Source: an uncultured Chloroflexia bacterium (lineage in GTDB: Bacteria; Chloroflexota; Limnocylindria; Limnocylindrales; CSP1-4). From it: a DNA stretch of 64,000 nt. A program made the position numbers and the translations under genes. How positions within the stretch are numbered: the stretch's first letter is position 1; every line of letters starts with the position of its first letter. Where the stretch lies: assembly GCA_963813535.1 (NCBI GenBank), contig CAWEZH010000001.1, positions 32,001-96,000 of the forward strand. Reading direction: 5' to 3'. A model generated the notes under the pieces. The model was given only the letters and a program-made list of their open reading frames with translations, was not told where the DNA came from and searched no databases. Positions 1 to 64,000 of the stretch are shown one piece after another.

Positions 1-865
1 GGACCGCGCCCTCGGCCGCATGCAGCCCCTCGGCAGTGGTCGCCCGGACATCGACCTCGAGATCGCAGCGCTCGGCGACGACGTTGGGACGCGTCCCGCC
101 CGAGATCCGTCCGACGTTGACGGTGACCCCCGTCCAGCGGCCATTGAGCGCGTGCAACTCGCGGACGACCCGGGCAGCTTCGAGGATGGCGCTGCGGCCC
201 TTCTCCGGCTCGACACCGGCATGGGCCGCCCGGCCGTGGACGGTGAGGCGCGTATCGAGGATGCCCTTCCGGGCCGACACGATGTCGCCGTTGGCGCGGG
301 CGCACTCGAGGACGAGGCACGCGTCGACGTCCGCGGCCGCCGCGACGATGTGGTCGCGTGAGCTCGGCGAGCCGATCTCCTCGTCGGGGTTGGCGATGAA
401 CCTCAGTCGCTCGAACGGCAGCTCGCCGACCTCCGCGAGGATCGCCTGCAGCGAGTAGAGCCCCGCCAGCAGCCCGGACTTCATGTCGGTCACGCCTGGG
501 CCGTGGGCGATCCCCTCGTCGATCCGGAATGGACGGGCAGCCGCCGTACCCGGATCGAAGACGGTGTCCATGTGGCCGATCAGCAGGACCCGCGGCCGTC
601 CGGGGGTGCCGGTGAACGTCCCGACGACGGTCGCCCCGTACTGCTTCGACGGGTCGGGTCGTACGTCGACCTGCGCGCCGAGCCGCTCGAGGAACGCGCT
701 CGTCCAACGGCCGACCTCGTCGACACCATCGGGTGTGTACGACCCGCAGTCGATGTTCACGAGCCGCTCGAGGTCGGCCAGGTAGTCGCTGAAGTCGGCG
801 GAGATCGTCGCGCGCAGCGCGTCGAGCTCAAGCACCGCACCGGCTCCGGTCGTCTCGGTCGCCAC
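1..865 (-). CDS. M20 family metallopeptidase (glutamate carboxypeptidase-like); 3' end runs off the window
   Basis: Manual translation of the minus strand from GTG 865: ...LERLVNIDCGS...LLIGHMDTVF...GPGVTDMKSG...PDEEIGS (M20 metal-binding motifs). TAGACT lies 6 nt upstream of the start. Absent from the ORF track because it has no stop in the window. Confidence 0.88.
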   Translation of the reverse strand, partial: MATETTGAGAVLELDALRATISADFSDYLADLERLVNIDCGSYTPDGVDEVGRWTSAFLERLGAQVDVRPDPSKQYGATVVGTFTGTPGRPRVLLIGHMDTVFDPGTAAARPFRIDEGIAHGPGVTDMKSGLLAGLYSLQAILAEVGELPFERLRFIANPDEEIGSPSSRDHIVAAAADVDACLVLECARANGDIVSARKGILDTRLTVHGRAAHAGVEPEKGRSAILEAARVVRELHALNGRWTGVTVNVGRISGGTRPNVVAERCDLEVDVRATTAEGLHAAEGAV

Positions 866-910
866 GGCGGCAGTCTAGCGACCACGTCGTGTTGCTATCC
901 TGCCCGGACC

Positions 911-2680
911 GTGCGCGTGATCGAGATCCGCCTGCTGGAGGGACCCAACGTCTACCGGCTGGAGCCGGTGGTCAAGGTGGAACTCGCGGTCGGCCGGCGA
1001 CGGACCTGGTACGGACAGCGCGATCCCGGGCGCCACGCGATCGTCCGGCTCGGGGCGGCGGTCCCGGCGCGGGACTGGCCGGACCCCGTCGCCGCGATCG
1101 TGGCGTGGGTCCGTCGACTCCGCGCTCAGCACGACGAGGGGCGCGGCGGACTGGCCGTCCACCGGTCGTCAGACCCGGGCCACTGGATCATCACCTACCC
1201 GTGGAGCGGCGAGGAGCGGGCACGCCTCCTGACCGAGGCTGCCCTGGCGCTGGCGGATCGCGACGTCTCGCCCTCGCGGACCGCGCAGCTGACGGGTGCG
1301 CAGGAGCGGCTGCTTGCCCGCTGGACCGAGCGGATCGCAGCGGCACGAACGACGCCCCCGCCCTGGGTCCGCGACGCCGACCGGCGGATGCCCGCCGTCT
1401 CGATCTCCGGGACGAACGGGAAGTCGACGGTATCGCGGTTGATCACCCACATCCTGCTGCGGGCGGGCCAGCACGTCGGCATGACGACGTCGGACGGTGT
1501 CCTCATCGACGAGCGGATGATCGAGCCGGGCGACTGGACGGGACCGGGCGGCGCCCAGCAGGTCCTGCGCCGATCCGACATCGACGTCGCCGTCCTGGAG
1601 ACCGCCCGTGGCGGGATCGTGCTGCGCGGCATGGGCTACGAGTCGAATGACGCGTCGGTGCTGACCAACGTCTCGTCCGATCACCTCGACCTGCAGGGCA
1701 TCCATACGCTCCCCGAGCTGGCCGAGGTCAAGTCGACGATCTGCCGCGTGACGAAGCCGTCGGGCTGGGTCGTGCTCAACGGCGACGATCCGCTGGTCGC
1801 ATCGATCGCCCGGCGCGTCCGTGCCCACGTCGCCTACTTCTCGATAGCGACCGGCGCCTTGCCCTCCGTCGTCCGCCGGCACGTCCGTGGCGGTGGTCGG
1901 GCCTACGTGGTTCGCGACGGCTATCTCACCGAGCTCGAGGGTGCCCGGTCTTCACCCATCGTCGACATCGGGCGGGTGCCGATCACGATCGCCGGGCTCG
2001 CCCGCCACAACGTCGCGAATGCGCTCGCCGCCGCGGGTGGTGCGCGTGGGATGGGCGCAACCCTCGCCCAGATCCGCGACGGATTGACGGACTTCGCGCC
2101 GTCGGCCGAGCGCTCACCGGGACGCCTGAACCTGTTCCGTCTCGGAGCACGGGTGGTGATCGTCGACTTCGCCCACAACGAAGCCGGCATCGACGCCGTC
2201 ATGGATGTCGCGGAGGGCATCGCGGCCGGTGGCGCGGGCCGTGCGTCACCCATCACGGCGATCATCGGGACCGCCGGGGACCGGCCGGACGACACGCTGC
2301 GCGGAATCGGGCGGATCGCGGCGATGCGCGCCCAGCGGGTCGCGATCAAGGAGACGCGCAAGTATCTCCGCGGCCGAACGGCGCCCTCGGTCGTCGGCGA
2401 GCTCTTGGCGGGCGTGAAAGCCGGCGGCGGGACGACCGCCGACGTCCCGGTCTACCGCTCCGAGACAGCCGCCCTGAAGGCCGAGTTGAATGGGGCCGGT
2501 GGGGCGGCTACCGGGCACGGCCGCGGTACCGACGCTCCCCGGGTCATCGTCCTGATGTGCCATGAGGAACGCGACGAGGTCTTCGAGCTCCTGGCGTCGC
2601 TCGGCGCCCGCCCGGTCGACATCGCGTCCGAGCTCACCACCATCGTGCCGCGACTCCAGGAGCGCCAACGCCGCGGCTGA
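911..2680 (+). CDS. Cyanophycin synthetase-like Mur ligase (N-like domain + Mur ligase domain, no ATP-grasp domain)
   Basis: Starts VRVIEIRLLEGPNVY, like the CphA N-terminus LRILETRVLRGPNYW. Then SGTNGKST P-loop, VLETARGGI, TNVSSDHL, PGRLN, DFAHN and GDR, all matching the M domain of cphA at 9619-12495. The ~300-aa ATP-grasp region is missing. Start GTG 911 chosen within ORF 503..2680. Confidence 0.85.
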   Translation: MRVIEIRLLEGPNVYRLEPVVKVELAVGRRRTWYGQRDPGRHAIVRLGAAVPARDWPDPVAAIVAWVRRLRAQHDEGRGGLAVHRSSDPGHWIITYPWSGEERARLLTEAALALADRDVSPSRTAQLTGAQERLLARWTERIAAARTTPPPWVRDADRRMPAVSISGTNGKSTVSRLITHILLRAGQHVGMTTSDGVLIDERMIEPGDWTGPGGAQQVLRRSDIDVAVLETARGGIVLRGMGYESNDASVLTNVSSDHLDLQGIHTLPELAEVKSTICRVTKPSGWVVLNGDDPLVASIARRVRAHVAYFSIATGALPSVVRRHVRGGGRAYVVRDGYLTELEGARSSPIVDIGRVPITIAGLARHNVANALAAAGGARGMGATLAQIRDGLTDFAPSAERSPGRLNLFRLGARVVIVDFAHNEAGIDAVMDVAEGIAAGGAGRASPITAIIGTAGDRPDDTLRGIGRIAAMRAQRVAIKETRKYLRGRTAPSVVGELLAGVKAGGGTTADVPVYRSETAALKAELNGAGGAATGHGRGTDAPRVIVLMCHEERDEVFELLASLGARPVDIASELTTIVPRLQERQRRG

Positions 2681-2792
2681 TGGCGATCACGGCCACGCGG
2701 GCGAGCCTTGCGAGCGGCCAGCAGCGGGGCGCATGATGCGCGTGAGGCGCCAGTCGGACGATCCGGCACGCCACGACGGAGGGATCGGATCC

Positions 2793-2888
2793 GTGGAGCA
2801 GGTGATCGGCATCGCCCTGATCGTGATCGCGGCCCTGGAGATCGTATTCATCATCCGGGCCGTCCAGGCGAACATGGGTCGCGCCTGA
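2793..2888 (+). CDS. Small single-pass membrane protein (31 aa)
   Basis: GGAGGG RBS at 2778-2783, GTG start, hydrophobic VIGIALIVIAALEIVFII segment, host-like codon usage. Confidence 0.5.
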   Translation: MEQVIGIALIVIAALEIVFIIRAVQANMGRA

Positions 2889-2897
2889 TCGACCCCT

Positions 2898-2916
2898 CGC
2901 GCCGCGACGCGGCGCG
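2898..2916. terminator. GC hairpin between convergent genes (possible bidirectional terminator)
   Basis: CGCGCCGC-gac-GCGGCGCG, an 8-bp stem between stops at 2888 and 2919; no U tract. Confidence 0.35.
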
Positions 2917-2918
2917 CC

Positions 2919-4052
2919 TCAACGTTCGCGATCGGCCACCAGCAACCCGTCGTCGACGGACCAGCCGAGCCTGACCTGGTCCCCACGCTGGAGTTCGCGC
3001 CCGTGCGACTCGCGTGGTTCTCTGACCGAGATGCGCTGGCCGGTGCCGAGCGCGAGGTGGTACTTGGTGTCGGGCCCGAGATACAGGACCTCGTCGACGG
3101 TGGCATCGATGAGATTCGTCGTGCCGTCGCTGGCCGTCTCCCCGTCCACGATGCGCATCCGCTCGGGCCGCACGACCAGTGCCGCCGCCGTTCCCGACGC
3201 GAGCACGGCACGCTCCGCGGCCGCCCGCCCGACCCGCCAGCGCGTGTCGCCCCAGTCCATCCAGCCGCCGTCACCGCCGTCGACTTCGTACCGGCCGCGA
3301 AGGATATTCGATTCGCCGATGAAGTCGGCCACGAACAGCGACTCGGGTCGGTCGTACAGGTCCTCGCCCGTCCCCAACTGCTCGATCCGCCCGTCACTGA
3401 AGATGGCGATCCGGTCGCTCATCACGAGCGCCTCTTCCTGGTCGTGGGTCACGTAGAGCACCGTCGCGCCCAGCTCCCGGCTCACCCGGATGATCTCGAG
3501 CTGGAGCGATTCGCGAAGTTTCCGGTCGAGCGCCCCGAGCGGCTCGTCCATGAGCAGGAGGCGAGGCTCGAACACGACTGCTCGCGCAAGCGCGATGCGC
3601 TGCTGCTGCCCGCCGGATAGCTGCCGCGGATAGCGGTTCCCGAGGTCGGCCAGCTTCACGAGGCCCAGCGCATCCGCCACGCGCCGCTGGATCTCCGGCC
3701 GCGGCAGCCGGCGCATACGCAGCGGGAAGGCGACGTTGTCGGCCGCCGTCATGTGCGGGAACAGCGCGTAGTTCTGGAAGACCATCCCCACGTCGCGGCG
3801 GTACGGCGGCACGCGGGTCATGTCCGTGCCGTCGATCTCGATGGAGCCGGCAGTGGGGCTCATGAAGCCCGCGACCATCCGCAGGGTCGTGGTCTTGCCC
3901 GAACCCGACGGGCCGAGCAGCGTCAGGAACTCCCCTGGGAGGACATCCAGGTCGATGCCGTCGACCGCGACCGCGCTGCCGAAGACCTTGCGCAGGCCGC
4001 GCAGGACGAGCGCCGGATGCTGGGTGCCGGTCGGCGCGCTAGTGCCGGTCAT
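2919..4052 (-). CDS. potA: Polyamine-type ABC transporter ATP-binding protein (PotA-like)
   Basis: GPSGSGKTT Walker A, LSGGQQQR signature, LLLMDEP Walker B, YVTHDQEEA, C-terminal TOBE-like region. ATG 4052 overlaps the upstream permease stop. Confidence 0.9.
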   Translation of the reverse strand: MTGTSAPTGTQHPALVLRGLRKVFGSAVAVDGIDLDVLPGEFLTLLGPSGSGKTTTLRMVAGFMSPTAGSIEIDGTDMTRVPPYRRDVGMVFQNYALFPHMTAADNVAFPLRMRRLPRPEIQRRVADALGLVKLADLGNRYPRQLSGGQQQRIALARAVVFEPRLLLMDEPLGALDRKLRESLQLEIIRVSRELGATVLYVTHDQEEALVMSDRIAIFSDGRIEQLGTGEDLYDRPESLFVADFIGESNILRGRYEVDGGDGGWMDWGDTRWRVGRAAAERAVLASGTAAALVVRPERMRIVDGETASDGTTNLIDATVDEVLYLGPDTKYHLALGTGQRISVREPRESHGRELQRGDQVRLGWSVDDGLLVADRER

Positions 4053-4846
4053 TGCGCCGGGGCCTGTCGCCGGACGACGACCAGCAGGAGCAGCAACACC
4101 GTCGTCACGACCAGCAGGGTGGTGGAGACCGCGGCGACGGTGGGGTCGACGGCCTGGCGGACCTGCTCCCACATCTCCACGGGCAGCGTCCTGAACCGCG
4201 CCGACGTCATGAAGATCGCGACGACCACCTCATCCCACGACGTGATGAACGCGAAGATCGCGCCCGTGAGGACGCCCGGCAGGATGATCGGTAACGTGAT
4301 GTGGGCGAATGTCCGGCGCGGATCGGCGCCGAGGTTCGCGGCGGCGAGCTCCAGGTTGCGATCCATCGTCCGGAGCGATGTGCTGACGGCCACGGCGACG
4401 AACGGCAGCGCGAGCGCGGTGTGGGCGATCACCAGCCCGGGCAACGACCCGCTCAGTCGCCACTGGACGAACAATCCGAACATGCCGATGGCGATGACCA
4501 CGACGGGCACGATCAGCGGCGACAGGGCCAGGGCGTTGACCAGGGTCTTGCCACGGAAGCGTCCGCGGTTCAGGCCGAGCGCCACCAGCGTCCCGAGGAC
4601 CGTGGCGAGGATCGCGGTCAGGACCGCGACCTGGAGGCTGTTGACGATCCCGGTCGACCACTGCCGATCGGTCAGCATCTGCTCATACCACTGGAAGGTG
4701 AAACCCTCCGGCGGGAAGCTCAGGATCCGTGCCTCGGTGAAGCTCATCGGGACGATGACGAGCGTCGGGGCAAGCAGATAGAACACGGTCAGCGCGCCAA
4801 GGGCCGCCATGAGGATCCGCCGCGGCTGACGCCACGAGTCACTCAT
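4049..4846 (-). CDS. potC: Polyamine-type ABC permease (PotC-like)
   Basis: Multiple TM helices, EAA-like loop LELAAANLGA, SWDEVVVAIF, TLPV. Confidence 0.88.
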   Translation of the reverse strand: MSDSWRQPRRILMAALGALTVFYLLAPTLVIVPMSFTEARILSFPPEGFTFQWYEQMLTDRQWSTGIVNSLQVAVLTAILATVLGTLVALGLNRGRFRGKTLVNALALSPLIVPVVVIAIGMFGLFVQWRLSGSLPGLVIAHTALALPFVAVAVSTSLRTMDRNLELAAANLGADPRRTFAHITLPIILPGVLTGAIFAFITSWDEVVVAIFMTSARFRTLPVEMWEQVRQAVDPTVAAVSTTLLVVTTVLLLLLVVVRRQAPAQ

Positions 4847-4849
4847 CGA

Positions 4850-5737
4850 TCAGTCCTCGACCACGCTGCCGAAGACGTCCTGCAACTTGACCGCCCGGGA
4901 CGCCACGAAGAGGATCACCAGCGTGATCCCGACCAGCAGCACGCTCATCGCCGTCCCGAAGCCCCAATCGAGGCGTTGCTGGATCTGCTGCACGATGAGC
5001 TGGCTGATCATCTGGTCCCTCAACCCGCCGAGCAGCGCCGGCGTGATGTAGAACCCGAGCGCCAGGATGAATACGAGGAGGCAGCCCGCCAGGACGCCGG
5101 GAAGGCTGAGCGGGACGAAGATCCGAAGGAACGCCGACATCGGCGAGGCACCGAGGTTCGCCGCGGCACGGCTGAACTCGGGGTCGATCCTGCGCATCAC
5201 GGCATAGAGCGGCAGCACCATGAACGGCAGCAGGATGTGGGACATCCCGACGATCACCCCTCCGGTGGTGCGGATCAGAGTTAGGGGCTCGCTGATGACG
5301 CCGAGATCGAGCAGGAAGCGGTTGATGATTCCCGTGTCGCGCAGAAGTACCTGCCACGCGAAGGTCCGCACCAGCAGGCTTGACCAGAACGGGAGAAGCA
5401 CCGCGATCAGCAACAGCCCGGCCAGCCTGCCGGGCACGATCGTCATCAGGTAGGCGAACGGATAGCCGATCACGAGGCACACGACCGTCGCCAGGACGGC
5501 GATCCAGAACGTGTTGAGTAGGACCCGGACGTACGCCTCCTCGGCGAAGAAGCGTTCGTAGTTCGACAGCCCGGCACCCACCGGGTCGGTGACGCTCCTG
5601 ACGCTCATGGCCACGAGGGGCACGAGGAAGAACGCCACGAGGAACACCATCGCCGGCACGACCAGCCACGACCAACGGTCGCGGCGAGCGCCGATAAGGC
5701 CCGACCACGGGCGGCGGGCCTTACCGGTCGTCGACAT
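4850..5737 (-). CDS. potB: Polyamine-type ABC permease (PotB-like)
   Basis: LPFWSSLLVRTFAW, LPFMVLPLY, AAANLGA, YITPALLGG. Confidence 0.88.
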   Translation of the reverse strand: MSTTGKARRPWSGLIGARRDRWSWLVVPAMVFLVAFFLVPLVAMSVRSVTDPVGAGLSNYERFFAEEAYVRVLLNTFWIAVLATVVCLVIGYPFAYLMTIVPGRLAGLLLIAVLLPFWSSLLVRTFAWQVLLRDTGIINRFLLDLGVISEPLTLIRTTGGVIVGMSHILLPFMVLPLYAVMRRIDPEFSRAAANLGASPMSAFLRIFVPLSLPGVLAGCLLVFILALGFYITPALLGGLRDQMISQLIVQQIQQRLDWGFGTAMSVLLVGITLVILFVASRAVKLQDVFGSVVED

Positions 5738-5763
5738 CGGGTGCGCCTGTCTCGACTAGCGGA

Positions 5764-6906
5764 TCAGGACGCCTTCCAGGCCTGCCACGCGGCATCGATC
5801 TCGTCGAAGTTCTCGCCGAGATACGTGTCGTCGAAGTAGGCCGAGTTTTCGTCGGCGTTAGTCACCGACAGGTCGTTGACCATCGCCGGATTGGCTGTGG
5901 AGTTCGTGTTCGTCGGGCCGTACGGGATGAACTCCGACGGGCCGGCGTTGTTCGCCGCGCACGCCGTGTACGCGATGAACTTCATGGCCGCATCCTTGTT
6001 GGGCGAGCCCTTCGGCACGACCAGGTAGTCGGCGGTCACGATCTGCTGGTTCCATTGCATCTCGACCGGCTTGTTGTCGATGTTCTTGGCGCTCCAACCG
6101 CGCCCATTCCAGATCATCGACATCGCCACCTCGCCTGAGCCGATGAGCTCCTGCGACTCGGCACCCGACGCCCAGAAGACGATGTCGTCCTTGATGGTGT
6201 TCAGCTTCGCGGTCGCCCGCGGCAGGTCGAGCGGGTAGAGGTCGGCCGGCTTGACGCCGTCCGCCATCAGGGCGAACTCGAACATGCCGCCCTCGGAGTA
6301 GTCCCACGCTCCCCGCTTGCCGGGGATCTTGGTGGTGTCGAAGTAGTCGGCCCAGCCCTCGGGCACCGCGCCGGCGGTGGCTTCGGTGTTATACGCGAGG
6401 ACGACGCCGTACGTGATGTCCGGGATGCGATAGTCGGTGATGCCGAGGTCGGCGTTGAGCTCGTCCTTCGGGATCAGCGTGAAGTCAAGGGGCTCGAGCA
6501 GGTCCTTGTGGACATCGAGCCCGAAGTCGTTTCCGACGTCGACGACGTCCCACGTGACCTGGCCAGCTTCGACCTGGGCCTTGATGGTCGCGTTCGACGA
6601 GTTTTCGTCCTCGGTGAACTGGACGCCGGTCAGCTCCGTGTATGGCTCGAGCCATGCCTTGCGCTGGGCTTCCTGGTACACGCCGCCGAACGAGACGAAC
6701 GTGAGTGTCACGCCCTCCTGACGAGGCGGGTTGCAGGCCGCAGACGCCGGCGACGCCCCCGCGGACTCGCTGGCCGCCGGCTCGCTGGCGGCTGGTTCTG
6801 AGGCCGCCGGCACCGACGCCGCGGGCGACGCCCCACCTCCTCCCGAACAACCCGTGACGATCGCGGTGATCGCCAGGAACGCGATGACGGTCGTCGAGCG
6901 ATGCAT
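5764..6906 (-). CDS. Polyamine-type ABC substrate-binding lipoprotein
   Basis: AGGAGG RBS, lipobox VTGC, (PAASE)n linker, SFGGVYQEAQ, ALMADGV, WNGR motifs of the PotD/PotF-like SBP family. Confidence 0.85.
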   Translation of the reverse strand: MHRSTTVIAFLAITAIVTGCSGGGGASPAASVPAASEPAASEPAASESAGASPASAACNPPRQEGVTLTFVSFGGVYQEAQRKAWLEPYTELTGVQFTEDENSSNATIKAQVEAGQVTWDVVDVGNDFGLDVHKDLLEPLDFTLIPKDELNADLGITDYRIPDITYGVVLAYNTEATAGAVPEGWADYFDTTKIPGKRGAWDYSEGGMFEFALMADGVKPADLYPLDLPRATAKLNTIKDDIVFWASGAESQELIGSGEVAMSMIWNGRGWSAKNIDNKPVEMQWNQQIVTADYLVVPKGSPNKDAAMKFIAYTACAANNAGPSEFIPYGPTNTNSTANPAMVNDLSVTNADENSAYFDDTYLGENFDEIDAAWQAWKAS

Positions 6907-7031
6907 GCTCGTGCCCTCCTCCAAGGCGAAGCGCGGGCGACCTCCACCGCCCGGTCCGGTGCATCGTAGTCCGCGGCGCAAGGCCCGACCAAGCGTGTCC
7001 ACGGTCGCCCTTGGTGCGAAGATGGTCGGTG

Positions 7032-8690
7032 ATGGGCGGACTCGTCCTCGTCAACGGTCGCGTATCCACCGCACGGCCCGGGGAGCCGCCGTTCAGCGGC
7101 GGTCTCGCGATCGTCGGCGACCGGATCGTGGCGGTCGGTGGAGACAGTGCCGTTCGGGTGATGGCACCACCCGAGGCACAGCAGATCGACGTCGCCGGCC
7201 GGACGATCGTCCCGGGCTTCGTCGACCCGCACAACCACCTTGCATTCACCGGGGCGGAGCTCGCGTCGGTCGACGTCCGCTATCCCGGCGTGGCGTCGAT
7301 CGCCGATATCGTCGCCCGCATCGCAGACGCCGCGGAACGGACGCCCGATGGGACGTGGATCCGCGCCGTCGGCATGAACCCGGAGCAGTTCGCGGACGGC
7401 CGGCTGCCGACGCGCTGGGACATCGACGAGGCCACGCGCGTCCATCCGGTGCTCGTCCAGCACATGAGCGGTCACCACGCCCTCGCAAACAGCCTAGCCC
7501 TTGAGCGGCGTGGCCTGGCCGACTCCGCCGGCGACCCCGAGGGTGGTCACCTCGTGCGCGACGACCGCGGCCGCATCACGGGCTACTGTCTCGATGCGGC
7601 CCAGGCCCTGGTCGTGCCCATCGCGGTCGATATCGGTCACCACGGGCCGGGCTTCCACGACGACGCACCGCTGGAGGAGATCGTCGGCGACATCGACCGT
7701 GGCGCCCGCGCCTACCTCGCCGCCGGCATCACCTCGATCGTGGACGCCCAGGTCACGCGTCGCGAGCTGGAGGGCTATCGCCGTGCGCGGGAGCGCGGCA
7801 TGCTCGGCGTGCGGGTGACGGCCATGCCGATCTCGTCCCAGCTCGAGGAGTACACCGCCATCGGTCTGAACGGACGGTTCGGCGATGACCGGCTGGCGAT
7901 CGGTCCGATGAAGTTCTACGCGGACGGTGCGCTGACGGGTGGGACGGCGGCATTCTCCGCACCGTATGGCGCGAACGGCGAGTTCCAGGGCTCGCTGTAC
8001 TGGCGCTCGGAGGACGAGTTCCGCGACGCCATCCGCAGCGCACACATGGGCGGCTGGCAGATCGGCGTCCACGCGCAGGGCGATCGCGCGATCGACCGCG
8101 TCCTCGACGCGTACGAGCCCGCGCTCGAGGCGCAGCCGCGTGACGACCACCGCCACCGGATCGAGCACTGCGGCGGCCCGCGACCGGACCAGCTCGAGCG
8201 GATGGCGAGACTCGGCGTCATGGCCGTCGGCCAGCCTCGCTACTTCTGGGATGCCGGCGACGCCTGGCTCACGGCCATCGACACGGAGCGCGTCCAACGC
8301 CTCCAGCCCTATCGCGAGATGAGCGACGCCGGGGTCCGGTTCGCGTTGTCCAGCGATGCGCCGGTCGCGTCATACAAGCCACTCGACACCATCTGGTCGG
8401 CGGTCACGCGGACGACGGTCGGCGGCGCGATCGTCGGGCCGGACCAGGCCCTCACCGTGGAGGAGGCGCTGCGTGCCTGCACGTTCGACGCGGCGGCGTC
8501 CTATTTCGCTGACGACCGGCTCGGCTCGCTCGAGGTCGGCAAGCTCGCCGACGTCGTGGTCCTCGACGGTGACCTGTTCGCGACGCCGATCGACCGACTC
8601 GGCGACGTCGGCGTCGACCTGACCCTCGTCGGTGGGGAGATCGTCTACCGCGGTCCGCGCTGGAGGGCGACGAGCGACAGCATCTCGTAG
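7032..8690 (+). CDS. Metal-dependent amidohydrolase (YtcJ-like, amidohydro_3)
   Basis: PGFVDPHNH, KFYADG, VHAQGD, RIEH, SSDAP, GSLEVGKLADVVVLD. Divergent from the ABC operon; its 3' end overlaps the agmatinase 3' end. Confidence 0.88.
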   Translation: MGGLVLVNGRVSTARPGEPPFSGGLAIVGDRIVAVGGDSAVRVMAPPEAQQIDVAGRTIVPGFVDPHNHLAFTGAELASVDVRYPGVASIADIVARIADAAERTPDGTWIRAVGMNPEQFADGRLPTRWDIDEATRVHPVLVQHMSGHHALANSLALERRGLADSAGDPEGGHLVRDDRGRITGYCLDAAQALVVPIAVDIGHHGPGFHDDAPLEEIVGDIDRGARAYLAAGITSIVDAQVTRRELEGYRRARERGMLGVRVTAMPISSQLEEYTAIGLNGRFGDDRLAIGPMKFYADGALTGGTAAFSAPYGANGEFQGSLYWRSEDEFRDAIRSAHMGGWQIGVHAQGDRAIDRVLDAYEPALEAQPRDDHRHRIEHCGGPRPDQLERMARLGVMAVGQPRYFWDAGDAWLTAIDTERVQRLQPYREMSDAGVRFALSSDAPVASYKPLDTIWSAVTRTTVGGAIVGPDQALTVEEALRACTFDAAASYFADDRLGSLEVGKLADVVVLDGDLFATPIDRLGDVGVDLTLVGGEIVYRGPRWRATSDSIS

Positions 8691-9622
8691 GCCAGGTTCG
8701 CGGCGAGGAAGGCGGTCTGACCGGCCGGGTCGTAGGCCGGGATGACCTCGACGACGTCGAACCCGACGAAGTCGATGTCGGTGAGGCGCCGGACGATCGC
8801 CAGCGCGTCATGCGAGGAGAGGCCGCCGGGCTCCGGCGTCCCGGTCCCGGGCGCGAATGCCGGGTCGACCACGTCGATGTCGTAGCTGATGAAGGCCGTG
8901 GCGTCACCGACCCGCTCGCGGATCCGCTCGGCGGTGGCTACGGGCCCGATATCGAGGACCTCCTCGGTGGTGAGGTACTCGAGACCGAGCTCATCGCGCA
9001 GGTCTGTCCAGTCATCCTTGTCGTACACCGACCCGCGCAGCCCGACCTCGATGGAGTGGCCGACGTCGACCAGGCCCTCCTCGATCGCGCGGCGCATCCA
9101 CGTCCCGTGGTTGTACTTCTCGCCGAAGTAGCTGTCCCAGGCGTCGGTATGCGAGTCGAAGTCGATCACCGCGACCGGGCCCCGCGAGCGGGTCGCCCGC
9201 AGGTGCGGCAACGTGCACGCGTGATCGCCTCCGATGAGGAGCGGCACGACACCGGCCTCGACGATCGGCGCCACGGTCTGCTCGATGGCCTCGTAGCTGC
9301 GCTCGATGTAGCCCGGCACGATCGACACGTCGCCGTAGTCGACGCAGGACAGGATGTCGAACGGCTTGACATCGAGATTGGCGTTGTAGGGCCGCAGCAT
9401 CACGCTGGCCGCGCGGACGCCGTTCGGCCCGAAGCGCCCGCCGGCGCGGTACGTCACGCCAGTGTCGAACGGCACCCCGACGATCACCAGATCGACGTCT
9501 TCGAGCGTGCGAACGTAGGGCAGTCGGGCGAAGGTCGACGGTCCGGTGAAGCGCGGGCTCTTGAGCGAGTCCTCCGGGCCATAGCGCGGCGGCCCGGCGC
9601 GCCGCGCACTCCGCGTGCTCAT
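8645..9622 (-). CDS. speB: Agmatinase / ureohydrolase family
   Basis: GVPFD, GGRFGP, GGDH, DSHTD, SYDIDVVDPAFAPGTGTPEPGG, FDVVEV. ATG overlaps the cphA stop (ATGA, 9619-9622). Exact substrate not certain. Confidence 0.85.
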   Translation of the reverse strand: MSTRSARRAGPPRYGPEDSLKSPRFTGPSTFARLPYVRTLEDVDLVIVGVPFDTGVTYRAGGRFGPNGVRAASVMLRPYNANLDVKPFDILSCVDYGDVSIVPGYIERSYEAIEQTVAPIVEAGVVPLLIGGDHACTLPHLRATRSRGPVAVIDFDSHTDAWDSYFGEKYNHGTWMRRAIEEGLVDVGHSIEVGLRGSVYDKDDWTDLRDELGLEYLTTEEVLDIGPVATAERIRERVGDATAFISYDIDVVDPAFAPGTGTPEPGGLSSHDALAIVRRLTDIDFVGFDVVEVIPAYDPAGQTAFLAANLAYEMLSLVALQRGPR

Positions 9623-12495
9623 CCCTCCGGCGCCTCGAGCTCGCCCGGATCGGCGAAGGCCGTGCCGCCACGCGATGCGCCGGTCGCCGACATCGCCTCG
9701 CGATAGACGGCGATCGCGTCGTCGACGCAGCACACGACGAGGTCACCCGGCATCGCTCGACGCAGCGCCGTACGGACGGCGGTCATCTCGTCGAGGACCT
9801 TGTCGGCCCTGCCCACGCGGGCCTCGCCCGCGGTCGTTGCCGAGCGGACGCCCTCGATGACATTGGTCGCCGTCTCGCCGGGTGCCCGACCTCGAAGGTT
9901 CTTGTCCTCGCGCACGATGATCTCGTCGAACGCGCCGGCCGCGATCGCGCCGTATCGGCGCTGGTCGTCGTCGCGCCGGTCGCCCGGGATGCCGAGCACG
10001 CCGATCGCCCGACCCGATCGGGCGGCGGACTTGCTCGCTCCGATCCGACCCGCCTTGGTCTGCGGCTCGACCATCATCCGCTGGACGAAGTCGGCCAGCT
10101 GGCGCATGCCATCGACGTTGTGGCAGTAGTCGATGACGACACGCACGCCGCCGACATCGAGCAGGTTGAGCCGCCCCGGCGCCTGGAAGAACGACGTCGA
10201 GAACGTGCGCAGACCCTGTCGGATGTCGTGCAGATGCGCGCCCGATGCCCACGCCGCCGCTGCGGCGGCCAGCGCGTTCGCCACGTTCATCCGCGCCCGG
10301 CCACCGAAGGTCGCCGGGATGAGGTGGGTGTAGAGGACCGGCATCTTGCGGCTCCCGAGCCGGAGCACGATCAGCTCGCCCTCCTTGGTCGGCTCGAGAC
10401 AGAACGCGGCATTGCCCCGTGACGTGTGACCGTCCACCCGGTCGAAGCCGTCTTCACCCTTCTCGGTCGCCATCGAGAACAGCACGACGCGGCCCGCACA
10501 GTGGCGGCCCATCCGGTAGACATGGCTGTCGTCGGCGTTGAGGACGGCCGTCCCGGAACGGGGAACTGCCTCGACCACCACCCCCTTCACGTTGGCGAGC
10601 TGACCGATCGAGTCGATACCGCCCAGACCGAGGTGGTCGCCGGTCACGTTGGTCACCACGGCTACGTCGTTGCGGTCGTAGCCGAGCCCTTCGCGCAGGA
10701 TGCCGCCGCGCGCGACCTCGAAGACCGCCGTATCGACCGTCGGGTTCTGCAACACCATCTGGGCCGACTTGGGCCCCGACATATCGCCCTTCTTGATGAG
10801 CCGGCCGTCGACCACGATGCCGTCGGTCGAGGTCATGCCGACCCGCCTGCCCATCAGCTTCAGGATGTGGGCGATCATCCGCACGGTCGTCGTCTTGCCG
10901 TTCGTGCCGGTCACCGCGAGGATCGGGATGCGCGACGGGTTGCCGGGCGGGAACAGGCCATCGATGACCGGCCGGGCGACGTACTGCGGCTCGCCTTCGG
11001 TCGGATGGGTGTGCATCCGGAACCCGGGCGCGGCGTTCACCTCGACGATCGCCCCGCCGGTCTCGCGGACGGGGGTCGTGATGTCGGGGCAGATGAAGTC
11101 GATTCCGGCCACATCGAGCCCGACGATCTGCGCCGCCGTCTCGGCGATCTCGACATTGTCGGGGTGGGCCTCGATCGTGCGGTCGATCGAGGTCCCGCCG
11201 GTCGACATGTTGCCGGTCAGCGCGAGCTTGATCCACGTGCCGTCGGGCGGGACGTCATCGAGGGCGTAACCCTGGACGCGGACGAGCTCCTCGGCCGCCT
11301 CGTCGAGCTTGATCCGGGTCAGCACCTTCTCGTGCCCGATGCCCCGGCGCGGGTCCTGGTTGGCAAGATCGACCAGCTGACGGACAGTGCGCTCGCCGTC
11401 GGCGGTCACGCTCGCCGGCACTCGCTCGGCGATGGCGGCGACCTTGCCGCCGATCACCAGGCAGCGGTAGTCGTTGCCAGCGACGTAGGTCTCGATCACC
11501 ACGTCCCCGGAGCGGCTCTGGGCGAGCGCACCAGGGAAGGCGGCGCGGACCTGCGCCTCCGAGCGCAGGTCGAGGTGGACGCCGCGGCCGTGGTTGCCGT
11601 CGAGCGGCTTGAGCACGCATGGGAACCCGAGTCGGGTCGCGACGCTGACGGCCTCGTCCTCGGTCGTGACGACGTCGGCGCGCGGGACCGGCAATCCGGC
11701 GCTGTCGAGCAGCCGGTTGGTCAGGCTCTTGTCCGAGGCGACGTCGACACCGATGGCCGATGTCTTCGAGGTCATCGTCGCCCGGATGCGCTGCTGGTGG
11801 ACACCGTGGCCGAACTGGACGAGCGAATGGCGGTCGAGCCGGATGAAGGGGATGTCGCGGCTGACCGCCTCGTCGATGAGCGCCTGCGTCGAGGGACCGA
11901 ACGCCTGTCGCTCGGCCAGCCGGATGAGACGCTCGAGCTCGTTCGCGAAGTCGAAGAAGAAAGCCTCGTCGTCGGGCGCGACCAGGTGGTTGACCAGGGC
12001 GACGGCCATCTTGCCGGCCTCGAGGCCGACCGCCTCCTCCTTGTACTCGTAGATGCAGTTGTACTGGCCGTGCACGCCCGCCGAGCGGGTCTTCCCGTGC
12101 CGAACGTCGGTGCCGGCAAGGTTCTGGAACTCGAGTGCGATGTGCTCGGCGATGTGGCCGGCCCACGTGCCCTCCTGGAGCCTCGTGACGAAGCCACCGC
12201 GACGGCCCAGCGAGCAGGCGTGGTCCTCGAGCGTGGGCAGGAGCGCGACGAGGGCGTCGCTGAACCCCGGGAGGCGGTTCGACGGGAACTCCTCGAGGAT
12301 GCCGAGGTCGACCAGCATCCGGATGACCGGCTCCCGCGCCCAGTAGTTCGGCCCGCGCAGCACGCGGGTCTCCAGGATCCGCAGCGTCGGCAGCGGCGTC
12401 GTGGGGACCGCCGTGGCAGGTGGCGTCGCCGACGCCGCGGTGCGCTTGGCGCGCGGGCGCTTGGGCTTGGCGGTCGGCTCGGCCGTCTCGGTCAC
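9619..12495 (-). CDS. cphA: Cyanophycin synthetase CphA1
   Basis: N domain with Cx19HxxEH (CSLGRRGG...GHIAEH); ATP-grasp (KPLDGNHGRGV, NMSTGG, EVNAAPGFRMH); Mur ligase (VTGTNGKTT, EVARGGILREGLG, DHLG, PGRLN, DYCHN). AGGAGG precedes GTG 12495. Confidence 0.96.
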   Translation of the reverse strand: MTETAEPTAKPKRPRAKRTAASATPPATAVPTTPLPTLRILETRVLRGPNYWAREPVIRMLVDLGILEEFPSNRLPGFSDALVALLPTLEDHACSLGRRGGFVTRLQEGTWAGHIAEHIALEFQNLAGTDVRHGKTRSAGVHGQYNCIYEYKEEAVGLEAGKMAVALVNHLVAPDDEAFFFDFANELERLIRLAERQAFGPSTQALIDEAVSRDIPFIRLDRHSLVQFGHGVHQQRIRATMTSKTSAIGVDVASDKSLTNRLLDSAGLPVPRADVVTTEDEAVSVATRLGFPCVLKPLDGNHGRGVHLDLRSEAQVRAAFPGALAQSRSGDVVIETYVAGNDYRCLVIGGKVAAIAERVPASVTADGERTVRQLVDLANQDPRRGIGHEKVLTRIKLDEAAEELVRVQGYALDDVPPDGTWIKLALTGNMSTGGTSIDRTIEAHPDNVEIAETAAQIVGLDVAGIDFICPDITTPVRETGGAIVEVNAAPGFRMHTHPTEGEPQYVARPVIDGLFPPGNPSRIPILAVTGTNGKTTTVRMIAHILKLMGRRVGMTSTDGIVVDGRLIKKGDMSGPKSAQMVLQNPTVDTAVFEVARGGILREGLGYDRNDVAVVTNVTGDHLGLGGIDSIGQLANVKGVVVEAVPRSGTAVLNADDSHVYRMGRHCAGRVVLFSMATEKGEDGFDRVDGHTSRGNAAFCLEPTKEGELIVLRLGSRKMPVLYTHLIPATFGGRARMNVANALAAAAAAWASGAHLHDIRQGLRTFSTSFFQAPGRLNLLDVGGVRVVIDYCHNVDGMRQLADFVQRMMVEPQTKAGRIGASKSAARSGRAIGVLGIPGDRRDDDQRRYGAIAAGAFDEIIVREDKNLRGRAPGETATNVIEGVRSATTAGEARVGRADKVLDEMTAVRTALRRAMPGDLVVCCVDDAIAVYREAMSATGASRGGTAFADPGELEAPEG

Positions 12496-12544
12496 GCTCG
12501 CCCTCCTGCGCACACGGGATGGTCCGTCAGTGTACGGCGATACG

Positions 12545-12979
12545 TCAGGCCAGCCGGACCCGGCGTGGCGTGATCCGAACAGGCACCGAAAAGTCGCGTG
12601 CCACGTCCGCCACCTCCATCTCCCAATGCGCGTGCGGCTCCAGGTACTTGGCGTGGTACGCGCGATGCCGATCGGATGGCGGTACGGACGGATCGATCGC
12701 CGCGGTGCCTTCGATGACCAGGTAGTGGTCGCCGTAGGGATCCGACTGGAGGTGGAACGAGACCTGCGGGGAGTGCGCGAGGTTGCGCAGCTTGGCCGTG
12801 TCGGGCTGGCTGTAGAACAGGATCGTGTCGTTCTCCTGCAGGAAGGAGATCACCGACGATTGCGGTCGACCATCCGGCGCGACGGTCGTCAGCCAGGCGA
12901 CGACGTCCCTCCCAAGGTGTTCGCGAGCCCAGACGGCGTCGGCGCGTCGCAGGGCACTGTCCAGCGGGCTCTCGTCCAT
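12545..12979 (-). CDS. PPOX-class (split beta-barrel) putative F420-dependent oxidoreductase
   Basis: VAWLTTVAPDGRPQSS, YSQPDTAKLRNL..SPQVS, IEGTA: typical PNPOx-like/FDOR pattern. Confidence 0.75.
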   Translation of the reverse strand: MDESPLDSALRRADAVWAREHLGRDVVAWLTTVAPDGRPQSSVISFLQENDTILFYSQPDTAKLRNLAHSPQVSFHLQSDPYGDHYLVIEGTAAIDPSVPPSDRHRAYHAKYLEPHAHWEMEVADVARDFSVPVRITPRRVRLA

Positions 12980-12995
12980 CCGGTCTCCTCGACGG

Positions 12996-13832
12996 TCAGC
13001 TCGAAGCGGCTTCGCCGCCGGGCAGCGCGTGGAGCGTCGGCGCGAGCACGCGCTCCCGTCGCTGGAGGTCGAACCGGTAGCCCGCCGGGAGCGAGTGCAA
13101 GACGACGCCGCTGATCATCAGCGGTCGGTGGCCCTTGACCTCCCACGCATCGGTCTCCGAGCGGGCCCCGTCCACGACCGTGATCGAGCCGCGCCCGATG
13201 ACCTCCATGATGTGGTCTGGTCCGACCACGCCGGCGGTGTCCTCGTCGACACCGAGGCCGAGCAGGGACGGGTTCTGGGCGATCAGGCTGAGCAGCCGCC
13301 CGAGCCGGTTCCGCTGCTGGAAGTGCTGGTCGATGATCACGCCGGGCAGCACCCCGAGCCCGGCGGCGATCTGCGCCATGCGATGTTTCGGTGTCGCACC
13401 GGACGCGCCGAAGGCGATCATGTGGCTCGACATCGCCGAGGCGCCCGCGCTGGTGCCGGCGACGACGGCGCCCTTGCGGAACTGCTCCAGGACGGCGTCG
13501 GCCAGGCGTGTCCCGCCGATGATCGACGACAGCCGGAGCTGGTTGCCACCGGTCATGAACACGCCTGTCGCATCACGCAACGCGAGGCCCACGGTGTCGT
13601 CGTTCGCCTGGGCGCGCGTGACGGCGTGGATCGCTCGGACCTTGCTCACGCCGAGCTCGCCGAGGACCTGCTTGTAGCGCTCACCGGCCAGCTCGCCGAG
13701 CGACGAGGCCGTCGATATGACCGCGACGGTCGCATCGCGACCGCCGGCGAGGCTGGCGAAACGGCTGAGGATGACGCGGTCGCGGACCTTGTCCTCCGCG
13801 CCGCCGATGATGATGACGTGTCCGTCGCTCAC
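12996..13832 (-). CDS. cphB: Cyanophycinase (intracellular)
   Basis: IIGGAEDK, FMTGGNQLRL, GTSAGA (Ser), DQHFQQRNRLGRL (His), GVDEDTA (Glu); no signal peptide. Confidence 0.95.
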   Translation of the reverse strand: MSDGHVIIIGGAEDKVRDRVILSRFASLAGGRDATVAVISTASSLGELAGERYKQVLGELGVSKVRAIHAVTRAQANDDTVGLALRDATGVFMTGGNQLRLSSIIGGTRLADAVLEQFRKGAVVAGTSAGASAMSSHMIAFGASGATPKHRMAQIAAGLGVLPGVIIDQHFQQRNRLGRLLSLIAQNPSLLGLGVDEDTAGVVGPDHIMEVIGRGSITVVDGARSETDAWEVKGHRPLMISGVVLHSLPAGYRFDLQRRERVLAPTLHALPGGEAASS

Positions 13833-13939
13833 GGGCGTTGGCTGGGCTCCCAGGGCGTCGATTCGTTCGCGACAGGATACCCGGCCCGTCCGGCATCCGG
13901 CGGCGGCGGCTCGGGGATGCCGTGCGAGAATGCCGGCGC

Positions 13940-14824
13940 ATGGCCGACACCCAGCGACCGCCGGAGCTGCAACCGGTCCCGGGCACGGCCCGGGGACGCG
14001 GACGTGTCGTCGTCGGCTGGCAGGACCTGTTCGGTCAGCCGAACCGGCGGCGGGCGGGGGTGTACCGCCGCGCGATCCGTCGCGAGATCTCGCGCTTGCG
14101 GGACCACCGCCGCCTGATCGCGATCGTGCTGATCGGCCTGGTCTTCTCGCTGCTGGCCGCCGGCATGATCGGACGGGGCGATGCCGCCGGCGCGGACGCT
14201 CGTGCCTACTGGGCAGGCGTCCGGATCTGGCTCAACGGGGGCGATCCCTACCACCCCACCGGTCCGTTCCTGCCATACGTCTACGCGCCGTGGATGCTGC
14301 CGCTCTTCGCGCCGTGGGCGCTGCTGCCGTGGGACGTCGCCTGGGTCGTGTGGCGCGTCGGGACGATCCTGCTGCTGCTCTGGACCGTCGACTGGGCGTA
14401 CCGCCGTCAGCCGCTCCTGACCGCCGTGATCATCGTGCTCCTGGCCTTCCCGGTCGGCGCCAACCTCGACACCGGCAACATCAACCTCCAGCTCACACTG
14501 ATGCTGTGGGCAGCGCAGTTCACCGGTCCGCGGCTGGGTGGCCTGCTGTGGGCGCTGGCCACATGGATGAAGTGGGTGCCGATCATCGTCTGGCCGATCC
14601 TGCCGTCGGCGACGCGCCGCTGGGGCCTGGTCTGGCTCGCGGTATCGATCGGACTCAGCGTGATCCTGCTGCCATTGACGATCGTCCAGTTCCAGACGCT
14701 GTTCGGCTTCGGGGCACGGCCGATCCGGCTCGACTACCTCGTCTACCTGTGGGCGTTCATCCCGTGGGCATACCGGCGGCTCGACGCTCGGAGCGCGGCG
14801 GCTCCACGACCGGCCGCAGCGTGA
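13940..14824 (+). CDS. GT-C fold glycosyltransferase (GT87-like) membrane protein
   Basis: DARAYW...GGDPY...PYVYAPW, GNIN, K-W-P motif and multiple TM helices. Confidence 0.7.
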   Translation: MADTQRPPELQPVPGTARGRGRVVVGWQDLFGQPNRRRAGVYRRAIRREISRLRDHRRLIAIVLIGLVFSLLAAGMIGRGDAAGADARAYWAGVRIWLNGGDPYHPTGPFLPYVYAPWMLPLFAPWALLPWDVAWVVWRVGTILLLLWTVDWAYRRQPLLTAVIIVLLAFPVGANLDTGNINLQLTLMLWAAQFTGPRLGGLLWALATWMKWVPIIVWPILPSATRRWGLVWLAVSIGLSVILLPLTIVQFQTLFGFGARPIRLDYLVYLWAFIPWAYRRLDARSAAAPRPAAA

Positions 14825-16085
14825 TCGCCGCGATCACGTAGTAGACCGCCCCGAGGAGGTAGGCGGCGCGCGGTCCCGCCCCGAGGCCAAGACCGATGTT
14901 CACGGTGTCGAGCAGGAGGCCGGCCGTCGCGACGGCGATCACGGTGGCGGACGTCGTGGCGACGTTCGACAGCCCCATGTAGCGCCCCGATGACGCCTTG
15001 GGGATGATGTCGGTCATCAGTGCCCAGTCGACCGCCAGGAACGTGCCGGCCGAAGCACCGAACAGCGCTCCGCCGACGATCGCTACGGACGTCGAGGGGG
15101 CGAGCGCAGCCAGCATGACCCCGATCCCCCCGATCAGACAGCTGGCGTAGATGACCGGCTTGCGGCCGATCCGGTCCGACAGGCGCGCGGACGGGATGAT
15201 CGACACGATGCTTGTGACCGCGATCGTGGCGAGCAAGACGAAGTTCGTCGAGTTGGCACCGTCCTCGTCGAGCCCGTGGGTCTGCTTCAGGTACGTGATG
15301 AACAGGTTGACGAGGACGGCGCCGCCCATGAGGAAGAAGAACCGCGAGGTCAGCAACCAGACGTAGGACCGCTCCTGGAGGACGTCGGTCGCCCACGCCT
15401 CGCGAGCGATGACGGACCACGACCTGCCCTTCCGGGGCTTCGGTGGCTGACCCTCGCCGACCCGCGCGACGACGGCGATCATCGTCACCAGTTCGACCAC
15501 CGCCACCGCCGCGATGGCCAGCTCGATCCGGTTGTAGACGACCACGGCGATCGTGACCAGGGCGAAGCCGATGACGTTGCCGAGGACCTGCATCAGGCCG
15601 ACCATGGCGCTGGCCAACCCGACCTGCTTCTCCGGCACGAGGTCGGGCACGTATCCCTGGAACGGACCTCGGGCGATGTTCGTGCTGAACGCCAGGAGGG
15701 CAACGAAGGCGCCGAGCATCAGGATCGTGCTCGACAGCGCGATGCCGGTCAGGAAGACGAGGTCGAGCAGCGACCCGACGACGATGTACGGCTTGCGTCG
15801 ACCCCAGCGGCTGACGGTGTAGTCGCTGATCGAACCGATCGTCGGCTGGACGAGGATCGAGATCACCGCCACCGGGATCGAGAGCAAGAACAGGATCCGG
15901 CCGACCTCGTTGGGATCCACCGCCATCGGCCCGAAGTTGAGGCGGTTCTGGATGAACACGCCGACCGCGCCGTCGATCGCGGTCAGGCCCAGCCAGTACA
16001 GCGAGATCCGGATCAGGTGGCCGATCGGCAGCGTGGCGGTCGGTCGGAGATAGGGCTCGTCTGCGAGCGTTGCTTCTGCCTGCAT
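14757..16085 (-). CDS. MFS transporter
   Basis: About 12 TM helices; GSISDYTVSRWGRRKPY and LSDRIGRK loop motifs. Confidence 0.9.
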   Translation of the reverse strand: MQAEATLADEPYLRPTATLPIGHLIRISLYWLGLTAIDGAVGVFIQNRLNFGPMAVDPNEVGRILFLLSIPVAVISILVQPTIGSISDYTVSRWGRRKPYIVVGSLLDLVFLTGIALSSTILMLGAFVALLAFSTNIARGPFQGYVPDLVPEKQVGLASAMVGLMQVLGNVIGFALVTIAVVVYNRIELAIAAVAVVELVTMIAVVARVGEGQPPKPRKGRSWSVIAREAWATDVLQERSYVWLLTSRFFFLMGGAVLVNLFITYLKQTHGLDEDGANSTNFVLLATIAVTSIVSIIPSARLSDRIGRKPVIYASCLIGGIGVMLAALAPSTSVAIVGGALFGASAGTFLAVDWALMTDIIPKASSGRYMGLSNVATTSATVIAVATAGLLLDTVNIGLGLGAGPRAAYLLGAVYYVIAAITLRPVVEPPRSERRAAGMPTG

Positions 16086-16140
16086 CGCGAGGCACCTCTT
16101 GGGCCGAGGATGTCGGACGCTCTATGCCCTCGGTCGAATG

Positions 16141-16860
16141 CTACGACGCGCCCGTCGGTCTCCCGTTACGGTCGAGGTCGATGGCCTGCGTCTGGCGGAC
16201 CAGCCGCCGGTCGACGGCGCCCGGCGCGGCGAACCGGAACAGCGACCGATCGAGCGAATACAGGCCGGTGCTGACGATGCCGATGCGACCGAGGCGGAAC
16301 GTGAAGACGGGGTTCTCCGTGTTGCCGGCGTAGTGGGTCGGCGTGCCATCCCGGGTCAGGACCGCGAGATTGGCGTGTCCGCCGAACTCGTCGTGGAGGC
16401 GCGCGAGGGTCCTCGCCGATGGTTCATCCGGGCGCCAGGCGTCCTCGAGCCAGCGTTCGGCGACCTCCGTGTCGGCACGCCCGTGGATGCGACCTTGCTG
16501 CTGATATCGGGTCCGAGCCGGTCGCCAGTCGCGAAGGTCACCGTTGTGCGAGAAGGCGAAGCGGCCATCCGGGTCGTCGAACGGCTGCGAATCGGGCAAC
16601 TGGAGGGTGGACAGCCGCGACGGTCGCCGGAGGTGGACGAGCAACGCCGTCGTCTCCTCCCGGCCGACGCGGGCTGCTCCGTCGGTGTCATCGCGGAACG
16701 CCTGCAGGTCGCGGTGACTGCACAGCCGCCCGTCGGCCCGAAGCCAGGATGCGCCCCAGCCGAAGCCCGCCAGCCCGAACCGCTCGAGCCGTTCCGTGAA
16801 TGGCCCCAGCTCGGCGATCTGAAAGGGCTCAGCGGATCGCGCGATGAACTGCTCGCACAT
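16141..16860 (-). CDS. Class II glutamine amidotransferase / Ntn hydrolase (EgtC/DUG3-like)
   Basis: N-terminal M-C nucleophile (MCEQF), GWG, HLRR, DSQPF, FSHNG, DTE. TATCAT lies 7 nt before ATG 16860. Confidence 0.78.
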   Translation of the reverse strand: MCEQFIARSAEPFQIAELGPFTERLERFGLAGFGWGASWLRADGRLCSHRDLQAFRDDTDGAARVGREETTALLVHLRRPSRLSTLQLPDSQPFDDPDGRFAFSHNGDLRDWRPARTRYQQQGRIHGRADTEVAERWLEDAWRPDEPSARTLARLHDEFGGHANLAVLTRDGTPTHYAGNTENPVFTFRLGRIGIVSTGLYSLDRSLFRFAAPGAVDRRLVRQTQAIDLDRNGRPTGAS

Positions 16861-16901
16861 CGCCGGGATGATACGCGCCGACCGCGGTGCGACAGGGCCG
16901 A

Positions 16902-17195
16902 TCAGGGCGCGAGGCGGCTCCTGATCTCGTGTTCGTACTCGGGGAAGTAGCGGCTCACCTCCGACACGTCGAACGAGCGCAGGATCGACTCCTTCGGTTC
17001 GCGTTCGAGAAGAAAATCGAAGGTCTCGTAGAGAAGCCGCTCGACATCGGCGGCGTCGGCGGCCGCGGCAAGGCTCGTGGCGTCGGAGGCTGCGATGGTG
17101 ACGGCGTGACTCGACGAGCCGCGGTCGTCGCGCACGGTCACGGTGCAGCGCCAACCGTCGGGCGCCGGCTCGCATCGGGCATCGATGTCGCTCAT
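16902..17195 (-). CDS. Small conserved-looking hypothetical protein coupled to nei
   Basis: ATGA overlap with the nei stop; ordered sequence FDFLLEREPKESILRSFDV..VSRYFPEYE; host-like codon usage. Confidence 0.7.
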   Translation of the reverse strand: MSDIDARCEPAPDGWRCTVTVRDDRGSSSHAVTIAASDATSLAAAADAADVERLLYETFDFLLEREPKESILRSFDVSEVSRYFPEYEHEIRSRLAP

Positions 17196-17977
17196 CGCGG
17201 TCCACTCTGGCAGGTCGGGCACCAGTACGTCGTGCGTGGGATCTCCGTGGACAACGGACCCGAGCGGATCAGGGTGCCGCACCGCGGACACGGTCGTCCG
17301 GCGCGCCGGTACACCCGCATCGGAACCCGACCGGGTGCGGCAGCGGCACCGTGCGTGAGCAACCGGCGAGCGGTCGTGACCAGCCGGCCCAGCGTGGCAT
17401 CGTCGAGGTCAGCCACGGCGACGAATGGATCGACGCGCTCGGCAAACAGCGTCTCGTTGCGCCAGATGTTGCCGATGCCGGCCAGTGCCCGCTGATCCAG
17501 GAGCGCGGCGCTGATCGACATCGATGAGCGTTCGGGAGAGCGCAACCGACGCTGCGCTTCCGCCGAGTCGAAGTCGGGCGACAGCAGATCGGGTCCAAGC
17601 CGGGACAGGGACGGATGGAGGGGTTCCGCGCGGGACTCGAACAGCTCGACGACCGGCGCGTCGAAGCAGACCGCGACCGCGCCATCGACCTCGAGCACCA
17701 ACCGGGCTCGACCCGGTGGTCGACGCCACCGCTCACCCGGCCGATAGCGGTGCCAGGAGCCGTTCATCCGCAGATGCGTCCGGAGCTCGAGACCGCCATC
17801 GAAGCGGATCAACAGGTTCTTGCCGTGCGCTTCGACCGCGTCGACGCGCTTGCCAACCACCCGTTGGATCTGTGGGACCGCTCCGGGACCCTGGGCTCGC
17901 GCCGCGATCACGTCCCGGCCGACGAGGTACGGTCGCAGACCCGCCGCGGTCCGGAAGAGCGTGTCGCCCTCAGGCAT
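17192..17977 (-). CDS. nei: Fpg/Nei family DNA glycosylase (Nei2-like)
   Basis: MPEGD N-terminus, GKNL, HLRMNGSW, LLDQRALAGIGN H2TH motif, CPRC...WCPTCQ zinc finger. Confidence 0.93.
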   Translation of the reverse strand: MPEGDTLFRTAAGLRPYLVGRDVIAARAQGPGAVPQIQRVVGKRVDAVEAHGKNLLIRFDGGLELRTHLRMNGSWHRYRPGERWRRPPGRARLVLEVDGAVAVCFDAPVVELFESRAEPLHPSLSRLGPDLLSPDFDSAEAQRRLRSPERSSMSISAALLDQRALAGIGNIWRNETLFAERVDPFVAVADLDDATLGRLVTTARRLLTHGAAAAPGRVPMRVYRRAGRPCPRCGTLIRSGPLSTEIPRTTYWCPTCQSGPR

Positions 17978-17997
17978 GCGTGCCGATCAGCCCACGC

Positions 17998-20900
17998 TCA
18001 GCGAGGCGCACGCAGGACGAGGCCGCGGTACCCAGCCGAGAAACCGGCCTGGAGCAGCCGCTCGCGCCACGGCGATTCCCCCACGGCGACGCCATCGATC
18101 TTGCGGATGACGAGCTCGCGGGCGCGTCCGGTCCCGACGATCGACGTCAGCCCGCGGAGCGCCGACTCGGCGACGTCCGGGTCGTCGGCGGCCGGCAGGG
18201 TCTGGATCGTGGCCCCGCCGCGCTCGAGGTACAGAGCGGCGATGCCGTCGACCAGCACGACGTACGCGCCGGCAGCCCGCTGGAACGGCCGCCGATCATC
18301 GTCACCGCGGCGAGGCCAGGCGAGCGCGGCACCGTACGGATTCGCGGGGTCGGCCGCCGCGAGGACGTGGACGGCCGGTGCGGCCGAGCCTTCCTCTCCA
18401 TCCCGCACGGCGCGAAGTCGGTCGAGCGCGCCGGCCAGGGCGAATTGCGCCGCGCCGAGCCCGTCGACGAAGTAGCCGCGCCGGATCCGGCCCGCCTCCT
18501 CGAGCGCCCGGAGCACCGGGTACACGCCGGAGAAGCCGCCCTCGAGCCCCTCCGACACGACGGCCTCCCGTGTCAGGACCCCATGACGTTCCAGGAGAGC
18601 GAGTGCCTGCGCGTGGAGCCGCTCGGTCGGCGTCACCCCGTCGATCGGCTCGACGAGCGACCAGCGACCCGCCGCCTCGGGTGGTCCCAGCGCGGTGAGC
18701 CGACCTGGGCGAGCGCGACGAGCACCCGACCCCGGACCGGTGGGTCGCTTCCAGCGCAGCGCGCGCAGCGGCGCGAACGTGTCGTTGGTGACTTCGCCCG
18801 CCCAGACCAGGTCCCACAGCGCGTCGAGCATCTCGCGGTCCGAGCCACCACCCGCCGCCGCATGGACCGCGCGGTAGAAGCTCGCCCCGCGGCCAGCGAG
18901 GTGCTCGCGGATCTTCTCGTGGCGCGGGCTCGACGGCCGCGACGTCGCGTCGTCGTTCGCGTCGACCAGTGCGTGGGGCCGGAGGATCTCGCGCTCGGGC
19001 CGATAGAGGGCGATCCGCCCGTCGTCGCGGCCGAGGCTGCCCCGCCCGACCCACGCGACCTCTCCCATCGCGCCGAGCTCGTCGAGGAGGCGCGGGGTGT
19101 AGCCAGGGACTCGCGCCGGCAGGACGTCCCGTTCCAGGACCGATGCCGGGATCGCGACACCGGCGAGCTGGTCGACGATCTCGGCCAGTCTCTCCATCGC
19201 GGCCGTGCCGCGGAAGAGCGGCGGGTCGGCGCCGGGTCCGGCGGCCGGTGCGATCCCGTGCCAGGCGGGCAGGAACCGGCCGAGCGCCGCCGGGTCGACC
19301 GGTTCGACCTCACGCCGCAGGCGCGCCAGCGAACGGCGGCGAAGGAGGCGCAGGACATCGGCATCGGACCACTCGCGTTCCACGCCACCCGGCCGGAACT
19401 CGCCCCGGATGATCGTTCCTGCGGCAAGCAGCCGCTCGAGCGCGTCGTCGACGATGCCGACGGGCAGACCCCAACGCGCCGCCGGGTCCGGCGTCAGGAA
19501 CGGGCCGTGGGTGCGGGCGTACCGGGCGAGCAGACCGTCGAGTGCGCCCACGGCGGGAGCCAGGAACGCCTCGGGTACGCCAACGGGTGCGGTGACGCCG
19601 ACGCCGTCACGGTAGCGTGCGACGTCCTCGATCGCGATCCAGCGGTCGTCGCCCGCCATCCGGACGCGCACAGCCCGCCGGCCACCCTCGAGATCCGCCA
19701 GCCACGGTCGGACCGCGTCGGACCCACCGACCACGCGCGCAGCGAGCTCGTCGGTCGACAGGTCGCCGAGCCGGCGCAGCAGGTCGTGCACCTGGTCGAC
19801 CGTCGTCGCCTGGCGATCCTCGGCCAGGGCCTGGAGCGACAGCTCGAGGTCGGCGAGCGCCTCGGGATCGAGCAGCTCGCGCAGCTCCTCCTGGCCGAGC
19901 AGCTCGCGGAGGAGGTCGCGGTCGAGCGTGAGGGCACCGGCCCGCCGCTCGGCCAGCGGAGCGTCGCCTTCGTACATATAGGCCGCCACGTAGTCGAAGA
20001 GCAGGCTGCTCGCGAACGGACTCGCGCGGGGCGTCTCGACGCCATGGACCGCGATCTCCCGACTCGCCACACCGCGCAGGACGTCGCGCAAGGCGTCGAG
20101 GTCGAAGACGTCCGACAAGCACTCCCGGTAGGTCTCGACGAGGATCGGGAAGCTGCCATAGCGACTCGCCACCGACAGCAGGTCGGCCGCTCTCTGGCGC
20201 TGCTGCCACAGCGGCGTGCGGGTGCCCGGGCGGCGGCGCGGCAACAGCAGCGCACGGGCGGCGTTCTCGCGGAAGCGACTCGCGAACAACGCGGAGTTCG
20301 CGACCTGACCGACGACCAGGTCCTCGATGTCCTCGGCCGCCGGGAACAGGAGATCCTCGATGCCGTCGACGCTCCCCTGCCCTTCCGGGAGACGGATGGC
20401 GATGCCGTCGTCGGACCAGATCGTCTGGACCTCCGTCCCGAGCCGATCGGCGAGGCGCGCCTCGATCCCGAGCGACCACGGGGCGTGGACCCGACCGCCG
20501 AACGGCGTCAGCAGGGTCAGCCGCCAGTCCCCGAGCTCGTCGCGGAACCGCTCGACCACGACCCGTTTGTCGGTCGGCAGGGCTCCGGTCGCTTCACGCT
20601 CGTCCTCGAGGTAGTCCAGCAGGTTCTTGGCCGCCCGGTCGTCGAGGTCGTGGTGTTCGCGGAGACGATCGTGCGCTGCCTGCCGGCCCTTCGGACCGCG
20701 CTGCAGGTCGCCTTGGATCTCGCCGACGAACGCGCCGAGTGCGCGGCCCAGCTCGATCGGGCGGCCGACGGCGTCCCCCTTCCAGAATGGCAGCTTGCCG
20801 GGGACGCCTGGGGCAGGCGTGACAGTGACCCGGTCGTGGCTGATGTCCTGGACGCGCCAGGAGCTGGCACCCAGGACGACCACATCCCCGTGCATCCCGG

Positions 20901-22578
20901 CTCGCAGCTCGTAGACCATCTCTTCGTCGAGCTCGCCGACGCGCCGACCCGGCGTGCCGGCCTCGCCCTCCATGAACACGCCGAACAGCCCCCGGTCGGG
21001 GATGGTCCCGCCGCTGGTCACGGCCACGACCCGGGCGTCGCGCCGACCCTCGATGGTGTCGGTGACGCGGTCCCACACGAGACGCGGCTTGAGCTCGGCG
21101 AACTCGTCGGATGGGTATGCGCCAGCGAGCATGCCCAGCACGCCGTCGAGGACGTCGCGGGTCAGCGTCTCGTACGGCGCCGCCGCAGTGACGGTCCGGA
21201 ACAGGTCGTCGCCGGTCCATCGATCCATGACGGTCATGGCGACGATCTGCTGGGCGAGGACATCGAGTGGGTTGCGCGGGATGCGCGTCTCCTCGATCTC
21301 ACCCTCGTGCATGCGCCGCGTGACGACCGCGACCTCGAGCAGGTCGCCGCGGTACTTCGGGAAGATGACGCCCTTGCTCGGGGCGCCGACCTGGTGCCCG
21401 GCTCGGCCAACGCGCTGGAGACCCCGGGCGACACTCGTCGGCGATTCGACCTGGATGACCAGGTCGACGGCGCCCATGTCGATGCCGAGCTCGAGCGAGC
21501 TCGTGGCGACCAGCGCCGGGAGGCGGCCGGCCTTGAGCTCCTCCTCGATCTCGAGACGCTGCTCGCGGGCGATGCTGCCGTGATGGGCGCGGACGAGGTC
21601 CTCGCCGGCCAGCTCGTTGAGGCGCTGGGCGAGTCGCTCACTGAGCCGTCGGCTGTTGGTGAAGACGATCGTGCTGCGGTGGCTCCGGATCAGCTCGAGG
21701 ATCCGCGGGTGGATGGCCGGCCAGATGCTCGAGCGCGCGTCCGGGCTGATGGCCGGCCCGCCTGGCTGCTGCTCCTGGGGAAGGACATCGCCAAGGGCGG
21801 CCATGTCGTCGACCGGGATGACGACCTCGAGCTCGAGCGGCTTGCGCGCACCGGCATCGACGACGGTGACCTCACGGTCGGGGCCGATGCCACCGAGGAA
21901 CCGAGCGATCGTGTCGAGTGGTCGTTGCGTGGCGGACAGGCCGATCCGCTGCGGGGGCGGGGTCGTCTCGGCGTCTCGGAGCCGGTCGAGGCGTTCGAGG
22001 CTGAGAGCGAGATGGGCGCCCCGCTTCGTGCCGGCGATCGCATGCACCTCATCGATGATCACGTGCTCGACGTTGTGCAGGATCTCGCGCGCCTGGCTCG
22101 TCAGCAGGAGGTACAGGCTCTCGGGGGTGGTGATGAGGATGTCGGGCGGCCGGCGGGCGATCTCCCGTCGGTCCTCGCTGGGCGTGTCGCCGGTCCGGCT
22201 GGCGACGGTGATCGTCGGAGCCGCATCGCCGAGCTTCTGGGCGGCGAGTCCGATGCCGGTGAGAGGTGCCCGGAGATTTCGCTCGACGTCGTAGGTCAGC
22301 GCCTTGAGTGGCGAGACATAGAGGACACGAACGTGACCGGGGTCCTGCTTGGTGGCAGCCGGGCTGGGATCCCGGGCGAGCCGGTCCAGCGCGAACAGGA
22401 ACGCAGCCAGGGTCTTGCCGCTGCCGGTCGGGGCATGGATCAGCGTGTGCTCGCCCCGGGCGATGGCCTCCCAGCCCCGCGTCTGGGCGTCGGTGGGCGC
22501 CTCGAAACTGGCTTCGAACCATGCGCGGACTGCGGGTGAGAACGGCGCGAACGGGTCGGCGGGAACGATGGTGGCCAC
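17998..22578 (-). CDS. lhr: Long-form Lhr ATP-dependent helicase
   Basis: APTGSGKT, DEVH, SAT, HHGS, TSSLELGIDMG, QRVGRAGH, plus a long C-terminal extension (RRGYFVDGLGAAQFA, AADPANPYG). About 1500 aa; adjacent to nei as in actinobacteria. Confidence 0.93.
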   Translation of the reverse strand: MATIVPADPFAPFSPAVRAWFEASFEAPTDAQTRGWEAIARGEHTLIHAPTGSGKTLAAFLFALDRLARDPSPAATKQDPGHVRVLYVSPLKALTYDVERNLRAPLTGIGLAAQKLGDAAPTITVASRTGDTPSEDRREIARRPPDILITTPESLYLLLTSQAREILHNVEHVIIDEVHAIAGTKRGAHLALSLERLDRLRDAETTPPPQRIGLSATQRPLDTIARFLGGIGPDREVTVVDAGARKPLELEVVIPVDDMAALGDVLPQEQQPGGPAISPDARSSIWPAIHPRILELIRSHRSTIVFTNSRRLSERLAQRLNELAGEDLVRAHHGSIAREQRLEIEEELKAGRLPALVATSSLELGIDMGAVDLVIQVESPTSVARGLQRVGRAGHQVGAPSKGVIFPKYRGDLLEVAVVTRRMHEGEIEETRIPRNPLDVLAQQIVAMTVMDRWTGDDLFRTVTAAAPYETLTRDVLDGVLGMLAGAYPSDEFAELKPRLVWDRVTDTIEGRRDARVVAVTSGGTIPDRGLFGVFMEGEAGTPGRRVGELDEEMVYELRAGMHGDVVVLGASSWRVQDISHDRVTVTPAPGVPGKLPFWKGDAVGRPIELGRALGAFVGEIQGDLQRGPKGRQAAHDRLREHHDLDDRAAKNLLDYLEDEREATGALPTDKRVVVERFRDELGDWRLTLLTPFGGRVHAPWSLGIEARLADRLGTEVQTIWSDDGIAIRLPEGQGSVDGIEDLLFPAAEDIEDLVVGQVANSALFASRFRENAARALLLPRRRPGTRTPLWQQRQRAADLLSVASRYGSFPILVETYRECLSDVFDLDALRDVLRGVASREIAVHGVETPRASPFASSLLFDYVAAYMYEGDAPLAERRAGALTLDRDLLRELLGQEELRELLDPEALADLELSLQALAEDRQATTVDQVHDLLRRLGDLSTDELAARVVGGSDAVRPWLADLEGGRRAVRVRMAGDDRWIAIEDVARYRDGVGVTAPVGVPEAFLAPAVGALDGLLARYARTHGPFLTPDPAARWGLPVGIVDDALERLLAAGTIIRGEFRPGGVEREWSDADVLRLLRRRSLARLRREVEPVDPAALGRFLPAWHGIAPAAGPGADPPLFRGTAAMERLAEIVDQLAGVAIPASVLERDVLPARVPGYTPRLLDELGAMGEVAWVGRGSLGRDDGRIALYRPEREILRPHALVDANDDATSRPSSPRHEKIREHLAGRGASFYRAVHAAAGGGSDREMLDALWDLVWAGEVTNDTFAPLRALRWKRPTGPGSGARRARPGRLTALGPPEAAGRWSLVEPIDGVTPTERLHAQALALLERHGVLTREAVVSEGLEGGFSGVYPVLRALEEAGRIRRGYFVDGLGAAQFALAGALDRLRAVRDGEEGSAAPAVHVLAAADPANPYGAALAWPRRGDDDRRPFQRAAGAYVVLVDGIAALYLERGGATIQTLPAADDPDVAESALRGLTSIVGTGRARELVIRKIDGVAVGESPWRERLLQAGFSAGYRGLVLRAPR

Positions 22579-22610
22579 GGACCTTGCAGTATAGGGTCCC
22601 GGGCACGTTT

Positions 22611-22624
22611 CGACCACATGTTCG
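22611..22624. promoter_or_regulatory. Putative LexA (SOS) box upstream of lhr-nei
   Basis: CGACCACATGTTCG versus the Gram-positive/Chloroflexi consensus CGAAC-N4-GTTCG (1 mismatch). It sits at the -35 position relative to TATACT (22588-22593, minus strand). Confidence 0.65.
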
Positions 22625-22657
22625 GTTTGCGACGAGATCCGATCGACGGGTCGGCCG

Positions 22658-24430
22658 CTAGGACACGACCGAGTCGATCAAGGCGCGCACCTCCGCCACC
22701 GACCCTGCGCGCAATGCCTCATGTGCGATCGCTGCGCAGGTCCCTGGGTCCAGGCCGAGCAGGGCGCTTCGCACGGATGCGATCGCGCTGGGGGTGACGC
22801 TCAGCTCATCCACGCCCAGCCCGACAAGCAGTGGGATGACCATCGGATCCGCGGCTGCCTCGCCGCACACCCCGACATGTCGTCCTCTGGTTCGGGCGGC
22901 GCGAACGACGCCCCCGATGAGCCTGATGATCGCCGGCTGAAGGGCGGATGCGAGGTCGGCGAGCTCCGGGTTCGTCCGGTCCGCCGCGAGCGTGTACTGC
23001 ACGAGGTCGTTCGTCCCGATCGAGAAGAACTCGGCAGTCTCGGCGAGCGTGTCGGCCATGATGGCGGCTGATGGCACCTCGATCATCACCCCGAGGGAGA
23101 TGCTCGCAGGCCGGGCTCCCGAGGATGCCTCCACACGCTCGGTCGCCGTGTCGAGACGCTCGCGCACCGACTGGAATTCTTCGCGAGTGGCGATCATCGG
23201 CACCATGACGCGGAGCTCGGCAGTGCCGGCCGCAAGCACCAATGCCGTGAGCTGGTCGTCGAGCGTCTGTGGCAACCGACGTGCAAGCCGGACACCACGT
23301 ACGCCGAGCGCCGGGTTCGACTCCGCGGGACCAGTCTGCCAGGGGGCGGGCTTGTCTCCGCCAACATCGAGCGTCCGGAACACGACGGGTCGACCGTCCA
23401 TGGCGGCGCGGATCCGCGCGTAGGTCGCCCGCTGTTCCTCGACCGTCGGCGGCGTGTGGCGTCCGAGGAACAGGAGCTCGGTTCGCACCAACCCGATGCC
23501 ATCCGCCCCGGCCGATAGTGCAGCATCCGCCTCGAACGGCGATCCCACATTTGCCGCCACCCGCACGGACACGGATGAGCCGGCGGTCGTGCGATCGGAT
23601 GGATCCGGGCGGGGGCGGGTTGTCGCCTGTCGACGCTCGGTGGCGTCCTGGAGCTGCATCACGTCCACCGCACCAGGCTCGATCACGACGCGCCCGCCCG
23701 TGCCGTCGACGGCGATCCTGGCGGCGTGCGGGATGCTCGTCGTCGCCGAACCGAGCCCGAGCACCATCGGGATCCCGAGGGCCCGCGCCACGATCGCCGC
23801 GTGCCCGGTCGCGGTCCCACCGCCCAGCGCGATCCCCGCCACGAGCTCGCGGCGGAGAGTGGCGACGGCTGACGGCTCGAGATCGGTGGCCACGACCACA
23901 GCGGGTTGGCCGTCGGGATGCCACAGGTCCGGCTGCTTCTCGCCGCGGATGTGGGCTGCCACCCGTCGTCCGACATCGCGAACGTCGGCAGCTCGCTCGC
24001 GGAAGTAGTCGTCATCGACGGCAGCGAGAGCATCCGCGTGCCGCGCGGTCACGGACAGGATCGCCTCGGCCGCGGTCGCGCCCGCCGCAATCTCGGCGAG
24101 CGCGGGCTCGACGATGCCCGGGTCCGTCGCGAACAACGCCTGAGCGGCGAAGATCGCCCCGACCTCCTCGCCGGCCAGCGACGCGGTCCGTGCACCCAGG
24201 GCCTCAAGGTCGATCGCCGCCGCGTCGAGCGCTGCGCGCAGGCGGCCCGCTTCGTCATCGTCACCTGGCGGGCCACCTTGGGGTGGCCGCATCTCTGACG
24301 AGATCGGATCCGCATGCAGGGCCCGTCCGATCCCCACCCCTGGGGATCCGGGCTGCCCCGTCAATGTCCACGGTTTGCTCGGGGTCGCTCGCAACGGCAC
24401 GCCGTCGACCCCGGGCACGGTCCGAGCCAT
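22658..24430 (-). CDS. ptsI: PEP-protein phosphotransferase (PTS enzyme I)
   Basis: GHAAIVARALGIP (phospho-His), GIGLVRTE, RTLDVGGDK, NPALGVRG, MIEVP, SIGTNDLVQY, GVCGE. Confidence 0.92.
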   Translation of the reverse strand: MARTVPGVDGVPLRATPSKPWTLTGQPGSPGVGIGRALHADPISSEMRPPQGGPPGDDDEAGRLRAALDAAAIDLEALGARTASLAGEEVGAIFAAQALFATDPGIVEPALAEIAAGATAAEAILSVTARHADALAAVDDDYFRERAADVRDVGRRVAAHIRGEKQPDLWHPDGQPAVVVATDLEPSAVATLRRELVAGIALGGGTATGHAAIVARALGIPMVLGLGSATTSIPHAARIAVDGTGGRVVIEPGAVDVMQLQDATERRQATTRPRPDPSDRTTAGSSVSVRVAANVGSPFEADAALSAGADGIGLVRTELLFLGRHTPPTVEEQRATYARIRAAMDGRPVVFRTLDVGGDKPAPWQTGPAESNPALGVRGVRLARRLPQTLDDQLTALVLAAGTAELRVMVPMIATREEFQSVRERLDTATERVEASSGARPASISLGVMIEVPSAAIMADTLAETAEFFSIGTNDLVQYTLAADRTNPELADLASALQPAIIRLIGGVVRAARTRGRHVGVCGEAAADPMVIPLLVGLGVDELSVTPSAIASVRSALLGLDPGTCAAIAHEALRAGSVAEVRALIDSVVS

Positions 24431-24434
24431 CGTG

Positions 24435-25112
24435 TCAGTCGCTCCCGGCGACATCCGCCAGCGCACGCAGCAGCAGCGCGGACGAGGTTGCCCCGGGGTC
24501 CTGGTGACCGATCGAGCGTTCGCCCAGGTATGACGCTCGACCCTTCGTCGCAAGCATCGGAACCGTGGCGGAGGCTCCTGCCTCGGCGGCGTCGGCCATC
24601 GCGAGGGTCACCGCCGCACCGTCGGCCCCGGCGCTATCGGCCTCGCGGCCGGCGGCTACAGCCGGTATGAGGGCATCGAGCATGGTCTTCTCACCCGCAG
24701 AAGCCTTCCCGAGCGACTGGATGCCACCTATCGCCGCCTCGAGGCCTGCGACCAGGGCCCCCCGACTGCTCGTTCCCTCGGGCAACGAGGCGATGGCACC
24801 GGCGGCCCGCACCAGCGCGGTCCCGTACAGCGGACCCGCGGCGCCTCCGACGGTGCTGATCAACGTGCGGCCGGCCGCTCGGAGCCGCGCCGCACCCATA
24901 GCGAGCTCGCCCTCCGCATCGGGAAGTCCACCATCGAGGCTCGCGACGATCGCGGCAAACCCGCGGTCCATGTTGGTGCCGTGATCCCCGTCACCGATCG
25001 CCTGGTCGAGGGCGGTGAGAGCCGCCGCGTGTTCGTGGATGCGCGCCGCGGCAAGGCGCAGCCAGGCATCGATGATGTCGATCACGATTAGGTACCTCGA
25101 CGGTGTCGTCAT
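24435..25112 (-). CDS. dhaL: Dihydroxyacetone kinase ADP-binding subunit
   Basis: LDQAIGDGDHGTNM, GGAAGPLYG, GEKTMLD, KGRASYLGERSIGHQDPGATS. Start uncertain (25112 or a GTG near 25086). Confidence 0.92.
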   Translation of the reverse strand: MTTPSRYLIVIDIIDAWLRLAAARIHEHAAALTALDQAIGDGDHGTNMDRGFAAIVASLDGGLPDAEGELAMGAARLRAAGRTLISTVGGAAGPLYGTALVRAAGAIASLPEGTSSRGALVAGLEAAIGGIQSLGKASAGEKTMLDALIPAVAAGREADSAGADGAAVTLAMADAAEAGASATVPMLATKGRASYLGERSIGHQDPGATSSALLLRALADVAGSD

Positions 25113-25171
25113 GCCGAGTCTAGAAGGCGGCCGCCGCGCGAAGGCATCCTGCGCGGCGGCCACCGTGGTGG

Positions 25172-26194
25172 TCAGATGCCCCAGCGCAAGGCCGGAGTGT
25201 TGACCGGTGCGTCCCACCATCGAATGAGCGCATCATCCAGCCGCAGCAGGGTCACGGAGAACCCGGCCATCTCCAGGCTGGTGATGTAGTTCCCGACCAG
25301 CGAACGTCCGATCGAGATGCCCTGCCCCCCAAGGATCTTCGCGACGCTATTGAACGCCACGTAGAGCTCGATGAGCGGTGTGCCACCCATGCCATTCACG
25401 AAGGCCAAGACCGCATCGCCGCGGCTGAGTCCAAGGTCCGAGACGATCGGCGACACTAGCCACTCGGCCATGTCGTCGACCGGAGCGAGCTTCTCGCGGC
25501 GGCGGCCCGGCTCGCCGTGGATGCCGATGCCGACCTCGACCTCGTCGTCGGGCAAGTCGAACGTCGGCGTGCCGGCCGCTGGCACGACGCACGACGTCAG
25601 CGCCAAACCCATCGACTTGCCCTGCTCATTGACCTTGGTCGCCGTCGCGGCCACCTCCGCCAACGAGCCGCCGGCCTCGGCATGCGCGCCGGCGATCTTC
25701 TCGAGCAGGACCGTGACGCCGACACCACGCCGGCCCGCCGTATAGAGCGAGTCCTGGACCGCCACGTCGTCGTTGGTGACGACGGTCGCGACCTCGATCT
25801 CGCCAGCCACGAGCTCGGAGGCGAGTTGGAAATTCAGCACGTCCCCGGTGTAGTTCTTGACGATGTGCAAGACGCCGGCCCCGCCATCGACGGCCCGTGT
25901 CGCGGCCTCCATCTGGTCAGGTACCGGCGACGTGAAGACATTGCCGGCGGCTGCCGCGTCGAGCATGCCCAGGCCGACGAAGCCGCCATGGAGGGGTTCG
26001 TGACCGGAGCCACCGCCGGAGATCAGGGCGACCTTGCCCCGCTTCGGCCCGCCGGCGCGGAGGACGAGATTCTGGCTCAGGTCCACTTTGACAAGGTCCG
26101 GGTGAGCGGCCTGCATGCCGCTGAGGCTCTCGGGGACGATGTCCTCGATCGCGTTGAAGAGCTTCTTCACGCGGGTCGGTGCGGTGGTCGCCAT
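25172..26194 (-). CDS. dhaK: Dihydroxyacetone kinase substrate-binding subunit
   Basis: [47 protein letters not shown]. Confidence 0.95.
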
Positions 26195-26245
26195 CGGATG
26201 GATCCTCCTCGGGTCAGGCTGTGACGGTTGGACGACGTGAGGCGT

Positions 26246-27013
26246 TCAAGCGGCTTCGTGGGCGTGCTCGGCGACTGCCGCGCCCGGCACGGTGGCCGTA
26301 CGCGTGTGGCCGATGAACTGGTACGCGAAGGCGCCGACGAGACCGCCGACGATGGGGCCAGCCACGTAGACCGGGAGCAGGGCTCCGAGGTTGGTCTTCG
26401 AGCCGATGATCAGCTCGAGGATCTCGGGACCGATCTGGCGGGCCGGGTTCAGCGCGGCGCCGGTGATCGGGCCGACCAGGATGATGATCCCGTACACGAT
26501 GAAGCCGATCACGATCCCGGCGAAACCGGCCGGGGCTCGGCCGTCGACGGCGGCACCGAACACCGTGAAGACGAGGATCGCCGTGCCGATGACTTCGGCC
26601 GCGAAGCCGATGCCGATGCCGGCGTTGGCATTGACATCGACCGCGCCCAGACCAAGGGCGACGGGGTCATTGCCGGTCAGGATGATCAGCGTCAAGCCGG
26701 CGCCGAACAGCGCGCCGACGAGCTGCGCGCCGATGTACCCGATCGCGGTATTGGTGTCGATCTTGCGGGTCGCGAGCAGGGCGATCGTCACCGCGGGGTT
26801 GATGTGGCAGCCGCTGATGTGGCCGACCGAATACACCGCCGCGAAGATCGCGAAGGCGAAGGCGAACGAGATCGTCGAGAGTTCGGCGCTGCCGAACGGG
26901 TTCTCGCCGGTCAGCAAGAGGGTGAGCGGGACCGAACCTGCGCCGATGAAGACGAGGATCGCGGTACCGATCGCTTCGGCTGTCAGTTTCTGGGACATGG
27001 TCGGGGACGACAT
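26246..27013 (-). CDS. MIP family channel (aquaporin/glycerol facilitator)
   Basis: Two NPA boxes (SGCHINPAVT, ALNPAR) and six TM helices. Confidence 0.93.
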   Translation of the reverse strand: MSSPTMSQKLTAEAIGTAILVFIGAGSVPLTLLLTGENPFGSAELSTISFAFAFAIFAAVYSVGHISGCHINPAVTIALLATRKIDTNTAIGYIGAQLVGALFGAGLTLIILTGNDPVALGLGAVDVNANAGIGIGFAAEVIGTAILVFTVFGAAVDGRAPAGFAGIVIGFIVYGIIILVGPITGAALNPARQIGPEILELIIGSKTNLGALLPVYVAGPIVGGLVGAFAYQFIGHTRTATVPGAAVAEHAHEAA

Positions 27014-27042
27014 CGGGTGCTTCCTCCTTCGAGAGTGATGGG

Positions 27043-27312
27043 TCAGCCGGCCTGGCTGACGTATGGGGCGAGCTCCGCCCGAAGGGCGGCGAGCGCGGCA
27101 TCGGCATCTGGGCCATCCGCCGCGAGGGTGATCTCGGATGACGGTCGGATGGTCATCCCGAGTAGGGCGATGAGGCTTTTCGCGTCCGCCTCGCGACCGT
27201 CCTGCCGGACGATGATCCGGCTGGTGAATCGACTCGCCGCCTGGACGAATCGAGCCGCTGGCCGCGCGTGGAGCCCGGATGGGTCAAGGACGACGAGACG
27301 GATCTCCGACAT
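27043..27312 (-). CDS. ptsH: HPr phosphocarrier
   Basis: GLHARPAA (His15) and DAKSL (Ser46). Confidence 0.93.
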   Translation of the reverse strand: MSEIRLVVLDPSGLHARPAARFVQAASRFTSRIIVRQDGREADAKSLIALLGMTIRPSSEITLAADGPDADAALAALRAELAPYVSQAG

Positions 27313-27315
27313 CTG

Positions 27316-27720
27316 TCAGTCCCGCGGCAACTTGGCCATGGTCGCGGCCGATCCGGCCGCGGTAACGACCTCGTCGATCGACGCGCCGACGCTGGCCTGG
27401 ACGGCGGCGAGCACGGCGCCCTCGACGAGTGGCGCCTCGCTGATGCGGACCCGGGCTCGGTCCGTGTCGCTCAGGTCCTCGAGCGCCAGCTCGAGACTCA
27501 ACGCGGCGCTTCCGAGATCAAGCAGGACGACCGCGCCATCGGCGCGGTCGAGAACGAAACGGACCGCCTCGCCGATGCGCAGTGCGCTCGTACCTAGACG
27601 GCCATCCTCGGTCCCGCCCGCGGTCGCCACCGGAACGGCTGCACCCGCCACCTGCGCGACCATCTCGCGCAGGCCCTCGACAAGCGTGCTGCTGTGGGAA
27701 ACGAGGATCAGGCCCACCAA
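27316..27720 (-). CDS. dhaM: Dha kinase phosphotransferase subunit (EIIA-Man-like DhaM)
   Basis: VGLILVSHS, GGTEDGRLGTS, DLGSA, APLVEGA; AAAGGAGG RBS before a TTG start. Confidence 0.9.
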   Translation of the reverse strand: MVGLILVSHSSTLVEGLREMVAQVAGAAVPVATAGGTEDGRLGTSALRIGEAVRFVLDRADGAVVLLDLGSAALSLELALEDLSDTDRARVRISEAPLVEGAVLAAVQASVGASIDEVVTAAGSAATMAKLPRD

Positions 27721-27793
27721 GCGCGCCTCCTTTCACATCCGGGTGGGTTGCACCCGGGTTGTCGGTCGGGAGCGATCCTCCGCCCGATGTCGT

Positions 27794-27830
27794 CAAGAAG
27801 AAAGCAAGGGCGCAGCAAGAGGTGCGCAGA
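27794..27830. promoter_or_regulatory. 11-bp phased direct repeats, putative OmpR/PhoB-family regulator site
   Basis: CAAG starts at 27794, 27805 and 27816, and CAGA at 27827 (exact 11-bp period), in the dhaM/dhaL2 divergent intergenic region. The leftmost repeat overlaps TTGACG on the minus strand. Confidence 0.6.
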
Positions 27831-27906
27831 ATGTCGCGATCCGGAGGTGGGTCCCGCACAGATGGCGTTGCCCCGGTGTCGGCGACTGGACTATCGTCGG
27901 CCGACC

Positions 27907-28560
27907 GTGTCCGCCCGGCCGTCACCCCCGAGTCACGACATCATCGATGCGACCGCGATCTGCGCTGCCCTCGGTCGCTGTCGCGTGATGGTCGAGCGGC
28001 ATTCCACCTACCTGACCCGGCTCGATGCGATCCTCGGCGACGGTGACCATGGCGACAATCTGGTGATCGGCTTCCGTGCCGTCGACACGATGCTCATGGA
28101 CCTTCCCCGAGGCACGCCACCCGGCGAGGTGTTGCGGGCCGTCGGACATCGATTGGTCGCCGCCGTCGGGGGAGCGTCCGGACCCCTCTACGGCACGGCC
28201 TTCCTCGAGGCAGGGGCCACGGCCGGGGACGCGCCGACCCTCGACTCGTCGCTACTCGGCCCGATGTTGTCTGCCGCAGCCGACGGCCTCGCCCGCCGTG
28301 GACGGTGCGCCCTGGGCGACAAGACGATCCTTGACGCCCTCAGACCCGCGGCCGACGCATTCCTCGAGTCGATCACAGAGGGTCGGTCGCCGGCTGATGC
28401 GATGGCCGCCGCGGTGCGGGGGGCGGCCCGTGGGATGCGAGCGACCCGCCCCCTCGTCGCCCGGCGGGGGCTCGCCTTGCGACTCGGTGAACGCTCCATG
28501 GGCCATCTCGATCCAGGAGCCGTCTCGTGTGTCCTCCTGCTCAAGGCGATCGGTGGCTGA
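27907..28560 (+). CDS. Second DhaL (DAK2 domain) paralogue, possibly regulatory
   Basis: LDAILGDGDHGDNL, GGASGPLYG, GDKTILD, GERSMGHLDPGA; GRASYLG is replaced by GLALRLG. Start uncertain (GTG 27907 or ATG 27988). Confidence 0.85.
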   Translation: MSARPSPPSHDIIDATAICAALGRCRVMVERHSTYLTRLDAILGDGDHGDNLVIGFRAVDTMLMDLPRGTPPGEVLRAVGHRLVAAVGGASGPLYGTAFLEAGATAGDAPTLDSSLLGPMLSAAADGLARRGRCALGDKTILDALRPAADAFLESITEGRSPADAMAAAVRGAARGMRATRPLVARRGLALRLGERSMGHLDPGAVSCVLLLKAIGG

Positions 28561-30169
28561 GCGAGCCAGGTCGTCCGTGCGGATGGACATGGTGGACAAG
28601 TCCGCGCTACTGAGCCGGATCGACGCGCTCGAGCGTGACCGACGACGGGCGTTCGATGATGCCCAGCGCGAGGCAGATGCCCTCTTCGCTCAATACCAGC
28701 TCAGCCAGCTCATCTCGACCGGCGGGACCCTCCAGGAGCTGACTGGTGCCGTCCTGCTGGAGCTGCTACGCCTGGCCGACGCGGCCGGTGGTGCATTGTG
28801 GATCGGCGATCACGGTGAGACAGGCATCAACCTCGTGACGACCGTCGGGTCCACACCCGACGCGTCGATCGAGGCGACGTTCGCGGACATCGACGCCCTG
28901 CGAAGCTGGGCAGCGTCCCTGCCCGGTGCCAGCGACATGCAGCTTGGGGACGCGGTCCTACGGGCGGCGATCGTGATCTGGCCGGCAGCCGGGCAGGACC
29001 TCGATGAGGATGGGCTCCGGATCGTCCTGCTCGCACGACACGAGCTGCTGGTCGCCTTGCAGGGCGCCCGGCTCCGGGAGGCACTGGAGCGAGAGCGCGA
29101 CGAGCTGGGCGCCATCGTCGACGGCGCCACCGACCTGATCCTGCAGGTCGACGCGGACGGCTCGGTCGTGCGGCTGAACCCGGCCGGCGAACGATTGCTC
29201 GGCATCGCGGCTGAGGCGGCTGTCGGTCAGTCGTGTGCGGACGTGCTCGGCTGCGAGATCGCCGGTGGGCACGCATCGGTCGAATGCCCGCTGGCCGAGG
29301 TGCGCAGCACCGGCCAGCCGATCGCCTATCGCGAGTCAGCGATCCGTGGAGCCGCTGGAGCCCCGATCCGGGTCGCCGGCAGCTTCGCGGTATCGGGTAC
29401 GACCTCCGGATCCGATGCTCGCGCGACGGCCATCCTGCGTGATATCAGCGCCGTCCAGGCGCTCGAGGAATTGCGCGAGGGTTTCGTCGCGACGGTGAGT
29501 CACGAACTTCGGACACCCTTGGCCCTCATCCGTGGGTATGCCGAGACACTCCTTCACCTCCCGCTCGAACCGGACCAGCAGCGCGCCTACGTCGAGCGGA
29601 TCGATGAGGCCACCAATCGGCTCGCGACTCTCGTCGACGAGGTTCTCGACGTCACCCATCTCCAGGCCGATCCGCTGATCCTCGATCGTCGGGTGACGAC
29701 GTTCGACTCGCTCGTTGCCCGCTTGCGCGGCGACCTCGCGATGTCGCGGCAGGACGAGCGTCTCGTCGTCGATGCCAGCCCCGACCTCCCGGAGATCGAG
29801 GTCGATATCACGCGCGTCGGCCAGATTCTGGCGAACCTGGTGGGCAATGCGATGAAGTACGCGCCGGAGAGCAGCCTCGTGGTCCTGGGCGGGACCATCG
29901 CTGACGACCAGTGGCTGGCGGTCACTGTCGACGACGAAGGCATCGGCATCCCCGAGCAGGAGCGAGTCCTCGTCACCGAGCCGTTCCATCGCGCGTGGAA
30001 CGTTCGCGAGTCGCGCATCCCCGGGACCGGCCTTGGCCTGTTCATCTCGCGTCGCCTGGTGGAGGCCCACGGTGGTGAGCTCAGCGTGGGCGATCGCCCG
30101 GACGGCCGCTCCGGCACGCAGGTGCGGATCACGCTGCCACTCGCGTCGAACCAGCCCGACGATGGCTGA
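28553..30169 (+). CDS. Soluble sensor histidine kinase (coiled coil, GAF-like, PAS, HisKA, HATPase)
   Basis: VSHELRTPL H-box, NLVGNAMKY, DEGIGI, GTGLGL; PAS (VDADGSVVRLNPAGERLLG); no TM segment; overlaps the dhaL2 stop. Confidence 0.92.
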   Translation: MAERARSSVRMDMVDKSALLSRIDALERDRRRAFDDAQREADALFAQYQLSQLISTGGTLQELTGAVLLELLRLADAAGGALWIGDHGETGINLVTTVGSTPDASIEATFADIDALRSWAASLPGASDMQLGDAVLRAAIVIWPAAGQDLDEDGLRIVLLARHELLVALQGARLREALERERDELGAIVDGATDLILQVDADGSVVRLNPAGERLLGIAAEAAVGQSCADVLGCEIAGGHASVECPLAEVRSTGQPIAYRESAIRGAAGAPIRVAGSFAVSGTTSGSDARATAILRDISAVQALEELREGFVATVSHELRTPLALIRGYAETLLHLPLEPDQQRAYVERIDEATNRLATLVDEVLDVTHLQADPLILDRRVTTFDSLVARLRGDLAMSRQDERLVVDASPDLPEIEVDITRVGQILANLVGNAMKYAPESSLVVLGGTIADDQWLAVTVDDEGIGIPEQERVLVTEPFHRAWNVRESRIPGTGLGLFISRRLVEAHGGELSVGDRPDGRSGTQVRITLPLASNQPDDG

Positions 30170-30872
30170 CACGGTCCTCATCGTCGAGGACGAACCCGAA
30201 TTCCTCGGCCTGGTCGAGTTGTGGGTGGGACAGGCGGGCTTCCGGACCGTCACTGCCCGCACCGGGCCCGATGCACTGCGCCGCTTCTACGACGAGCGCC
30301 CGGACCTCGTGGTCCTCGACGTCGCATTGCCCGGCCTTGACGGCTGGCAACTGCTGGAGCGGCTACGCGAGTTCAGCCGCGTGCCGATCATCATGCTCAC
30401 GGCACGAGGCTCCGAAGCCGAGAAGATCCGTGGCTTGAAGCTCGGCGCCGACGACTACATCACGAAGCCCGTGTCCTTCCCCGAGCTCATCGCCCGCGTG
30501 GAAGCGGCCCTCCGCCGGGCGGGAACCAGCACGCCGGAGCGGTCGAGGCGGCTCCGTCACGGGGAGATGGTCGTCGACCTCGACGATCATCGAGCGCACC
30601 TGCGCGGCGTCGAGATCGACCTGACCCCGACCGAATTCCGCCTGCTCGCATTCCTGGTCGAGCACAGTGGTCAATTGGTCACCCATCGGCAGATGCTCGG
30701 CGGGGTCTGGGGAGCCGGCTACGACCGTGATGTCCACCTGCTGCGCATGACCGTCCGCAACCTGCGCCTCAAGCTCGATGCGGTCGCGCCCGGCGAATCG
30801 TTGATCGCGACGGAGTACGGCCTCGGCTATCGGCTCGTGGGCGCGCACTCGGACGACGCCGCCAGAAGCTAG
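30162..30872 (+). CDS. OmpR/PhoB-family response regulator
   Basis: VEDE, LVVLDVALPGLDG, MLTA, GADDYITKP, LTPTEFRLL winged helix, TEYGLGY. Confidence 0.95.
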   Translation: MADTVLIVEDEPEFLGLVELWVGQAGFRTVTARTGPDALRRFYDERPDLVVLDVALPGLDGWQLLERLREFSRVPIIMLTARGSEAEKIRGLKLGADDYITKPVSFPELIARVEAALRRAGTSTPERSRRLRHGEMVVDLDDHRAHLRGVEIDLTPTEFRLLAFLVEHSGQLVTHRQMLGGVWGAGYDRDVHLLRMTVRNLRLKLDAVAPGESLIATEYGLGYRLVGAHSDDAARS

Positions 30873-30968
30873 CGCCGGTGAATGCGCGGATACGCGGCAG
30901 GTGACTCCGCGCCGATAACCTGATCCCGGACGCCGATCGATCGTCGCCCGCCGCTCGAGGTAGGTGGC

Positions 30969-31547
30969 ATGCGTCGTTTCGTCTGGTTCCCGCTGCTCCT
31001 GGTCGTGCTGCTCGTGACCGGCCTCGCCGCGCCCGTCGGCGCCGCGGCGGGTGCACCCAGTCCCGACGAGGTCGTGACCTTCGTCAGCCGCCCCGACCTG
31101 ATCCGGCAGGGTCTGATCCGGTCCGGCACTCCGGCGCGCACATCGACACAGGCGCTCTGCCTGTTCGACTGCATCTATGTCGCGAATCGCCGCTATCTGC
31201 GGACGGTGAAGCCGTTCGTGACCATGGTCAAGGGCAATGGACCGGCCACGATCGCCATCGACATCACCCGCACCGTGAAGAACAGCTTCTCCGCGACGGT
31301 CGGCGTCACCGCCCAGGTCGTGACGGCCGGTGTCGGGTTCAGCGTCGAGCGGTCGGAGAGCGTGACGTATCGGTCGAGCACGAGCGTGCCCAACAAGGCG
31401 TGCTGGACGATGCGTGCCTACAACGTCTTCTTCGAATACGCGTTCGAGGTGTGGCGAGAGCCGTTCATCGGGGCCGACACCAAGATCGGCTCTGGCACAG
31501 CACGGGACTTCCAGGGCATCGAGTTCCGCCTCTCGAAGTCGTGCTGA
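30969..31547 (+). CDS. Secreted beta-rich protein, possible aerolysin/ETX-like pore-forming fold
   Basis: Sec signal peptide; Ser/Thr-alternating segment TVKNSFSATVGVTAQVVTAGVGFSVERSESVTYRSSTSVP. The fold call is tentative. Confidence 0.6.
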   Translation: MRRFVWFPLLLVVLLVTGLAAPVGAAAGAPSPDEVVTFVSRPDLIRQGLIRSGTPARTSTQALCLFDCIYVANRRYLRTVKPFVTMVKGNGPATIAIDITRTVKNSFSATVGVTAQVVTAGVGFSVERSESVTYRSSTSVPNKACWTMRAYNVFFEYAFEVWREPFIGADTKIGSGTARDFQGIEFRLSKSC

Positions 31548-31930
31548 TCCGGCTGGCGGCTGCGGTCGGGCTCGCGTGGTCGGCGGTGGCGTGCGCGAGC
31601 GCGCCGCCGACCGGCTCGCCCGTCCCGCCGGCCGCCCGTGTCGTCGCCCGGTGGGTCGCCGCCGACGCCTCGATCGTGGTGCTGAACGTGTCGCTCGAGC
31701 GCGGGTTCGATCGTCGCCGGATCCCGGTGCAGGCGCGCATCTACCGGCAAGCGCACCCGGCCTCCCGACTCATCATCACGTTCTTCGATGACACGGCCGG
31801 CCAGGAACGGTTCGTGATCGGCCATGTTCCGACCGACGGCTCGGCCCTCCCCGCCGGCCGACCGGCATCGGCCATCGCGACCTTCGACTTCCCGAGACCG
31901 ACGCCGACGGCTACGAACGGTGCGCCGTGA
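31541..31930 (+). CDS. Hypothetical lipoprotein
   Basis: GTG overlapping the upstream stop (GTGCTGA); signal LIRLAAAVGLAWSAVA-C lipobox. Confidence 0.6.
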   Translation: MLIRLAAAVGLAWSAVACASAPPTGSPVPPAARVVARWVAADASIVVLNVSLERGFDRRRIPVQARIYRQAHPASRLIITFFDDTAGQERFVIGHVPTDGSALPAGRPASAIATFDFPRPTPTATNGAP

Positions 31931-33603
31931 TGGCTCCCGGATCAAACAAGCGAACGGGCTCGTCAGCGGTGTGGACATCGAAGCCGGCGCGCTCGAGCAG
32001 CCGCCGCGCGATCGCGGAGCGGGTCTCGCGCGGCAACGGATCGACGACGTCGCGCTCCGCCACGGTGACGTGCGCGTCGCTGGGTGACGTTGCGTGGTGA
32101 CGGAGGAGTTCGGTCGCCACCCCCTGCCGCCGGAACGCCGGCGCGACACCCACCGCGAGCAACTCGCGACCGCCGTCGCGTGGGTCGCTCGGTGTGGACA
32201 GCGCAAGACCGACCACGGTCGAGCCGACCAGCACGGCAGACACGACCGCCGGGTCGCTCGCCCCGAGCGCGGCGGCGACCAGGGCGTAGGCGGAGACCGG
32301 ATCCGCCGGCGCGATCACGCGGGGCGCCAGCGCGAGATTCGCCCACGTGGCGGCCTCGACCCGTTCGATGATGGTCGGGGTACCGGCGATCGCCTCGGGC
32401 GCACCTGGCATCGAACCGGACGGTTCGGCCATCGGGTCCCACCACCCGTTCTCGATCGCCGCGACGAGCAGCCGGGGCGTCACCACGCTCTGCTGTATGG
32501 CGCCCGTGGCATAGGCCTGCTGATCGGCCACCTCCTGGGCGGCGTCCACAGGAAGGCCGGCGTTCGGTTCGTCGGTGAACCGCTCTGGGAGCGGCGCCTG
32601 ACCGTACCGAGCCGCCTCGGCCGACCAGCGGTCCCGCCACGCCTCCGGCGTGGCGTCCGGCACCTCAAGGTGCGCGCCGGCGAGCCAGGTGAGTGCCCAG
32701 GTCCGGGGTACCACTCGATAGGCGTCGTAGCCGCCACCGCCCGTGGCGAGCCACCGTCCCCGCCCATGCCGATGGGCGATCGAAATCGACGAGGCGGGCG
32801 GCCTCGCCATGCGCGGTCGTCGTCACGTTGAGGTGTGCCAGGGGATCCCACGCATGCGAATCGGCGCCATGCTGGGAGACGATGAGATCCGGCCCGAACG
32901 CGGCGGCCAGCGCGGGCAGGTGCCAGCGGACGACCTGCGTCCAGGCCGCCTCCCCGGTGAACGGTGGCAGCGGGACGTTGACGGCCGTCCCGGCCGCGGC
33001 TCCCTCCCCGACCTCGGTGACATCGCCGGTCCCCGGGAACAGATAGCGTCCGCTCTCATGGATCGAGAACGTCAGGACGCCGGGATCGTCCCAGAAGAGC
33101 GCCTGCACGCCGTCGCCGTGGTGCACGTCGAGGTCGATGTACATCACCCGCAGTCCGTCTCGCCTGGCGCGGGCGATCGCGAGCGCGGGATCGTTGTAGA
33201 TGCAGAACCCCCAGGCGCGATCCCGCATGGCGTGATGGAGACCGCCACCCGGGTGGAAGGCGTGCTCGACGTCCCCCCGCAGGATCGCCTCCATCGCCCG
33301 GACCGAGCCACCGGCGACCGCCGCGGCCGCCTCGTGCATGTCCAGGAACGGCGGGTTGTCCTGGATCCCGATGCCTGATTCCGGGAGCCCGTAGGGATCG
33401 ATCGAGAAACGCTTCACGACATCGACGTACTCGGGCGAATGGCACATCAGGAGGTCCGCATCCGACGCCGGTTCGGGCGCGAGATCAGGCTCCGCCCCGA
33501 CCGCCCGGAGCAGGTCGAAGCCCGGCCCGAACCGGCGCGGCGTCAACGGATGGCCGGGCCCGAAGTCGTAGTCGGTCGATCGGGGGCCGAAGACGAGCAG
33601 CAT
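31911..33603 (-). CDS. acuC: AcuC/HDAC-family deacetylase with C-terminal GNAT-like domain; one frameshift near 32784
   Basis: HP..P.RF, GGLHHA, GFCIYND, DLDVHHGDG, LFPGTG, GADSH in ORF 32665..33639. It continues (GGGGY...VAPAFRRQGVATELL) in ORF 31911..32810 if one T is removed from GATTTCG at 32783-32785. Confidence 0.82.
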
Positions 33604-33645
33604 GCTGCGCACGATACCGAGTGACGGCCGCGCTACCATCCGTCG

Positions 33646-33873
33646 ATGCAGGACATCGGGATCGTGCTCATCGTGATCCTCATCCTCGTGCTGCTGTGGC
33701 GCGGTCCGAAGACCCTGCCGCAGCTCGGCCGAGCGTTCGGACGAGGCGTGCGCGAGGCCAAGGAAGAGGCCGGCAAGGCCCAGGCCGAGATCCAGTCGCG
33801 GACGACGACTGACCCGCTCGACGACGATCCGGAGGCGCCCCGATCCGAGCGCACCCCGCCGGACGCGACCTGA
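33646..33873 (+). CDS. tatA: Twin-arginine translocase TatA/E subunit
   Basis: N-terminal TM helix, GPKTLPQLGRAFGRGVRE amphipathic helix, acidic tail. Confidence 0.8.
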   Translation: MQDIGIVLIVILILVLLWRGPKTLPQLGRAFGRGVREAKEEAGKAQAEIQSRTTTDPLDDDPEAPRSERTPPDAT

Positions 33874-33883
33874 CCGCGGCGGC

Positions 33884-34486
33884 GTGACCCCGGACGAGCT
33901 CGCCGCCCTTACCCGCCGACCGGGGCCCGGTCCGCATCGGACGTCGATCCACGTCGCCGGCGCGGAGACGACGACACTCGCCGATCTGCCACCGGCACGC
34001 GATGGGCTGCTGTTCGTCGGGCTGAACCCCTCCCCGGTCAGCGTCGACGCCGGTCACTACCACCAGGGCCGACTCGGACACCGTTTCTGGCAGCGCCTGA
34101 TGCTCGCCACGATCATCCCGCTGGGCACGGACCTCGCCGCGGCCGACGACGCCCTCGTCGCGGCAGGCCACGGCATCACGGATCTCATCAAGCGGCCATC
34201 TCCACGCGACGAGGCGTCGGATCAGGAGCTGCGCGAGGGCGTCGGTCCGCTATGGCAGAAGATCGCCCTGTGGCGGCCCGGTGCGGTCGTGTTCATCTAC
34301 AAGCGGGTCGCCGAGATCGCCGCGGGTCGGGTGCTGCTGGAGCCGTGGGGACAGCTCCAGGGCGTCGCCCTGGCCGGCCGGCCGTGCTTCCTGATGCCGG
34401 GCCCGTACGCGTCGACCGAGCAGGTCGACGAAGGACTCAACCTGCTCCGGAACCTGGCGGCGTCGCTTCCGGTCGATCGGCCGTAG
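33884..34486 (+). CDS. mug: Mismatch-specific uracil-DNA glycosylase family (Mug/TDG-like)
   Basis: LFVGLNPS..S...GHY...HRFW, GITDLIKRPS. Confidence 0.75.
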   Translation: MTPDELAALTRRPGPGPHRTSIHVAGAETTTLADLPPARDGLLFVGLNPSPVSVDAGHYHQGRLGHRFWQRLMLATIIPLGTDLAAADDALVAAGHGITDLIKRPSPRDEASDQELREGVGPLWQKIALWRPGAVVFIYKRVAEIAAGRVLLEPWGQLQGVALAGRPCFLMPGPYASTEQVDEGLNLLRNLAASLPVDRP

Positions 34487-35411
34487 GAGCGCCGTCCTCG
34501 ACCGCGGACGACGGCGTCGGCAGACCGAGGACGAACGCGGCGGCGAGCAGGAGCCATCCCGCGTACGACACCAGCGGAGTGATCACGAACACCACCGGCT
34601 GCTGGTCGGCCTGCAGGGGCACGAGGCCCAGCACTGGGAAGATCAGGCGCAGTCCCAGGAGTGCCAAGGCGCCGAGCGCCGCCAGCACCCAGGCTCGCTG
34701 CGGGGTCTCAGCGGCCATCCACCCCCCGACGGTGACCGTGGCGACGTACGCCCAGCCGAGCGTCACCAGCCCGCTGAGGACCGTCCCAAGGATCAGCTGC
34801 ACGATGAGGATCGGCGTCGCCTGATCCGGAAGGCCGGTGAGCACCAGGAAGGACAGCACCGTCGACACGATCGCGAGCGCTCCGAGCCAGATGGCGAGCG
34901 GCCGCTCGGCGGACCGACGTTCCCGGGACCGTGCCGACGAGAGCCCTGCCCCGAGGTACAGCAGGCCGAAAACGGCCAGCAACGAGGTGAAGAGTCGGAA
35001 GGCGAACAGCGCGGGGGCTTGGGAGAGCGGATCCGTGTCGCTCGGGGGTGTGATCCCGCTGAGGAACCGGCCGATCGGTTCACTGAAGACGTCGAGCAGC
35101 TCGCCGAACGCGAGAAGGAGCAGACCGAAGACGAGCAGCGGCATGGTGCGTCGTGCGTCGGGGTGCCGCCAGAACAGCACGAGCCCCAGGACCGGCGCGG
35201 TGACGGACGCTGTCCAGGACAGCACGTAGCTGATCGCCGCCCCCGCATCAGCGCCGTTGACCGACGGATCGAAGAGCTGTGTCGCACGCCAGACCTGCAG
35301 GAGTGTCACCGCTGCGAAGAACAGCGCCCACGGCGATTGCCGGGTGACGACGTCGGGGAGGTGCGGCGGTCGCGCATCCGGGATCGGCCGCGGTGTCGTG
35401 GTCTCGCTCAC
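34437..35411 (-). CDS. Hypothetical polytopic membrane protein
   Basis: About 8 hydrophobic helices; GTG 35411 lies 7 nt after TAGACT. Confidence 0.7.
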   Translation of the reverse strand: MSETTTPRPIPDARPPHLPDVVTRQSPWALFFAAVTLLQVWRATQLFDPSVNGADAGAAISYVLSWTASVTAPVLGLVLFWRHPDARRTMPLLVFGLLLLAFGELLDVFSEPIGRFLSGITPPSDTDPLSQAPALFAFRLFTSLLAVFGLLYLGAGLSSARSRERRSAERPLAIWLGALAIVSTVLSFLVLTGLPDQATPILIVQLILGTVLSGLVTLGWAYVATVTVGGWMAAETPQRAWVLAALGALALLGLRLIFPVLGLVPLQADQQPVVFVITPLVSYAGWLLLAAAFVLGLPTPSSAVEDGAPTADRPEATPPGSGAG

Positions 35412-35421
35412 GTCGCGGAGT

Positions 35422-36669
35422 CTATCGGGGGTGTCCACCAAGCCACAGAGCGTCGGGTGCCACGGCACGGAGCCGCTCGACGGATCGCCGCCACGAAGGC
35501 TCGTCGATGGGTCCGAAGACCGACCGCGCGCCACGTCGACCGTCGAGGTCGCCCGCAACGGCAAACTGCCCCTCCCCGACGACGAAGGCGAGGCTCTCCG
35601 GCTCAAGGCCAGGGGTCGCGACGACCCGCAACGGGACGTCCCCCGCATCGACCGTCAGCCCATCGCCGAGCTCGACGACCCGGTGCGGCAGGTGGCGGCC
35701 CCCACCGCGGCCGACGAGGACTTCGATGCCGAGCTGCTCTCGCACTGACTCCGCCCCGCCCGCGTGATCCGGCTCCGCGCACGTCAGGGCGATGGCCTCG
35801 ATCCGTCCTCCGCGCTTCGCCGCCTCGTCCATCGCTCGGTCGAGACCGGGGCCGGTCGGGTCACCCGGATCGATCAGGACGAACCGTTGCCGCCCGACGA
35901 GGTACGCCTCGACCGGCTGACCGGCCACCCCACCGCCCGCCGGCATCCCGATCCGGACGATCTCATCGGAGATGACCTCGACCTCGACCTGGCCGAGACG
36001 ACCCTGCGTCAGGTCCGAACGCACCTCATCGATCGAGGTCGCGTGGAGCAATTGGACAAGCGTCGTCGAGGTCGGCAGCCACATGGCCAGCTCCTCCCGC
36101 GCCATGGCCTCGAGCGCGGCGGCTGGCCGGTGCCAGGCGTGGGCGGCGACCTCCTCGCCGACCAGCGACGCCTCGACGCCCTCCGGTGCGAGCGCCGCGA
36201 AGAACCGTGCGTCGAACCGACGCTCGAGGATGGGTGGCGTGACCCATCGCGACAGAGGCACGAGGCGGTCGGTCCGTAGCCGCAGGTCGAGCTCCTCGGC
36301 GAGCGAGGGGAACGCGTCGGGTCCCGCCAGCAACCGGCGCCGGGCAGCGACGAGGTCGACATCGGCCCGGTGATCGGCCAACAGGATCCCGACCTCCTCG
36401 AACGCCTCGCGGATGGCGGCGATATACGCCGCGAGGGCCTGGGTCGGAGGCAGGTCGCCGCCGAGCGCCTCCGCCGCCGCCTCGGGCGAGACCACGCTCC
36501 GTGCCTGGACGGACGGTTCCGCGTCAGCGGCATCGACCCTCCCGCCCGGAAAGACCTGGACATCGGGCGCGAAGGACATCGATGCGGGCCGATGCGTGAG
36601 GAGGGCCTCAAGGCCGTTCGGCCCGGGTCGGAGCAGGACGACCGTCGCGGCGGGCAGCGGTGTCGACAC
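35422..36669 (-). CDS. NUDIX hydrolase fused to a degenerate metallo-beta-lactamase domain
   Basis: AATVVLLR, VFPGGRVD, AAIREAFEEVG, WVTP...RRFDARFF; then LIDPG, LTCAEPDHAGG, TPG, GD. Confidence 0.82.
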   Translation of the reverse strand: MSTPLPAATVVLLRPGPNGLEALLTHRPASMSFAPDVQVFPGGRVDAADAEPSVQARSVVSPEAAAEALGGDLPPTQALAAYIAAIREAFEEVGILLADHRADVDLVAARRRLLAGPDAFPSLAEELDLRLRTDRLVPLSRWVTPPILERRFDARFFAALAPEGVEASLVGEEVAAHAWHRPAAALEAMAREELAMWLPTSTTLVQLLHATSIDEVRSDLTQGRLGQVEVEVISDEIVRIGMPAGGGVAGQPVEAYLVGRQRFVLIDPGDPTGPGLDRAMDEAAKRGGRIEAIALTCAEPDHAGGAESVREQLGIEVLVGRGGGRHLPHRVVELGDGLTVDAGDVPLRVVATPGLEPESLAFVVGEGQFAVAGDLDGRRGARSVFGPIDEPSWRRSVERLRAVAPDALWLGGHPR

Positions 36670-36676
36670 GGGGTCG

Positions 36677-38741
36677 CTAGGACGCTGGAGGCGCGGCGAG
36701 CTGGTCGATCAGGCGTGCTGCGGTCGTGACCGGCAACGAGCACACGAAGTCGCGACAGACATACGCCGTGGGCATGTCGTCGACGAGCGGCCGATCGTGG
36801 AGCAGGTCGATGGCGGAGGTCGTCGCCGCCGCAGGCGGCGCCGCGGCCATGACCTGGAACGGGCGCCAGGTCGCCCAGATGGGCTCGAGCAATGCTCGGG
36901 TCGAAGCCTCGGACGGATCGCCGACGACGGCCACCTCGACCGAATCGCCCGCCGCGAACGACGCCGCGACCAGCCATTGAGCGAATGCCGTCGGGTACCG
37001 CGTCATGTGCGGTGCGACCGTGCCGATCGCCCGTTCCGCCGCGTCGCGGTAGCGCCCCTCACCCGTCAGCGCGCCCAGGCGCAGCAACACCGTGGCCGCC
37101 ATCGCGCCACCGGACGGGACCGCGTTGTCCTGTGGGTCCTTCGGCCGGGTGATGAGCGTTTCGTGATCGATCGCGGTGTCGAAGAAGCCGCCCTCCGGAT
37201 CGGCGAACCGCTCGAGGATCGCGTCGGCAAGGCCACGAGCGAGCGTGAACCAGCGCTCGTCGAAGGTCGCCTCGTACAGGGCGAGCAGACCCTCCGCCAG
37301 GTGGCTGTAGTCCTCGAGCACACCGGCGCCGACCGCCCGGCCGTCCTTCCACGACCGTCCCAGCACACCGTCCGCATCGAGGAGTCCACCCACGATCGAT
37401 TCCGCTGCCGCCACGGCGGCGGCCGTGTACCGCTCCTCCTCCAGCAATCGACCTGCTTCCGCGAAGGCCGCGATCGCAAGACCGTTCCAGGCGGCCAGCG
37501 CCTTGTCATCGCGCGCCGGCTGGGCACGATGCGATCGCGCCTCCAGCAACGCTTGTACGCGATGCGGCCAAGGCGGCCTCAAGACCCGCCTCACGCTCTG
37601 GTGGCTCCGAGATCGACGGCCATACCCGCGAGAGGATCGTCACGCCCTCCCAATTGCCGGCATCGGTCACGCCGTAGGCGGATGCAAAGCGCTCGTAGGC
37701 CTCGTCGTCGCCCAGGACGTCGCGGATCTCCCCCGCGGTCCAGGTGAACGTCTTGCCCTCGACGCCCTCGGTGTCGGCGTCCTGGCTCGAGGCGAACGCC
37801 CCGTCGTCGCGCCGAAGCTCGCGAAGCATGTAGTCGAGCACGCCGACGGCCACCGATCGATAGCGGTCCGCGGCCTCGCCACTGACGACGTGCGAGGCAT
37901 GGAGGTAGACGCGCGCCAACTGCGCGTTGTCGTAGAGCATCTGCTCGAAGTGCGGCACGAGCCATCGGGAATCCGTGGCATAGCGATGGAACCCGCCACC
38001 GAGCTGGTCGCGGATGCCACCGTCGGCCATCTTGTCGAGCGTGAACCGGACCATCGCGCCCGGGCTGCCGTCACCCGCGGCGAGACGGCGCAACAGGTAC
38101 TCGATCGTCATGGGCTGCGGGAACTTCGGAGCGCCGCCCCACGAACCGTTGCGGGTGTCGTAGTTGGCGTCGAGGGCGTCATTCACGACCCGGAAGAAGC
38201 CCGCATCGATCACCGCCTGCCCCCCCGGCACCGCGACGCGCGCCTGCTCTACGAGGGCCGTGACGAGTCGCTGACCCGCGGCGGTCACCTCGTCGCGTTG
38301 CGTCCCCCACGCCTCGGAGACGCCCTCCAGCACCTGACGGAACGACGGCATGCCGTGGCGAGGCTCGTCCGGGAAGTACGTCCCGCCATAGAAGGGCTGG
38401 CCGTCGGGCGTCAGGAAGACCGACATCGGCCAGCCGCCACTGCCGGTCATCGCCTGGACCGCGCCCATGTAGATCGAGTCGAGGTCGGGCCGCTCCTCGC
38501 GGTCGACTTTGATCGACACGAACCGTTCGTTCAGCAACCCGGCCGTCGCTTCGTCCTCGAACAATTCGCGCTCCATGACATGGCACCAGTGGCAGGCGGC
38601 GTAACCGATCGAGAGGAAGATGGGGCGATCGAGGAGCTTGGCTCGCGCCAGGGCGTCGGGGCCCCACGGCCTCCAATCGACCGGGTTGTTGGCGTGCTGG
38701 AGCAGGTAGGGGCTCGTCTCGCCCGCGAGGAGGTTGGGCAT
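36677..38741 (-). CDS. yyaL: Thioredoxin-domain protein YyaL/SSP411; one frameshift near 37553
   Basis: [54 protein letters not shown]; second frame [20 protein letters not shown]. Removing one A (ACAAGC to ACAGC) rejoins the frames. Confidence 0.88.
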
Positions 38742-38954
38742 CGACCCGATGGTACGCCGGGCTGGTGGAAGACCTCCCGGTGCCCGACAGCACCGCAACT
38801 CGCGGCGAATCCGCGGCCACGGTCTCGATGATCGCCCGGTATGGGCGTTTGGGTATGGTCTCGTGGCCGCCGCTAGACTAGGCTTCGGAGCCTGGCGTGC
38901 CGCGGAAGTGGACCGCCGGTCATAGGGGGTGCCTGTCGTGGAGTACAGGCCGTC

Positions 38955-40754
38955 GTGAGACGGATGATCGTCGGACTTCTTATCGCCATGCTCGGCGTCG
39001 GTATCGCCGGCCCGGTCGGGGCCGCTGCTGCGCCGGTCGCGACGGGTGTCCCCAAGGTCGTCCTCATCGTGGGACCCGCCGGCGCGGCGACCGATCGATA
39101 CCGTGCCGAAGCCCGCGATGCCGCGGCGCTGGCCCGCAAGTTCACGCCCGACGTCACCGAGATCTACTCACCTGACGCCACGTGGCCGGCGGTAAAAGAG
39201 GCCATCCAGGGCGCGAGCGTCGTCGTGTACATGGGACACGGCAACGGCTGGCCGAGCCGGTACCGCAACGAGCTCTATCCGCCGTCCCAGAACGGTTTCG
39301 GGTTGAACCCGTCGGCCGGTGGCGGCGACGGCACCCATCAGTACTTCGGGGAGGCTCGGATCGCGGAGAGCATCCGCCTCGCGCCGAACGCCGTCGTCCT
39401 GCTCAACCACCTGTGCTACGCGTCCGGCAACACCGAGCCCGGGCTGCCCGAAGGCACGCTCGCGATGGCCAGACAGCGGGTCGACAACTTCGCTGCCGGG
39501 TTCGTCGCCGCCGGAGCGGCAGCCGTGGTCGCGGAGGCGCACGACAGTCCCGACTACATGCTCAAGGCCGTGCTGGCAGGACGAAGCGGGATCGAGTCCG
39601 CCTGGCGACGCGCACCGAAGGCCAATGGCAACCGTTTCGCCTTCGAGAGCGCGCGAAGCCCCGGCTACGTCGCCCAGATGGACCCGGACAATGCCTCGTC
39701 CGGCTTCACTCGGTCGATCGTCCTCAAGAAGGGCCTCGCCTCCAAGGACGTCCTGCGGCATGCCCGCGGTCGCGCGCACGGCGCCGAGGCAGTGCCCGAT
39801 CCCGCGACCCTCGTGCCGAGCCTGGTCGGCACGGGTCTGTCGATGAAGACCCCCAGCCTTCGATCGACGCTTGCCGGGCAGCGGCTCTGGTACCGGATCC
39901 CGTATCGCGTGGCCGATCGCGATCGACTGCCGGATGGGCTGCAGGCGAGCGTCCGCTGGGACCCGCTCGACCCACCGGCGACCGATCCGTCGACACCGGC
40001 CGACCCCGAGACGCCACCCGACTTCGGGCTGATCACGCCGGAGCGGATCGGCGATGTCGTCGCTCCGACGGCCCTTAAGGTCGATACCAAGAACCTGTCG
40101 ATCCGGGTCTCGGCGCCCGCGGCACCCGGGCGCTACCGGTTGACCATCACGCTCCACGACAAGGACGGCGTGGCGTACGACCCGGCCTCGCAGGCCGAGA
40201 TCGCCTCGTTGATCGTCCGCCTCACCGGACCCCACGACGCAGCGGTGTCCGCGCCGACCGGCCTGACGCTGGAGCCCGGTGCATCGCACGCCGTGTCGCT
40301 GTGGGTGACCAACCTCGGCCACACCGCGTGGGGCCAGAAGGCGATCCCCGGCACGAAGGGCGTGGGCAACCGCAAGCCCGTCGGCTCGTCGCCCGCGACC
40401 CACGCGCGCATCGTCGGGACGTGGGTGGCGCTCGGCGTCGACGACCCGGCGCAGCTCGACGCCGCGGCGGCAGCGTCGATCACGCCGGCGGAGCTACCGG
40501 CCGCCTTCACACCACGGGCCGTCACGAAGACCGACCTCCTGCTGTTCGCACCGAGCACGGCCGGCGAGTACCTGCTGGTCATCGACATCGTGACGCCGGA
40601 GGTCGGCTCACTGGCGGCACATGACGTCGAGCCGACGATCGTCCGAGTCCATGTCGCCGAACCCGCGCCCGCCGCGACCGCGTCGCCTGCCGCGCCCGCC
40701 GCGACAACGGCGCCGGTCGCGACAGTGACGCCCGAGGCACCGGCAACCGAGTAG
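38955..40754 (+). CDS. Secreted protein with putative clan CD (gingipain/caspase-like) His-Cys domain and beta-sandwich C-terminus
   Basis: Signal peptide; VVVYMGHG and [12 protein letters not shown]; C-terminal Ig-like strands ([20 protein letters not shown]); Ala/Pro/Thr tail. Confidence 0.55.
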
Positions 40755-40843
40755 GCGGTCGGACGGACCGGACCATCCTCCCCGCTCCCGGAACGTCTTC
40801 GTCAGTCACGCGCAGGCCCTGCCGTCATACCATCGACGGCGAG

Positions 40844-41467
40844 ATGGTCGAAGCCAACGCCGTCACCGGCTTCCTGCCCTCGGTCCACGGGTTGCATTTC
40901 CAGAACCGGTACCCGTCCGGGCCGACGCTCCGCCTCGGGGTCATCGATCCCCGCTGGGTCGGCGTCGGCGACGCCGACGCGGGGCTGTGCGGTGGGATGA
41001 GCTGGTTCGTCCGTGAGTGGTTCGAGACCGGTCGGTCGGTGCCACCCGACACGGGCCCGCCGGAGAACGGCTCCCCGCTGTTCAAGGCCATCGTCCGCCG
41101 CCAGGTCCTGTCGCTCGACTGGATGCGCGGCCCGTTGCGCTTCTGGCTATCGGCCGGCTCATCGCCCGAGCGACTCCGCCAGCGGAGCCTGCAGGTCGAG
41201 TGGCCACGAATCCGCGCGGCGATCGATGACGGCCGACTGCCGATGGTCGGCCTGATCCGCCACCACGGCTGGAACCCGTTCGACCTGACCAGGGATCACC
41301 AGGTCCTGGCATTCGGGTACGAGACGTCCGGTCCGGCCGGCCCGACGACGATCCGCCTCTACGACCCGAACTGGCCGAACCGCGACGACGTGTCGATCAC
41401 GCTGCTCGGTGGCGGCTTCTTCCAGTCGACCGGTGAGCAGCTCTTCGGAGTGATCTCGCTGGCCTGA
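40844..41467 (+). CDS. Hypothetical protein with papain-like Cys-His-Asp pattern
   Basis: GLCGGMS...DHQVLAFGY...RLYDPNWP. Confidence 0.6.
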   Translation: MVEANAVTGFLPSVHGLHFQNRYPSGPTLRLGVIDPRWVGVGDADAGLCGGMSWFVREWFETGRSVPPDTGPPENGSPLFKAIVRRQVLSLDWMRGPLRFWLSAGSSPERLRQRSLQVEWPRIRAAIDDGRLPMVGLIRHHGWNPFDLTRDHQVLAFGYETSGPAGPTTIRLYDPNWPNRDDVSITLLGGGFFQSTGEQLFGVISLA

Positions 41468-41518
41468 GGCTTGGGACGCACCCCCTCGATGGCCGCTGTC
41501 GCGCGCATCGCACCTTCG

Positions 41519-41569
41519 TTGACTTCAGCCTGCGACGCCGTATCCTAAAGTCATCAGACGACTGACGAC
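41519..41569 (+). promoter_or_regulatory. sigma70-type promoter with downstream palindromic operator
   Basis: TTGACT(41519)-N16-TATCCT(41541), then GTCATCAG-acga-CTGACGAC (41550-41569; 7/8 inverted repeat) over the expected start site. Plausible site for the operon's GntR. Confidence 0.6.
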
Positions 41570-41607
41570 CCGCTGACGCGCGGGTCCGGCGGAGGACTCG
41601 CGGATCG

Positions 41608-43098
41608 GTGTACGCCATCGGTTGTGATATCGGGTCGCAGAGCCTCAAGGGCACCCTGCTCGATCCTTCCGGCGCGGCGATCGCCCAGGCAGCGGCGTCC
41701 TACGACGTCGAGTACCCCCATCCCGGCTGGGCGCAGCAGGACGTGCGCGACTGGCGCGTGGCGCTGGCGAGCGTCGTCGGTGACCTCCTCAGCACGGCAC
41801 GCGTCGCGCCGGCAGACGTCGCCACCCTCGGGCTGGCCTCGCAGGTCGATGGTCTCGTCGCCGTCGACGCCGACGCCGAGGCGCTGCACCCGGCCATCAT
41901 CTGGCTCGATCGGCGTGCCACATCGCAAACCGATCGGATCGATGGCGTCCAGCCCGCCGACATCCGCCGCATCACCGGCCTGAACCTCGACGCCTCCCAC
42001 GTCGCACCAAAGATCCTGTGGCTCCGGGAACAGTGCCCGGATGTCTTCGAGCGCGCTGCCGGCCTCCTCCTCCCCGGCAGCGCGCTCGTCGCATGGCTGA
42101 CCGGCGAACGCGTGCTCGACCATGCGAATGCCTCGTCGACGCTCCTCTACGACGTGACGACGCAGGCCTGGTCGCCGCGGATGCTCGATGCGACGTCGCT
42201 CGATGCGGAGCGGCTCGGATCGATCGAGGCCGCCGCCACCGTGGTCGGGGCGATCCGACCGGGACAGGCGGCGGCCATCGGCCTGACGCCGTCGACGCGG
42301 GTCGTGGTCGGGACGGGCGACGAGCATGGCGCCAGCCTCGGGGCCGGCGGGATCCGGCCCGGCATCGTGATCGATATCACGGGCACGGCCGAACCCGTCG
42401 CGGTGGCGGCCACCACGCCGGTCATCGACGAGACCGGGCTGGTCGAGACGCACGGGCACGCCGACCCACGTGTGTGGCTGGTCGAGAACCCGGGGTTCGT
42501 GTCGGGCGGCAGCGTGCGCTGGTTCCAGGACCTGTACGGGCGCGGGACCACCGTCGCGGAGTTGGATGGCGAGGCGATCAGCGCGACCAAGCCCGGATCG
42601 GATGGCGTCACATTCCTGCCGACGCTCTCCGGCGCGACCGCCCCACGCTGGAACGACCGGGCGCGCGGCGTCTTCGCCGGCCTGTCCCTCAACCACGGTC
42701 GTGCCCACCTGTACCGGTCCGTGCTCGAAGGCTGCACGTTCGCCCTGCGCGACATCGTCGATCGGCTCGACGCGATGGGTCTCGGCGCCGACGAGATCCG
42801 CGTCGTCGGCGGCGGGGCGCGCAGCCGTCTCTGGCTCCAGATGAAGGCCGACGTCACCGGTCGAACCGTGCGCGTGCTCACGACCGACGAGTCGACGGCG
42901 CAGGGCGCCGCGATGCTGGCCGGCGTCGGCGCCGGGACGTTCAGGGACCTCGACGACGCGGTCGAGCGGCTGACGACACTGGCTCCGACCGCCTACGTGC
43001 CGGATCGCAGCACCACCGGGGCGTACGACGACGCGTACGGCCGGTATCGCGACCTGTTCGATGCGGTCGAGCCGGGCTTTTCGCGGTCGCCGGCATGA
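41608..43098 (+). CDS. FGGY-family carbohydrate kinase (xylulokinase-like)
   Basis: IGCDIGSQSLK, IIWLDRRA, PKILWL, GTGDE, TGT, SVLEG, VGGGARS.LW.Q..AD. Confidence 0.92.
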   Translation: MYAIGCDIGSQSLKGTLLDPSGAAIAQAAASYDVEYPHPGWAQQDVRDWRVALASVVGDLLSTARVAPADVATLGLASQVDGLVAVDADAEALHPAIIWLDRRATSQTDRIDGVQPADIRRITGLNLDASHVAPKILWLREQCPDVFERAAGLLLPGSALVAWLTGERVLDHANASSTLLYDVTTQAWSPRMLDATSLDAERLGSIEAAATVVGAIRPGQAAAIGLTPSTRVVVGTGDEHGASLGAGGIRPGIVIDITGTAEPVAVAATTPVIDETGLVETHGHADPRVWLVENPGFVSGGSVRWFQDLYGRGTTVAELDGEAISATKPGSDGVTFLPTLSGATAPRWNDRARGVFAGLSLNHGRAHLYRSVLEGCTFALRDIVDRLDAMGLGADEIRVVGGGARSRLWLQMKADVTGRTVRVLTTDESTAQGAAMLAGVGAGTFRDLDDAVERLTTLAPTAYVPDRSTTGAYDDAYGRYRDLFDAVEPGFSRSPA

Positions 43099-44519
43099 CG
43101 GATCGCGTCGTGCTGCCCGATCCCGCGGACCTCGATGACCTGCGTGGGCGCCTCGACGGCGACCGACACCGGCCGATCGGCATCCGCCGGATCCGCCTCG
43201 GTCGGGGCGCGCTCGATCGGCTTCCCGACGACGTCGCGGAGGTGTGCCGCGCCGGAGATGTCCTGCTGGTCATGGACCGCACGCCGATGCGTCGACGTGG
43301 CGAGGACCTCAAGGCGAGCGTCGTGGCCGCGCTCTCGGAGCGATTCCCGACCCGGATCGCCGTCCTGGGCAAACCGGGTGGGGAGCTCCACGCGGACGAA
43401 ACCGCAAGCGCCGAGCTCGACATGCACGTGCCGGGTGCCGGCTGCATCGTGGCGGTCGGCTCGGGGACGATCACCGACCTCGCGAAGGACGCCTCGATGC
43501 GGGCCGGCGACATCCCGTTCGTCGTCGTCCAGACCGCTGCGTCGGTCAACGCGTTCTCCGACGACATGGCCGTCCTCTTGCGGGACGGGGTCAAGCGGAC
43601 CGTCCCCTCCCGCTGGCCGGACATCGTCATCGCCGACGTCGATGTCCTCGCCTCGACCCCGCACGCGATGCACCTGGCGGGGTTCGGCGAGCTGTGCTCG
43701 ATGTTCACGGCACCGGCCGACTGGTATCTGGCGCATGCCACGGGCATGGACGACGCCTTCGATGCCGACGTCGTCGCCCTGTTCCGCGACGGCGCCGACG
43801 ACCTGCTCCGGGCAGCCCCCCGGATGCGCACGATCGACGACGATCCGGAGCTGCTCGAGGAGCTGGCCGGCCGGATGGCGCTGACCGGGATCGCGATGGG
43901 TGTGTCGGGTCGGACCGCGCCGTTGTCCGGCACCGAGCACCTCCTCAGCCACCTGATCGACATGGAGGCCGCGGCGGCGGGACGCGCGAGCGCGTTCCAC
44001 GGAGCGCAGGTCGGCGTGGCCAGTGTCCTCGCGGCGACGCTGTGGCACGACACGCTCGACCGGTTCGATCCCAAGCGCCTGGAACATGACGTCATCGCGT
44101 CTGACCGCGCCGACGTCGAACGGCGCGTCCGAGAGGCGTTCGATCCGATCGATCCGAGCGGCCGGATGGCGGACGAATGCTGGCGCGACGTCCAGCGCAA
44201 GCTCGATCGCTGGCAGTCGAGGCGCCACGACGTCGGACGGTTCATCGCCGATTGGGACCGACATCGCACCGCCCTCCGGGCGCTGGTCGCACCGCCGGAT
44301 CGGCTGCGCACGGCGTTGGTCGATGCGGGTGCGGCGGCCACGGTCGCCGAGCTCGATCCTCCGGCCACTGCGGCGATCGTGCGCTGGGCCCTTCGCGCGC
44401 TCCCGCTGATGCGCGATCGCTTCACGGTCGCCGACCTGCGCTTCCTCGCCGATGACTGGGACGCGGCGACGGTCGACTACCTGCTCGATCGATCGGGCAT
44501 CCTTGGGGGCGCCCGATGA
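43095..44519 (+). CDS. sn-glycerol-1-phosphate dehydrogenase family (AraM/EgsA-like)
   Basis: VGSGTITDLAK, TAASVNAF, AGFGE, SGTEHLLSH, HGAQVG (dehydroquinate synthase-like fold with metal His residues). ATG overlaps the kinase stop. Confidence 0.82.
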   Translation: MTDRVVLPDPADLDDLRGRLDGDRHRPIGIRRIRLGRGALDRLPDDVAEVCRAGDVLLVMDRTPMRRRGEDLKASVVAALSERFPTRIAVLGKPGGELHADETASAELDMHVPGAGCIVAVGSGTITDLAKDASMRAGDIPFVVVQTAASVNAFSDDMAVLLRDGVKRTVPSRWPDIVIADVDVLASTPHAMHLAGFGELCSMFTAPADWYLAHATGMDDAFDADVVALFRDGADDLLRAAPRMRTIDDDPELLEELAGRMALTGIAMGVSGRTAPLSGTEHLLSHLIDMEAAAAGRASAFHGAQVGVASVLAATLWHDTLDRFDPKRLEHDVIASDRADVERRVREAFDPIDPSGRMADECWRDVQRKLDRWQSRRHDVGRFIADWDRHRTALRALVAPPDRLRTALVDAGAAATVAELDPPATAAIVRWALRALPLMRDRFTVADLRFLADDWDAATVDYLLDRSGILGGAR

Positions 44520-45337
44520 CCTCGCGGCGGCCCACGCGGATGTTCGGCGGCTACGTCTTCGACCTCGACGGGACGCTGTATCTCGGCGACGGCCTCCTCC
44601 CCGGAGCCGCCGAGACCCTCGCCGCGATCCGCGACCACGGTTCGCGCGTGGCGTTCCTGACGAACAAGCCGCTCGACGCGCCCGCGACGTACGCCGCGAA
44701 GCTGTCGGACCTCGGCATCCCGGCCGAGGCGAGCGAGGTCGTGACCTCGACCGACGCGCTGCTCCGGTACCTGGAGGCGCACGCCCCTGGGTCCACGGTC
44801 CTGCCGATCGCCGAGCCGCTGGTCGTCGAGCTGCTGCGCACGGCCGGGTTCACCATCTGCGACCCCGAGCGCCCCGAGGCTGCCGACGTGGTCGTCGTGT
44901 CGTGGGACCGCACCTTCGACTACGAGAAGCTCGTCGCGGCCTTCCGCGCGGTCCGGGCGGGCGCTCGGATCGTGGCCACCAACCCCGACCCGTTCTGCCC
45001 GACGCCCGACGGGGATCTGCCCGACTGCGCGGCGATGCTCGCCGCCATCGAGGCATCGACGGGCGCCACGGCCGAGGCCATCGTCGGCAAGCCGTCCCGG
45101 CACATGGCCGAGACCCTGCTCGCCCGGATCGCGCTGCCGCCGTCGGACACCGTCCTGGTCGGCGATCGTCTCAGCACCGACATCCGGATGGCGCACGAGG
45201 CCGGGATGGCGTCGGCGCTGGTGCTCAGCGGGGTGACCCAGCCGGCCGCCCTCGCGGAGGCGGCGTTCACGCCCGATTTCGTCCTGGCCGGCGTCGCCGA
45301 GATCCTGCCCCGCGACCGACTCGAGGAGGTGTCGTGA
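44516..45337 (+). CDS. HAD subfamily IIA phosphatase (NagD/AraL-like)
   Basis: FDLDGTLY, LTN, ATNPD, VGKPS, VGDRLSTDI, LVLSG. Confidence 0.92.
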   Translation: MTSRRPTRMFGGYVFDLDGTLYLGDGLLPGAAETLAAIRDHGSRVAFLTNKPLDAPATYAAKLSDLGIPAEASEVVTSTDALLRYLEAHAPGSTVLPIAEPLVVELLRTAGFTICDPERPEAADVVVVSWDRTFDYEKLVAAFRAVRAGARIVATNPDPFCPTPDGDLPDCAAMLAAIEASTGATAEAIVGKPSRHMAETLLARIALPPSDTVLVGDRLSTDIRMAHEAGMASALVLSGVTQPAALAEAAFTPDFVLAGVAEILPRDRLEEVS

Positions 45338-46056
45338 TCGAGTTCATCTTCATGCTGACCCGCGACGATCAGACCGTGCCCGACGCGCTCGAGGTGTACG
45401 GGACCCTGCGCGACACCGACCTGCGCTATGTCGGCTTCAAGGACATCGGTCTGCCGCCCGCCCAGCTGCGCGAGCTGGCACGAGCGATGCGCAGCGACGG
45501 CCGCGAGGTCTTCCTCGAGGTCGTGTCGGAACGCGCCGAGGATGAGCTCCGCTCGGTCCAGGCCGCTCTGGACATCGGCGTCGATTGGCTGATGGGCGGC
45601 ACGCACCCGGACGAAGCGCTCGCCATCCTCGACACGGTCGGGCCGCCGGGCACCCCCGGTCGACCGCGCTACTGCCCGTTCCCGGGGCGGGTCGTCGGCC
45701 ACCCGAGCATCCTCGAGGGGACGCTCGACGAGATCGCCGAGAGCGCCCGGGAGCTGACCGCACGACCGGGCGTCGACGGCCTCGATCTGCTGGCCTATCG
45801 CTGGAAGGGCGACGTCCCGGCACTCGTCCGCGCCGTCGTCGATGCGGCATCGGGTCCCGTCGTCGCCGCCGGCAGCGTCGACTCGGCCGAGCGGATCGAT
45901 GCGCTGGCAGGGGCTGGCGCCTGGGCCTTCACGATCGGCGGCGCCATCTTCGATCGCCGGCTGCCGGCCGGCGACAGCATCCGCGAACAAGTCGAGTGCG
46001 CCCTCGCCATGTCGGCGGCGGCCGCTGGAAGGGAGGTGGTCGCAGACGGTGCCTGA
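45334..46056 (+). CDS. Uncharacterised TIM-barrel protein with probable phosphate-binding site
   Basis: GAGGAGG RBS, GTGA overlap; alternating beta/alpha pattern, VGFKD, LEVV, C-terminal VVAAGSV...FTIGGAIF. Confidence 0.7.
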   Translation: MIEFIFMLTRDDQTVPDALEVYGTLRDTDLRYVGFKDIGLPPAQLRELARAMRSDGREVFLEVVSERAEDELRSVQAALDIGVDWLMGGTHPDEALAILDTVGPPGTPGRPRYCPFPGRVVGHPSILEGTLDEIAESARELTARPGVDGLDLLAYRWKGDVPALVRAVVDAASGPVVAAGSVDSAERIDALAGAGAWAFTIGGAIFDRRLPAGDSIREQVECALAMSAAAAGREVVADGA

Positions 46057-46102
46057 CCTACCGACCAGAGCGACCAGCGGCCATCATCACGGAGGAGGAG
46101 AG

Positions 46103-47311
46103 ATGTCGAAGAGACCAACGACCACCCGACCGCGCGACCCGGCCGAGATCTCCGCGCTCGCCATCGAGCGGCGAATGACCCGGCGACGGTTCCTCGTCGG
46201 TTCGGGCATGGGCATCGGTGCCATCGCCCTGGTCGGTTGCGCGCCACCGGCCGCGTCGGCCCCGCCGAGCGCAGCCGGCCCGAGCGCACCGGCCGCCAGC
46301 GGCGATGCAAGCCCGTCCGCGTCGGCTGCCCTGGGTGACACGCTGACGCTCGCCACGTGGCCGAACTACCACGACCAGGGCGTCCTGGACGAATTCACCG
46401 CCTCGACGGGCGTGGCCATCAACGTCCAGGTCTACGGCTCGACCGAGGAGATGGAGGCCAAGATCCGGGCCGGCAACTCGGGCATCGACGTCGTCGTGCC
46501 GTCGAACTACGCCATCGAGGGCTGGGTCGCGGACAGCCTCATCGAGCCACTCGATTACGCGAAGCTGCCCGACTTCGTGAAGGAGGACTGGAACCCACTC
46601 TTCATGGACCAGGCCTTCGACAAGGGCAACGCCGTCTCCATCCCGAAGAACTGGGGCACGACCGGCATCGCGTTCTGGAGCTCGAAGGTCAGCCCCGACG
46701 TGACGAGCTGGAAGCAGTTCTTCGATGTCGCCGGCACGACCTACAAGGGCAAGACGCTCATCGTCGACCACCAGATCAGCTCGTTCGGCTCGGCGGCGGT
46801 GGCGATGGGCTATTCCCTCAACACCATCGACCCGACCGAGATGGCCGCGGTCGAGGCGATGCTCATCGCGCTCAAGCCAAACCTGTTCGCGATCTCGTCG
46901 GACGTGCAGCCGCCGCTGCGCGCGCAGGACACGTGGCTATCGGTCGCGTGGACCGGCGACGGTGTCCAGGTCAGTCGCGACAACGCCGAGGCCAAGTACC
47001 TCGTCGCCACCGATGGCGGCGAGCTCTGGATCGACAGCTTTACGGTCGCCGCGGATGCCCCGCATCGCGACGCGGCCTACGCGTTCCTCAACTACATCAC
47101 CCAGCCAGAGCAGGCCGCGCGCGAGACGGAGTTCTGCCTCTTCCCGCACGCCAACGACAAGGCCACGGCGCTCGTCTCCGACGAGGTCAAGAACAACCCG
47201 GTGATCTATCCGTCCCCGGACTCGCTGGCGAAGCTCGAGTACGCGGTCAACGCCACGTACAACAGCCCCGAGCGGGCCGAGGCCTGGGCCCGCATCAAGG
47301 CGTCTGCCTGA
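46103..47311 (+). CDS. PotD/PotF-like ABC substrate-binding protein, Tat-exported lipoprotein
   Basis: GGAGGAG RBS; TRRRFL twin-arginine motif, LVGC lipobox; W.NY, DVVVPSNY, WGTTGI, AWTGD, LWID. Confidence 0.88.
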   Translation: MSKRPTTTRPRDPAEISALAIERRMTRRRFLVGSGMGIGAIALVGCAPPAASAPPSAAGPSAPAASGDASPSASAALGDTLTLATWPNYHDQGVLDEFTASTGVAINVQVYGSTEEMEAKIRAGNSGIDVVVPSNYAIEGWVADSLIEPLDYAKLPDFVKEDWNPLFMDQAFDKGNAVSIPKNWGTTGIAFWSSKVSPDVTSWKQFFDVAGTTYKGKTLIVDHQISSFGSAAVAMGYSLNTIDPTEMAAVEAMLIALKPNLFAISSDVQPPLRAQDTWLSVAWTGDGVQVSRDNAEAKYLVATDGGELWIDSFTVAADAPHRDAAYAFLNYITQPEQAARETEFCLFPHANDKATALVSDEVKNNPVIYPSPDSLAKLEYAVNATYNSPERAEAWARIKASA

Positions 47312-47322
47312 GGCGCTGACGG

Positions 47323-48207
47323 GTGGCAACGGTGAGCAGGAAGGTCGGGGGCCGTGCCGGGCGGCGCGGCCCCGCCGCCCTGCTCGCCCTGCCCGCCGCT
47401 CTCTGGTATCTGCTGTTCCTCATCGCCCCGCTCGTGGTGCTCGCCGTCATGTCGGTCGGCGAGCGCTCTCCGAACGGCGGGTACGCCCCGGGCTTCACGC
47501 TCGAGCAGTACGCCGCGCTGCCCACGCGGTTCACGCCGCTCGTCAACACGCTCGGTCTGGCGGCACTCAACACGGTCATCTGCGCGCTCGTCGCCTTCCC
47601 GGTGGCGTACACGCTCGCCCTGAAGGTCCGCGGGGCGTGGAAGCTCGTCCTCGTCGCGCTCGTCGTCGTCCCGTTCTGGACGAGCTTCCTCATCCGGACG
47701 TACGCCTGGATGACCCTGCTCGGCGGCAACGGCATCCCGCGCGTGCTCGGCTGGATCGGGTTCGACGACATCCAGTTGCTCAACACGCCCTTCGCGGTGT
47801 CGCTGGGCATCGTCTACAACTACCTGCCGCTCATGGTGCTGCCGATCTACGTCAGCCTCGAGCGGCTCGACCGTTCGTTCCTCGAGGCGTCGCGCGACCT
47901 CGGCGCCGGGCCGGTCGCGACGCTTCGCCAGATCGTGCTGCCCCTCGCGGCGCCGGGGATCCTGGCCGGCATCGTGCTGGTCTTCATCCCCGTCATGGGC
48001 GAGTACCTGATCCCGATCCTGCTCGGCGGCGGGAAGACCTACTTCCTCGGCAACGCCCTTGCCGACCTGTTCCTGCAGTCGAGGAACTGGCCATTCGGGT
48101 CGGCGCTCGCCGCCGTGTTCGTGATCGGGATGATCGTGCTGGTCGCGGGCTATCTCGCCGTGTCTCGCCGGCTCGTTCGATCCGGCCGTGAGTCCAGCCT
48201 CATATGA
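47323..48207 (+). CDS. Polyamine-type ABC permease (PotB-like)
   Basis: PFWTSFLIRTYAW, YLPLMVLPIY, LEASRDLGA. Confidence 0.9.
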   Translation: MATVSRKVGGRAGRRGPAALLALPAALWYLLFLIAPLVVLAVMSVGERSPNGGYAPGFTLEQYAALPTRFTPLVNTLGLAALNTVICALVAFPVAYTLALKVRGAWKLVLVALVVVPFWTSFLIRTYAWMTLLGGNGIPRVLGWIGFDDIQLLNTPFAVSLGIVYNYLPLMVLPIYVSLERLDRSFLEASRDLGAGPVATLRQIVLPLAAPGILAGIVLVFIPVMGEYLIPILLGGGKTYFLGNALADLFLQSRNWPFGSALAAVFVIGMIVLVAGYLAVSRRLVRSGRESSLI

Positions 48208-49127
48208 GACTCGAGCGCTGGGGCGAGCGGCTCACCAGGCTGTACACGGCGCTGGTCTTCGCGTTCCTCTTCCTGCCGATCCTCATCGTGGTGATCTATT
48301 CGTTCAATGCCGGCCGCCACGTGACCGAGCTGCTCGGCTTCTCGACCAAGTGGTATTCCGAGGCGTGGTCGGACCGCTTCCTGATGGACGCCCTCGGCAA
48401 CAGCCTGATCATCGCCACCACGACGGCGATCCTCGCGACGATCCTCGGGACGGCGTCGGCGCTGGCGATGGACCGTCTGGGGCCACGCAAGCGCTGGCTG
48501 TTCGAGCTGCTCACCTACGTCGCGATCATCGTGCCCGGCATCGTGATCGGCATCGCCACGCTGATCTTCATCGTCACCGCGCTCGACTGGCTGAACCCGT
48601 GGGTCGCCTACTTCACCGCGGGACGCGGACCGGAGCTGGGGCTGGGCACGGCCAGCGTCGTTGCTGCCCACACGCTCTTCACGCTGGCGATCGTCAACGT
48701 GCTCGTCCGCACGCGGATGCGGGGCATGGACCGCACCCTCATCGAGGCGTCGGAGGACCTGTTCGCGACGCCGTGGCGGACGTTCTGGCAGGTGACGTTC
48801 CCGATGCTGCTCCCGGCCATCGTCGCGGGCGCGTTACTCGCGTTCACGTTCAGCTTCGACGATTTCATCATCGCGTTCTTCACCTCGGGCCAGGACCAGA
48901 CCGTGCCGATCTACCTGTTCGCCTCGATCCGGCGAGGGGTGAGCCCGGAGGTCAACGCGATCGCCACGGTCCTGTTGACGGTCACGATCGTGGCGATGAT
49001 CACGGCCGGGCTCGTGTACCGGCGCGGCCAACGGCGGGCAGGGGCCACGGTGGTCGGCGCGGGCGACGCGGCCGTGGCCGGGGTGCCGCTGGCGGCCAGC
49101 CCACAGCCGGCCGACGGGACGTCCTGA
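48204..49127 (+). CDS. Polyamine-type ABC permease (PotC-like)
   Basis: YSFN, IEASEDL.A, SFDDFIIAFF, PEVNA. Confidence 0.9.
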   Translation: MRLERWGERLTRLYTALVFAFLFLPILIVVIYSFNAGRHVTELLGFSTKWYSEAWSDRFLMDALGNSLIIATTTAILATILGTASALAMDRLGPRKRWLFELLTYVAIIVPGIVIGIATLIFIVTALDWLNPWVAYFTAGRGPELGLGTASVVAAHTLFTLAIVNVLVRTRMRGMDRTLIEASEDLFATPWRTFWQVTFPMLLPAIVAGALLAFTFSFDDFIIAFFTSGQDQTVPIYLFASIRRGVSPEVNAIATVLLTVTIVAMITAGLVYRRGQRRAGATVVGAGDAAVAGVPLAASPQPADGTS

Positions 49128-49867
49128 TGGCGCGGGCGCTCGCCCGACCGCTCCTCGCCGACGTCGTGCGCGACGGTCTGCGCCGGGCAGTGATCACGGG
49201 CGGCTACGAGCCCGGTTCCAAGCTGCCGAACGAGGACGCGCTTGCCGATCAGTTCGCGGTCAGTCGGGCAACGATCCGCGAAGCGGTGCGCGGCCTGGTC
49301 GAGGAGGGCTATCTCGTCCGCCGCCAGGGCTCCGGCACGTTCGTGACGGCGCGACCGCTGCTGCGAAACTCGCTCGACACGAACTTCTCGTACACCGCGT
49401 ACCTCGAGTCGACCGGCGTCCGGGCCGGCCGGCGGATCCTGGGTCTCCGCACCGTACCCGCCGACGAGGACGTCGCCGAGCACCTGCTGATCGAGGTCGG
49501 CGTCCCGGTCGTCGAGCTGACGCGCGTCGGACGGCCGACGACCGGCCGGCGGTCTACTCGGTCGACCGGATGCCGGCCGACGTGGTCGACGCCGAACGCG
49601 ACCGAGAGGCGTTGGGCGGCTCGATCTACGCGCTGCTCGCGTCGCGCGGCCATCCCGTGCGCCATGGCGAGGCGGCGGTCAGGCCGGCGGCGGCGGATGT
49701 GGACCTGGCCGCGGTCCTCGCGCATCCCGGAGGGGACGCTGCTCCAGCACCTCGAGCAGGTCGACATCGACGCCGCGGGCCGGCGGGTGCTGTATTCGCT
49801 GGAGTGGCACGTGCCGAGCGTCATCGAGCTGCGGGTGTATCGGCGAGGGCCTGGGATGGCCGACTGA
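49127..49867 (+). CDS. GntR (HutC/UTRA) transcriptional regulator; two compensating frameshifts (~49528, ~49722)
   Basis: LPNE..LA..F.VSRATIREA, RRQGSGTFV. The UTRA middle (RTADDRPAVYSVD...SIYALL) lies in another frame between the two indels. Confidence 0.85.
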   Translation: MARALARPLLADVVRDGLRRAVITGGYEPGSKLPNEDALADQFAVSRATIREAVRGLVEEGYLVRRQGSGTFVTARPLLRNSLDTNFSYTAYLESTGVRAGRRILGLRTVPADEDVAEHLLIEVGVPVVELTRVGRPTTGRRSTRSTGCRPTWSTPNATERRWAARSTRCSRRAAIPCAMARRRSGRRRRMWTWPRSSRIPEGTLLQHLEQVDIDAAGRRVLYSLEWHVPSVIELRVYRRGPGMAD

Positions 49868-49897
49868 CGGCCGAGCTGTCACACCCATCGGCCAGGG

Positions 49898-49926
49898 TTG
49901 ATCTCATGACCAGGATCGGCTACACT
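49898..49926 (+). promoter_or_regulatory. Putative methyltransferase promoter containing two GATC sites
   Basis: TTGATC(49898)-N17-TACACT(49921); GATC at 49900 and 49914. Confidence 0.55.
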
Positions 49927-49965
49927 CGACACGTCCCACCACCGCCTCCTCTCGAAGGACTCCGG

Positions 49966-51387
49966 ATGACCGATACCGACCTCGACACCGGTGGTGAGAC
50001 CGGTCGCCGACCGACCGCCGCCGAGCTCTTCGCCGGGGTCGGGGGCTTCCATCTCGCACTCGATCGCGCCGGTTTCGACGTCGTGTGGAGCAACCAGTGG
50101 GAGCCCGCCACCAGGGCGCAGCACGCGTTCGACTGCTACGTCCGCCACGTTCGCAGCGGCGACTTCCAGACCTACGGCCGAGGCGAGCGCGGCATCGCTA
50201 CAACCCTGGACGTCCTCGGCCTGACGCCGCACGAAGCCGTGAACGAGGACATCGCGACCATCCTCGATCAGTTCGAGGCCGAGGTGAACGCCGTCGGTCG
50301 GCGAGCGACCTTCCCGACCATCCCCGATGTCGACCTCGTCGTCGGCGGCTTCCCATGCCAGGACTACTCGGTCGCTCGCACGTTGCGACAGGCCCACGGC
50401 CTGGTGGGGAAGAAGGGCGTCCTTTGGTGGGAGATTCACCGCCTGCTTCGGCTGAAACTTGCGACAGGGCGACCCGTGAACCACCTCTTCCTTGAGAACG
50501 TCGACCGGCTGATCAAGTCGCCGAGCGGCCAGCGAGGTCGTGACTTCGCTGTGATGCTCGCGTCACTCGCGGATCTCGGCTACGAGGTCGAGTGGCGCGT
50601 CGTCAATGCGGCCGACTACGGGTTCCCCCAGAAGCGGCGCCGAGTCTTCATCATCGGTCGGCGAGGCAGATCTGACGGGAGCCCGTACGACCAACTGTTC
50701 CGATCAGGCGTCCTGGCCCGGGCGTTGCCGCTCCGCGAGAAGGAGCCGTTCGATTGGGCGCCCATTCGGCTCGACCCTGACGTGAAGGTCGTCAGCGACA
50801 CATTCAATCTCGGGAGCAAGCGGACCCCGTTCGGGAACGCCGGCGTCATGCGCGTCAGTTCGTCAGGTCGTGGTGCTGCAGTCTGGACGGGCGACGTTCG
50901 GCCGGCCTTGGTCGGCGAGCGCACCGCCCTGGCCGACATCCTCGAGCCTGCTGACGACGTCCCGGCCCAGTTCTTCGTCGAAGGCGAGGAACTGGAGAAG
51001 TGGCGCTTCCTGAAGGGCAAGAAGAGCCTGACGCGGATCAGCCGGTCGACCGGTATGGAGTACACCTACGACGAGGGGGCGATCCCCTTCCCCGACCACA
51101 TCGATGGTCCCTCGCGGACGATCCTGACCGGCGAGGGCGGGGCGACGCCCTCACGCTTCAAGCACCTGATCCAGACCGAGGACGGTCGATACCGGCGACT
51201 CACCCCTCGAGAGCTGGAGCGACTCGACGGCTTTCCCGGTGACTGGACCACCGGCATGTCCGACGGCAAGCGTGCATTCATGATGGGGAACGCACTTGTC
51301 GTGGGGGTCGTCGAGCGGATCGCCGACGAGCTCGTCAAGGAGATGGCCGTTCCCGTGATCGAGTCGGAGCGGGCAGCCGCCTCGTAG
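49966..51387 (+). CDS. dcm: DNA (cytosine-5)-methyltransferase, M.Sau3AI-like
   Basis: ELFAGVGG, NQWEP, GGFPCQDYSVA, GKKGVL, LENVDRL.KSP..QRGRDFAVML, QKRRRVFI, LTPRELERLDGFP, MGNALVV. Confidence 0.93.
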   Translation: MTDTDLDTGGETGRRPTAAELFAGVGGFHLALDRAGFDVVWSNQWEPATRAQHAFDCYVRHVRSGDFQTYGRGERGIATTLDVLGLTPHEAVNEDIATILDQFEAEVNAVGRRATFPTIPDVDLVVGGFPCQDYSVARTLRQAHGLVGKKGVLWWEIHRLLRLKLATGRPVNHLFLENVDRLIKSPSGQRGRDFAVMLASLADLGYEVEWRVVNAADYGFPQKRRRVFIIGRRGRSDGSPYDQLFRSGVLARALPLREKEPFDWAPIRLDPDVKVVSDTFNLGSKRTPFGNAGVMRVSSSGRGAAVWTGDVRPALVGERTALADILEPADDVPAQFFVEGEELEKWRFLKGKKSLTRISRSTGMEYTYDEGAIPFPDHIDGPSRTILTGEGGATPSRFKHLIQTEDGRYRRLTPRELERLDGFPGDWTTGMSDGKRAFMMGNALVVGVVERIADELVKEMAVPVIESERAAAS

Positions 51388-51389
51388 CG

Positions 51390-51833
51390 TTGGCCGGGCT
51401 GCAACTCCCGAACCCTCCGCCATCCAGCCCGGCGGTCCGCCATGTCATGCGCGCCAACCGCGCGCGGAACACCGGGCCCGAACGACGCCTACGCGAGGCG
51501 CTCCGAGCCGCTGGCCTGGGCGGGTATCGGCTCAACTGGCGCAAAGCGCCCGGCCGACCCGACATCGCCTACCCCGGACGGAAGGTCGCGATCTTCGTCC
51601 ACGGCTGCTACTGGCATCACTGCCCGCGCTGCTACCCGAACCTCCCGAAATCGAACCCGGAGTTCTGGGCGCGCAAGTTCGAACTCAACCGCGAACGCGA
51701 TGCTCGGAAGCGAACTGGCCTCGAGGCGACCGGCTGGACTGTCATCGAAGCCTGGGAGTGCGACGTCCGTGACCGGCTGGAGACCTGCCTCGCAGTCGTC
51801 CAGAGTTCAATATCCGCGCCAAGCGGGATGTGA
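51390..51833 (+). CDS. vsr: Very short patch repair endonuclease
   Basis: MRANRARNTGPE, PGRPDI, FVHGCYWH, FW..K...N..RD, WEC. Confidence 0.93.
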   Translation: MAGLQLPNPPPSSPAVRHVMRANRARNTGPERRLREALRAAGLGGYRLNWRKAPGRPDIAYPGRKVAIFVHGCYWHHCPRCYPNLPKSNPEFWARKFELNRERDARKRTGLEATGWTVIEAWECDVRDRLETCLAVVQSSISAPSGM

Positions 51834-53156
51834 CCCTGTGACGGCTTTGCTAACCACGTCGGGATGCAACCAGAAAGATCGGCGCATAACTAGACGGTCA
51901 CCAGGCGCCCTCACCTGATCAGCGCTGGTTTGCCCGTGAGAGTTGACCAAGATTGGCAAGCCGTCGCGCTTGCGCGGATAGTCGTCTGGGCGCCCCAATT
52001 CCACGTTGTGCCGATACGACTCCCAAGCATCACCAATCAGTGCCAGCAAACGAGCACTCGGTGACCAGAAGAAGGCACGTCCGATCAACGCCTCTGACCG
52101 AGGATGACTTCGACTCTCTCTCACCAGAGGTACGACAAGAAGACGGTTCAGAACGGTCCGTAACTCGGACGAAGCCCAGGACTCGGCAGCCAAATCGATC
52201 GGTCGAAACGAGGCAAACGACATGTATTCAAGCGGCGTACCCGCGGGAGAAATCGGAGCCGTCTTCACCTCCAAACCGAACTGTTCGAACTCTCTCGTAC
52301 GCCCGCGAGACGGTAGCCCAAGGAGCCGCCGAATCACGGTCGCCTCCGCATTCTTGCTTTGACTTTGGGGAACGCCCAATTCGCGACCAACCACGTCGAT
52401 GCGTCGACCCACGTATCGATGCAGCAGGTGGAGCACGGTTGACTCGAAGACCTCGGCTCCGCCGAAGGGGGCAAGCATTGAGGCGTCAGGTAGCTTGCCC
52501 AGACTATTCAGATATATGGAGTGGACAAAGCGCTCCTTCAAGGCGTATGCGCGTGTCCGACGTTCGCTTCGACCGGGTCCTTTGGTCGCGGAGCCAAGAA
52601 CGCGTGTAAAGCTCTCACTCAACGGAAGTCCCGAAGCCTGACGCTCGCGAATCAGCTCGAAGTCCTGATGCATCAGATCAATCTCATCAACCATCGGGGA
52701 CCAACGGACGACTCGAAGTGTCTTGAAGTCGCCAAGGGCACGACCGCGTTCGTATCCATAGAAAACGAGGAGGAGTCGGTCGAGTTTGGTTCTCAATCCG
52801 GACGCGTCCCATGCTTCATCGGGATTGAAGGCGCCCATCATCCGGAGCGATATCCGCTCCTTCTGTCCGACGCTGCCATCTCCTCGGACGATCAGACCCG
52901 TCGACTTGAGTTCGATGTTGGCGCCGACGAAATCCGGTCGCGGGTCAGAGTTCTGCGGAATGTTGAAGTAGCGCTCGTCGATGTGCCCCGGGATGTGCTT
53001 GGTTCGGTTCGAAGCTGGGCTTTCGAGGGTCGCGCTACTCGGATGCCCGATTTCCCGAAGAGTCTTGCCCACGAGCCACTCGGCGGCCGTCAGAATCGCA
53101 GACTCTGAGGCTGTCGCCGGATCGAACCCGCTCATATTTGGCCGCATGGCTGCCAT
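51807..53156 (-). CDS. MutH/Sau3AI-family restriction endonuclease (two MutH-like domains)
   Basis: NSDPRPDF..ANIELKST (PD-ExK), KERISL, TKG...RAYALK; second domain EVKT...EYMSF...FFWSP...SFWL. Visibly lower GC than the flanks. Start uncertain (53156/53147/53135). Confidence 0.82.
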   Translation of the reverse strand: MAAMRPNMSGFDPATASESAILTAAEWLVGKTLREIGHPSSATLESPASNRTKHIPGHIDERYFNIPQNSDPRPDFVGANIELKSTGLIVRGDGSVGQKERISLRMMGAFNPDEAWDASGLRTKLDRLLLVFYGYERGRALGDFKTLRVVRWSPMVDEIDLMHQDFELIRERQASGLPLSESFTRVLGSATKGPGRSERRTRAYALKERFVHSIYLNSLGKLPDASMLAPFGGAEVFESTVLHLLHRYVGRRIDVVGRELGVPQSQSKNAEATVIRRLLGLPSRGRTREFEQFGLEVKTAPISPAGTPLEYMSFASFRPIDLAAESWASSELRTVLNRLLVVPLVRESRSHPRSEALIGRAFFWSPSARLLALIGDAWESYRHNVELGRPDDYPRKRDGLPILVNSHGQTSADQVRAPGDRLVMRRSFWLHPDVVSKAVTGSHPAWRGY

Positions 53157-53167
53157 AGAGAAGCGCC

Positions 53168-54403
53168 TCAGAATGGCGTCCCATTCCATGGGGAGCGCGG
53201 CGGCGTGAACAGCGCGTCCGCGCGTTCGAGAGCGCCGGGCTGGCAGCCGCGCACGCGACCCGCCGCGGCCAGGTCGACGAACCGGTACGCGCCGAGGTAG
53301 GCCGCCGCTAGCGCAGCCACGTCCAACTCGAGATCGGGCGCGGCCGTCGTCCTTGAGACGGTCGCCCGACCATCTGAGACACGCACCTCCCAGCGCGCCG
53401 CGTTCGCGTCGAACATGTCGTCGGCCACGTCGAGCACCAGCGAGCCCGACCCGACGTACGACCGCGCGCCGAGCGCCTCGGCCACATCGATGAGACGCAG
53501 CCACATCCCGTCGTTGACGACCAGCCCCAACCGGCGCGGCTCGATCAGCATGTGCTGGAGCGGATGGGGGACCGGCCCGCGGCGAGTGGCCACGGTCCGC
53601 ACGAGGTCCATCGAGAACAGCCACTCCCACAGCGCCTGCTCGGCGGCCGCGTCGACACCAAGCACCTCCTGGACGTTCATCGTCGACGCCGGCCCGCTCG
53701 TGCCCCAGCTGTTGTCGATCCGGTAGATCGCGTATCCGCGCGGCTCGCCGTCGATCTCGAGCAGCGCCCGGTACTTGATCCCCTGCCCGCGCTGCATCCA
53801 CTCCGCATCGCCGACCAGCCACAGCTTCCACTTGGGTTCGCTGCGATCGAGCGACCCAGGGAGGCCGGGCCGCACTCGGTCGTAGACCCTGGCGAAGATA
53901 TCCGTTGCCTCGTCGATGTCGACCATCCGGATCCGCGCCTCCGGCCCGAGATCGACCGGCTCACGGAACGCGACCGTCGCCGAGTCCACGCTGAATGACG
54001 ACACCGTCGTCCCCTGCCCGAACCCGAACCGCTGGTAGATCGCCGCCTCGGACGCCAGCAGGACGGCGACAGGCTCGCCGCGCCGGCGGGCGTCGTCGAG
54101 GAGCCAGTCCATCATCTGGCGCAGGATCCCTTGCCGCCGATAGTCGGGCCGCACGCCGACACCGGTGATGCCGCTCGCGCCGACCTCGCCGCCCGGGATG
54201 GTCAATCGGAGCGTGTACGCCCCGGCGGTGCCGACCTGTGTCTCGCCCTCGTATGCGCCGACGAAGCGCGAATAGTCGAGGAGCGGACGTTCGCGCTCGA
54301 TCTCGTCGTCATTGAGCGTCTCGGCGAAGGCATCGGACAGGGGCCGCCAGAACTCGCGGAGATCGTCCGGGCGTGGATTGCGAAGGGTGATCTGGTCGGG
54401 CAT
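53168..54403 (-). CDS. eis: Eis-like GNAT acetyltransferase with SCP2-like C-terminus
   Basis: VGVRPDYRRQGIL, LLASEAAIYQRFGFG, WLRLIDV..AL.AR.Y, LAAAYLG; ends in F. Confidence 0.88.
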   Translation of the reverse strand: MPDQITLRNPRPDDLREFWRPLSDAFAETLNDDEIERERPLLDYSRFVGAYEGETQVGTAGAYTLRLTIPGGEVGASGITGVGVRPDYRRQGILRQMMDWLLDDARRRGEPVAVLLASEAAIYQRFGFGQGTTVSSFSVDSATVAFREPVDLGPEARIRMVDIDEATDIFARVYDRVRPGLPGSLDRSEPKWKLWLVGDAEWMQRGQGIKYRALLEIDGEPRGYAIYRIDNSWGTSGPASTMNVQEVLGVDAAAEQALWEWLFSMDLVRTVATRRGPVPHPLQHMLIEPRRLGLVVNDGMWLRLIDVAEALGARSYVGSGSLVLDVADDMFDANAARWEVRVSDGRATVSRTTAAPDLELDVAALAAAYLGAYRFVDLAAAGRVRGCQPGALERADALFTPPRSPWNGTPF

Positions 54404-54463
54404 CACCGAATCGTGCCACGGCGTCACCGACTCGACGCGAAACGGGCGCAGACTTCGCATGTC

Positions 54464-55426
54464 ATGCGGCTCGCGACCCTCGATCGGGTCCTCGCGCTCC
54501 TCGTCCTGGCCATCGCAGGGACGGGGCTGCTCGCGCTCAAGGCCGGGGCCGCCGACGGCGGTTGGGTCTTCCTCGTCCACGGGCTGGTCGGCGGCGCGCT
54601 GTTGGCGGCCACGCTGCTGAAGGCCCGGCGGTCGGTGCCGCCGGCGATCCGTGCTGGTCGATGGCGCCCGCTGGTCGTCGCGCTTGCCGTCGCGGCGGCG
54701 ATCGCGGGCGCGCTGGTCGGCGGCTTCGCCTGGGTCGCCTCGGGTCGGCTGCTTGCGCTCGGGTCGTTGACCCTGCTCACGATCCATGCCTGGTTCGGGC
54801 TCGTGCTGGTGCCGCTGGTCGTCGTCCACCTGCTGCCGCGTCGCTGGCGCGTCCTGCGACCACCGGCGAACGGAGGTGTCTCGCGCCGCGCAGTGCTGAC
54901 CGCGGCCGGTCTCGCGGTCGCCGGCGTCGGCGCGTTCGTCGCGACGGCGTCACTCGATCGGCTGCTCGGCGGCGTCCGACGGTTCACGGGGTCACGCTGG
55001 CTGGCACCCGGCGGCGTGCCACCGGCGACGACGTTCTACGGCGAGCCACCGCCGACGATCGACATCGGCGCCTGGCGTCTGACTGCCGATGGACGGGCGA
55101 TGGCGCTCGACGACCTGCGGGCGCTCGGCGAGGTCGACCTGACGGCCGTACTCGATTGCACCTCTGGCTGGGCCGTCGAGACGACCTGGCGTGGCGTGCC
55201 GCTGAGCGCCGTGATCGACATCCCCGCCAGTGGCAGCGTCCGCGTCCGGTCGGTGACCGGCTGGTCGACGGTTCTCACCGCGGACGAGGCGCGGCACGCG
55301 CTCCTCGCGACCGGTGTCGCCGGCGGGCAACTCCCGAAAGAGAACGGCGCTCCGTGCCGGCTCGTCGTCCCGGGTCGGCGCGGCCTCGACTGGGTCAAGT
55401 GGGTCGACGAGGTCGACATGGCTTGA
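54464..55426 (+). CDS. Membrane-anchored molybdopterin oxidoreductase (sulfite oxidase/MsrP-like)
   Basis: Four TMs with His residues, internal SRRAVL plus a fifth TM, then LDCTSGW (Mo-Cys) and NGAPCRLVVPGRRG..WVKWV. Confidence 0.82.
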   Translation: MRLATLDRVLALLVLAIAGTGLLALKAGAADGGWVFLVHGLVGGALLAATLLKARRSVPPAIRAGRWRPLVVALAVAAAIAGALVGGFAWVASGRLLALGSLTLLTIHAWFGLVLVPLVVVHLLPRRWRVLRPPANGGVSRRAVLTAAGLAVAGVGAFVATASLDRLLGGVRRFTGSRWLAPGGVPPATTFYGEPPPTIDIGAWRLTADGRAMALDDLRALGEVDLTAVLDCTSGWAVETTWRGVPLSAVIDIPASGSVRVRSVTGWSTVLTADEARHALLATGVAGGQLPKENGAPCRLVVPGRRGLDWVKWVDEVDMA

Positions 55427-55506
55427 CCGGACCTCGGTCGGGAGACTGATATGCGGGGCGTAGAATCGCCGCCGAAAAAGGGGGCGGATAGGTGGAGGTC
55501 AGGACG

Positions 55507-55968
55507 GTGCGTCGTCAATCCATATCCGGACCATGGTTGGTCGCCGCCGTGGTTCTCGTCGTCGGCACCATCGCAGCGGGATGCTCCTCGGGTGCGGCCT
55601 CGCCGACGGCTGCCCCGGCAACCTCGGCTGCCGCCGGCGGTTCGATCGCGGTCGAACTGAGTGAATGGAAGGTCGTGCCCGCGTCCGCGACCGCGGCGGC
55701 CGGCTCCGTGACCTTTGCTGTCACCAACGCCGGGACACAGGTGCACGAATTCGTCGTCGTCAAGACCGACCTGAAGGCCGATGCGCTGCCCGTCGTCGAC
55801 AACAAGATCGACGAGACGACACTGACGCCAGTCGACGAGATCGAGGACATCGCGGCCGGGGCGGCGCCGACGCTCGCCGTCGACCTCGACGCCGGCCACT
55901 ATGTGCTGCTCTGCAACATCGAGACACACTATGCGCAGGGCATGCACGCCGACTTCGACGTGAGCTGA
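55507..55968 (+). CDS. Cupredoxin (type-1 blue copper) lipoprotein
   Basis: Lipobox AAGC; HEF...CNIETHYAQGM (H-C-H-M ligands); GGAGG RBS; TAGAAT at 55461. Confidence 0.82.
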   Translation: MRRQSISGPWLVAAVVLVVGTIAAGCSSGAASPTAAPATSAAAGGSIAVELSEWKVVPASATAAAGSVTFAVTNAGTQVHEFVVVKTDLKADALPVVDNKIDETTLTPVDEIEDIAAGAAPTLAVDLDAGHYVLLCNIETHYAQGMHADFDVS

Positions 55969-55982
55969 CGTCTCCCTCCCGC

Positions 55983-58780
55983 TCAGACCGGCGGTAGTTC
56001 CTGCGCGTCGGTCTGGGCGGCCGCGAACAGGTCACCGACCTTCGCGACCCGTTCGGGCAGCGTCCGGATCGTCCAGCGGTCCGGTCGAAGGTCGGGATCG
56101 TCGAGCTCGTCCCACGAGATCGGCGCGCTGACCGGCGCGCCCGGCGCAGGTCGCACCGAGTACGGCGCGACGAGCGTCTTGATCGACGCGTTCTGGGTGT
56201 AGTCGAGCCGCGCGCGGCCCTTCCGAGCGGCCTTGGCCCACTCCCACGAGATCAGGTCGGGCACGGTCGAGCCGACCGCCCTGGAGACCCGCTCGACCCA
56301 TTGGCTCGTCTCGGCGAAGTCGTACTTGCCGTGGACGATCGGGATCCAGACCTGGATGCCGCGCTTGCCCGTCGTCTTGGGATAGCCGCGCACGCCAAGG
56401 TGCTCGAGTGCGGCCCGGTACAGGCGGGCGAGCGTGAGTGTCTCGTCCCAGGTCGTCTTCTCGCCCGGGTCGATGTCGATGTAGGCGAACGCCGGCTGCC
56501 ACGGCTCGGGCAGCTTGCCGGTCCAGGCGTGGACCTCGAAGCTGGCCTGGTTGCCGAGCCAGGCGAGACTGGCGGCATCGACCGCCAGCAGGTGGTCGTT
56601 GGCGTCGCGATCCTCGCGCCCGTCGACGCCGGTCTCGTGCCACCGCTTCAGCCATTTCGGCGCGGTCTCCGGGATGTCCTTCTGCCAGAACCCGGGTGCG
56701 CCGGCGCCGTTCGGGAAGCGCTGCAGGTTGAGCGGCCTGTCGTAGAGGTGCGGCAGCATCGTGGGCGCGATCGTCGCGAAGTAGCGGATGAGCTCGCGCT
56801 TGGTGACCGGCGGTTCCTGTTCGCCGTCCGGCCCCGGCCGACCCTCGAACAGCGGCTTGTCGAGGTTGGTCAGCTTCAGCTCCCGACCCCCGATGTGCCA
56901 CACGCCTTCCTTGCCGAGGGCCTCGAGCTCGGCCAGCTCGGCGGGCGTCGGTCCGGCGAACTCGGGGGTCGACGACTTGGCGGCTCGACTCGGCTTGGCA
57001 GCTTTGGCGGGGCTCGCCGCCTTGCCGGACGTGCCGGACTTCGCGGACTCGGCTGGCTTCGCGGCCTTCACGGGTTTCGCGTTCTTCGAGGGCATCGGCT
57101 CCTCCTCGGGTGGCGCGGGTTCTGCGGCCTCTGCGGCCCGGACCGCGGTGGTCGTGGCGACCGGCATCTCCTTGGCGACCGCCGTCGGGTCGCGTCCCGC
57201 CTCGATGCCCTTGTACGCCGTCTGGCGGACCTGGCCGTCGCGCGTCCAACCGCCGATCTCGGCGCGGATCACGATCTCGGGGCGGACCCACGTGATGTCC
57301 CTGAGGTCGCCGCCCCATCGACCACGGTAGTCCTTGGGCGGTGCGGGGTCGAACGGCGGGTCATCCTGGACCAGCGGCTTCAGGCGCTTCAGGAGGTCGT
57401 TCCGGATCGCCCCCGTGAAGCCGCTGCCGACCTTGCCGGCGAACCGCAGCGCCCCGTCCTCGTAGACGCCGATCGCCAGCGCGCCCAGGTCACGCGCGTT
57501 GCCACTCCCCGGCGTCCAGCCACCGACCACGAAGTCCTGTTCCGGCCGGATCTTGATCTTGAGCCACGCCCCGGTGCGCTTGCCCGGCTCGTAGCGCGAT
57601 CGACGGAGCTTGGCGACCATGCCCTCGACACCGAGCGTCGACGCCGCTTCGAAGAAGGCCTTCCCCTCCCCGACCACGTGCGACGCGAAGCGGACCCGCG
57701 GGTGGTCCTTGAGGACGCTGCGCAACAGCCGTTTGCGGTCCTCGAGCGGGACGTCGAGGAGCGACCGACCGTCGAGGTACAGCAGGTCGAACGCCTGGTA
57801 CACGAGCCCGTTCGCCTCCTTGTCGCCGAGCTTCGTCTGGAGGAGGCTGAAATCGGTCGACCGTCGTCATCGAGCGCCACGACCTCACCATCGATGATGG
57901 CCTGCTGGGCCTCGATCCATCGGCCGGGTGAGCCAAGCAGCCGCGGGAAGTAGGTCGAGGCGTCGTTGAGGTTGCGGGTCAGGATGCGAACCTTGCCGTC
58001 ATCGACGACCGACTGCACGCGGAACCCGTCCCACTTGATCTCGAAGAGCCAGTCGTCGTCGTCGAATGGCTTGGTCGCCAGCGTGGCGAGCATCGGCTCG
58101 ATCTTCTGGGGCAGCGTCGCCGTCTTGGCGCCCGCGAGGTCGATCTCGGCGGTCGCCGCCGGCGCCTGGCTGATCCAGATCGCGTCGCGATTCTCCTTGA
58201 CCTCGTCGTTGGTCCGACCGGTCTTGACGCTCTGGGGGTGATCCTCGGCATCCCAGCCCGGGCTGGCGGCGTCGTCGTTCTTGTGGATGAGCAGCCATTG
58301 GTCGCCGTCGTCGCCCTCGAAGGGGCGGCTGCCGCCCCGTCCGCTCGTGCGGACGATCGTGAACCGGCCCTTGAGCTTCTCGCCGTTGAGCCGGAACTTC
58401 AGCTCGCCGTCCTGGACCGCCTTGCGTCCTTCGAGGGTGGGCGCCTCGGGCTCCCAGATGCCCCAATCCCAGACGATCACGTCACCCGCGCCGTACTGCT
58501 TCGCCGGGATCACGCCTTCGAAATCGAAGTATTCGATCGGGTGGTCTTCGACATGGACGGCCATGCGTCGGACCTTCGAGTCGAGGGTCGGCCCCTTGGG
58601 GACCGCCCACGAGACGAGCACGCCGTCGATCTCGAGCCGGAAGTCGTAATGGAGGCGGGTGGCGCGGTGGCGCTGGACGACGAACCGACCGCTCTTGCCG
58701 CTGGTCGCGGTGTCCAGGTCCGGCGGCGGTTCGGGCGTCTTCCCGAAGTCGCGTTTGCGACGGTATTCCTCGAGGGGCAT
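55983..58780 (-). CDS. ligD: NHEJ DNA ligase D (PE-LIG-POL); one frameshift near 57855
   Basis: PE: QRHRATRLHYDFRLE, SWAVPKGP, VEDHP. LIG: EIKWDGFR, DGE, FDLL, EGMVAK, WLKIK. POL: TNLDK, RFPNG, DIDP, KTTGKRG, DYTQN, PYSVR. Adding one C (CGA CC[C] GAT TTC) joins the two ORFs. Confidence 0.9.
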
Positions 58781-58824
58781 CGCGCTCAGTGTGCCGCAGG
58801 ATCAGGGGTCGGGGTGGACCTCCG

Positions 58825-61404
58825 TCAACCAGGCTCGATCTCGACCTTGGCCTTCGGTTGTGCCCGCTGCCACAGCCATGCGCTCGCCAGCAGGACGATG
58901 CCGAGCACGACGAACGAGATGACGCGGTAGGCAACGTCGAGCGCCGCCAGGTCGAACAGGAAGACCTTCATCGTCGCCACCGCAAGCAGGGCCAGACCCG
59001 CGAGCCGGATGTCGCGAGCCTTCGACCGGATCCCGTACATGAAGGCCGCCACACCCAGGATCGCCCACAGGACGCTCAAGGCGACCTGTCCTTGCGTCCG
59101 CAGTTCCTCGAAGGCGATCGACCCGCCGGCCCGACGACCCACGATGTCGACCGCGACCACCGAGAGCAGGTACACGAAGAGCACCCCGGCGCCATACCGC
59201 GTCCAACGTCGAAGCGCTGGCTCCGGCCACGATCGCGCGAAGACCTCGGCGCCGATCACCACGACGCCGAGCGCGATCACCGCCTGGAGCGTCAGCAGGA
59301 CCGGGACGGGTGTCGCTCCCACGACAAGGCGAGTCGGCCTCGCGGCCTCATCCACGGCCACCATGGCCGCCGCCAGGATCACGATGCCGGCAGCAGCCGG
59401 CAACGCTCGACTCGGGTCGGACAGGCGCCGCGCGATCAGGATCGCCAGCATCGCGAGCCCGACCCAACCGACACTGATCGCCCACGGCTCGACCTCGAAC
59501 ACGACGGCGTAGGCCGCGACGCCACCCGCGACGAGGACCGAGGCTCGACGTTCCACCAGTCCGCCGAGAAGCCAGCCGGCGACGAGCACGCCGGCGATCA
59601 CGATCGCGGCGGCGGCCGCGCCCTCGTCGGTGAATGGGATCGCCGGTGGAGTGACGTCCCCGAGCTCGACGAGCGGCAGCTCGACCAGGATCAGGTGGGC
59701 GATCGCGATGACGCCGAACGACACCGCCGCGGCGGGCAGGGCGAGCGCCGTCGACGCGCGCCAGTCGACGGTGCGCAGCCGCACGGGGATGAGTCCGTCG
59801 GTCTGCCAGTCGATGGGCACGGTCGGAAGCAGGGGTAGCCATCTCGACGTCGCCGCGGCCGCGACCATCAGCAACGCCGCCGCCGCGACGAGCGCAAGTC
59901 CGGTGAACACGGACACGGCGCAGAACATCGCGACGCTGAACCCGAGGGTCGCGAGGGCCGACCGCAGGCTGCGATCGCCGACGATCCAGACCGCGATGGC
60001 CACGCCCGCGAGGAAGAAGGCGAGTGCGCCGCCGTTGGCATCGATGAACGGCAGACCCGCGGTCGATGGCCCCGTCCACGGATACAACGAGACGACCGCC
60101 AGGGCGGCGAGGACGAACAAGACGGCCGACGCCGCGGCGCTGTAGGGATGCCAGCGCCGCACAGCGACCCAGGCCAAAGCCACGGCCTCTGCCGTCCAGG
60201 CGATCGGCACGGCGGGTGCGTCGAACTGGATCGGCACCGCCATGGTCAGAGCCGCGACGCCGGTGCCCAGGGCAAGGAGCCCGAACAGGTTTCGTTCACC
60301 GTCGCGTGCGACCACGTACCCACCCAGGACGAAGTGGGCTGCCGCCACGATGACCATGAACAGTCCGCGATACATCTCGAGGTCATCGCTCAACACGACG
60401 AAACCGGCCCACACGACGAACGCCGCGTTTCCGAGAAGGACCGTCGCCGACGATGGGCTGAGGACGTCTCTGCGTCGCAGGCCCTCGCCTCCGGCCGCGA
60501 CGGCGTTCAAAGCCCACAGGACGGCGATGCCGGCCAGGCCGATCAGGGGGGCAGGATCTCCGAGGATCCAGGAAGCGGCCTGTGGCACGGTCAGGACGAA
60601 CGCGATCGGCGGCAACCATCGCCACGACTTCCAGAGGGCGACGCCGGTGGTACCGACGAGCGTGACAGCGATGAACGCGAGCGTCGTCGTGTCCGCACTG
60701 GCCTCCAGCAATGGCGGCGCGAGCAGGACGGAGATCAGGCCGAAGGCGGCGACGAGCTGCGAGTCGTTGCGCACGGCGATCACCGCGACGACCACCGCGC
60801 TGAGGAGGGCGCCGAGCAAGCCGACCTCGGTCGGGACGAGGTGGTAGAGCCTCGTCGCGCCGATCAGGCTGATCGAGATGATCGCCAGGCCTACCGGTGT
60901 CAGGACGTGTCCGAGCAGGCGGTTACCGCGATCCAGGAAGACGGCGCCGGAACCGACGGCGATCGCCCCTGCGGCCAGCCCGATCAAGACCCGGAGCTCG
61001 GGCCCGATCCAGCCGCGGCTGAACGCGAGACTCAGGAAGAAGATGGCGCCGAGGACCAGCGCGATGCCGCCGACCACGGCCAGCGCGCGGCCGGCAAGTC
61101 GCTCCTCGAGGTCTCCGAACGTCGCAGCCAAGGATCGGCTGGCCGCCGCTGAAGCCGGCACGGTCGGGGGAACGGGGGCCTGGATCAATGGCGACGGGCG
61201 CGGCTGGCCGGTTGCGGCCGGGTTGCGGTCGGCTGCCAATAGCTCGGCTGGCGCTCGACGAGTCGACGGCGTCGCGGATCCGACCGTCGCCGCCCGATCC
61301 TGGGTGCGCTCCAGGGCGGCGGCCTCGAGCGCGGCGATACGGGCTTCGAGGCGTGCGAGACGATCGTCCAGCGGAACCTGAGGCTCGTCCCCGTCCATGC
61401 CCAT
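58825..61404 (-). CDS. Large polytopic membrane protein (DUF2339-like)
   Basis: N-terminal coiled coil, LEERLAGR.L..VGG, GWIGPELR, >20 TMs, C-terminal KVFLFDL..L...YRVISF..LG. Confidence 0.8.
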   Translation of the reverse strand: MGMDGDEPQVPLDDRLARLEARIAALEAAALERTQDRAATVGSATPSTRRAPAELLAADRNPAATGQPRPSPLIQAPVPPTVPASAAASRSLAATFGDLEERLAGRALAVVGGIALVLGAIFFLSLAFSRGWIGPELRVLIGLAAGAIAVGSGAVFLDRGNRLLGHVLTPVGLAIISISLIGATRLYHLVPTEVGLLGALLSAVVVAVIAVRNDSQLVAAFGLISVLLAPPLLEASADTTTLAFIAVTLVGTTGVALWKSWRWLPPIAFVLTVPQAASWILGDPAPLIGLAGIAVLWALNAVAAGGEGLRRRDVLSPSSATVLLGNAAFVVWAGFVVLSDDLEMYRGLFMVIVAAAHFVLGGYVVARDGERNLFGLLALGTGVAALTMAVPIQFDAPAVPIAWTAEAVALAWVAVRRWHPYSAAASAVLFVLAALAVVSLYPWTGPSTAGLPFIDANGGALAFFLAGVAIAVWIVGDRSLRSALATLGFSVAMFCAVSVFTGLALVAAAALLMVAAAATSRWLPLLPTVPIDWQTDGLIPVRLRTVDWRASTALALPAAAVSFGVIAIAHLILVELPLVELGDVTPPAIPFTDEGAAAAAIVIAGVLVAGWLLGGLVERRASVLVAGGVAAYAVVFEVEPWAISVGWVGLAMLAILIARRLSDPSRALPAAAGIVILAAAMVAVDEAARPTRLVVGATPVPVLLTLQAVIALGVVVIGAEVFARSWPEPALRRWTRYGAGVLFVYLLSVVAVDIVGRRAGGSIAFEELRTQGQVALSVLWAILGVAAFMYGIRSKARDIRLAGLALLAVATMKVFLFDLAALDVAYRVISFVVLGIVLLASAWLWQRAQPKAKVEIEPG

Positions 61405-61441
61405 GATCCAGCCCCCAAATCTGAGCCGACCGACCGTCGGC

Positions 61442-61557
61442 GCTCGGAACCCTACCGCGACGGCGTGGTGTTACGGGTCAACACGCCGGCGTTCGCGGCA
61501 TGACCGGTTGCGTGCCATGACGCTCTCGAGGCGCAACTGTTGCGACGGGTTCCGAGC
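61442..61557. repeat. 116-bp structured intergenic element with 11-bp perfect terminal inverted repeats
   Basis: GCTCGGAACCC (61442-61452) / GGGTTCCGAGC (61547-61557) enclosing two internal stems. Confidence 0.55.
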
Positions 61558-61641
61558 ACGGGCGCGTGCTGACAGCGGGGTTGGGCCGCGCCAAACGCCG
61601 CAGCCGGGACGAGGTGCGTCCCGCGACCCGCCCGAACGAGG

Positions 61642-62580
61642 CTAGGCGGACTTGCGCTTCCGGGCCGCCGGCTTGGCCTTTTCTTCGTCGTCCGATGCCT
61701 TCGCCCTGGCCCGGGAGGCGGCGGGCTTTCGTGCGGCCGCCGTCTTCTTCTCGCGGGCTTCGGCCACGGAGACAGGCTTCTCGGCACCGGCCTCGCGCGA
61801 CGCCTTGGCGGCCGAGACCGACGCCTCGAGGGCAGCCATCAGATCGATGAGCTTGCCGGTCTCCTCGGGCTCCTCGACCTCGACGGTCTCCTTGCCCTCG
61901 ACCTTGGCCTCGATGATCTTCTCGAGCGCCTCGCGATACTCGTCCTTGTACTGGCCGGGGTCGAACGCGCCGGTCATCGCCGACACGAGCTGCTTGGCCA
62001 TCGTCAGCTCGGCCGGCTTGAAGTCGAACTCCTCTTCCGGCAGGTCGAGCTCCTTCATCGAGCGGATCTCGTCGGGCCAGTGGAGCGTGGTCAGCAGCAA
62101 CGTCTCGGCGAACGGGTCGAGCGCGGCGAGCGCCTCGCGATCCTTGATCACGACCTTGCAGATCGCAGTGAGGCCCTCGTCCTCGAGCACGGACTTGAGG
62201 AGGTAGAAGGCCTTGCGGCCGATCTTGTCGGGCTCGACGTAATAGGCCGACTTGACGAAGCGGACGGCATTGTCGTCGCGCTCGGCCTTCGTGAACTGCT
62301 CGATCTCGATCGAGCGCACGGTCTTGAGCGGCACCCGCTCCAGATCTTCGTCCGTGATGACGACGTACTCGCCGGGCGAGTACTCGTAGCCCTTGACCGT
62401 CTCACTGCGGGAGATCGGCTCGTCCTCGACCGGACACCAGACCTTCATCTGGATGCGCGACAGGTCCTCCTTGTGGAGCATGTTGAAGCTGATGCCCTTG
62501 GACTCGGTCGCGAGATAGAGCTTGATCGGGATGGTGACCAAGCCGAACTGGATGGCCCCCTTCCACATCGCTCGTGCCAC
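61642..62580 (-). CDS. ku: NHEJ DNA end-binding protein Ku
   Basis: RAMWKGAIQFGLVTIPIKLY, VKGYEY, YYVEP, LHWPDEIR, YKDEYRE, DLMAALEAS, basic tail. Confidence 0.96.
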   Translation of the reverse strand: MARAMWKGAIQFGLVTIPIKLYLATESKGISFNMLHKEDLSRIQMKVWCPVEDEPISRSETVKGYEYSPGEYVVITDEDLERVPLKTVRSIEIEQFTKAERDDNAVRFVKSAYYVEPDKIGRKAFYLLKSVLEDEGLTAICKVVIKDREALAALDPFAETLLLTTLHWPDEIRSMKELDLPEEEFDFKPAELTMAKQLVSAMTGAFDPGQYKDEYREALEKIIEAKVEGKETVEVEEPEETGKLIDLMAALEASVSAAKASREAGAEKPVSVAEAREKKTAAARKPAASRARAKASDDEEKAKPAARKRKSA

Positions 62581-62619
62581 GGCGTCGGAACCTCATGCGT
62601 GCGTGCACCGGTTTCTCCG

Positions 62620-62635
62620 GCCCGATGCATCGGGC
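62620..62635. promoter_or_regulatory. 16-bp perfect palindrome upstream of ku
   Basis: GCCCGATGCATCGGGC, just downstream of a TATGGT -10-like hexamer on the minus strand. Confidence 0.4.
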
Positions 62636-62705
62636 GCCACCATAGCGCACACGGGCAACTGCGCCCGTCAACGGCGCGGGCTGCGACCGTGCGGAGACCT
62701 CGCGG

Positions 62706-64000
62706 TCAGCGCAGGACGATGAAGCCGTCGAGCGAGACCGAGGGCCGCCCGGACGTGCCGGCGACCCGCAGCTCGATCGTGTGCGTCCCCGAGCTGCTCC
62801 AGCTCCCGACGTAGACGACCTTGCGGTACACGCTCGACTGCGAGTAGAGGTCGACCGTGGACTTGTAGACGCCGTCGATGTACACGGAGAACTTGCCGCG
62901 CGTCGAGTTCGTCGGCGCGACGATGGCGATGCCCCGACCGGTGAACCGGTACCGGGCGGTCGCGCCCGCCTGTCGCGATGAGGTGATCCAGCCACCGGTC
63001 GACGGGCTGTTGGCGTAGCGCGACCATGCGCCGCGATACGTCACGAGCGTCGAACGATCGCTGATCGCCAGCGGCGTGACGGCTGCGGAGGCTTCACGCC
63101 AGACGCTCCAGGAGCCATCGCTGTCCTTGGCACGCACGCGGAAGCGGTACGTCGACCCGAACGACAGCCCCGTGTACGCGACCGCTCTCGATGACGCCGA
63201 CGTCGCGACCGTCCAGCCGTACGTGCCGCCGTTGACGCTCTTCTCGACCTCGTAGCCGACGATCGGGTCGGACGGGTCGGTGGCTGCTGCCCAGGAGGTC
63301 CGCAGGGTCAGGCTGTTCGAGCCGGTGGACGATCGACCCAGGGTCGTCGACTTGTAGACCGATGACGTCGGCGCCTTGGCGGTCGGCATGTCCGAGGCGA
63401 CGTTGACCGTCAGCGTCGCCGATTTCGTTCGACCCCAGTTCGTTCCACTCACCTGGACGTGGTAGGTGCCGGGCTTGGCGTTCGACGGGGCCGTCACCCG
63501 GACCGACCCGCTCCCGGCGGTCCAGCCGTACAGGCTCGGCGTCACGAGCGTCGCGCTCCAGCCCGACGGGACACTGTCCACGCGCAGCCGGACCCGCTCG
63601 AAGAAGGTCGAACTGCGGCTGACGCTGAACGGCACGATCGCCGTCCCGCCCTTCGACGGGATCGACATCGACGAGCCGGCCGCGAGCGAGAACGTGCCGA
63701 GCGTCCCGATGCGGGACACGCTGAGCAACGGCTCATGGTAGTTGTCGGGATCGGTGTGGCGGTACCAGTTCGTGCTGCCGAGATAGCGGAGCGATTCGCG
63801 GACCTCGGACGGCGTCGCGAGCGGGCGCGTGGCCTTGTACAGCGCCACGGCGCCGGTCACATGCGGTGCGGCCATCGACGTGCCCGAGGAATAGCCGTAC
63901 GTCGGCCCGGGCTTGGTCGACCAGATGCATTTGCCCGGCGCGATGAGGTCGACGTCGGAGCCATAGTTGCTGAAGTCGGCGAACGTGTCGTCCCGGTCGT
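62706..64000 (-). CDS. S8 (subtilisin-like) serine peptidase with C-terminal FN3/beta-sandwich domains; 5' part outside the window
   Basis: FSNYGSDVDLIAPGKCIWST...SGTSMAAPHVTG (catalytic Ser); FN3-like W...Y.V...YRFRVRA. Confidence 0.9.
   Translation of the reverse strand, partial: DRDDTFADFSNYGSDVDLIAPGKCIWSTKPGPTYGYSSGTSMAAPHVTGAVALYKATRPLATPSEVRESLRYLGSTNWYRHTDPDNYHEPLLSVSRIGTLGTFSLAAGSSMSIPSKGGTAIVPFSVSRSSTFFERVRLRVDSVPSGWSATLVTPSLYGWTAGSGSVRVTAPSNAKPGTYHVQVSGTNWGRTKSATLTVNVASDMPTAKAPTSSVYKSTTLGRSSTGSNSLTLRTSWAAATDPSDPIVGYEVEKSVNGGTYGWTVATSASSRAVAYTGLSFGSTYRFRVRAKDSDGSWSVWREASAAVTPLAISDRSTLVTYRGAWSRYANSPSTGGWITSSRQAGATARYRFTGRGIAIVAPTNSTRGKFSVYIDGVYKSTVDLYSQSSVYRKVVYVGSWSSSGTHTIELRVAGTSGRPSVSLDGFIVLR

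Follow-up and report, generated by a model that had tools for sequence, protein, structure and literature searches.

A cyanophycin synthetase paralogue without an ATP-grasp domain, encoded near cphA1 in several bacterial phyla, is a candidate second enzyme of cyanophycin metabolism

Introduction

Textbooks present cyanophycin synthesis as the work of a single enzyme, and research on the model systems (cyanobacteria, Acinetobacter and Tatumella) has so far dealt with them as CphA1-only systems. The enzyme, CphA1, is built of N, G (ATP-grasp) and M (Mur-ligase-like) domains, of which G extends the chain and M places L-arginine on Asp side chains. A primer-generating site in the N domain, Cx19HxxEH, is given for 83% of CphA1, and mutation of D585/H586 in SuCphA1 leaves the M domain inactive (both from the parts of PMC9262961 used here); the roles of the M-domain catalytic residues of TeCphA1 are set out in the part of PMC9427784 on which we draw. 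For the reduced paralogue CphA2, the part of PMC10273328 used here reports that the N domain matters for stability and solubility only. A full-text literature search, supplements aside, found no published description of a CphA paralogue with N and M domains but no G domain. The nearest published item is a preprint (10.1101/2022.11.30.518518), which notes that a pair of sequences labelled MurE and MurF cluster with CphA.

In this paper we analyse such an N+M protein, encoded in a 64,000-nucleotide stretch of DNA from an uncultured Chloroflexia bacterium (the window), which a preliminary description had proposed as a stand-alone side-chain ligase of cyanophycin. Its domains, predicted structure, active site, phylogeny and gene neighbourhood are compared with those of CphA1, CphA2 and the Mur ligases.

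Materials and methods

The census of genomes covered three phylum samples (Chloroflexota, Actinomycetota and Pseudomonadota), 903 genomes in all. In these, "cphA1-type" denotes an M-domain-only match in a long open frame, save in 11 genomes where cphA1 was checked with TIGR02068, namely the window's own and 10 from several phyla. Proteins were assigned to type A of the N+M family by a length of about 530-600 aa, a start of the form E-x-R-x-L-x-G-P-N, the motif Y-L-R-G-R and full-length similarity to members. Promoters and terminators were sought by a scan of positions 700-3100.

Results

Gene, reading frame and domains

The N+M gene (Table 1) encodes CphA1 minus the G domain. A longer frame, from 503, is not supported; it overlaps the divergent M20 gene, and relatives likewise start M-R-[LV]-[IV]-E-I-R. 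The frame is intact, full-length relatives are present in several phyla, and dN/dS was 0.08-0.22 (7/7 orthologue comparisons); the gene is under purifying selection. Promoter-like sites were absent from the scanned region, and one terminator-like match lay within the gene on the opposite strand. Metatranscriptome contigs falling inside the gene, all of them short, came from 3 runs of 2 studies; such RNA libraries may contain DNA and the whole 14 kb shows low cover, and the contigs give only a hint of transcription.

Table 1. Features of the window discussed in the text
Feature	Position	Strand	Evidence or remark
M20 metallopeptidase (glutamate-carboxypeptidase-like), cut at window edge	2..865	-	Pfam, profile
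N+M (G-less) cyanophycin synthetase paralogue gene, 589 aa	911..2680	+	GTG start; translation, profile and BLASTP matches
Diverged CphA-type N domain, residues 1-155, without Cx19HxxEH	911..1375	+	hhalign, alignments, model overlay
CphA-type Mur-ligase (M) domain; Mcore ~159-400, Mlid ~401-589	1385..2680	+	Pfam, TIGR02068, BLASTP, AlphaFold
P-loop G167-T-N-G-K171-S172, ATP and Mg binding by homology	1409..1426	+	Equivalent to TeCphA1 K499/T500; alignments
D257-H258 of DHL motif	1679..1684	+	Equivalent to SuCphA1 D585/H586; alignments
K480-E-T-R-K-Y485-L-R487-G-R489, presumed DNPR counterpart	2348..2377	+	Alignments
Metatranscriptome contig, 151 nt	1554-1704		0 differences
Metatranscriptome contig, 271 nt	1928-2198		8 differences
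Metatranscriptome contig, 209 nt	2068-2276		4 differences
Agmatinase (arginase family), directly downstream of cphA1	8645..9733	-	Pfam; TIGR01230 223.7 bits, cut-off 174.3
Complete cphA1 (N with Cx19HxxEH, G, M), genomic partner of N+M gene	9619..12513	-	TIGR02068 1127.5 bits, cut-off 850; Pfam
cphB, cyanophycinase (peptidase S51), upstream of cphA1	12996..13832	-	Pfam; TIGR02069 262 bits, cut-off 126.6

The CphA-like start and intact Mur-ligase module of the preliminary description are both borne out by the translation, in which SGTNGKST, LETARGG, SSDHLDL, SPGRLNLF and VDFAHNEAG are all found. So are the two absences that it reported: Pfam (E<=0.01) gave no ATP-grasp family in the N+M protein, and residues 1-160 contain neither Cys nor HxxEH, whereas the window CphA1 has the full Cx19HxxEH. 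The N region nevertheless aligns with the CphA1 N domain (hhalign probability 97.1%, E 7e-11, 142 columns), its best-kept part being the conserved start E5 R7 L9 G11 P12 N13 Y15 P19 K22; the domain is too diverged for the Pfam family PF18921, which gave no match. This region joins the P-loop directly, and the G domain is skipped in structural alignments to CphA1.

In the M domain, Mur_ligase_M (PF08245) scored 75.6 bits at 165-376, over its cut-off of 24, and Mur_ligase_C (PF02875) at 404-480 fell short of its 28.4 cut-off with 25.4 bits; the fold was nevertheless confirmed by structural matches to MurE, MurD and MurC (Z 23-25.6). A Mur-ligase N-terminal domain was not among the Pfam matches listed. 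TIGR02068 matched at model positions 474-837 only, with 376.5 bits against a cut-off of 850, and the other Mur-family profiles scored 91.1-104 bits (MurE, below the TIGR01085 cut-off of 257.3), 35 (FolC) and 25 (PgsB). By BLASTP, residues 159-504 aligned with 528-891 of the window CphA1 at 39% identity, and a second segment placed residues 1-40 on 44-83 (E 4e-5); identity to CphA1 M domains was 39-47%.

Predicted structure

The AlphaFold model (pLDDT 89, pTM 0.90) found CphA1 as its best match with both Foldseek and VIA. Against CphA1 chains, 506-508 residues were aligned at an rmsd of 2.9-4.7 A (Z 36-41.5), and the overlay spans residues 1-567 of the model and 1-872 of the CphA1 chain as one N+M body; the best MurE match aligned 362 residues (Z 25.6). 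In the model, then, the N and M domains are arranged as in CphA1. The comparison with CphA1 domains that the preliminary description had proposed thus turned out in its favour, both by the TIGR02068 match to the M region and by the overlay.

Active site and substrate motif

K171, S172, T190/T191, E230, D257, H258, R405 and H422 correspond to catalytic residues of TeCphA1 and SuCphA1 as given in the parts of PMC9427784 and PMC9262961 used here. These residues are invariant or nearly so in alignments of 23-63 family members, and the M domain, complete in sequence, looks active.

The substrate motif is altered. We take the stretch K480-R489 to be the counterpart of the DNPR substrate motif of MurE. 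At the equivalent position CphA1 reads E-D-x-D/N-L-R-G-R, with E-D and D/N near-invariant. E869 (95%), D870 (Asp in 95%), S583 (86%) and the second Arg of GDRR (71%) are the prevailing residues of CphA1, and all four are replaced in N+M proteins, of which 91-94% have an extra Tyr ahead of the invariant L-R-G-R. A specificity scan of the alignments found only a handful of columns that cleanly separate CphA1 from N+M proteins. Loss of E-D...D/N together with the inserted Tyr is a hint of a substrate other than arginine; this reading leans on the analogy with MurE DNPR. A CphA M-domain substrate complex is reportedly described by Sharon et al. 2021 (Nat Chem Biol).

Phylogeny

In our trees the N+M protein falls with CphA, apart from Mur ligases (97/96), and profiles and trees agree, in line with the preliminary description, in placing it with CphA M domains, not with MurE, FolC or CapB. 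The M domains of CphA1 form one clade (support 100/99), outside which N+M proteins branch in two deep lineages, type A and type B. A quick tree joined types A and B (support 85) and a careful tree placed type B with CphA1 (89/77) across a branch of 0.043; rooting on the long Mur-ligase branches is unreliable, and we treat CphA1, type A and type B as a three-way split. With three deep M-domain lineages the N+M protein is not a recent truncation. Both trees put the window protein in type A, a branch that is weakly supported (83/35 in the careful tree); the protein has the type A traits, and its full-length matches across phyla are 34-49% identical. Type B proteins start with xSRRLTGPNL and occur in other phyla than type A; their genes share the strand of cphA1 and lie downstream of it, immediately so in 3/5 genomes checked. 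Three G-less forms that do match PF18921 (P0236, P0268 and P0259) look like younger, independent losses of the G domain or gene-call artefacts, because they branch inside the CphA1 clade. The N+M family is old and has no name.

Neighbourhood and distribution

The gap between the N+M gene and cphA1 is 6.9 kb, close to the 7 kb of the preliminary description, which was also right that this cphA1 is complete. Across phyla the conserved partners of the N+M gene are cphA1 and cphB only. The M20 gene and the N+M gene are divergent, with a 45-nt spacer between them. By tblastn the two are neighbours in 10/10 close loci (L012-L021) and never in the more distant ones; M20 was rejected as a conserved partner, the pairing being lineage-specific. 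Agmatinase and polyamine-transporter genes were rejected on the same ground; only some genus relatives have agmatinase and polyamine ABC transporter genes in the interval from one cph gene to the other, and in many other relatives the N+M gene is about 0.3-1.2 kb from cphA1, with no room for them. The idea of agmatine or putrescine as the added amine had its basis in these genes. A separate MurE is encoded elsewhere in the same genome.

The N+M gene was found in 24/33 cphA1-type genomes of Chloroflexota (0/218 others), in 30/30 of Actinomycetota (0/271 others; 29/29 without the unpublished genome G382) and in 2/22 of Pseudomonadota (0/329 others; one of the two carriers is the genome picked as sample centre), counts that overstate independence because genomes within a phylum are related. 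Homologues were therefore present in 0/818 genomes without a cphA1-type gene in the three phylum samples, the co-occurrence that the preliminary description had predicted. The N+M gene is nearly always within 12 kb of cphA1 in these samples. Full cphA1 scored above the TIGR02068 cut-off in 10/10 N+M-carrying genomes checked from several phyla, with the N+M gene 0.2-8 kb away in nine and on a separate contig in one. Among genus relatives, 22/24 carry it, usually convergent on cphA1. The family occurs in Chloroflexota, Actinomycetota, Acidobacteriota, Myxococcota, Planctomycetota and some Gammaproteobacteria, and cultured Kribbella and Terrabacter carry the N+M/cphA1 pair. Cyanobacterial matches were to the M domain only; with the low count in Pseudomonadota, this means that the N+M protein is not needed for cyanophycin synthesis generally.

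Discussion

The N+M protein is probably an extra enzyme of the cyanophycin nitrogen-storage polymer, since it is found only in genomes that also bear normal cyanophycin genes. We lean, if only a little, towards a side-chain ligase that acts in trans on cyanophycin, possibly adding a residue other than arginine. Such an enzyme would be a stand-alone, ATP-dependent ligase of the M (Mur-ligase-like) type, predicted to be catalytically competent. By homology, ATP would serve to phosphorylate a carboxylate, to which an incoming amine would then be joined through an amide or isopeptide bond. The likeliest carboxylate would be the beta-carboxyl of an undecorated Asp, on a chain of cyanophycin or poly-Asp lying in the groove between N and M, although the retained N domain is no proof of polymer binding, given the role in stability and solubility reported for that of CphA2 in the part of PMC10273328 used here. 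As the preliminary description argued, a protein without the ATP-grasp domain cannot extend a backbone or polymerise on its own, and it would thus work in trans, filling or finishing side chains on the product of the neighbouring CphA1 or adding a non-arginine residue to it. Against this reading, the M domain of the neighbouring CphA1 is intact, so a trans-acting arginine ligase looks redundant. Its action on the polymer, its trans mode and the choice of amine are all inferred.

A free-standing copy of the CphA1 M domain, adding L-arginine to Asp side chains without any new chemistry, to repair undecorated residues or to raise side-chain capacity, is an unlikely explanation, for all that the identity to CphA1 M domains, the full set of catalytic residues, the N-M arrangement of the model and the strict linkage to cphA1 and cphB would suit it. 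The deep split from CphA1 and the co-retention in every cphA1-type genome of Actinomycetota argue for a non-redundant role. The residues equivalent to E869 and D870 are not kept, and the inserted Tyr is family-specific.

Mur-type ligases as a rule use acyl substrates of small size, and local genes for amino acids and polyamines (M20 peptidase, agmatinase, polyamine transporter) would fit a ligase for beta-Asp-X dipeptides, short primers or a metabolite of cyanophycin degradation. These neighbours, however, are lineage-specific, the cross-phyla partners being cphA1 and cphB, and the intact primer-making site of the window CphA1 leaves no obvious need for another primer source. The N domain could have been kept for structural reasons alone, to judge from the part of PMC10273328 used here, but we consider a small-molecule ligase quite improbable.

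Slightly less probable again is a mainly non-enzymatic or regulatory partner in CphA1 oligomers, for instance one that takes the place of a protomer, that tunes chain length, priming or granule formation. The model has the shape of a CphA1 protomer minus G and the gene is co-located with cphA1; oligomer formation is obligate for CphA1 and CphA2, and M domains take part in the interfaces, according to the parts of PMC9262961 and PMC10273328 used here. A pure scaffold, however, has no need of a P-loop, Mg ligands, DHL, R405 and H422 that are invariant across phyla, and W672, the Trp that holds the SuCphA1 tetramer in the same part of PMC9262961, aligns with an Arg in the N+M protein.

Some databases call relatives "Mur ligase family protein", but an ordinary MurE/F, FolC or CapB ligase lying near cphA by chance, or a decaying gene fragment, can practically be dismissed given the profile scores, the trees and the separate MurE on the one hand and the intact frame, full-length relatives and low dN/dS on the other.

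Under the preferred reading of a trans-acting side-chain ligase, Actinomycetota and many Chloroflexota might make a two-enzyme cyanophycin, with a CphA1 chain and a non-arginine residue attached by the N+M protein, a tentative and rather doubtful idea. A neutral or acidic amino acid would suit better than a cation, because the acidic pocket is lost and Tyr and basic residues are gained. If the idea is true, a natural heteropolymer has been missed through the study of CphA1-only model systems. More broadly, a conserved second enzyme beside cphA1 points to an unrecognised step, be it side-chain finishing, a second side-chain type or polymer control, in Actinomycetota and Chloroflexota, both among the most abundant phyla of soil, and bears on the engineering of cyanophycin with altered composition. 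As a corollary of the two-enzyme idea, the N+M architecture may be the ancestral one, from which CphA1 arose by insertion of the ATP-grasp domain. Present annotation, "cyanophycin synthetase" at JGI and "Mur ligase family protein" at NCBI, can distort surveys of cyanophycin makers.

Comparison with known systems

CphA1 (TIGR02068; PDB 7LG5, 7LGJ, 7LGQ, 7TXV and 7WAE) is homologous to the N+M protein in both N and M, with common catalytic M residues, similar N-M packing in the model and a shared cphA1-cphB neighbourhood. Unlike CphA1, the N+M protein has no G domain, no Cx19HxxEH and no PF18921 match, and its DNPR-equivalent motif is altered. Type B shares with type A the N+M architecture and the linkage to cphA1 but differs in N-domain sequence.

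MurE and other Mur ligases (PDB 1E8C, 4C12/4C13) have in common with it the central ATPase and C-terminal domains, the P-loop and the Mg ligands; R487 is the equivalent of the Arg in MurE's DNPR-type motif. The N+M protein lacks the UDP-MurNAc-binding N-terminal domain, however, its motif reads R-K-Y-L-R, and its structural Z score is 25.6 to MurE against 36-41 to CphA1.

CphA2, like the N+M protein, is a reduced CphA paralogue that stands alongside CphA1 and CphB and whose N domain is without the peptidase site. It has been described as cyanobacterial, whereas the N+M family is seen in other phyla. In CphA2 the G domain is active and the M domain truncated and inactive (from the part of PMC10273328 used here); the N+M protein has no G domain and a complete M domain, Mlid included, so that the preliminary description's comparison to a mirror image of CphA2 is apt.

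Architecture and predicted structure of the N+M protein

The preliminary description held that the target begins like CphA, continues into an intact Mur-ligase (M) module, lacks both the ATP-grasp (G) domain and the Cx19HxxEH site, and lies near a complete cphA1; each of these observations was borne out. In the target protein Pfam places Mur_ligase_M at residues 165-376 (75.6 bits) and, below threshold, Mur_ligase_C at 404-480, and finds neither an ATP-grasp family nor the Cyanophycin_syn N domain. The NCBIfam cyanophycin synthetase model (TIGR02068, cut-off 850 bits) covers it at model positions 474-837 only, with 376.5 bits; other NCBIfam scores are 104 bits for MurE, 35 for FolC and 25 for PgsB. 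The M domain is 39% identical to that of the window's CphA1, and by sequence comparison the closest solved structures are the CphA1 chains 7LG5 and 7TXV (aligned over chain residues 485-841, E 8e-76), with MurE structures well behind. Residues 1-40 align with residues 44-83 of the window's CphA1, and a profile-profile comparison of 11 aligned N regions with 19 full CphA1 sequences matched the N region to the entire CphA1 N domain (probability 97.1%, E 7e-11, 142 columns). The CphA1 stretch bearing Cx19HxxEH is shortened in the N regions of N+M proteins, where 0/4 motif residues are found; all four are present in the window's own CphA1.

An AlphaFold model of the target, built from 23 family members, has a mean pLDDT of 89 and a pTM of 0.90, with low confidence limited to residues 30-44 and 531-539. 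Its top Foldseek matches are all CphA1. Using VIA-align, 506-508 of the 589 residues overlay CphA1 chains (Z 36-41.5, rmsd 2.9-4.7 A), model residues 1-567 running against chain residues 1-872 with the G domain skipped, and the best MurE overlay reaches Z 25.6 over 362 residues. Because N and M overlay CphA1 chains as a single unit, the two domains pack against each other in the model as they do in CphA1.

ATP/Mg residues K499, T500, T522 and E558 and Mlid residues R731 and H748 are given for TeCphA1 by Miyakawa et al. (PMC9427784), and according to Sharon et al. 2022 (PMC9262961) D585A/H586A abolishes M-domain activity of SuCphA1. The target has counterparts of all of them (K171, S172, T190/T191, E230, R405, H422 and D257/H258), and these positions vary little or not at all across the family alignments; at the position of S172 most relatives have Thr.

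Reading frame, selection and phylogeny

The target is an open frame of 589 codons with a GTG start in a region of about 71% G+C. We placed the start at 911 because relatives begin M-R-[LV]-[IV]-E-I-R; a longer frame from 503 was rejected as antisense to the M20 peptidase gene. Nei-Gojobori dN/dS was 0.08-0.22 against seven orthologues, three further loci being left out because the pattern did not capture them, and values were similar when the N and M parts were each compared on their own with three orthologues. Judged from its sequence, the target is a working gene and no remnant.

For the trees, the M-domain portions of 65-74 sequences were used, Mur ligases of the same genome serving as outgroup. 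The target groups with the CphA-type M domains, which split from the Mur ligases (97/96). The 21 CphA1 M domains all fall into a single clade, with support of 97 in the quick tree and 100/99 in the careful one, and both N+M lineages, type A (including the target) and type B, fall outside it. The quick tree joins types A and B (85); the careful tree makes type B sister to CphA1 (89/77) on a branch of 0.043. We read CphA1, type A and type B as three deep lineages whose branching order differs between the trees, and the neighbouring CphA1 is not a recent parent of the target.

Genomic context

Features of the window around the N+M gene
Feature	Position	Strand	Remarks
M20 metallopeptidase (glutamate-carboxypeptidase-like)	2-865	-	divergent from N+M gene, 45 nt between
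N+M gene (target)	911-2680	+
PotA-like ATPase	2919-4172		above TIGR01187 cut-off
Polyamine-type ABC transporter permease	4049-4846
Polyamine-type ABC transporter permease	4850-5737
Polyamine-type ABC transporter binding protein	5764-7002
Amidohydro_3 gene	7011-8690	+	between cphA1 and N+M gene
Agmatinase	8645-9733	-	TIGR01230, 223.7 bits, above cut-off
cphA1, complete	9619-12513	-	TIGR02068, 1127.5 bits
cphB	12996-13832	-	TIGR02069, 262 bits

The cphB, cphA1 and agmatinase genes lie head to tail on one strand (8645-13832, -). The listed agmatinase frame shares about 115 nt with the 3' end of cphA1, and its true start is therefore probably further in. An agmatinase fused into the cyanophycin operon would tie the polymer to agmatine/putrescine metabolism. 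Many genus relatives have no transporter, Amidohydro_3 or agmatinase gene between the two cph genes, which are there only 0.3-1.2 kb apart; the transporter and Amidohydro_3 block (2919-8690) therefore looks like a lineage-specific insertion. The M20 gene stands beside the N+M gene in 10/10 close loci, was not found in the Thermomicrobiales and actinobacterial loci examined, and may encode a lineage-specific dipeptidase for cyanophycin breakdown products. The only partners kept across phyla are cphA1 and cphB.

Linkage to cphA1 and distribution

The window's genome carries one complete cphA1 and this single N+M paralogue. The N+M gene was found in 22/24 genus relatives (20 in one piece, 2 in two pieces), usually 0.3-14 kb from a cphA1-type match and convergent with it; the two relatives without it are 59% and 69% complete. 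By TIGR02068, cphA1 is above cut-off in 5/5 type A genomes, 0.2-8 kb from the N+M gene, and present in 5/5 type B genomes. In three of the type A loci and one further locus, Pfam shows the N+M gene followed by cphA1 and cphB, both encoded on the other strand; type B genes lie downstream of cphA1 on the same strand in 4/5 genomes, directly after it in three.

Phylum samples comprised genomes at least 80% complete, with matches at E<=1e-30. For genomes other than the 11 checked by TIGR02068, cphA1-type denotes an M-only match in a frame of about 800 aa or longer, frames cut by a contig end being accepted at shorter length, and the counts are of related and hence non-independent genomes within each phylum. 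Among 251 Chloroflexota, 33 had a cphA1-type match; 24 of these also had type A, six a paralogue in a 542-aa frame elsewhere, and three cphA1 only. Those six are large genomes of one family (f30: G093, G103, G139, G183, G227, G259), in which the paralogue matches over the M domain alone, at 35-38% identity, and is sited well away from cphA1. In Actinomycetota (301 genomes) both genes occurred in 30/30 genomes with matches (29/29 without G382, a genome flagged unpublished), on one contig within 12 kb in 29 of the 30. A type B query of 351 Pseudomonadota gave 22 genomes with cphA1-type matches and an N+M gene in only 2, one of them chosen as the centre of the sample. In all three samples N+M genes were confined to genomes with cphA1-type matches; the remaining genomes gave 0/218, 0/271 and 0/329 with any match in the three samples, respectively. 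Since the N+M gene is rare in Pseudomonadota and the cyanobacterial matches obtained in the protein searches cover the M domain only, it is accessory and not required for cyanophycin synthesis.

At E<=1e-10 a word-index search matched 4034 proteins, of which the top 120 are all 577-638 aa and 78-96% identical to the target, come mostly from Limnocylindrales/Chloroflexota MAGs, and are named 'cyanophycin synthetase' by JGI and 'Mur ligase family protein' by NCBI. An exhaustive search gave 1218 cluster representatives at E<=1e-30, many of them full-length (527-585 aa, 36-48% identity). Among named genomes, full-length members occur in Thermomicrobiales, Sphaerobacteraceae, Kribbella, Terrabacter and Nocardioides, among others. 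Type B, with the N terminus xSRRLTGPNL, occurs in Thermoanaerobaculia, Nannocystis, Plesiocystis pacifica, Planctomycetaceae, Luteimonas, Steroidobacteraceae and Rubrivivax.

Several variants were seen. Terrabacter N+M frames (loci L027:8001-10187 and L030) run on for about 170-190 codons after the family alignment stops, giving a protein of 728 aa at L027, which suggests a C-terminal extension. Protein P0142 (972 aa) has two Mur_ligase_M and two Mur_ligase_C matches, an N-terminal CphA-type M domain preceding an apparent type-B-like N region and second M domain, and looks like two M-type modules fused in tandem. Proteins P0236, P0268 and P0259, which have no G domain, combine a complete M domain with a canonical N domain scoring up to 144.9 bits against PF18921, and fall within the CphA1 clade of the M-domain tree; either the G domain may have been lost repeatedly, or these could be artefacts of gene calling. 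In a Thermoanaerobaculia MAG (L098:7717-11345, -), a 603-aa CphA variant adjoins a type B gene; its N domain is canonical, but TIGR02068 positions 229-389 (the ATP-grasp core) are missing and it stops after Mcore. Next to it comes a 577-aa protein with a peptidase S51 (cyanophycinase-like) C-terminal half. A normal cphA1 lies elsewhere in that genome.

Substrate recognition and proposed function

Comparison of 42 N+M with 21 CphA1 M domains revealed few but pointed differences. S583 of CphA1 (86%) most often gives way to Gly in N+M proteins, with 45% of type B having Ala; Thr, Pro or Ser takes the place of the second Arg of G-D-R-R (71% of CphA1); and E869 and D870 (each 95% of CphA1), with the D/N two residues on (81%), are not retained. 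N+M proteins have an inserted Tyr (91-94%) directly ahead of the invariant L-R-G-R, preceded in 71% of type A sequences by a basic residue; the aligned site in the MurE of the window's genome reads T-D-E-D-P-R-G-E. We take the L-R-G-R site of N+M and CphA1 proteins to correspond to the D-N-P-R motif of MurE; in E. coli MurE, that motif binds the incoming diamino acid at its distal end. The loss of acidic residues, which would fit a guanidinium group, suggests that N+M proteins may recognise their incoming substrate differently from how CphA1 recognises arginine.

We lean slightly towards reading the N+M protein as a trans-acting M-type ligase on cyanophycin-type chains made by CphA1; within this trans-ligase reading, a donor other than arginine is conceivable but doubtful. 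That the protein is a plain extra Arg ligase is unlikely, and a ligase of small molecules is more improbable still. That it serves CphA1 chiefly as a structural or regulatory partner is marginally less probable again. Readings as an unrelated Mur ligase or as a remnant are contradicted by the data and merit almost no credence.

Full-text searching returned no description of a G-less N+M CphA architecture in the literature it covered. In a preprint on pseudomurein (10.1101/2022.11.30.518518), two MurE-/MurF-tagged sequences are placed with CphA, and CphA is assumed to have originated when an ATP-grasp gene fused to a gene resembling MurE/F. We file the N+M protein within the CphA superfamily as a new architecture, neither CphA1 nor CphA2.

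Follow-up and report, generated by a model that had tools for sequence, protein, structure and literature searches.

Results

Organization of the dhaL2 locus and the divergent dha operon

The window, i.e., the whole stretch of 64,000 nucleotides that was analyzed (G+C content of the DNA, 70%), contains two divergent gene clusters separated by 186 bp (27721-27906). On the plus strand, a gene for a paralogue of the dihydroxyacetone kinase subunit DhaL, here called dhaL2, is followed by the genes of a soluble histidine kinase and a response regulator. The minus strand carries a complete PTS-type dha set in the order dhaM-HPr-MIP-dhaK-dhaL-ptsI. The genes are as follows:

27907..28560, plus strand: dhaL2, 217-aa DhaL paralogue with a Dak2 domain
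28553..30169, plus strand: soluble histidine kinase of 538 aa when read from GTG 28553 (Pfam PAS, HisKA and HATPase_c)
30162..30872, plus strand: OmpR/PhoB-family response regulator, 236 aa (Pfam Response_reg and Trans_reg_C)
27316..27720, minus strand: dhaM, single-domain EIIA-Man-type phosphoryl donor (PF03610, E 2.6e-25)
27043..27312, minus strand: HPr-type phosphocarrier (PF00381, E 4.5e-25)
26246..27013, minus strand: MIP-family channel, GlpF-like (PF00230, E 2.7e-47)
25172..26194, minus strand: dhaK, dihydroxyacetone-binding subunit (PF02733 Dak1, E 5.3e-124)
24435..25220 (ORF), minus strand: canonical dhaL with the GRASYLG loop (Dak2, E 5.2e-45; TIGR02365, 197.1 bits)
22658..24439, minus strand: ptsI-type enzyme I, at the end of the dha operon (PEP-utilizers domains N, mobile and C)

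The Pfam domains on both strands and the 186-bp gap confirm the first-pass annotation, which had placed the triplet divergent from a dha operon. The first gene of this operon, dhaM, scores 128.6 bits with TIGR02364 (cut-off 98.25), and the enzyme I scores 442.8 bits with TIGR01417 (cut-off 341.7). In alignments the conserved part of the canonical dhaL ORF begins only at about residue 60, and therefore its true start is probably a codon later than 25220, e.g., the Met at about 25112. The overlaps between the genes of the triplet that had been described earlier also hold, with 8 nt possible at both junctions: GTGGCTGA between dhaL2 and the kinase gene (28553-28560), provided that the kinase starts at GTG 28553 and not at ATG 28583 or ATG 28589, and ATGGCTGA between the kinase and regulator genes (30162-30169).

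DhaL2 keeps the nucleotide-binding motifs and carries an altered loop

DhaL2 matches Pfam Dak2 with E 1.1e-45 and passes the NCBIfam DhaL equivalog model TIGR02365 with 180.7 bits (cut-off 138.3). Its closest sequence matches in the PDB are the E. coli DhaL entries 3PNL and 2BTD (E about 3e-31). Genes of the DhaL2 type pass the equivalog model and carry the name of the catalytic DhaL in public records, a point of importance for annotation. Residues 44-49 read GDGDHG, and D40, D45 and D47, which correspond to D30, D35 and D37 of E. coli DhaL, are invariant in DhaL2 and canonical copies. The three E. coli residues hold two Mg ions (PMC9136124; PMC10848957). The glycine-rich loops are kept as well, and the motifs GGASGPLYG and GDKT show no variation among 21 DhaL2 copies and occur in the canonical copies too. 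Since the equivalog threshold is passed and the nucleotide motifs are all kept, DhaL2 may retain some catalytic activity.

The loop that corresponds to G177-G183 of E. coli DhaL is different. Residues 188-194 of DhaL2 read GLALRLG, while the dhaL gene at 24435 encodes GRASYLG; the motif alignments agree with the initial reading of a kept DGDHG motif and an exchanged loop. All 21 intact Dak2 copies linked to a kinase have GLA[LMV]RLG, and all 28 other Dak2 copies from the same loci have GRASYLG. The latter loop was also found in 29 of 29 canonical loci from other phyla (among the best 80 of at least 600 stretches) and could be read in 68 of the 150 best library Dak2 representatives. According to the alignments, the GRASY loop and nearby residues have been remodelled in DhaL2, and the change is lineage-wide and invariant. 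The two types also differ in position: dhaL2 opens the divergent operon, ahead of the kinase gene, and does not follow dhaK, whereas the GRASYLG copy sits behind dhaK. In several genera these loci contain yet another DhaL copy.

The triplet is conserved and DhaL2 forms one clade

The triplet was present in 23 of 23 related loci obtained by genome searches, and it lies beside dha genes in 12 of 12 loci from the same genus and in 11 of 11 loci from other genera in two families. A scan with one genome per species, which yields a set overlapping with the former, showed the arrangement in all 51 DhaL2-type loci among the best 80 of at least 600 stretches. Of these 51 loci, 50 showed the kinase sensor, 50 the kinase core and 47 the regulator; the four loci without a regulator match are on contigs that end 564-1975 nt after dhaL2. 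In the same scan, and again among the best 80 of at least 600 stretches, the 29 GRASYLG loci were all non-Chloroflexota, with the gene behind dhaK and without a kinase. The synteny of Dak2, kinase and regulator genes beside dha genes, which the first-pass annotation had proposed as a check, is thus borne out, and the gene order is kept in at least nine genera. The loop change and the gene order were each seen again in all related loci inspected, which is more than chance would give.

All triplet-bearing genomes in both sets are Chloroflexota-type MAGs from uncultured bacteria, and the named relatives are MAGs of Chloroflexota or 'Candidatus Limnocylindrales'. On account of these relatives an actinobacterial origin, which the G+C content of 70% would suggest, was rejected. 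A sample of the phylum outside the class of the window (401 genomes) gave PAS-level matches only. In a Dak2 tree of 193 rows, DhaL2 occupies one side of a branch with an SH-aLRT support of 100, and its stem branch amounts to 0.56 changes per column; judged by this tree, DhaL2 is a single clade of single origin. One diverged metagenomic gene resembles dhaL2 and encodes the loop GLAMQYG; the gene behind it codes for a related kinase, which has a diverged form of the N-terminal helix described below.

Domain structure of the kinase and the regulator

The kinase begins with a long N-terminal helix (residues 2-56) that contains an invariant block at 34-52, followed by a GAF-like domain (60-160), a linker helix (162-191), a PAS domain with three invariant cysteines (195-297), HisKA (299-372) and HATPase_c (380-530). 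The structure models have pLDDT values of 81 and 89. Pfam assigns HisKA with E 1.6e-17 and HATPase_c with E 6.1e-24. The H-box histidine and the N, G1 and G2 boxes are present, and 20 orthologues show no variation at H317, N432, D461/G463/G465 and G491/G493/G495. Kyte-Doolittle means over 19 residues reach 1.44 at most, in line with the earlier statement that the protein has no TM helix.

The first-pass annotation had further described GAF-like and PAS domains. The PAS assignment stands, on the basis of Pfam and of a fold match with Z 13-14 in a comparison that covers essentially the PAS alone (residues 178-300). The GAF assignment did not stand by Pfam, which found no GAF domain in the kinase, and the likeness derives from a small alpha/beta domain in the structure model (residues 60-160), from Foldseek matches to sensors that contain a GAF domain (aligned over about 290-340 columns), and from language-model neighbours with GAF names (score 0.92-0.93). 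A fold search with the full-length kinase returned mostly kinase cores and gave no information on the sensor. The PAS domains of the 20 orthologues share the three invariant cysteines plus a His or Cys, and the PAS cysteines are also present in kinase paralogues without DhaL2. The N-terminal helix motif is absent from two paralogues with no adjacent DhaL2 gene (L087 and L088), and it is present in the DhaL2-linked kinase L076, which comes from the same genome as L087.

The regulator was assigned Response_reg (E 3.5e-28) and Trans_reg_C (E 4.5e-19) by Pfam, and E9, D10, D53, T80 and K102, read from the sequence, occupy the usual receiver positions. Its top NCBIfam matches, PhoB and MtrA, are both under their cut-offs. 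Judged by their domains, the kinase and the regulator are a classical two-component pair (HisKA with the OmpR/PhoB family).

Predicted complex of DhaL2 and the kinase

Prediction of the complex between DhaL2 and the N-terminal region of the kinase, which had been suggested along with the first-pass annotation, gave a median ipSAE of 0.63 (0.68, 0.62 and 0.63 in the individual runs), compared to 0.04 for the best of three controls. Among reference cases, 116 of 157 solved complexes but 2 of 215 mismatched pairs attain this ipSAE mark, counts that apply only roughly to a prediction made, as here, with our own alignments. At least 96% of the contacts are common to the runs, and the partner has a pLDDT of at least 90. 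In the predicted interface, the nucleotide mouth and the altered loop of DhaL2 rest on the invariant N-terminal helix of the kinase. Contact residues of the kinase are invariant in 9 of 22 cases as compared to 12 of 173 for the remaining residues (p 7e-5), and those of DhaL2 in 13 of 21 as compared to 45 of 196 (p 4e-4), both p values overstating the significance owing to kinship among the relatives. Moreover, three of the five positions that separate DhaL2 from canonical DhaL fall in the predicted interface. A comparison by eye of DhaL2 position 191 with the contacting kinase position 66 showed no covariation pattern in the alignments, in which the interface is nearly invariant.

The in silico result supports binding of DhaL2 to the kinase. 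The passing ipSAE may, however, reflect likeness to a known complex, because a solved structure (4LRZ) shows DhaL from E. coli in complex with the GAF-PAS part of DhaR. Against such an artefact, the sensor has no sequence match to DhaR, and the identity in the structural alignment is 12-15%.

Candidate regulatory elements between the operons

Two candidate elements were located in the intergenic region:

27794..27831, no strand assigned: CAAG array between the divergent operons, candidate site for binding of the regulator
27867..27897, plus strand: promoter-like boxes for dhaL2, GTTGCC (27867-27872) and TATCGT (27892-27897)

The array consists of three CAAG repeats at an exact 11-bp period (27794-27819), followed by CAGA one period further. 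The pattern matches once in the window, where 0.04 matches are expected, and once in the whole 3.28-Mb genome, compared to none for a control pattern. The block TCAAGAAG..AGCAAG is kept in 15 aligned loci from three genera, and the conservation of the array is limited to these three closest genera. We infer that the array is bound by the OmpR-type regulator. One terminator-like match in the intergenic region lies inside the array and was not taken as a terminator.

The promoter-like boxes are kept in the 15-locus alignment as CGTTGCC and CTA(C/T)(A/C/G)(C/G)TC, and could represent the dhaL2 promoter; a simple scan of the intergenic region for a sigma-70 consensus promoter found none. The conservation of the -10-like box directly upstream supports the GTG start of dhaL2. 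As the TATCGT box ends 9 nt before GTG 27907, the dhaL2 transcript may be leaderless.

Discussion

On balance we consider it probable that DhaL2 is a dedicated co-sensor of the adjacent kinase, which would make the triplet the two-component counterpart of E. coli DhaR/DhaL. As a paralogue of the ADP-binding subunit of the PEP-dependent dihydroxyacetone kinase, DhaL2 would then have little or no catalytic activity of its own, and its ADP/ATP state, as we infer, would be the signal. Phosphorylated DhaM, supplied by the enzyme I and HPr of the operon, would convert DhaL2-ADP to DhaL2-ATP, while turnover of dihydroxyacetone by DhaK and DhaL would drain the relay and leave DhaL2 in the ADP form. 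One nucleotide form, presumably DhaL2-ADP if the E. coli pair of DhaL and DhaR is a guide, would bind the kinase helix and shift the balance between kinase and phosphatase activities, and the phosphorylated regulator would bind the 11-bp-spaced CAAG repeats and thereby control the dha operon and its own operon.

In a more detailed form, which we put forward tentatively and with some doubt, DhaL2 would be a nucleotide switch charged by the chain PEP-enzyme I-HPr-DhaM, the kinase helix would read whether or not a gamma-phosphate is present at the open mouth of the DhaL2 barrel so that phosphotransfer flux is sensed, and the arrangement would have evolved once, by duplication of the catalytic subunit and remodelling of its DhaK-facing loop into a kinase-binding surface. 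If true, this would be a direct coupling of the PTS to a histidine kinase, of a kind not found in the literature searched, in which flux is sensed through an enzyme paralogue and not through a small molecule. The loss of the Arg from the GRASY loop may, however, prevent phosphoryl or nucleotide cycling, in which case DhaL2 would give no ADP/ATP signal.

This loss, which may block the phosphotransfer chemistry, is also in keeping with an alternative that we regard as unlikely. In it, DhaL2 sits on the kinase helix as a permanent structural part or as a sensor of the general energy state, reports cellular ATP/ADP or no signal whatever, independently of DhaM and dihydroxyacetone, and the real stimulus (redox, metal or a small ligand) enters via the Cys-containing PAS domain. 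The predicted binding does not say which signal is read. The three PAS cysteines, invariant in the 20 orthologues together with the additional His or Cys and present also in paralogues without DhaL2, point to a further input, which might even be the principal one, and DhaL2 may then be no more than a structural partner. However, the linkage is strictly to dha operons and to no other genes (51 of 51 loci among the best 80 of at least 600 stretches), and the Mg-binding Asp triad is retained under purifying selection; each of these points to a dha-specific signal, and a plain ATP/ADP sensor would need no place beside dhaM.

It is likewise unlikely that DhaL2 acts on the enzyme and not on the kinase, as a decoy or modulator in competition with DhaL for DhaM or DhaK that tunes the flux, its level following the regulon by co-transcription. 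A score above the DhaL equivalog cut-off, the kept nucleotide motifs and the frequent duplication of DhaL in these bacteria, several genera having a further copy, would fit such a role, but all extra copies that are not linked to a kinase retain GRASYLG, and the changed residues of DhaL2 are invariant and located in the predicted kinase interface. The invariant kinase helix, absent in paralogues without DhaL2, would also be left unexplained. The view that DhaL2 is just another active catalytic subunit, in a gene order of no functional meaning, agrees with the automatic annotation as DhaL, yet we consider it very improbable: the GRASYLG loop of the other copies (28 of 28, and 29 of 29 canonical loci among the best 80 of at least 600 stretches) is replaced in all DhaL2 proteins, the DhaL2 stem branch is long and fully supported, and the order dhaL2-kinase-regulator persists over at least nine genera.

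If the co-sensor role of DhaL2 is confirmed, a few loop changes would have turned a catalytic subunit into a signalling protein, and the locus would be a clean case of a histidine kinase stimulated by the state of another protein. It would also tie PTS phosphoryl flux to two-component signalling in Chloroflexota, a phylum in which, to our knowledge, almost no regulation has been studied. The earlier statement that no DhaL paralogue feeding a histidine kinase had been described was not contradicted by the literature, as a search of titles and abstracts found no such case; PMC4777399 does not mention two-component systems.

In E. coli, the two enzyme subunits act on DhaR in opposite ways, DhaL as activator and DhaK as repressor, according to whether DhaL carries ATP or ADP (PMC10084136). 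Complexes of DhaR have been solved (4LRX, 4LRY and 4LRZ). Like DhaR, the present system would have a DhaL-type signalling ligand, a cytoplasmic sensor with a GAF-like domain, a helix and a PAS domain, and adjacent, divergent dha genes as the regulated genes. In a Foldseek search with the kinase sensor, the DhaR(N) chains 4lry_C, 4lrx_C and 4lrz_H appeared at ranks 10, 11 and 14 (E 1.8e-8 to 7.5e-8, 284-291 columns, TM 0.37-0.39, identity 12-15%), while other GAF/PAS sensors matched as well or better and bacteriophytochromes ranked higher than DhaR. A profile search of PDB sequences yielded weak PAS matches only (best E 0.011) and none to DhaR, and homology of the sensor to DhaR was not supported by sequence. 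DhaR is itself an AAA+ DNA-binding activator, whereas the output at the present locus passes through a HisKA/HATPase_c kinase and a separate OmpR regulator. In E. coli the catalytic DhaL itself signals, whereas here a separate paralogue with an altered loop would do so, and the predicted contact is mainly with the N-terminal helix of the kinase.

Some histidine kinases are tuned by accessory proteins that bind to them, e.g., NtrB by PII, and KdpD or PhoR by EIIA-Ntr. The present case would resemble these in that a histidine kinase is bound, and its output shifted, by a small cytoplasmic protein whose state reflects metabolism or phosphorylation by the PTS. Unlike DhaL2, however, PII and EIIA-Ntr are not paralogues of an enzyme subunit with a tightly bound nucleotide, and their genes are not the first in the operon of the kinase beside the regulated pathway.

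In Lactococcus lactis, the TetR-type regulator DhaS acts together with DhaQ, a DhaK paralogue. As with DhaS/DhaQ, a dedicated paralogue of a dihydroxyacetone kinase subunit would serve as co-sensor for a dha regulator, but a paralogue of the substrate-binding DhaK is combined there with a one-component TetR protein, and a DhaL paralogue with a histidine kinase here. Known control of dha genes thus relies on the enzyme's own subunits, as with E. coli DhaR, or on a DhaK paralogue with a one-component repressor, as in Lactococcus, while at the present locus a DhaL paralogue appears to have become the dedicated input component of a kinase-regulator pair.

Organization of the dhaL2 locus

An operon for a PEP-dependent dihydroxyacetone (DHA) kinase is present in full on the minus strand, in a region with a G+C content of 68-72%. 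The first-pass annotation had described a triplet of a DhaL paralogue (DhaL2), a histidine kinase and a regulator as divergent from this operon. This arrangement was confirmed, as the two gene groups lie on opposite strands and are separated by 186 bp.

Genes of the dha operon and of the divergent triplet
22658-24439, minus: ptsI-type enzyme I, dha operon
24435-25220, minus: canonical dhaL, dha operon; true start probably later
25172-26194, minus: dhaK, dha operon
26246-27013, minus: MIP channel, dha operon
27043-27312, minus: HPr, member of the dha operon
27316-27720, minus: dhaM, EIIA-man (PF03610), TIGR02364 above cut-off
27907-28560, plus: dhaL2, 217 aa
28553-30169, plus: histidine kinase, 538 aa
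30162-30872, plus: OmpR/PhoB-type regulator, 236 aa

The genes of the triplet had also been described as overlapping. An identical 8-nt overlap, xTGGCTGA, is possible at both junctions (28553-28560 and 30162-30169), the first of which holds only if the kinase starts at GTG 28553; the alternative starts are ATG 28583 and ATG 28589. The description of the kinase as lacking a transmembrane helix was borne out, since no membrane segment was found in it and the top 19-residue hydropathy mean was 1.44.

Three Dak2 domains are encoded in the genome (3.28 Mb, 3 contigs), two of them inside the window. The third lies on contig 2 (locus L003, 530310-530801) within a 571-aa open frame, which probably encodes a YloV/FakA-type DAK2-fusion protein. 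Positions 30969-33639, 3' of the regulator, hold a 192-aa ORF (30969-31547) with no Pfam match, followed by genes for a GNAT acetyltransferase and a member of the histone-deacetylase family. Among 12 loci of the same genus, the GNAT gene adjoins the triplet in 10 and the deacetylase-family gene in 9, while the 192-aa ORF recurs in only four.

Sequence signature of DhaL2

E. coli DhaL (3PNL, 2BTD) aligned with DhaL2 at an E value of about 3e-31, and D40, D45 and D47 of DhaL2 correspond in this alignment to E. coli D30, D35 and D37, which bind Mg according to excerpts of two papers (PMC9136124, PMC10848957). DhaL2 carries G188-L-A-L-R-L-G194 in place of E. coli G177-R-A-S-Y-L-G183. When the copies of 24 loci were compared (the window, 12 of the same genus and 11 of other genera), the loop read GLA[LMV]RLG in 21 of 21 intact kinase-linked copies and GRASYLG in all 28 other Dak2 copies, including the third copies of seven loci. 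The Mg triad, GGASGPLYG, GDKT and DPGA are common to both groups; the altered loop and the retained nucleotide/Mg motif, both noticed in the first-pass annotation, recur across the intact kinase-linked copies compared. At five positions, conservation reaches 90% or more within each group while the residue differs between the groups (DhaL2/canonical: L43/I, I141/M, R187/K, L189/R, R192/Y). DhaL2 scores 180.7 bits against a cut-off of 138.3 with the NCBIfam DhaL equivalog model and is therefore named DhaL in public records.

Two cysteines, C134 (28306-28308) and C208 (28528-28530), are invariant in the 21 DhaL2 copies within RRGRC and AVSC; the counterparts in the canonical DhaL of the window's genus are GKA and ATS(S/A). 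The third DhaL copies, found with intact GRASYLG in seven loci of other genera, lie either in the dhaM-MIP interval or, in convergent orientation, directly past the regulator.

Third DhaL copies, by locus
L078: 7117-7761
L079: 7042-7716
L081: 11327-11917
L082: 11350-11949
L083: 11326-11910
L084: 6725-7324
L086: 7043-7708

In a Dak2 tree (193 rows, 175 different; IQ-TREE quick mode, unrooted, motif columns kept in), the DhaL2 copies are split from all other rows by a branch with an SH-aLRT of 100, whose stem measures 0.56 changes per column, which suggests a single origin. A DhaL2 profile was run against 1.84 billion representatives. GLA[LM]RLG was present in the top protein clusters (P0124-P0126, P0133 and P0137, plus N-terminal fragments), while in P0128 a PDS variant comes after GLALRLG and P0127 has the loop variant GLAMQYG. 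Canonical GRASYLG proteins follow below these clusters, from about 215 bits down.

Architecture of the kinase sensor

The kinase was modelled with a pLDDT of 81 for the whole protein and 89 for residues 1-300. The model begins with an N-terminal helix of 55 residues and continues with a small alpha/beta domain (60-160), a long helix as linker (162-191) and a PAS domain (195-297), ending in the DHp and catalytic domains. Matches to PAS/LOV domains with Z 13-14 and an rmsd of about 2.1-2.8 over about 101-104 residues show the PAS domain to be canonical. In a Foldseek search with residues 1-300, the best hits were bacteriophytochromes (E about 1e-9). Chains of E. coli DhaR(N) ranked 10, 11 and 14, with E values from 1.8e-8 to 7.5e-8, alignments over 284-291 columns, a TM score of 0.37-0.39 and 12-15% identity. 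The language-model neighbours of residues 1-170 are annotated as GAF proteins (0.92-0.93). On the basis of these structural and language-model matches, the predicted sensor architecture is that of DhaR's sensor, common descent not being established; the sequence profile of the sensor gave no match to DhaR. In the proposed GAF-like plus PAS composition, the putative GAF-like part is the modelled alpha/beta domain.

The first helix contains a block that is invariant in 20 orthologues (F34, A37, Q38, A41, D42, F45, A46, Y48, L50, S51, Q52), and C228, C234 and C245 of the PAS domain are likewise invariant (29234-29287, residues 228-245). Shortly before C245, close genera have a His and distant genera a fourth Cys.

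Predicted DhaL2-kinase complex

Kinase residues 1-195 and DhaL2 were submitted to complex prediction, each as a self-made alignment. Binding was supported by the prediction, with a median ipSAE of 0.63 (runs 0.68, 0.62 and 0.63) against 0.04 for the best of three controls, although this passing score may in part reflect likeness to a known structure because the DhaR(N)-DhaL complex has been solved (4LRZ). The runs had at least 96% of their contacts in common, and partner pLDDT was 90 or higher. Of 157 solved complexes, 116 attained the mark, as did 2 of 215 mismatched pairs; with self-made alignments, these counts are a rough guide only.

The predicted interface involves kinase residues 31-74 and DhaL2 residues D45, 89-90, 93, 97, 100-101, 104, 127, 130-133, 186-189 and 191-194; in the model, the DhaL2 surface concerned comprises the altered loop and the mouth of the nucleotide site. 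The interface includes three of the five positions that discriminate the two groups, and C134 adjoins it. Invariant residues are enriched among the contacts of the kinase (9 of 22 versus 12 of 173 other residues) and of DhaL2 (13 of 21 versus 45 of 196), although the enrichment tests overstate the effect because related sequences were counted as independent. According to excerpts of PMC9136124, the segment that caps the nucleotide site of DhaL is inserted into DhaK and into DhaM. It is plausible that the kinase binds through the same DhaL face.

Conservation of the triplet

Close relatives of DhaL2 are all metagenomic, the named ones being 'Candidatus Limnocylindrales' or uncultured Chloroflexota MAGs. 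The window is accordingly assigned to an uncultured Chloroflexota lineage; an actinobacterial origin, which the G+C content had suggested at first, was rejected. The sensor region was strongly matched in 12 of the 36 genomes from the same genus, many being incomplete, and in none of the 24 from the sister family with small genomes. All 12 same-genus loci show dhaM-HPr-MIP(-dhaK-dhaL) divergent from dhaL2-kinase-regulator; matches were in pieces in four of them (frameshifts or assembly errors), and two were cut by contig ends. Among 401 genomes of the phylum, only 11 further genomes had whole-sensor matches, all from two families of one class, the window's own family being one of them, while in the other genomes of this sample the PAS part alone matched. 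No conclusion drawn here depends on the two unpublished genomes listed for this sample. The triplet is present in all 11 of these loci, with dhaM directly divergent in ten; in the exception, L085, MIP-dhaK-dhaL is divergent from the triplet and dhaM lies 7.5 kb off. The triplet thus stands beside dha genes in every locus of both sets.

A species scan with one genome per species partly covered the same genomes, so that the sets of loci overlap. The best 80 of its 495 confirmed stretches comprised 51 DhaL2-type loci, labelled as Chloroflexota-type MAGs except one 'Eisenbacteria' and one 'Anaerolineaceae', and 29 GRASYLG-type loci, mostly from Actinomycetota. In the 51 loci of these best 80, the sensor (50), the kinase core (50) and the regulator (47) were found 3' of dhaL2, the four regulator misses being contigs that stop 564-1975 nt past dhaL2, and dhaM was divergent in 49. 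In all 29 GRASYLG-type loci of the best 80, the gene lies 3' of dhaK on the same strand, and the kinase was found in none. From the dhaL2 stop to the helix-Phe codon there are 44-143 nt (median 71.5), as measured in the 42 of these 51 loci that fit the strict helix pattern.

Related kinases outside the triplet

Two loci, L087 and L088, contain kinase-regulator paralogues adjoining a MIP gene, with no DhaL2.

Paralogue pairs divergent from the MIP gene
L087: 8623-10539
L088: kinase at about 8.8-10.4 kb

Both kinases keep the GAF-like part and the Cys-PAS domain, Cys included, and lack the helix motif, which is present in the DhaL2-linked kinase (L076) of the same genome as L087. These pairs may control a glycerol-type channel in response to a different signal. 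One metagenomic contig, L170, encodes a diverged DhaL2-like protein (885-1541; loop GLAMQYG, RRGRC kept) and, about 130 nt past it, a related kinase (1674-2921), whose helix, FRDSQEQADDLFALYQITQ, is a diverged form of the helix motif. In this kinase, about 130 additional N-terminal residues precede the helix, and the PAS domain contains four Cys.

Intergenic repeat array

Between the two operons, CAAG occurs three times with an exact 11-bp period (27794-27819), and CAGA follows one period further. The array pattern had one match in the window, with 0.04 expected, and one in the whole genome, where the control pattern had none. An alignment of 15 loci from three genera shows conservation of the CAAG block, of a GTTGCC box and of a TA(C/T)NNT box that ends 9 nt 5' of the dhaL2 GTG; the intergenic sequences differ in more distant genera. 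Direct repeats spaced by one helical turn serve OmpR/PhoB proteins as sites, and by this analogy the CAAG array is a likely candidate for the DNA target of the regulator.

Discussion

We consider it probable that DhaL2 serves as a protein co-sensor of the kinase. A more specific version, modelled on the E. coli DhaR/DhaL system as described in excerpts of PMC10084136, is somewhat less likely than not: DhaM~P would turn DhaL2-ADP into DhaL2-ATP, the kinase helix would read the nucleotide state, and the DHA-dependent drain of the PTS relay would set regulator output.

The PAS cysteines may form a metal or Fe-S site and hence a second input. That DhaL2 is a constitutive or energy-sensing partner, with the true stimulus acting at the Cys-PAS domain, appears unlikely, and a role as a decoy acting on the enzyme slightly more so. 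It is very improbable that DhaL2 is a plain second catalytic subunit.

A co-sensor role of DhaL2 would belong to a known kind of regulation, control by trigger enzymes or accessory proteins, the new elements being the dedicated DhaL paralogue and the two-component output. At title and abstract level, no DhaL paralogue coupled to a histidine kinase was found in the literature searched, in agreement with the first-pass annotation, and a genomic-context study of the dha regulon (PMC4777399) makes no mention of two-component systems. The likeness to E. coli DhaR lies in the GAF-like/PAS sensor architecture predicted for the kinase. In contrast to E. coli DhaR/DhaL, the system described here has a DhaL paralogue of its own and a two-component output.
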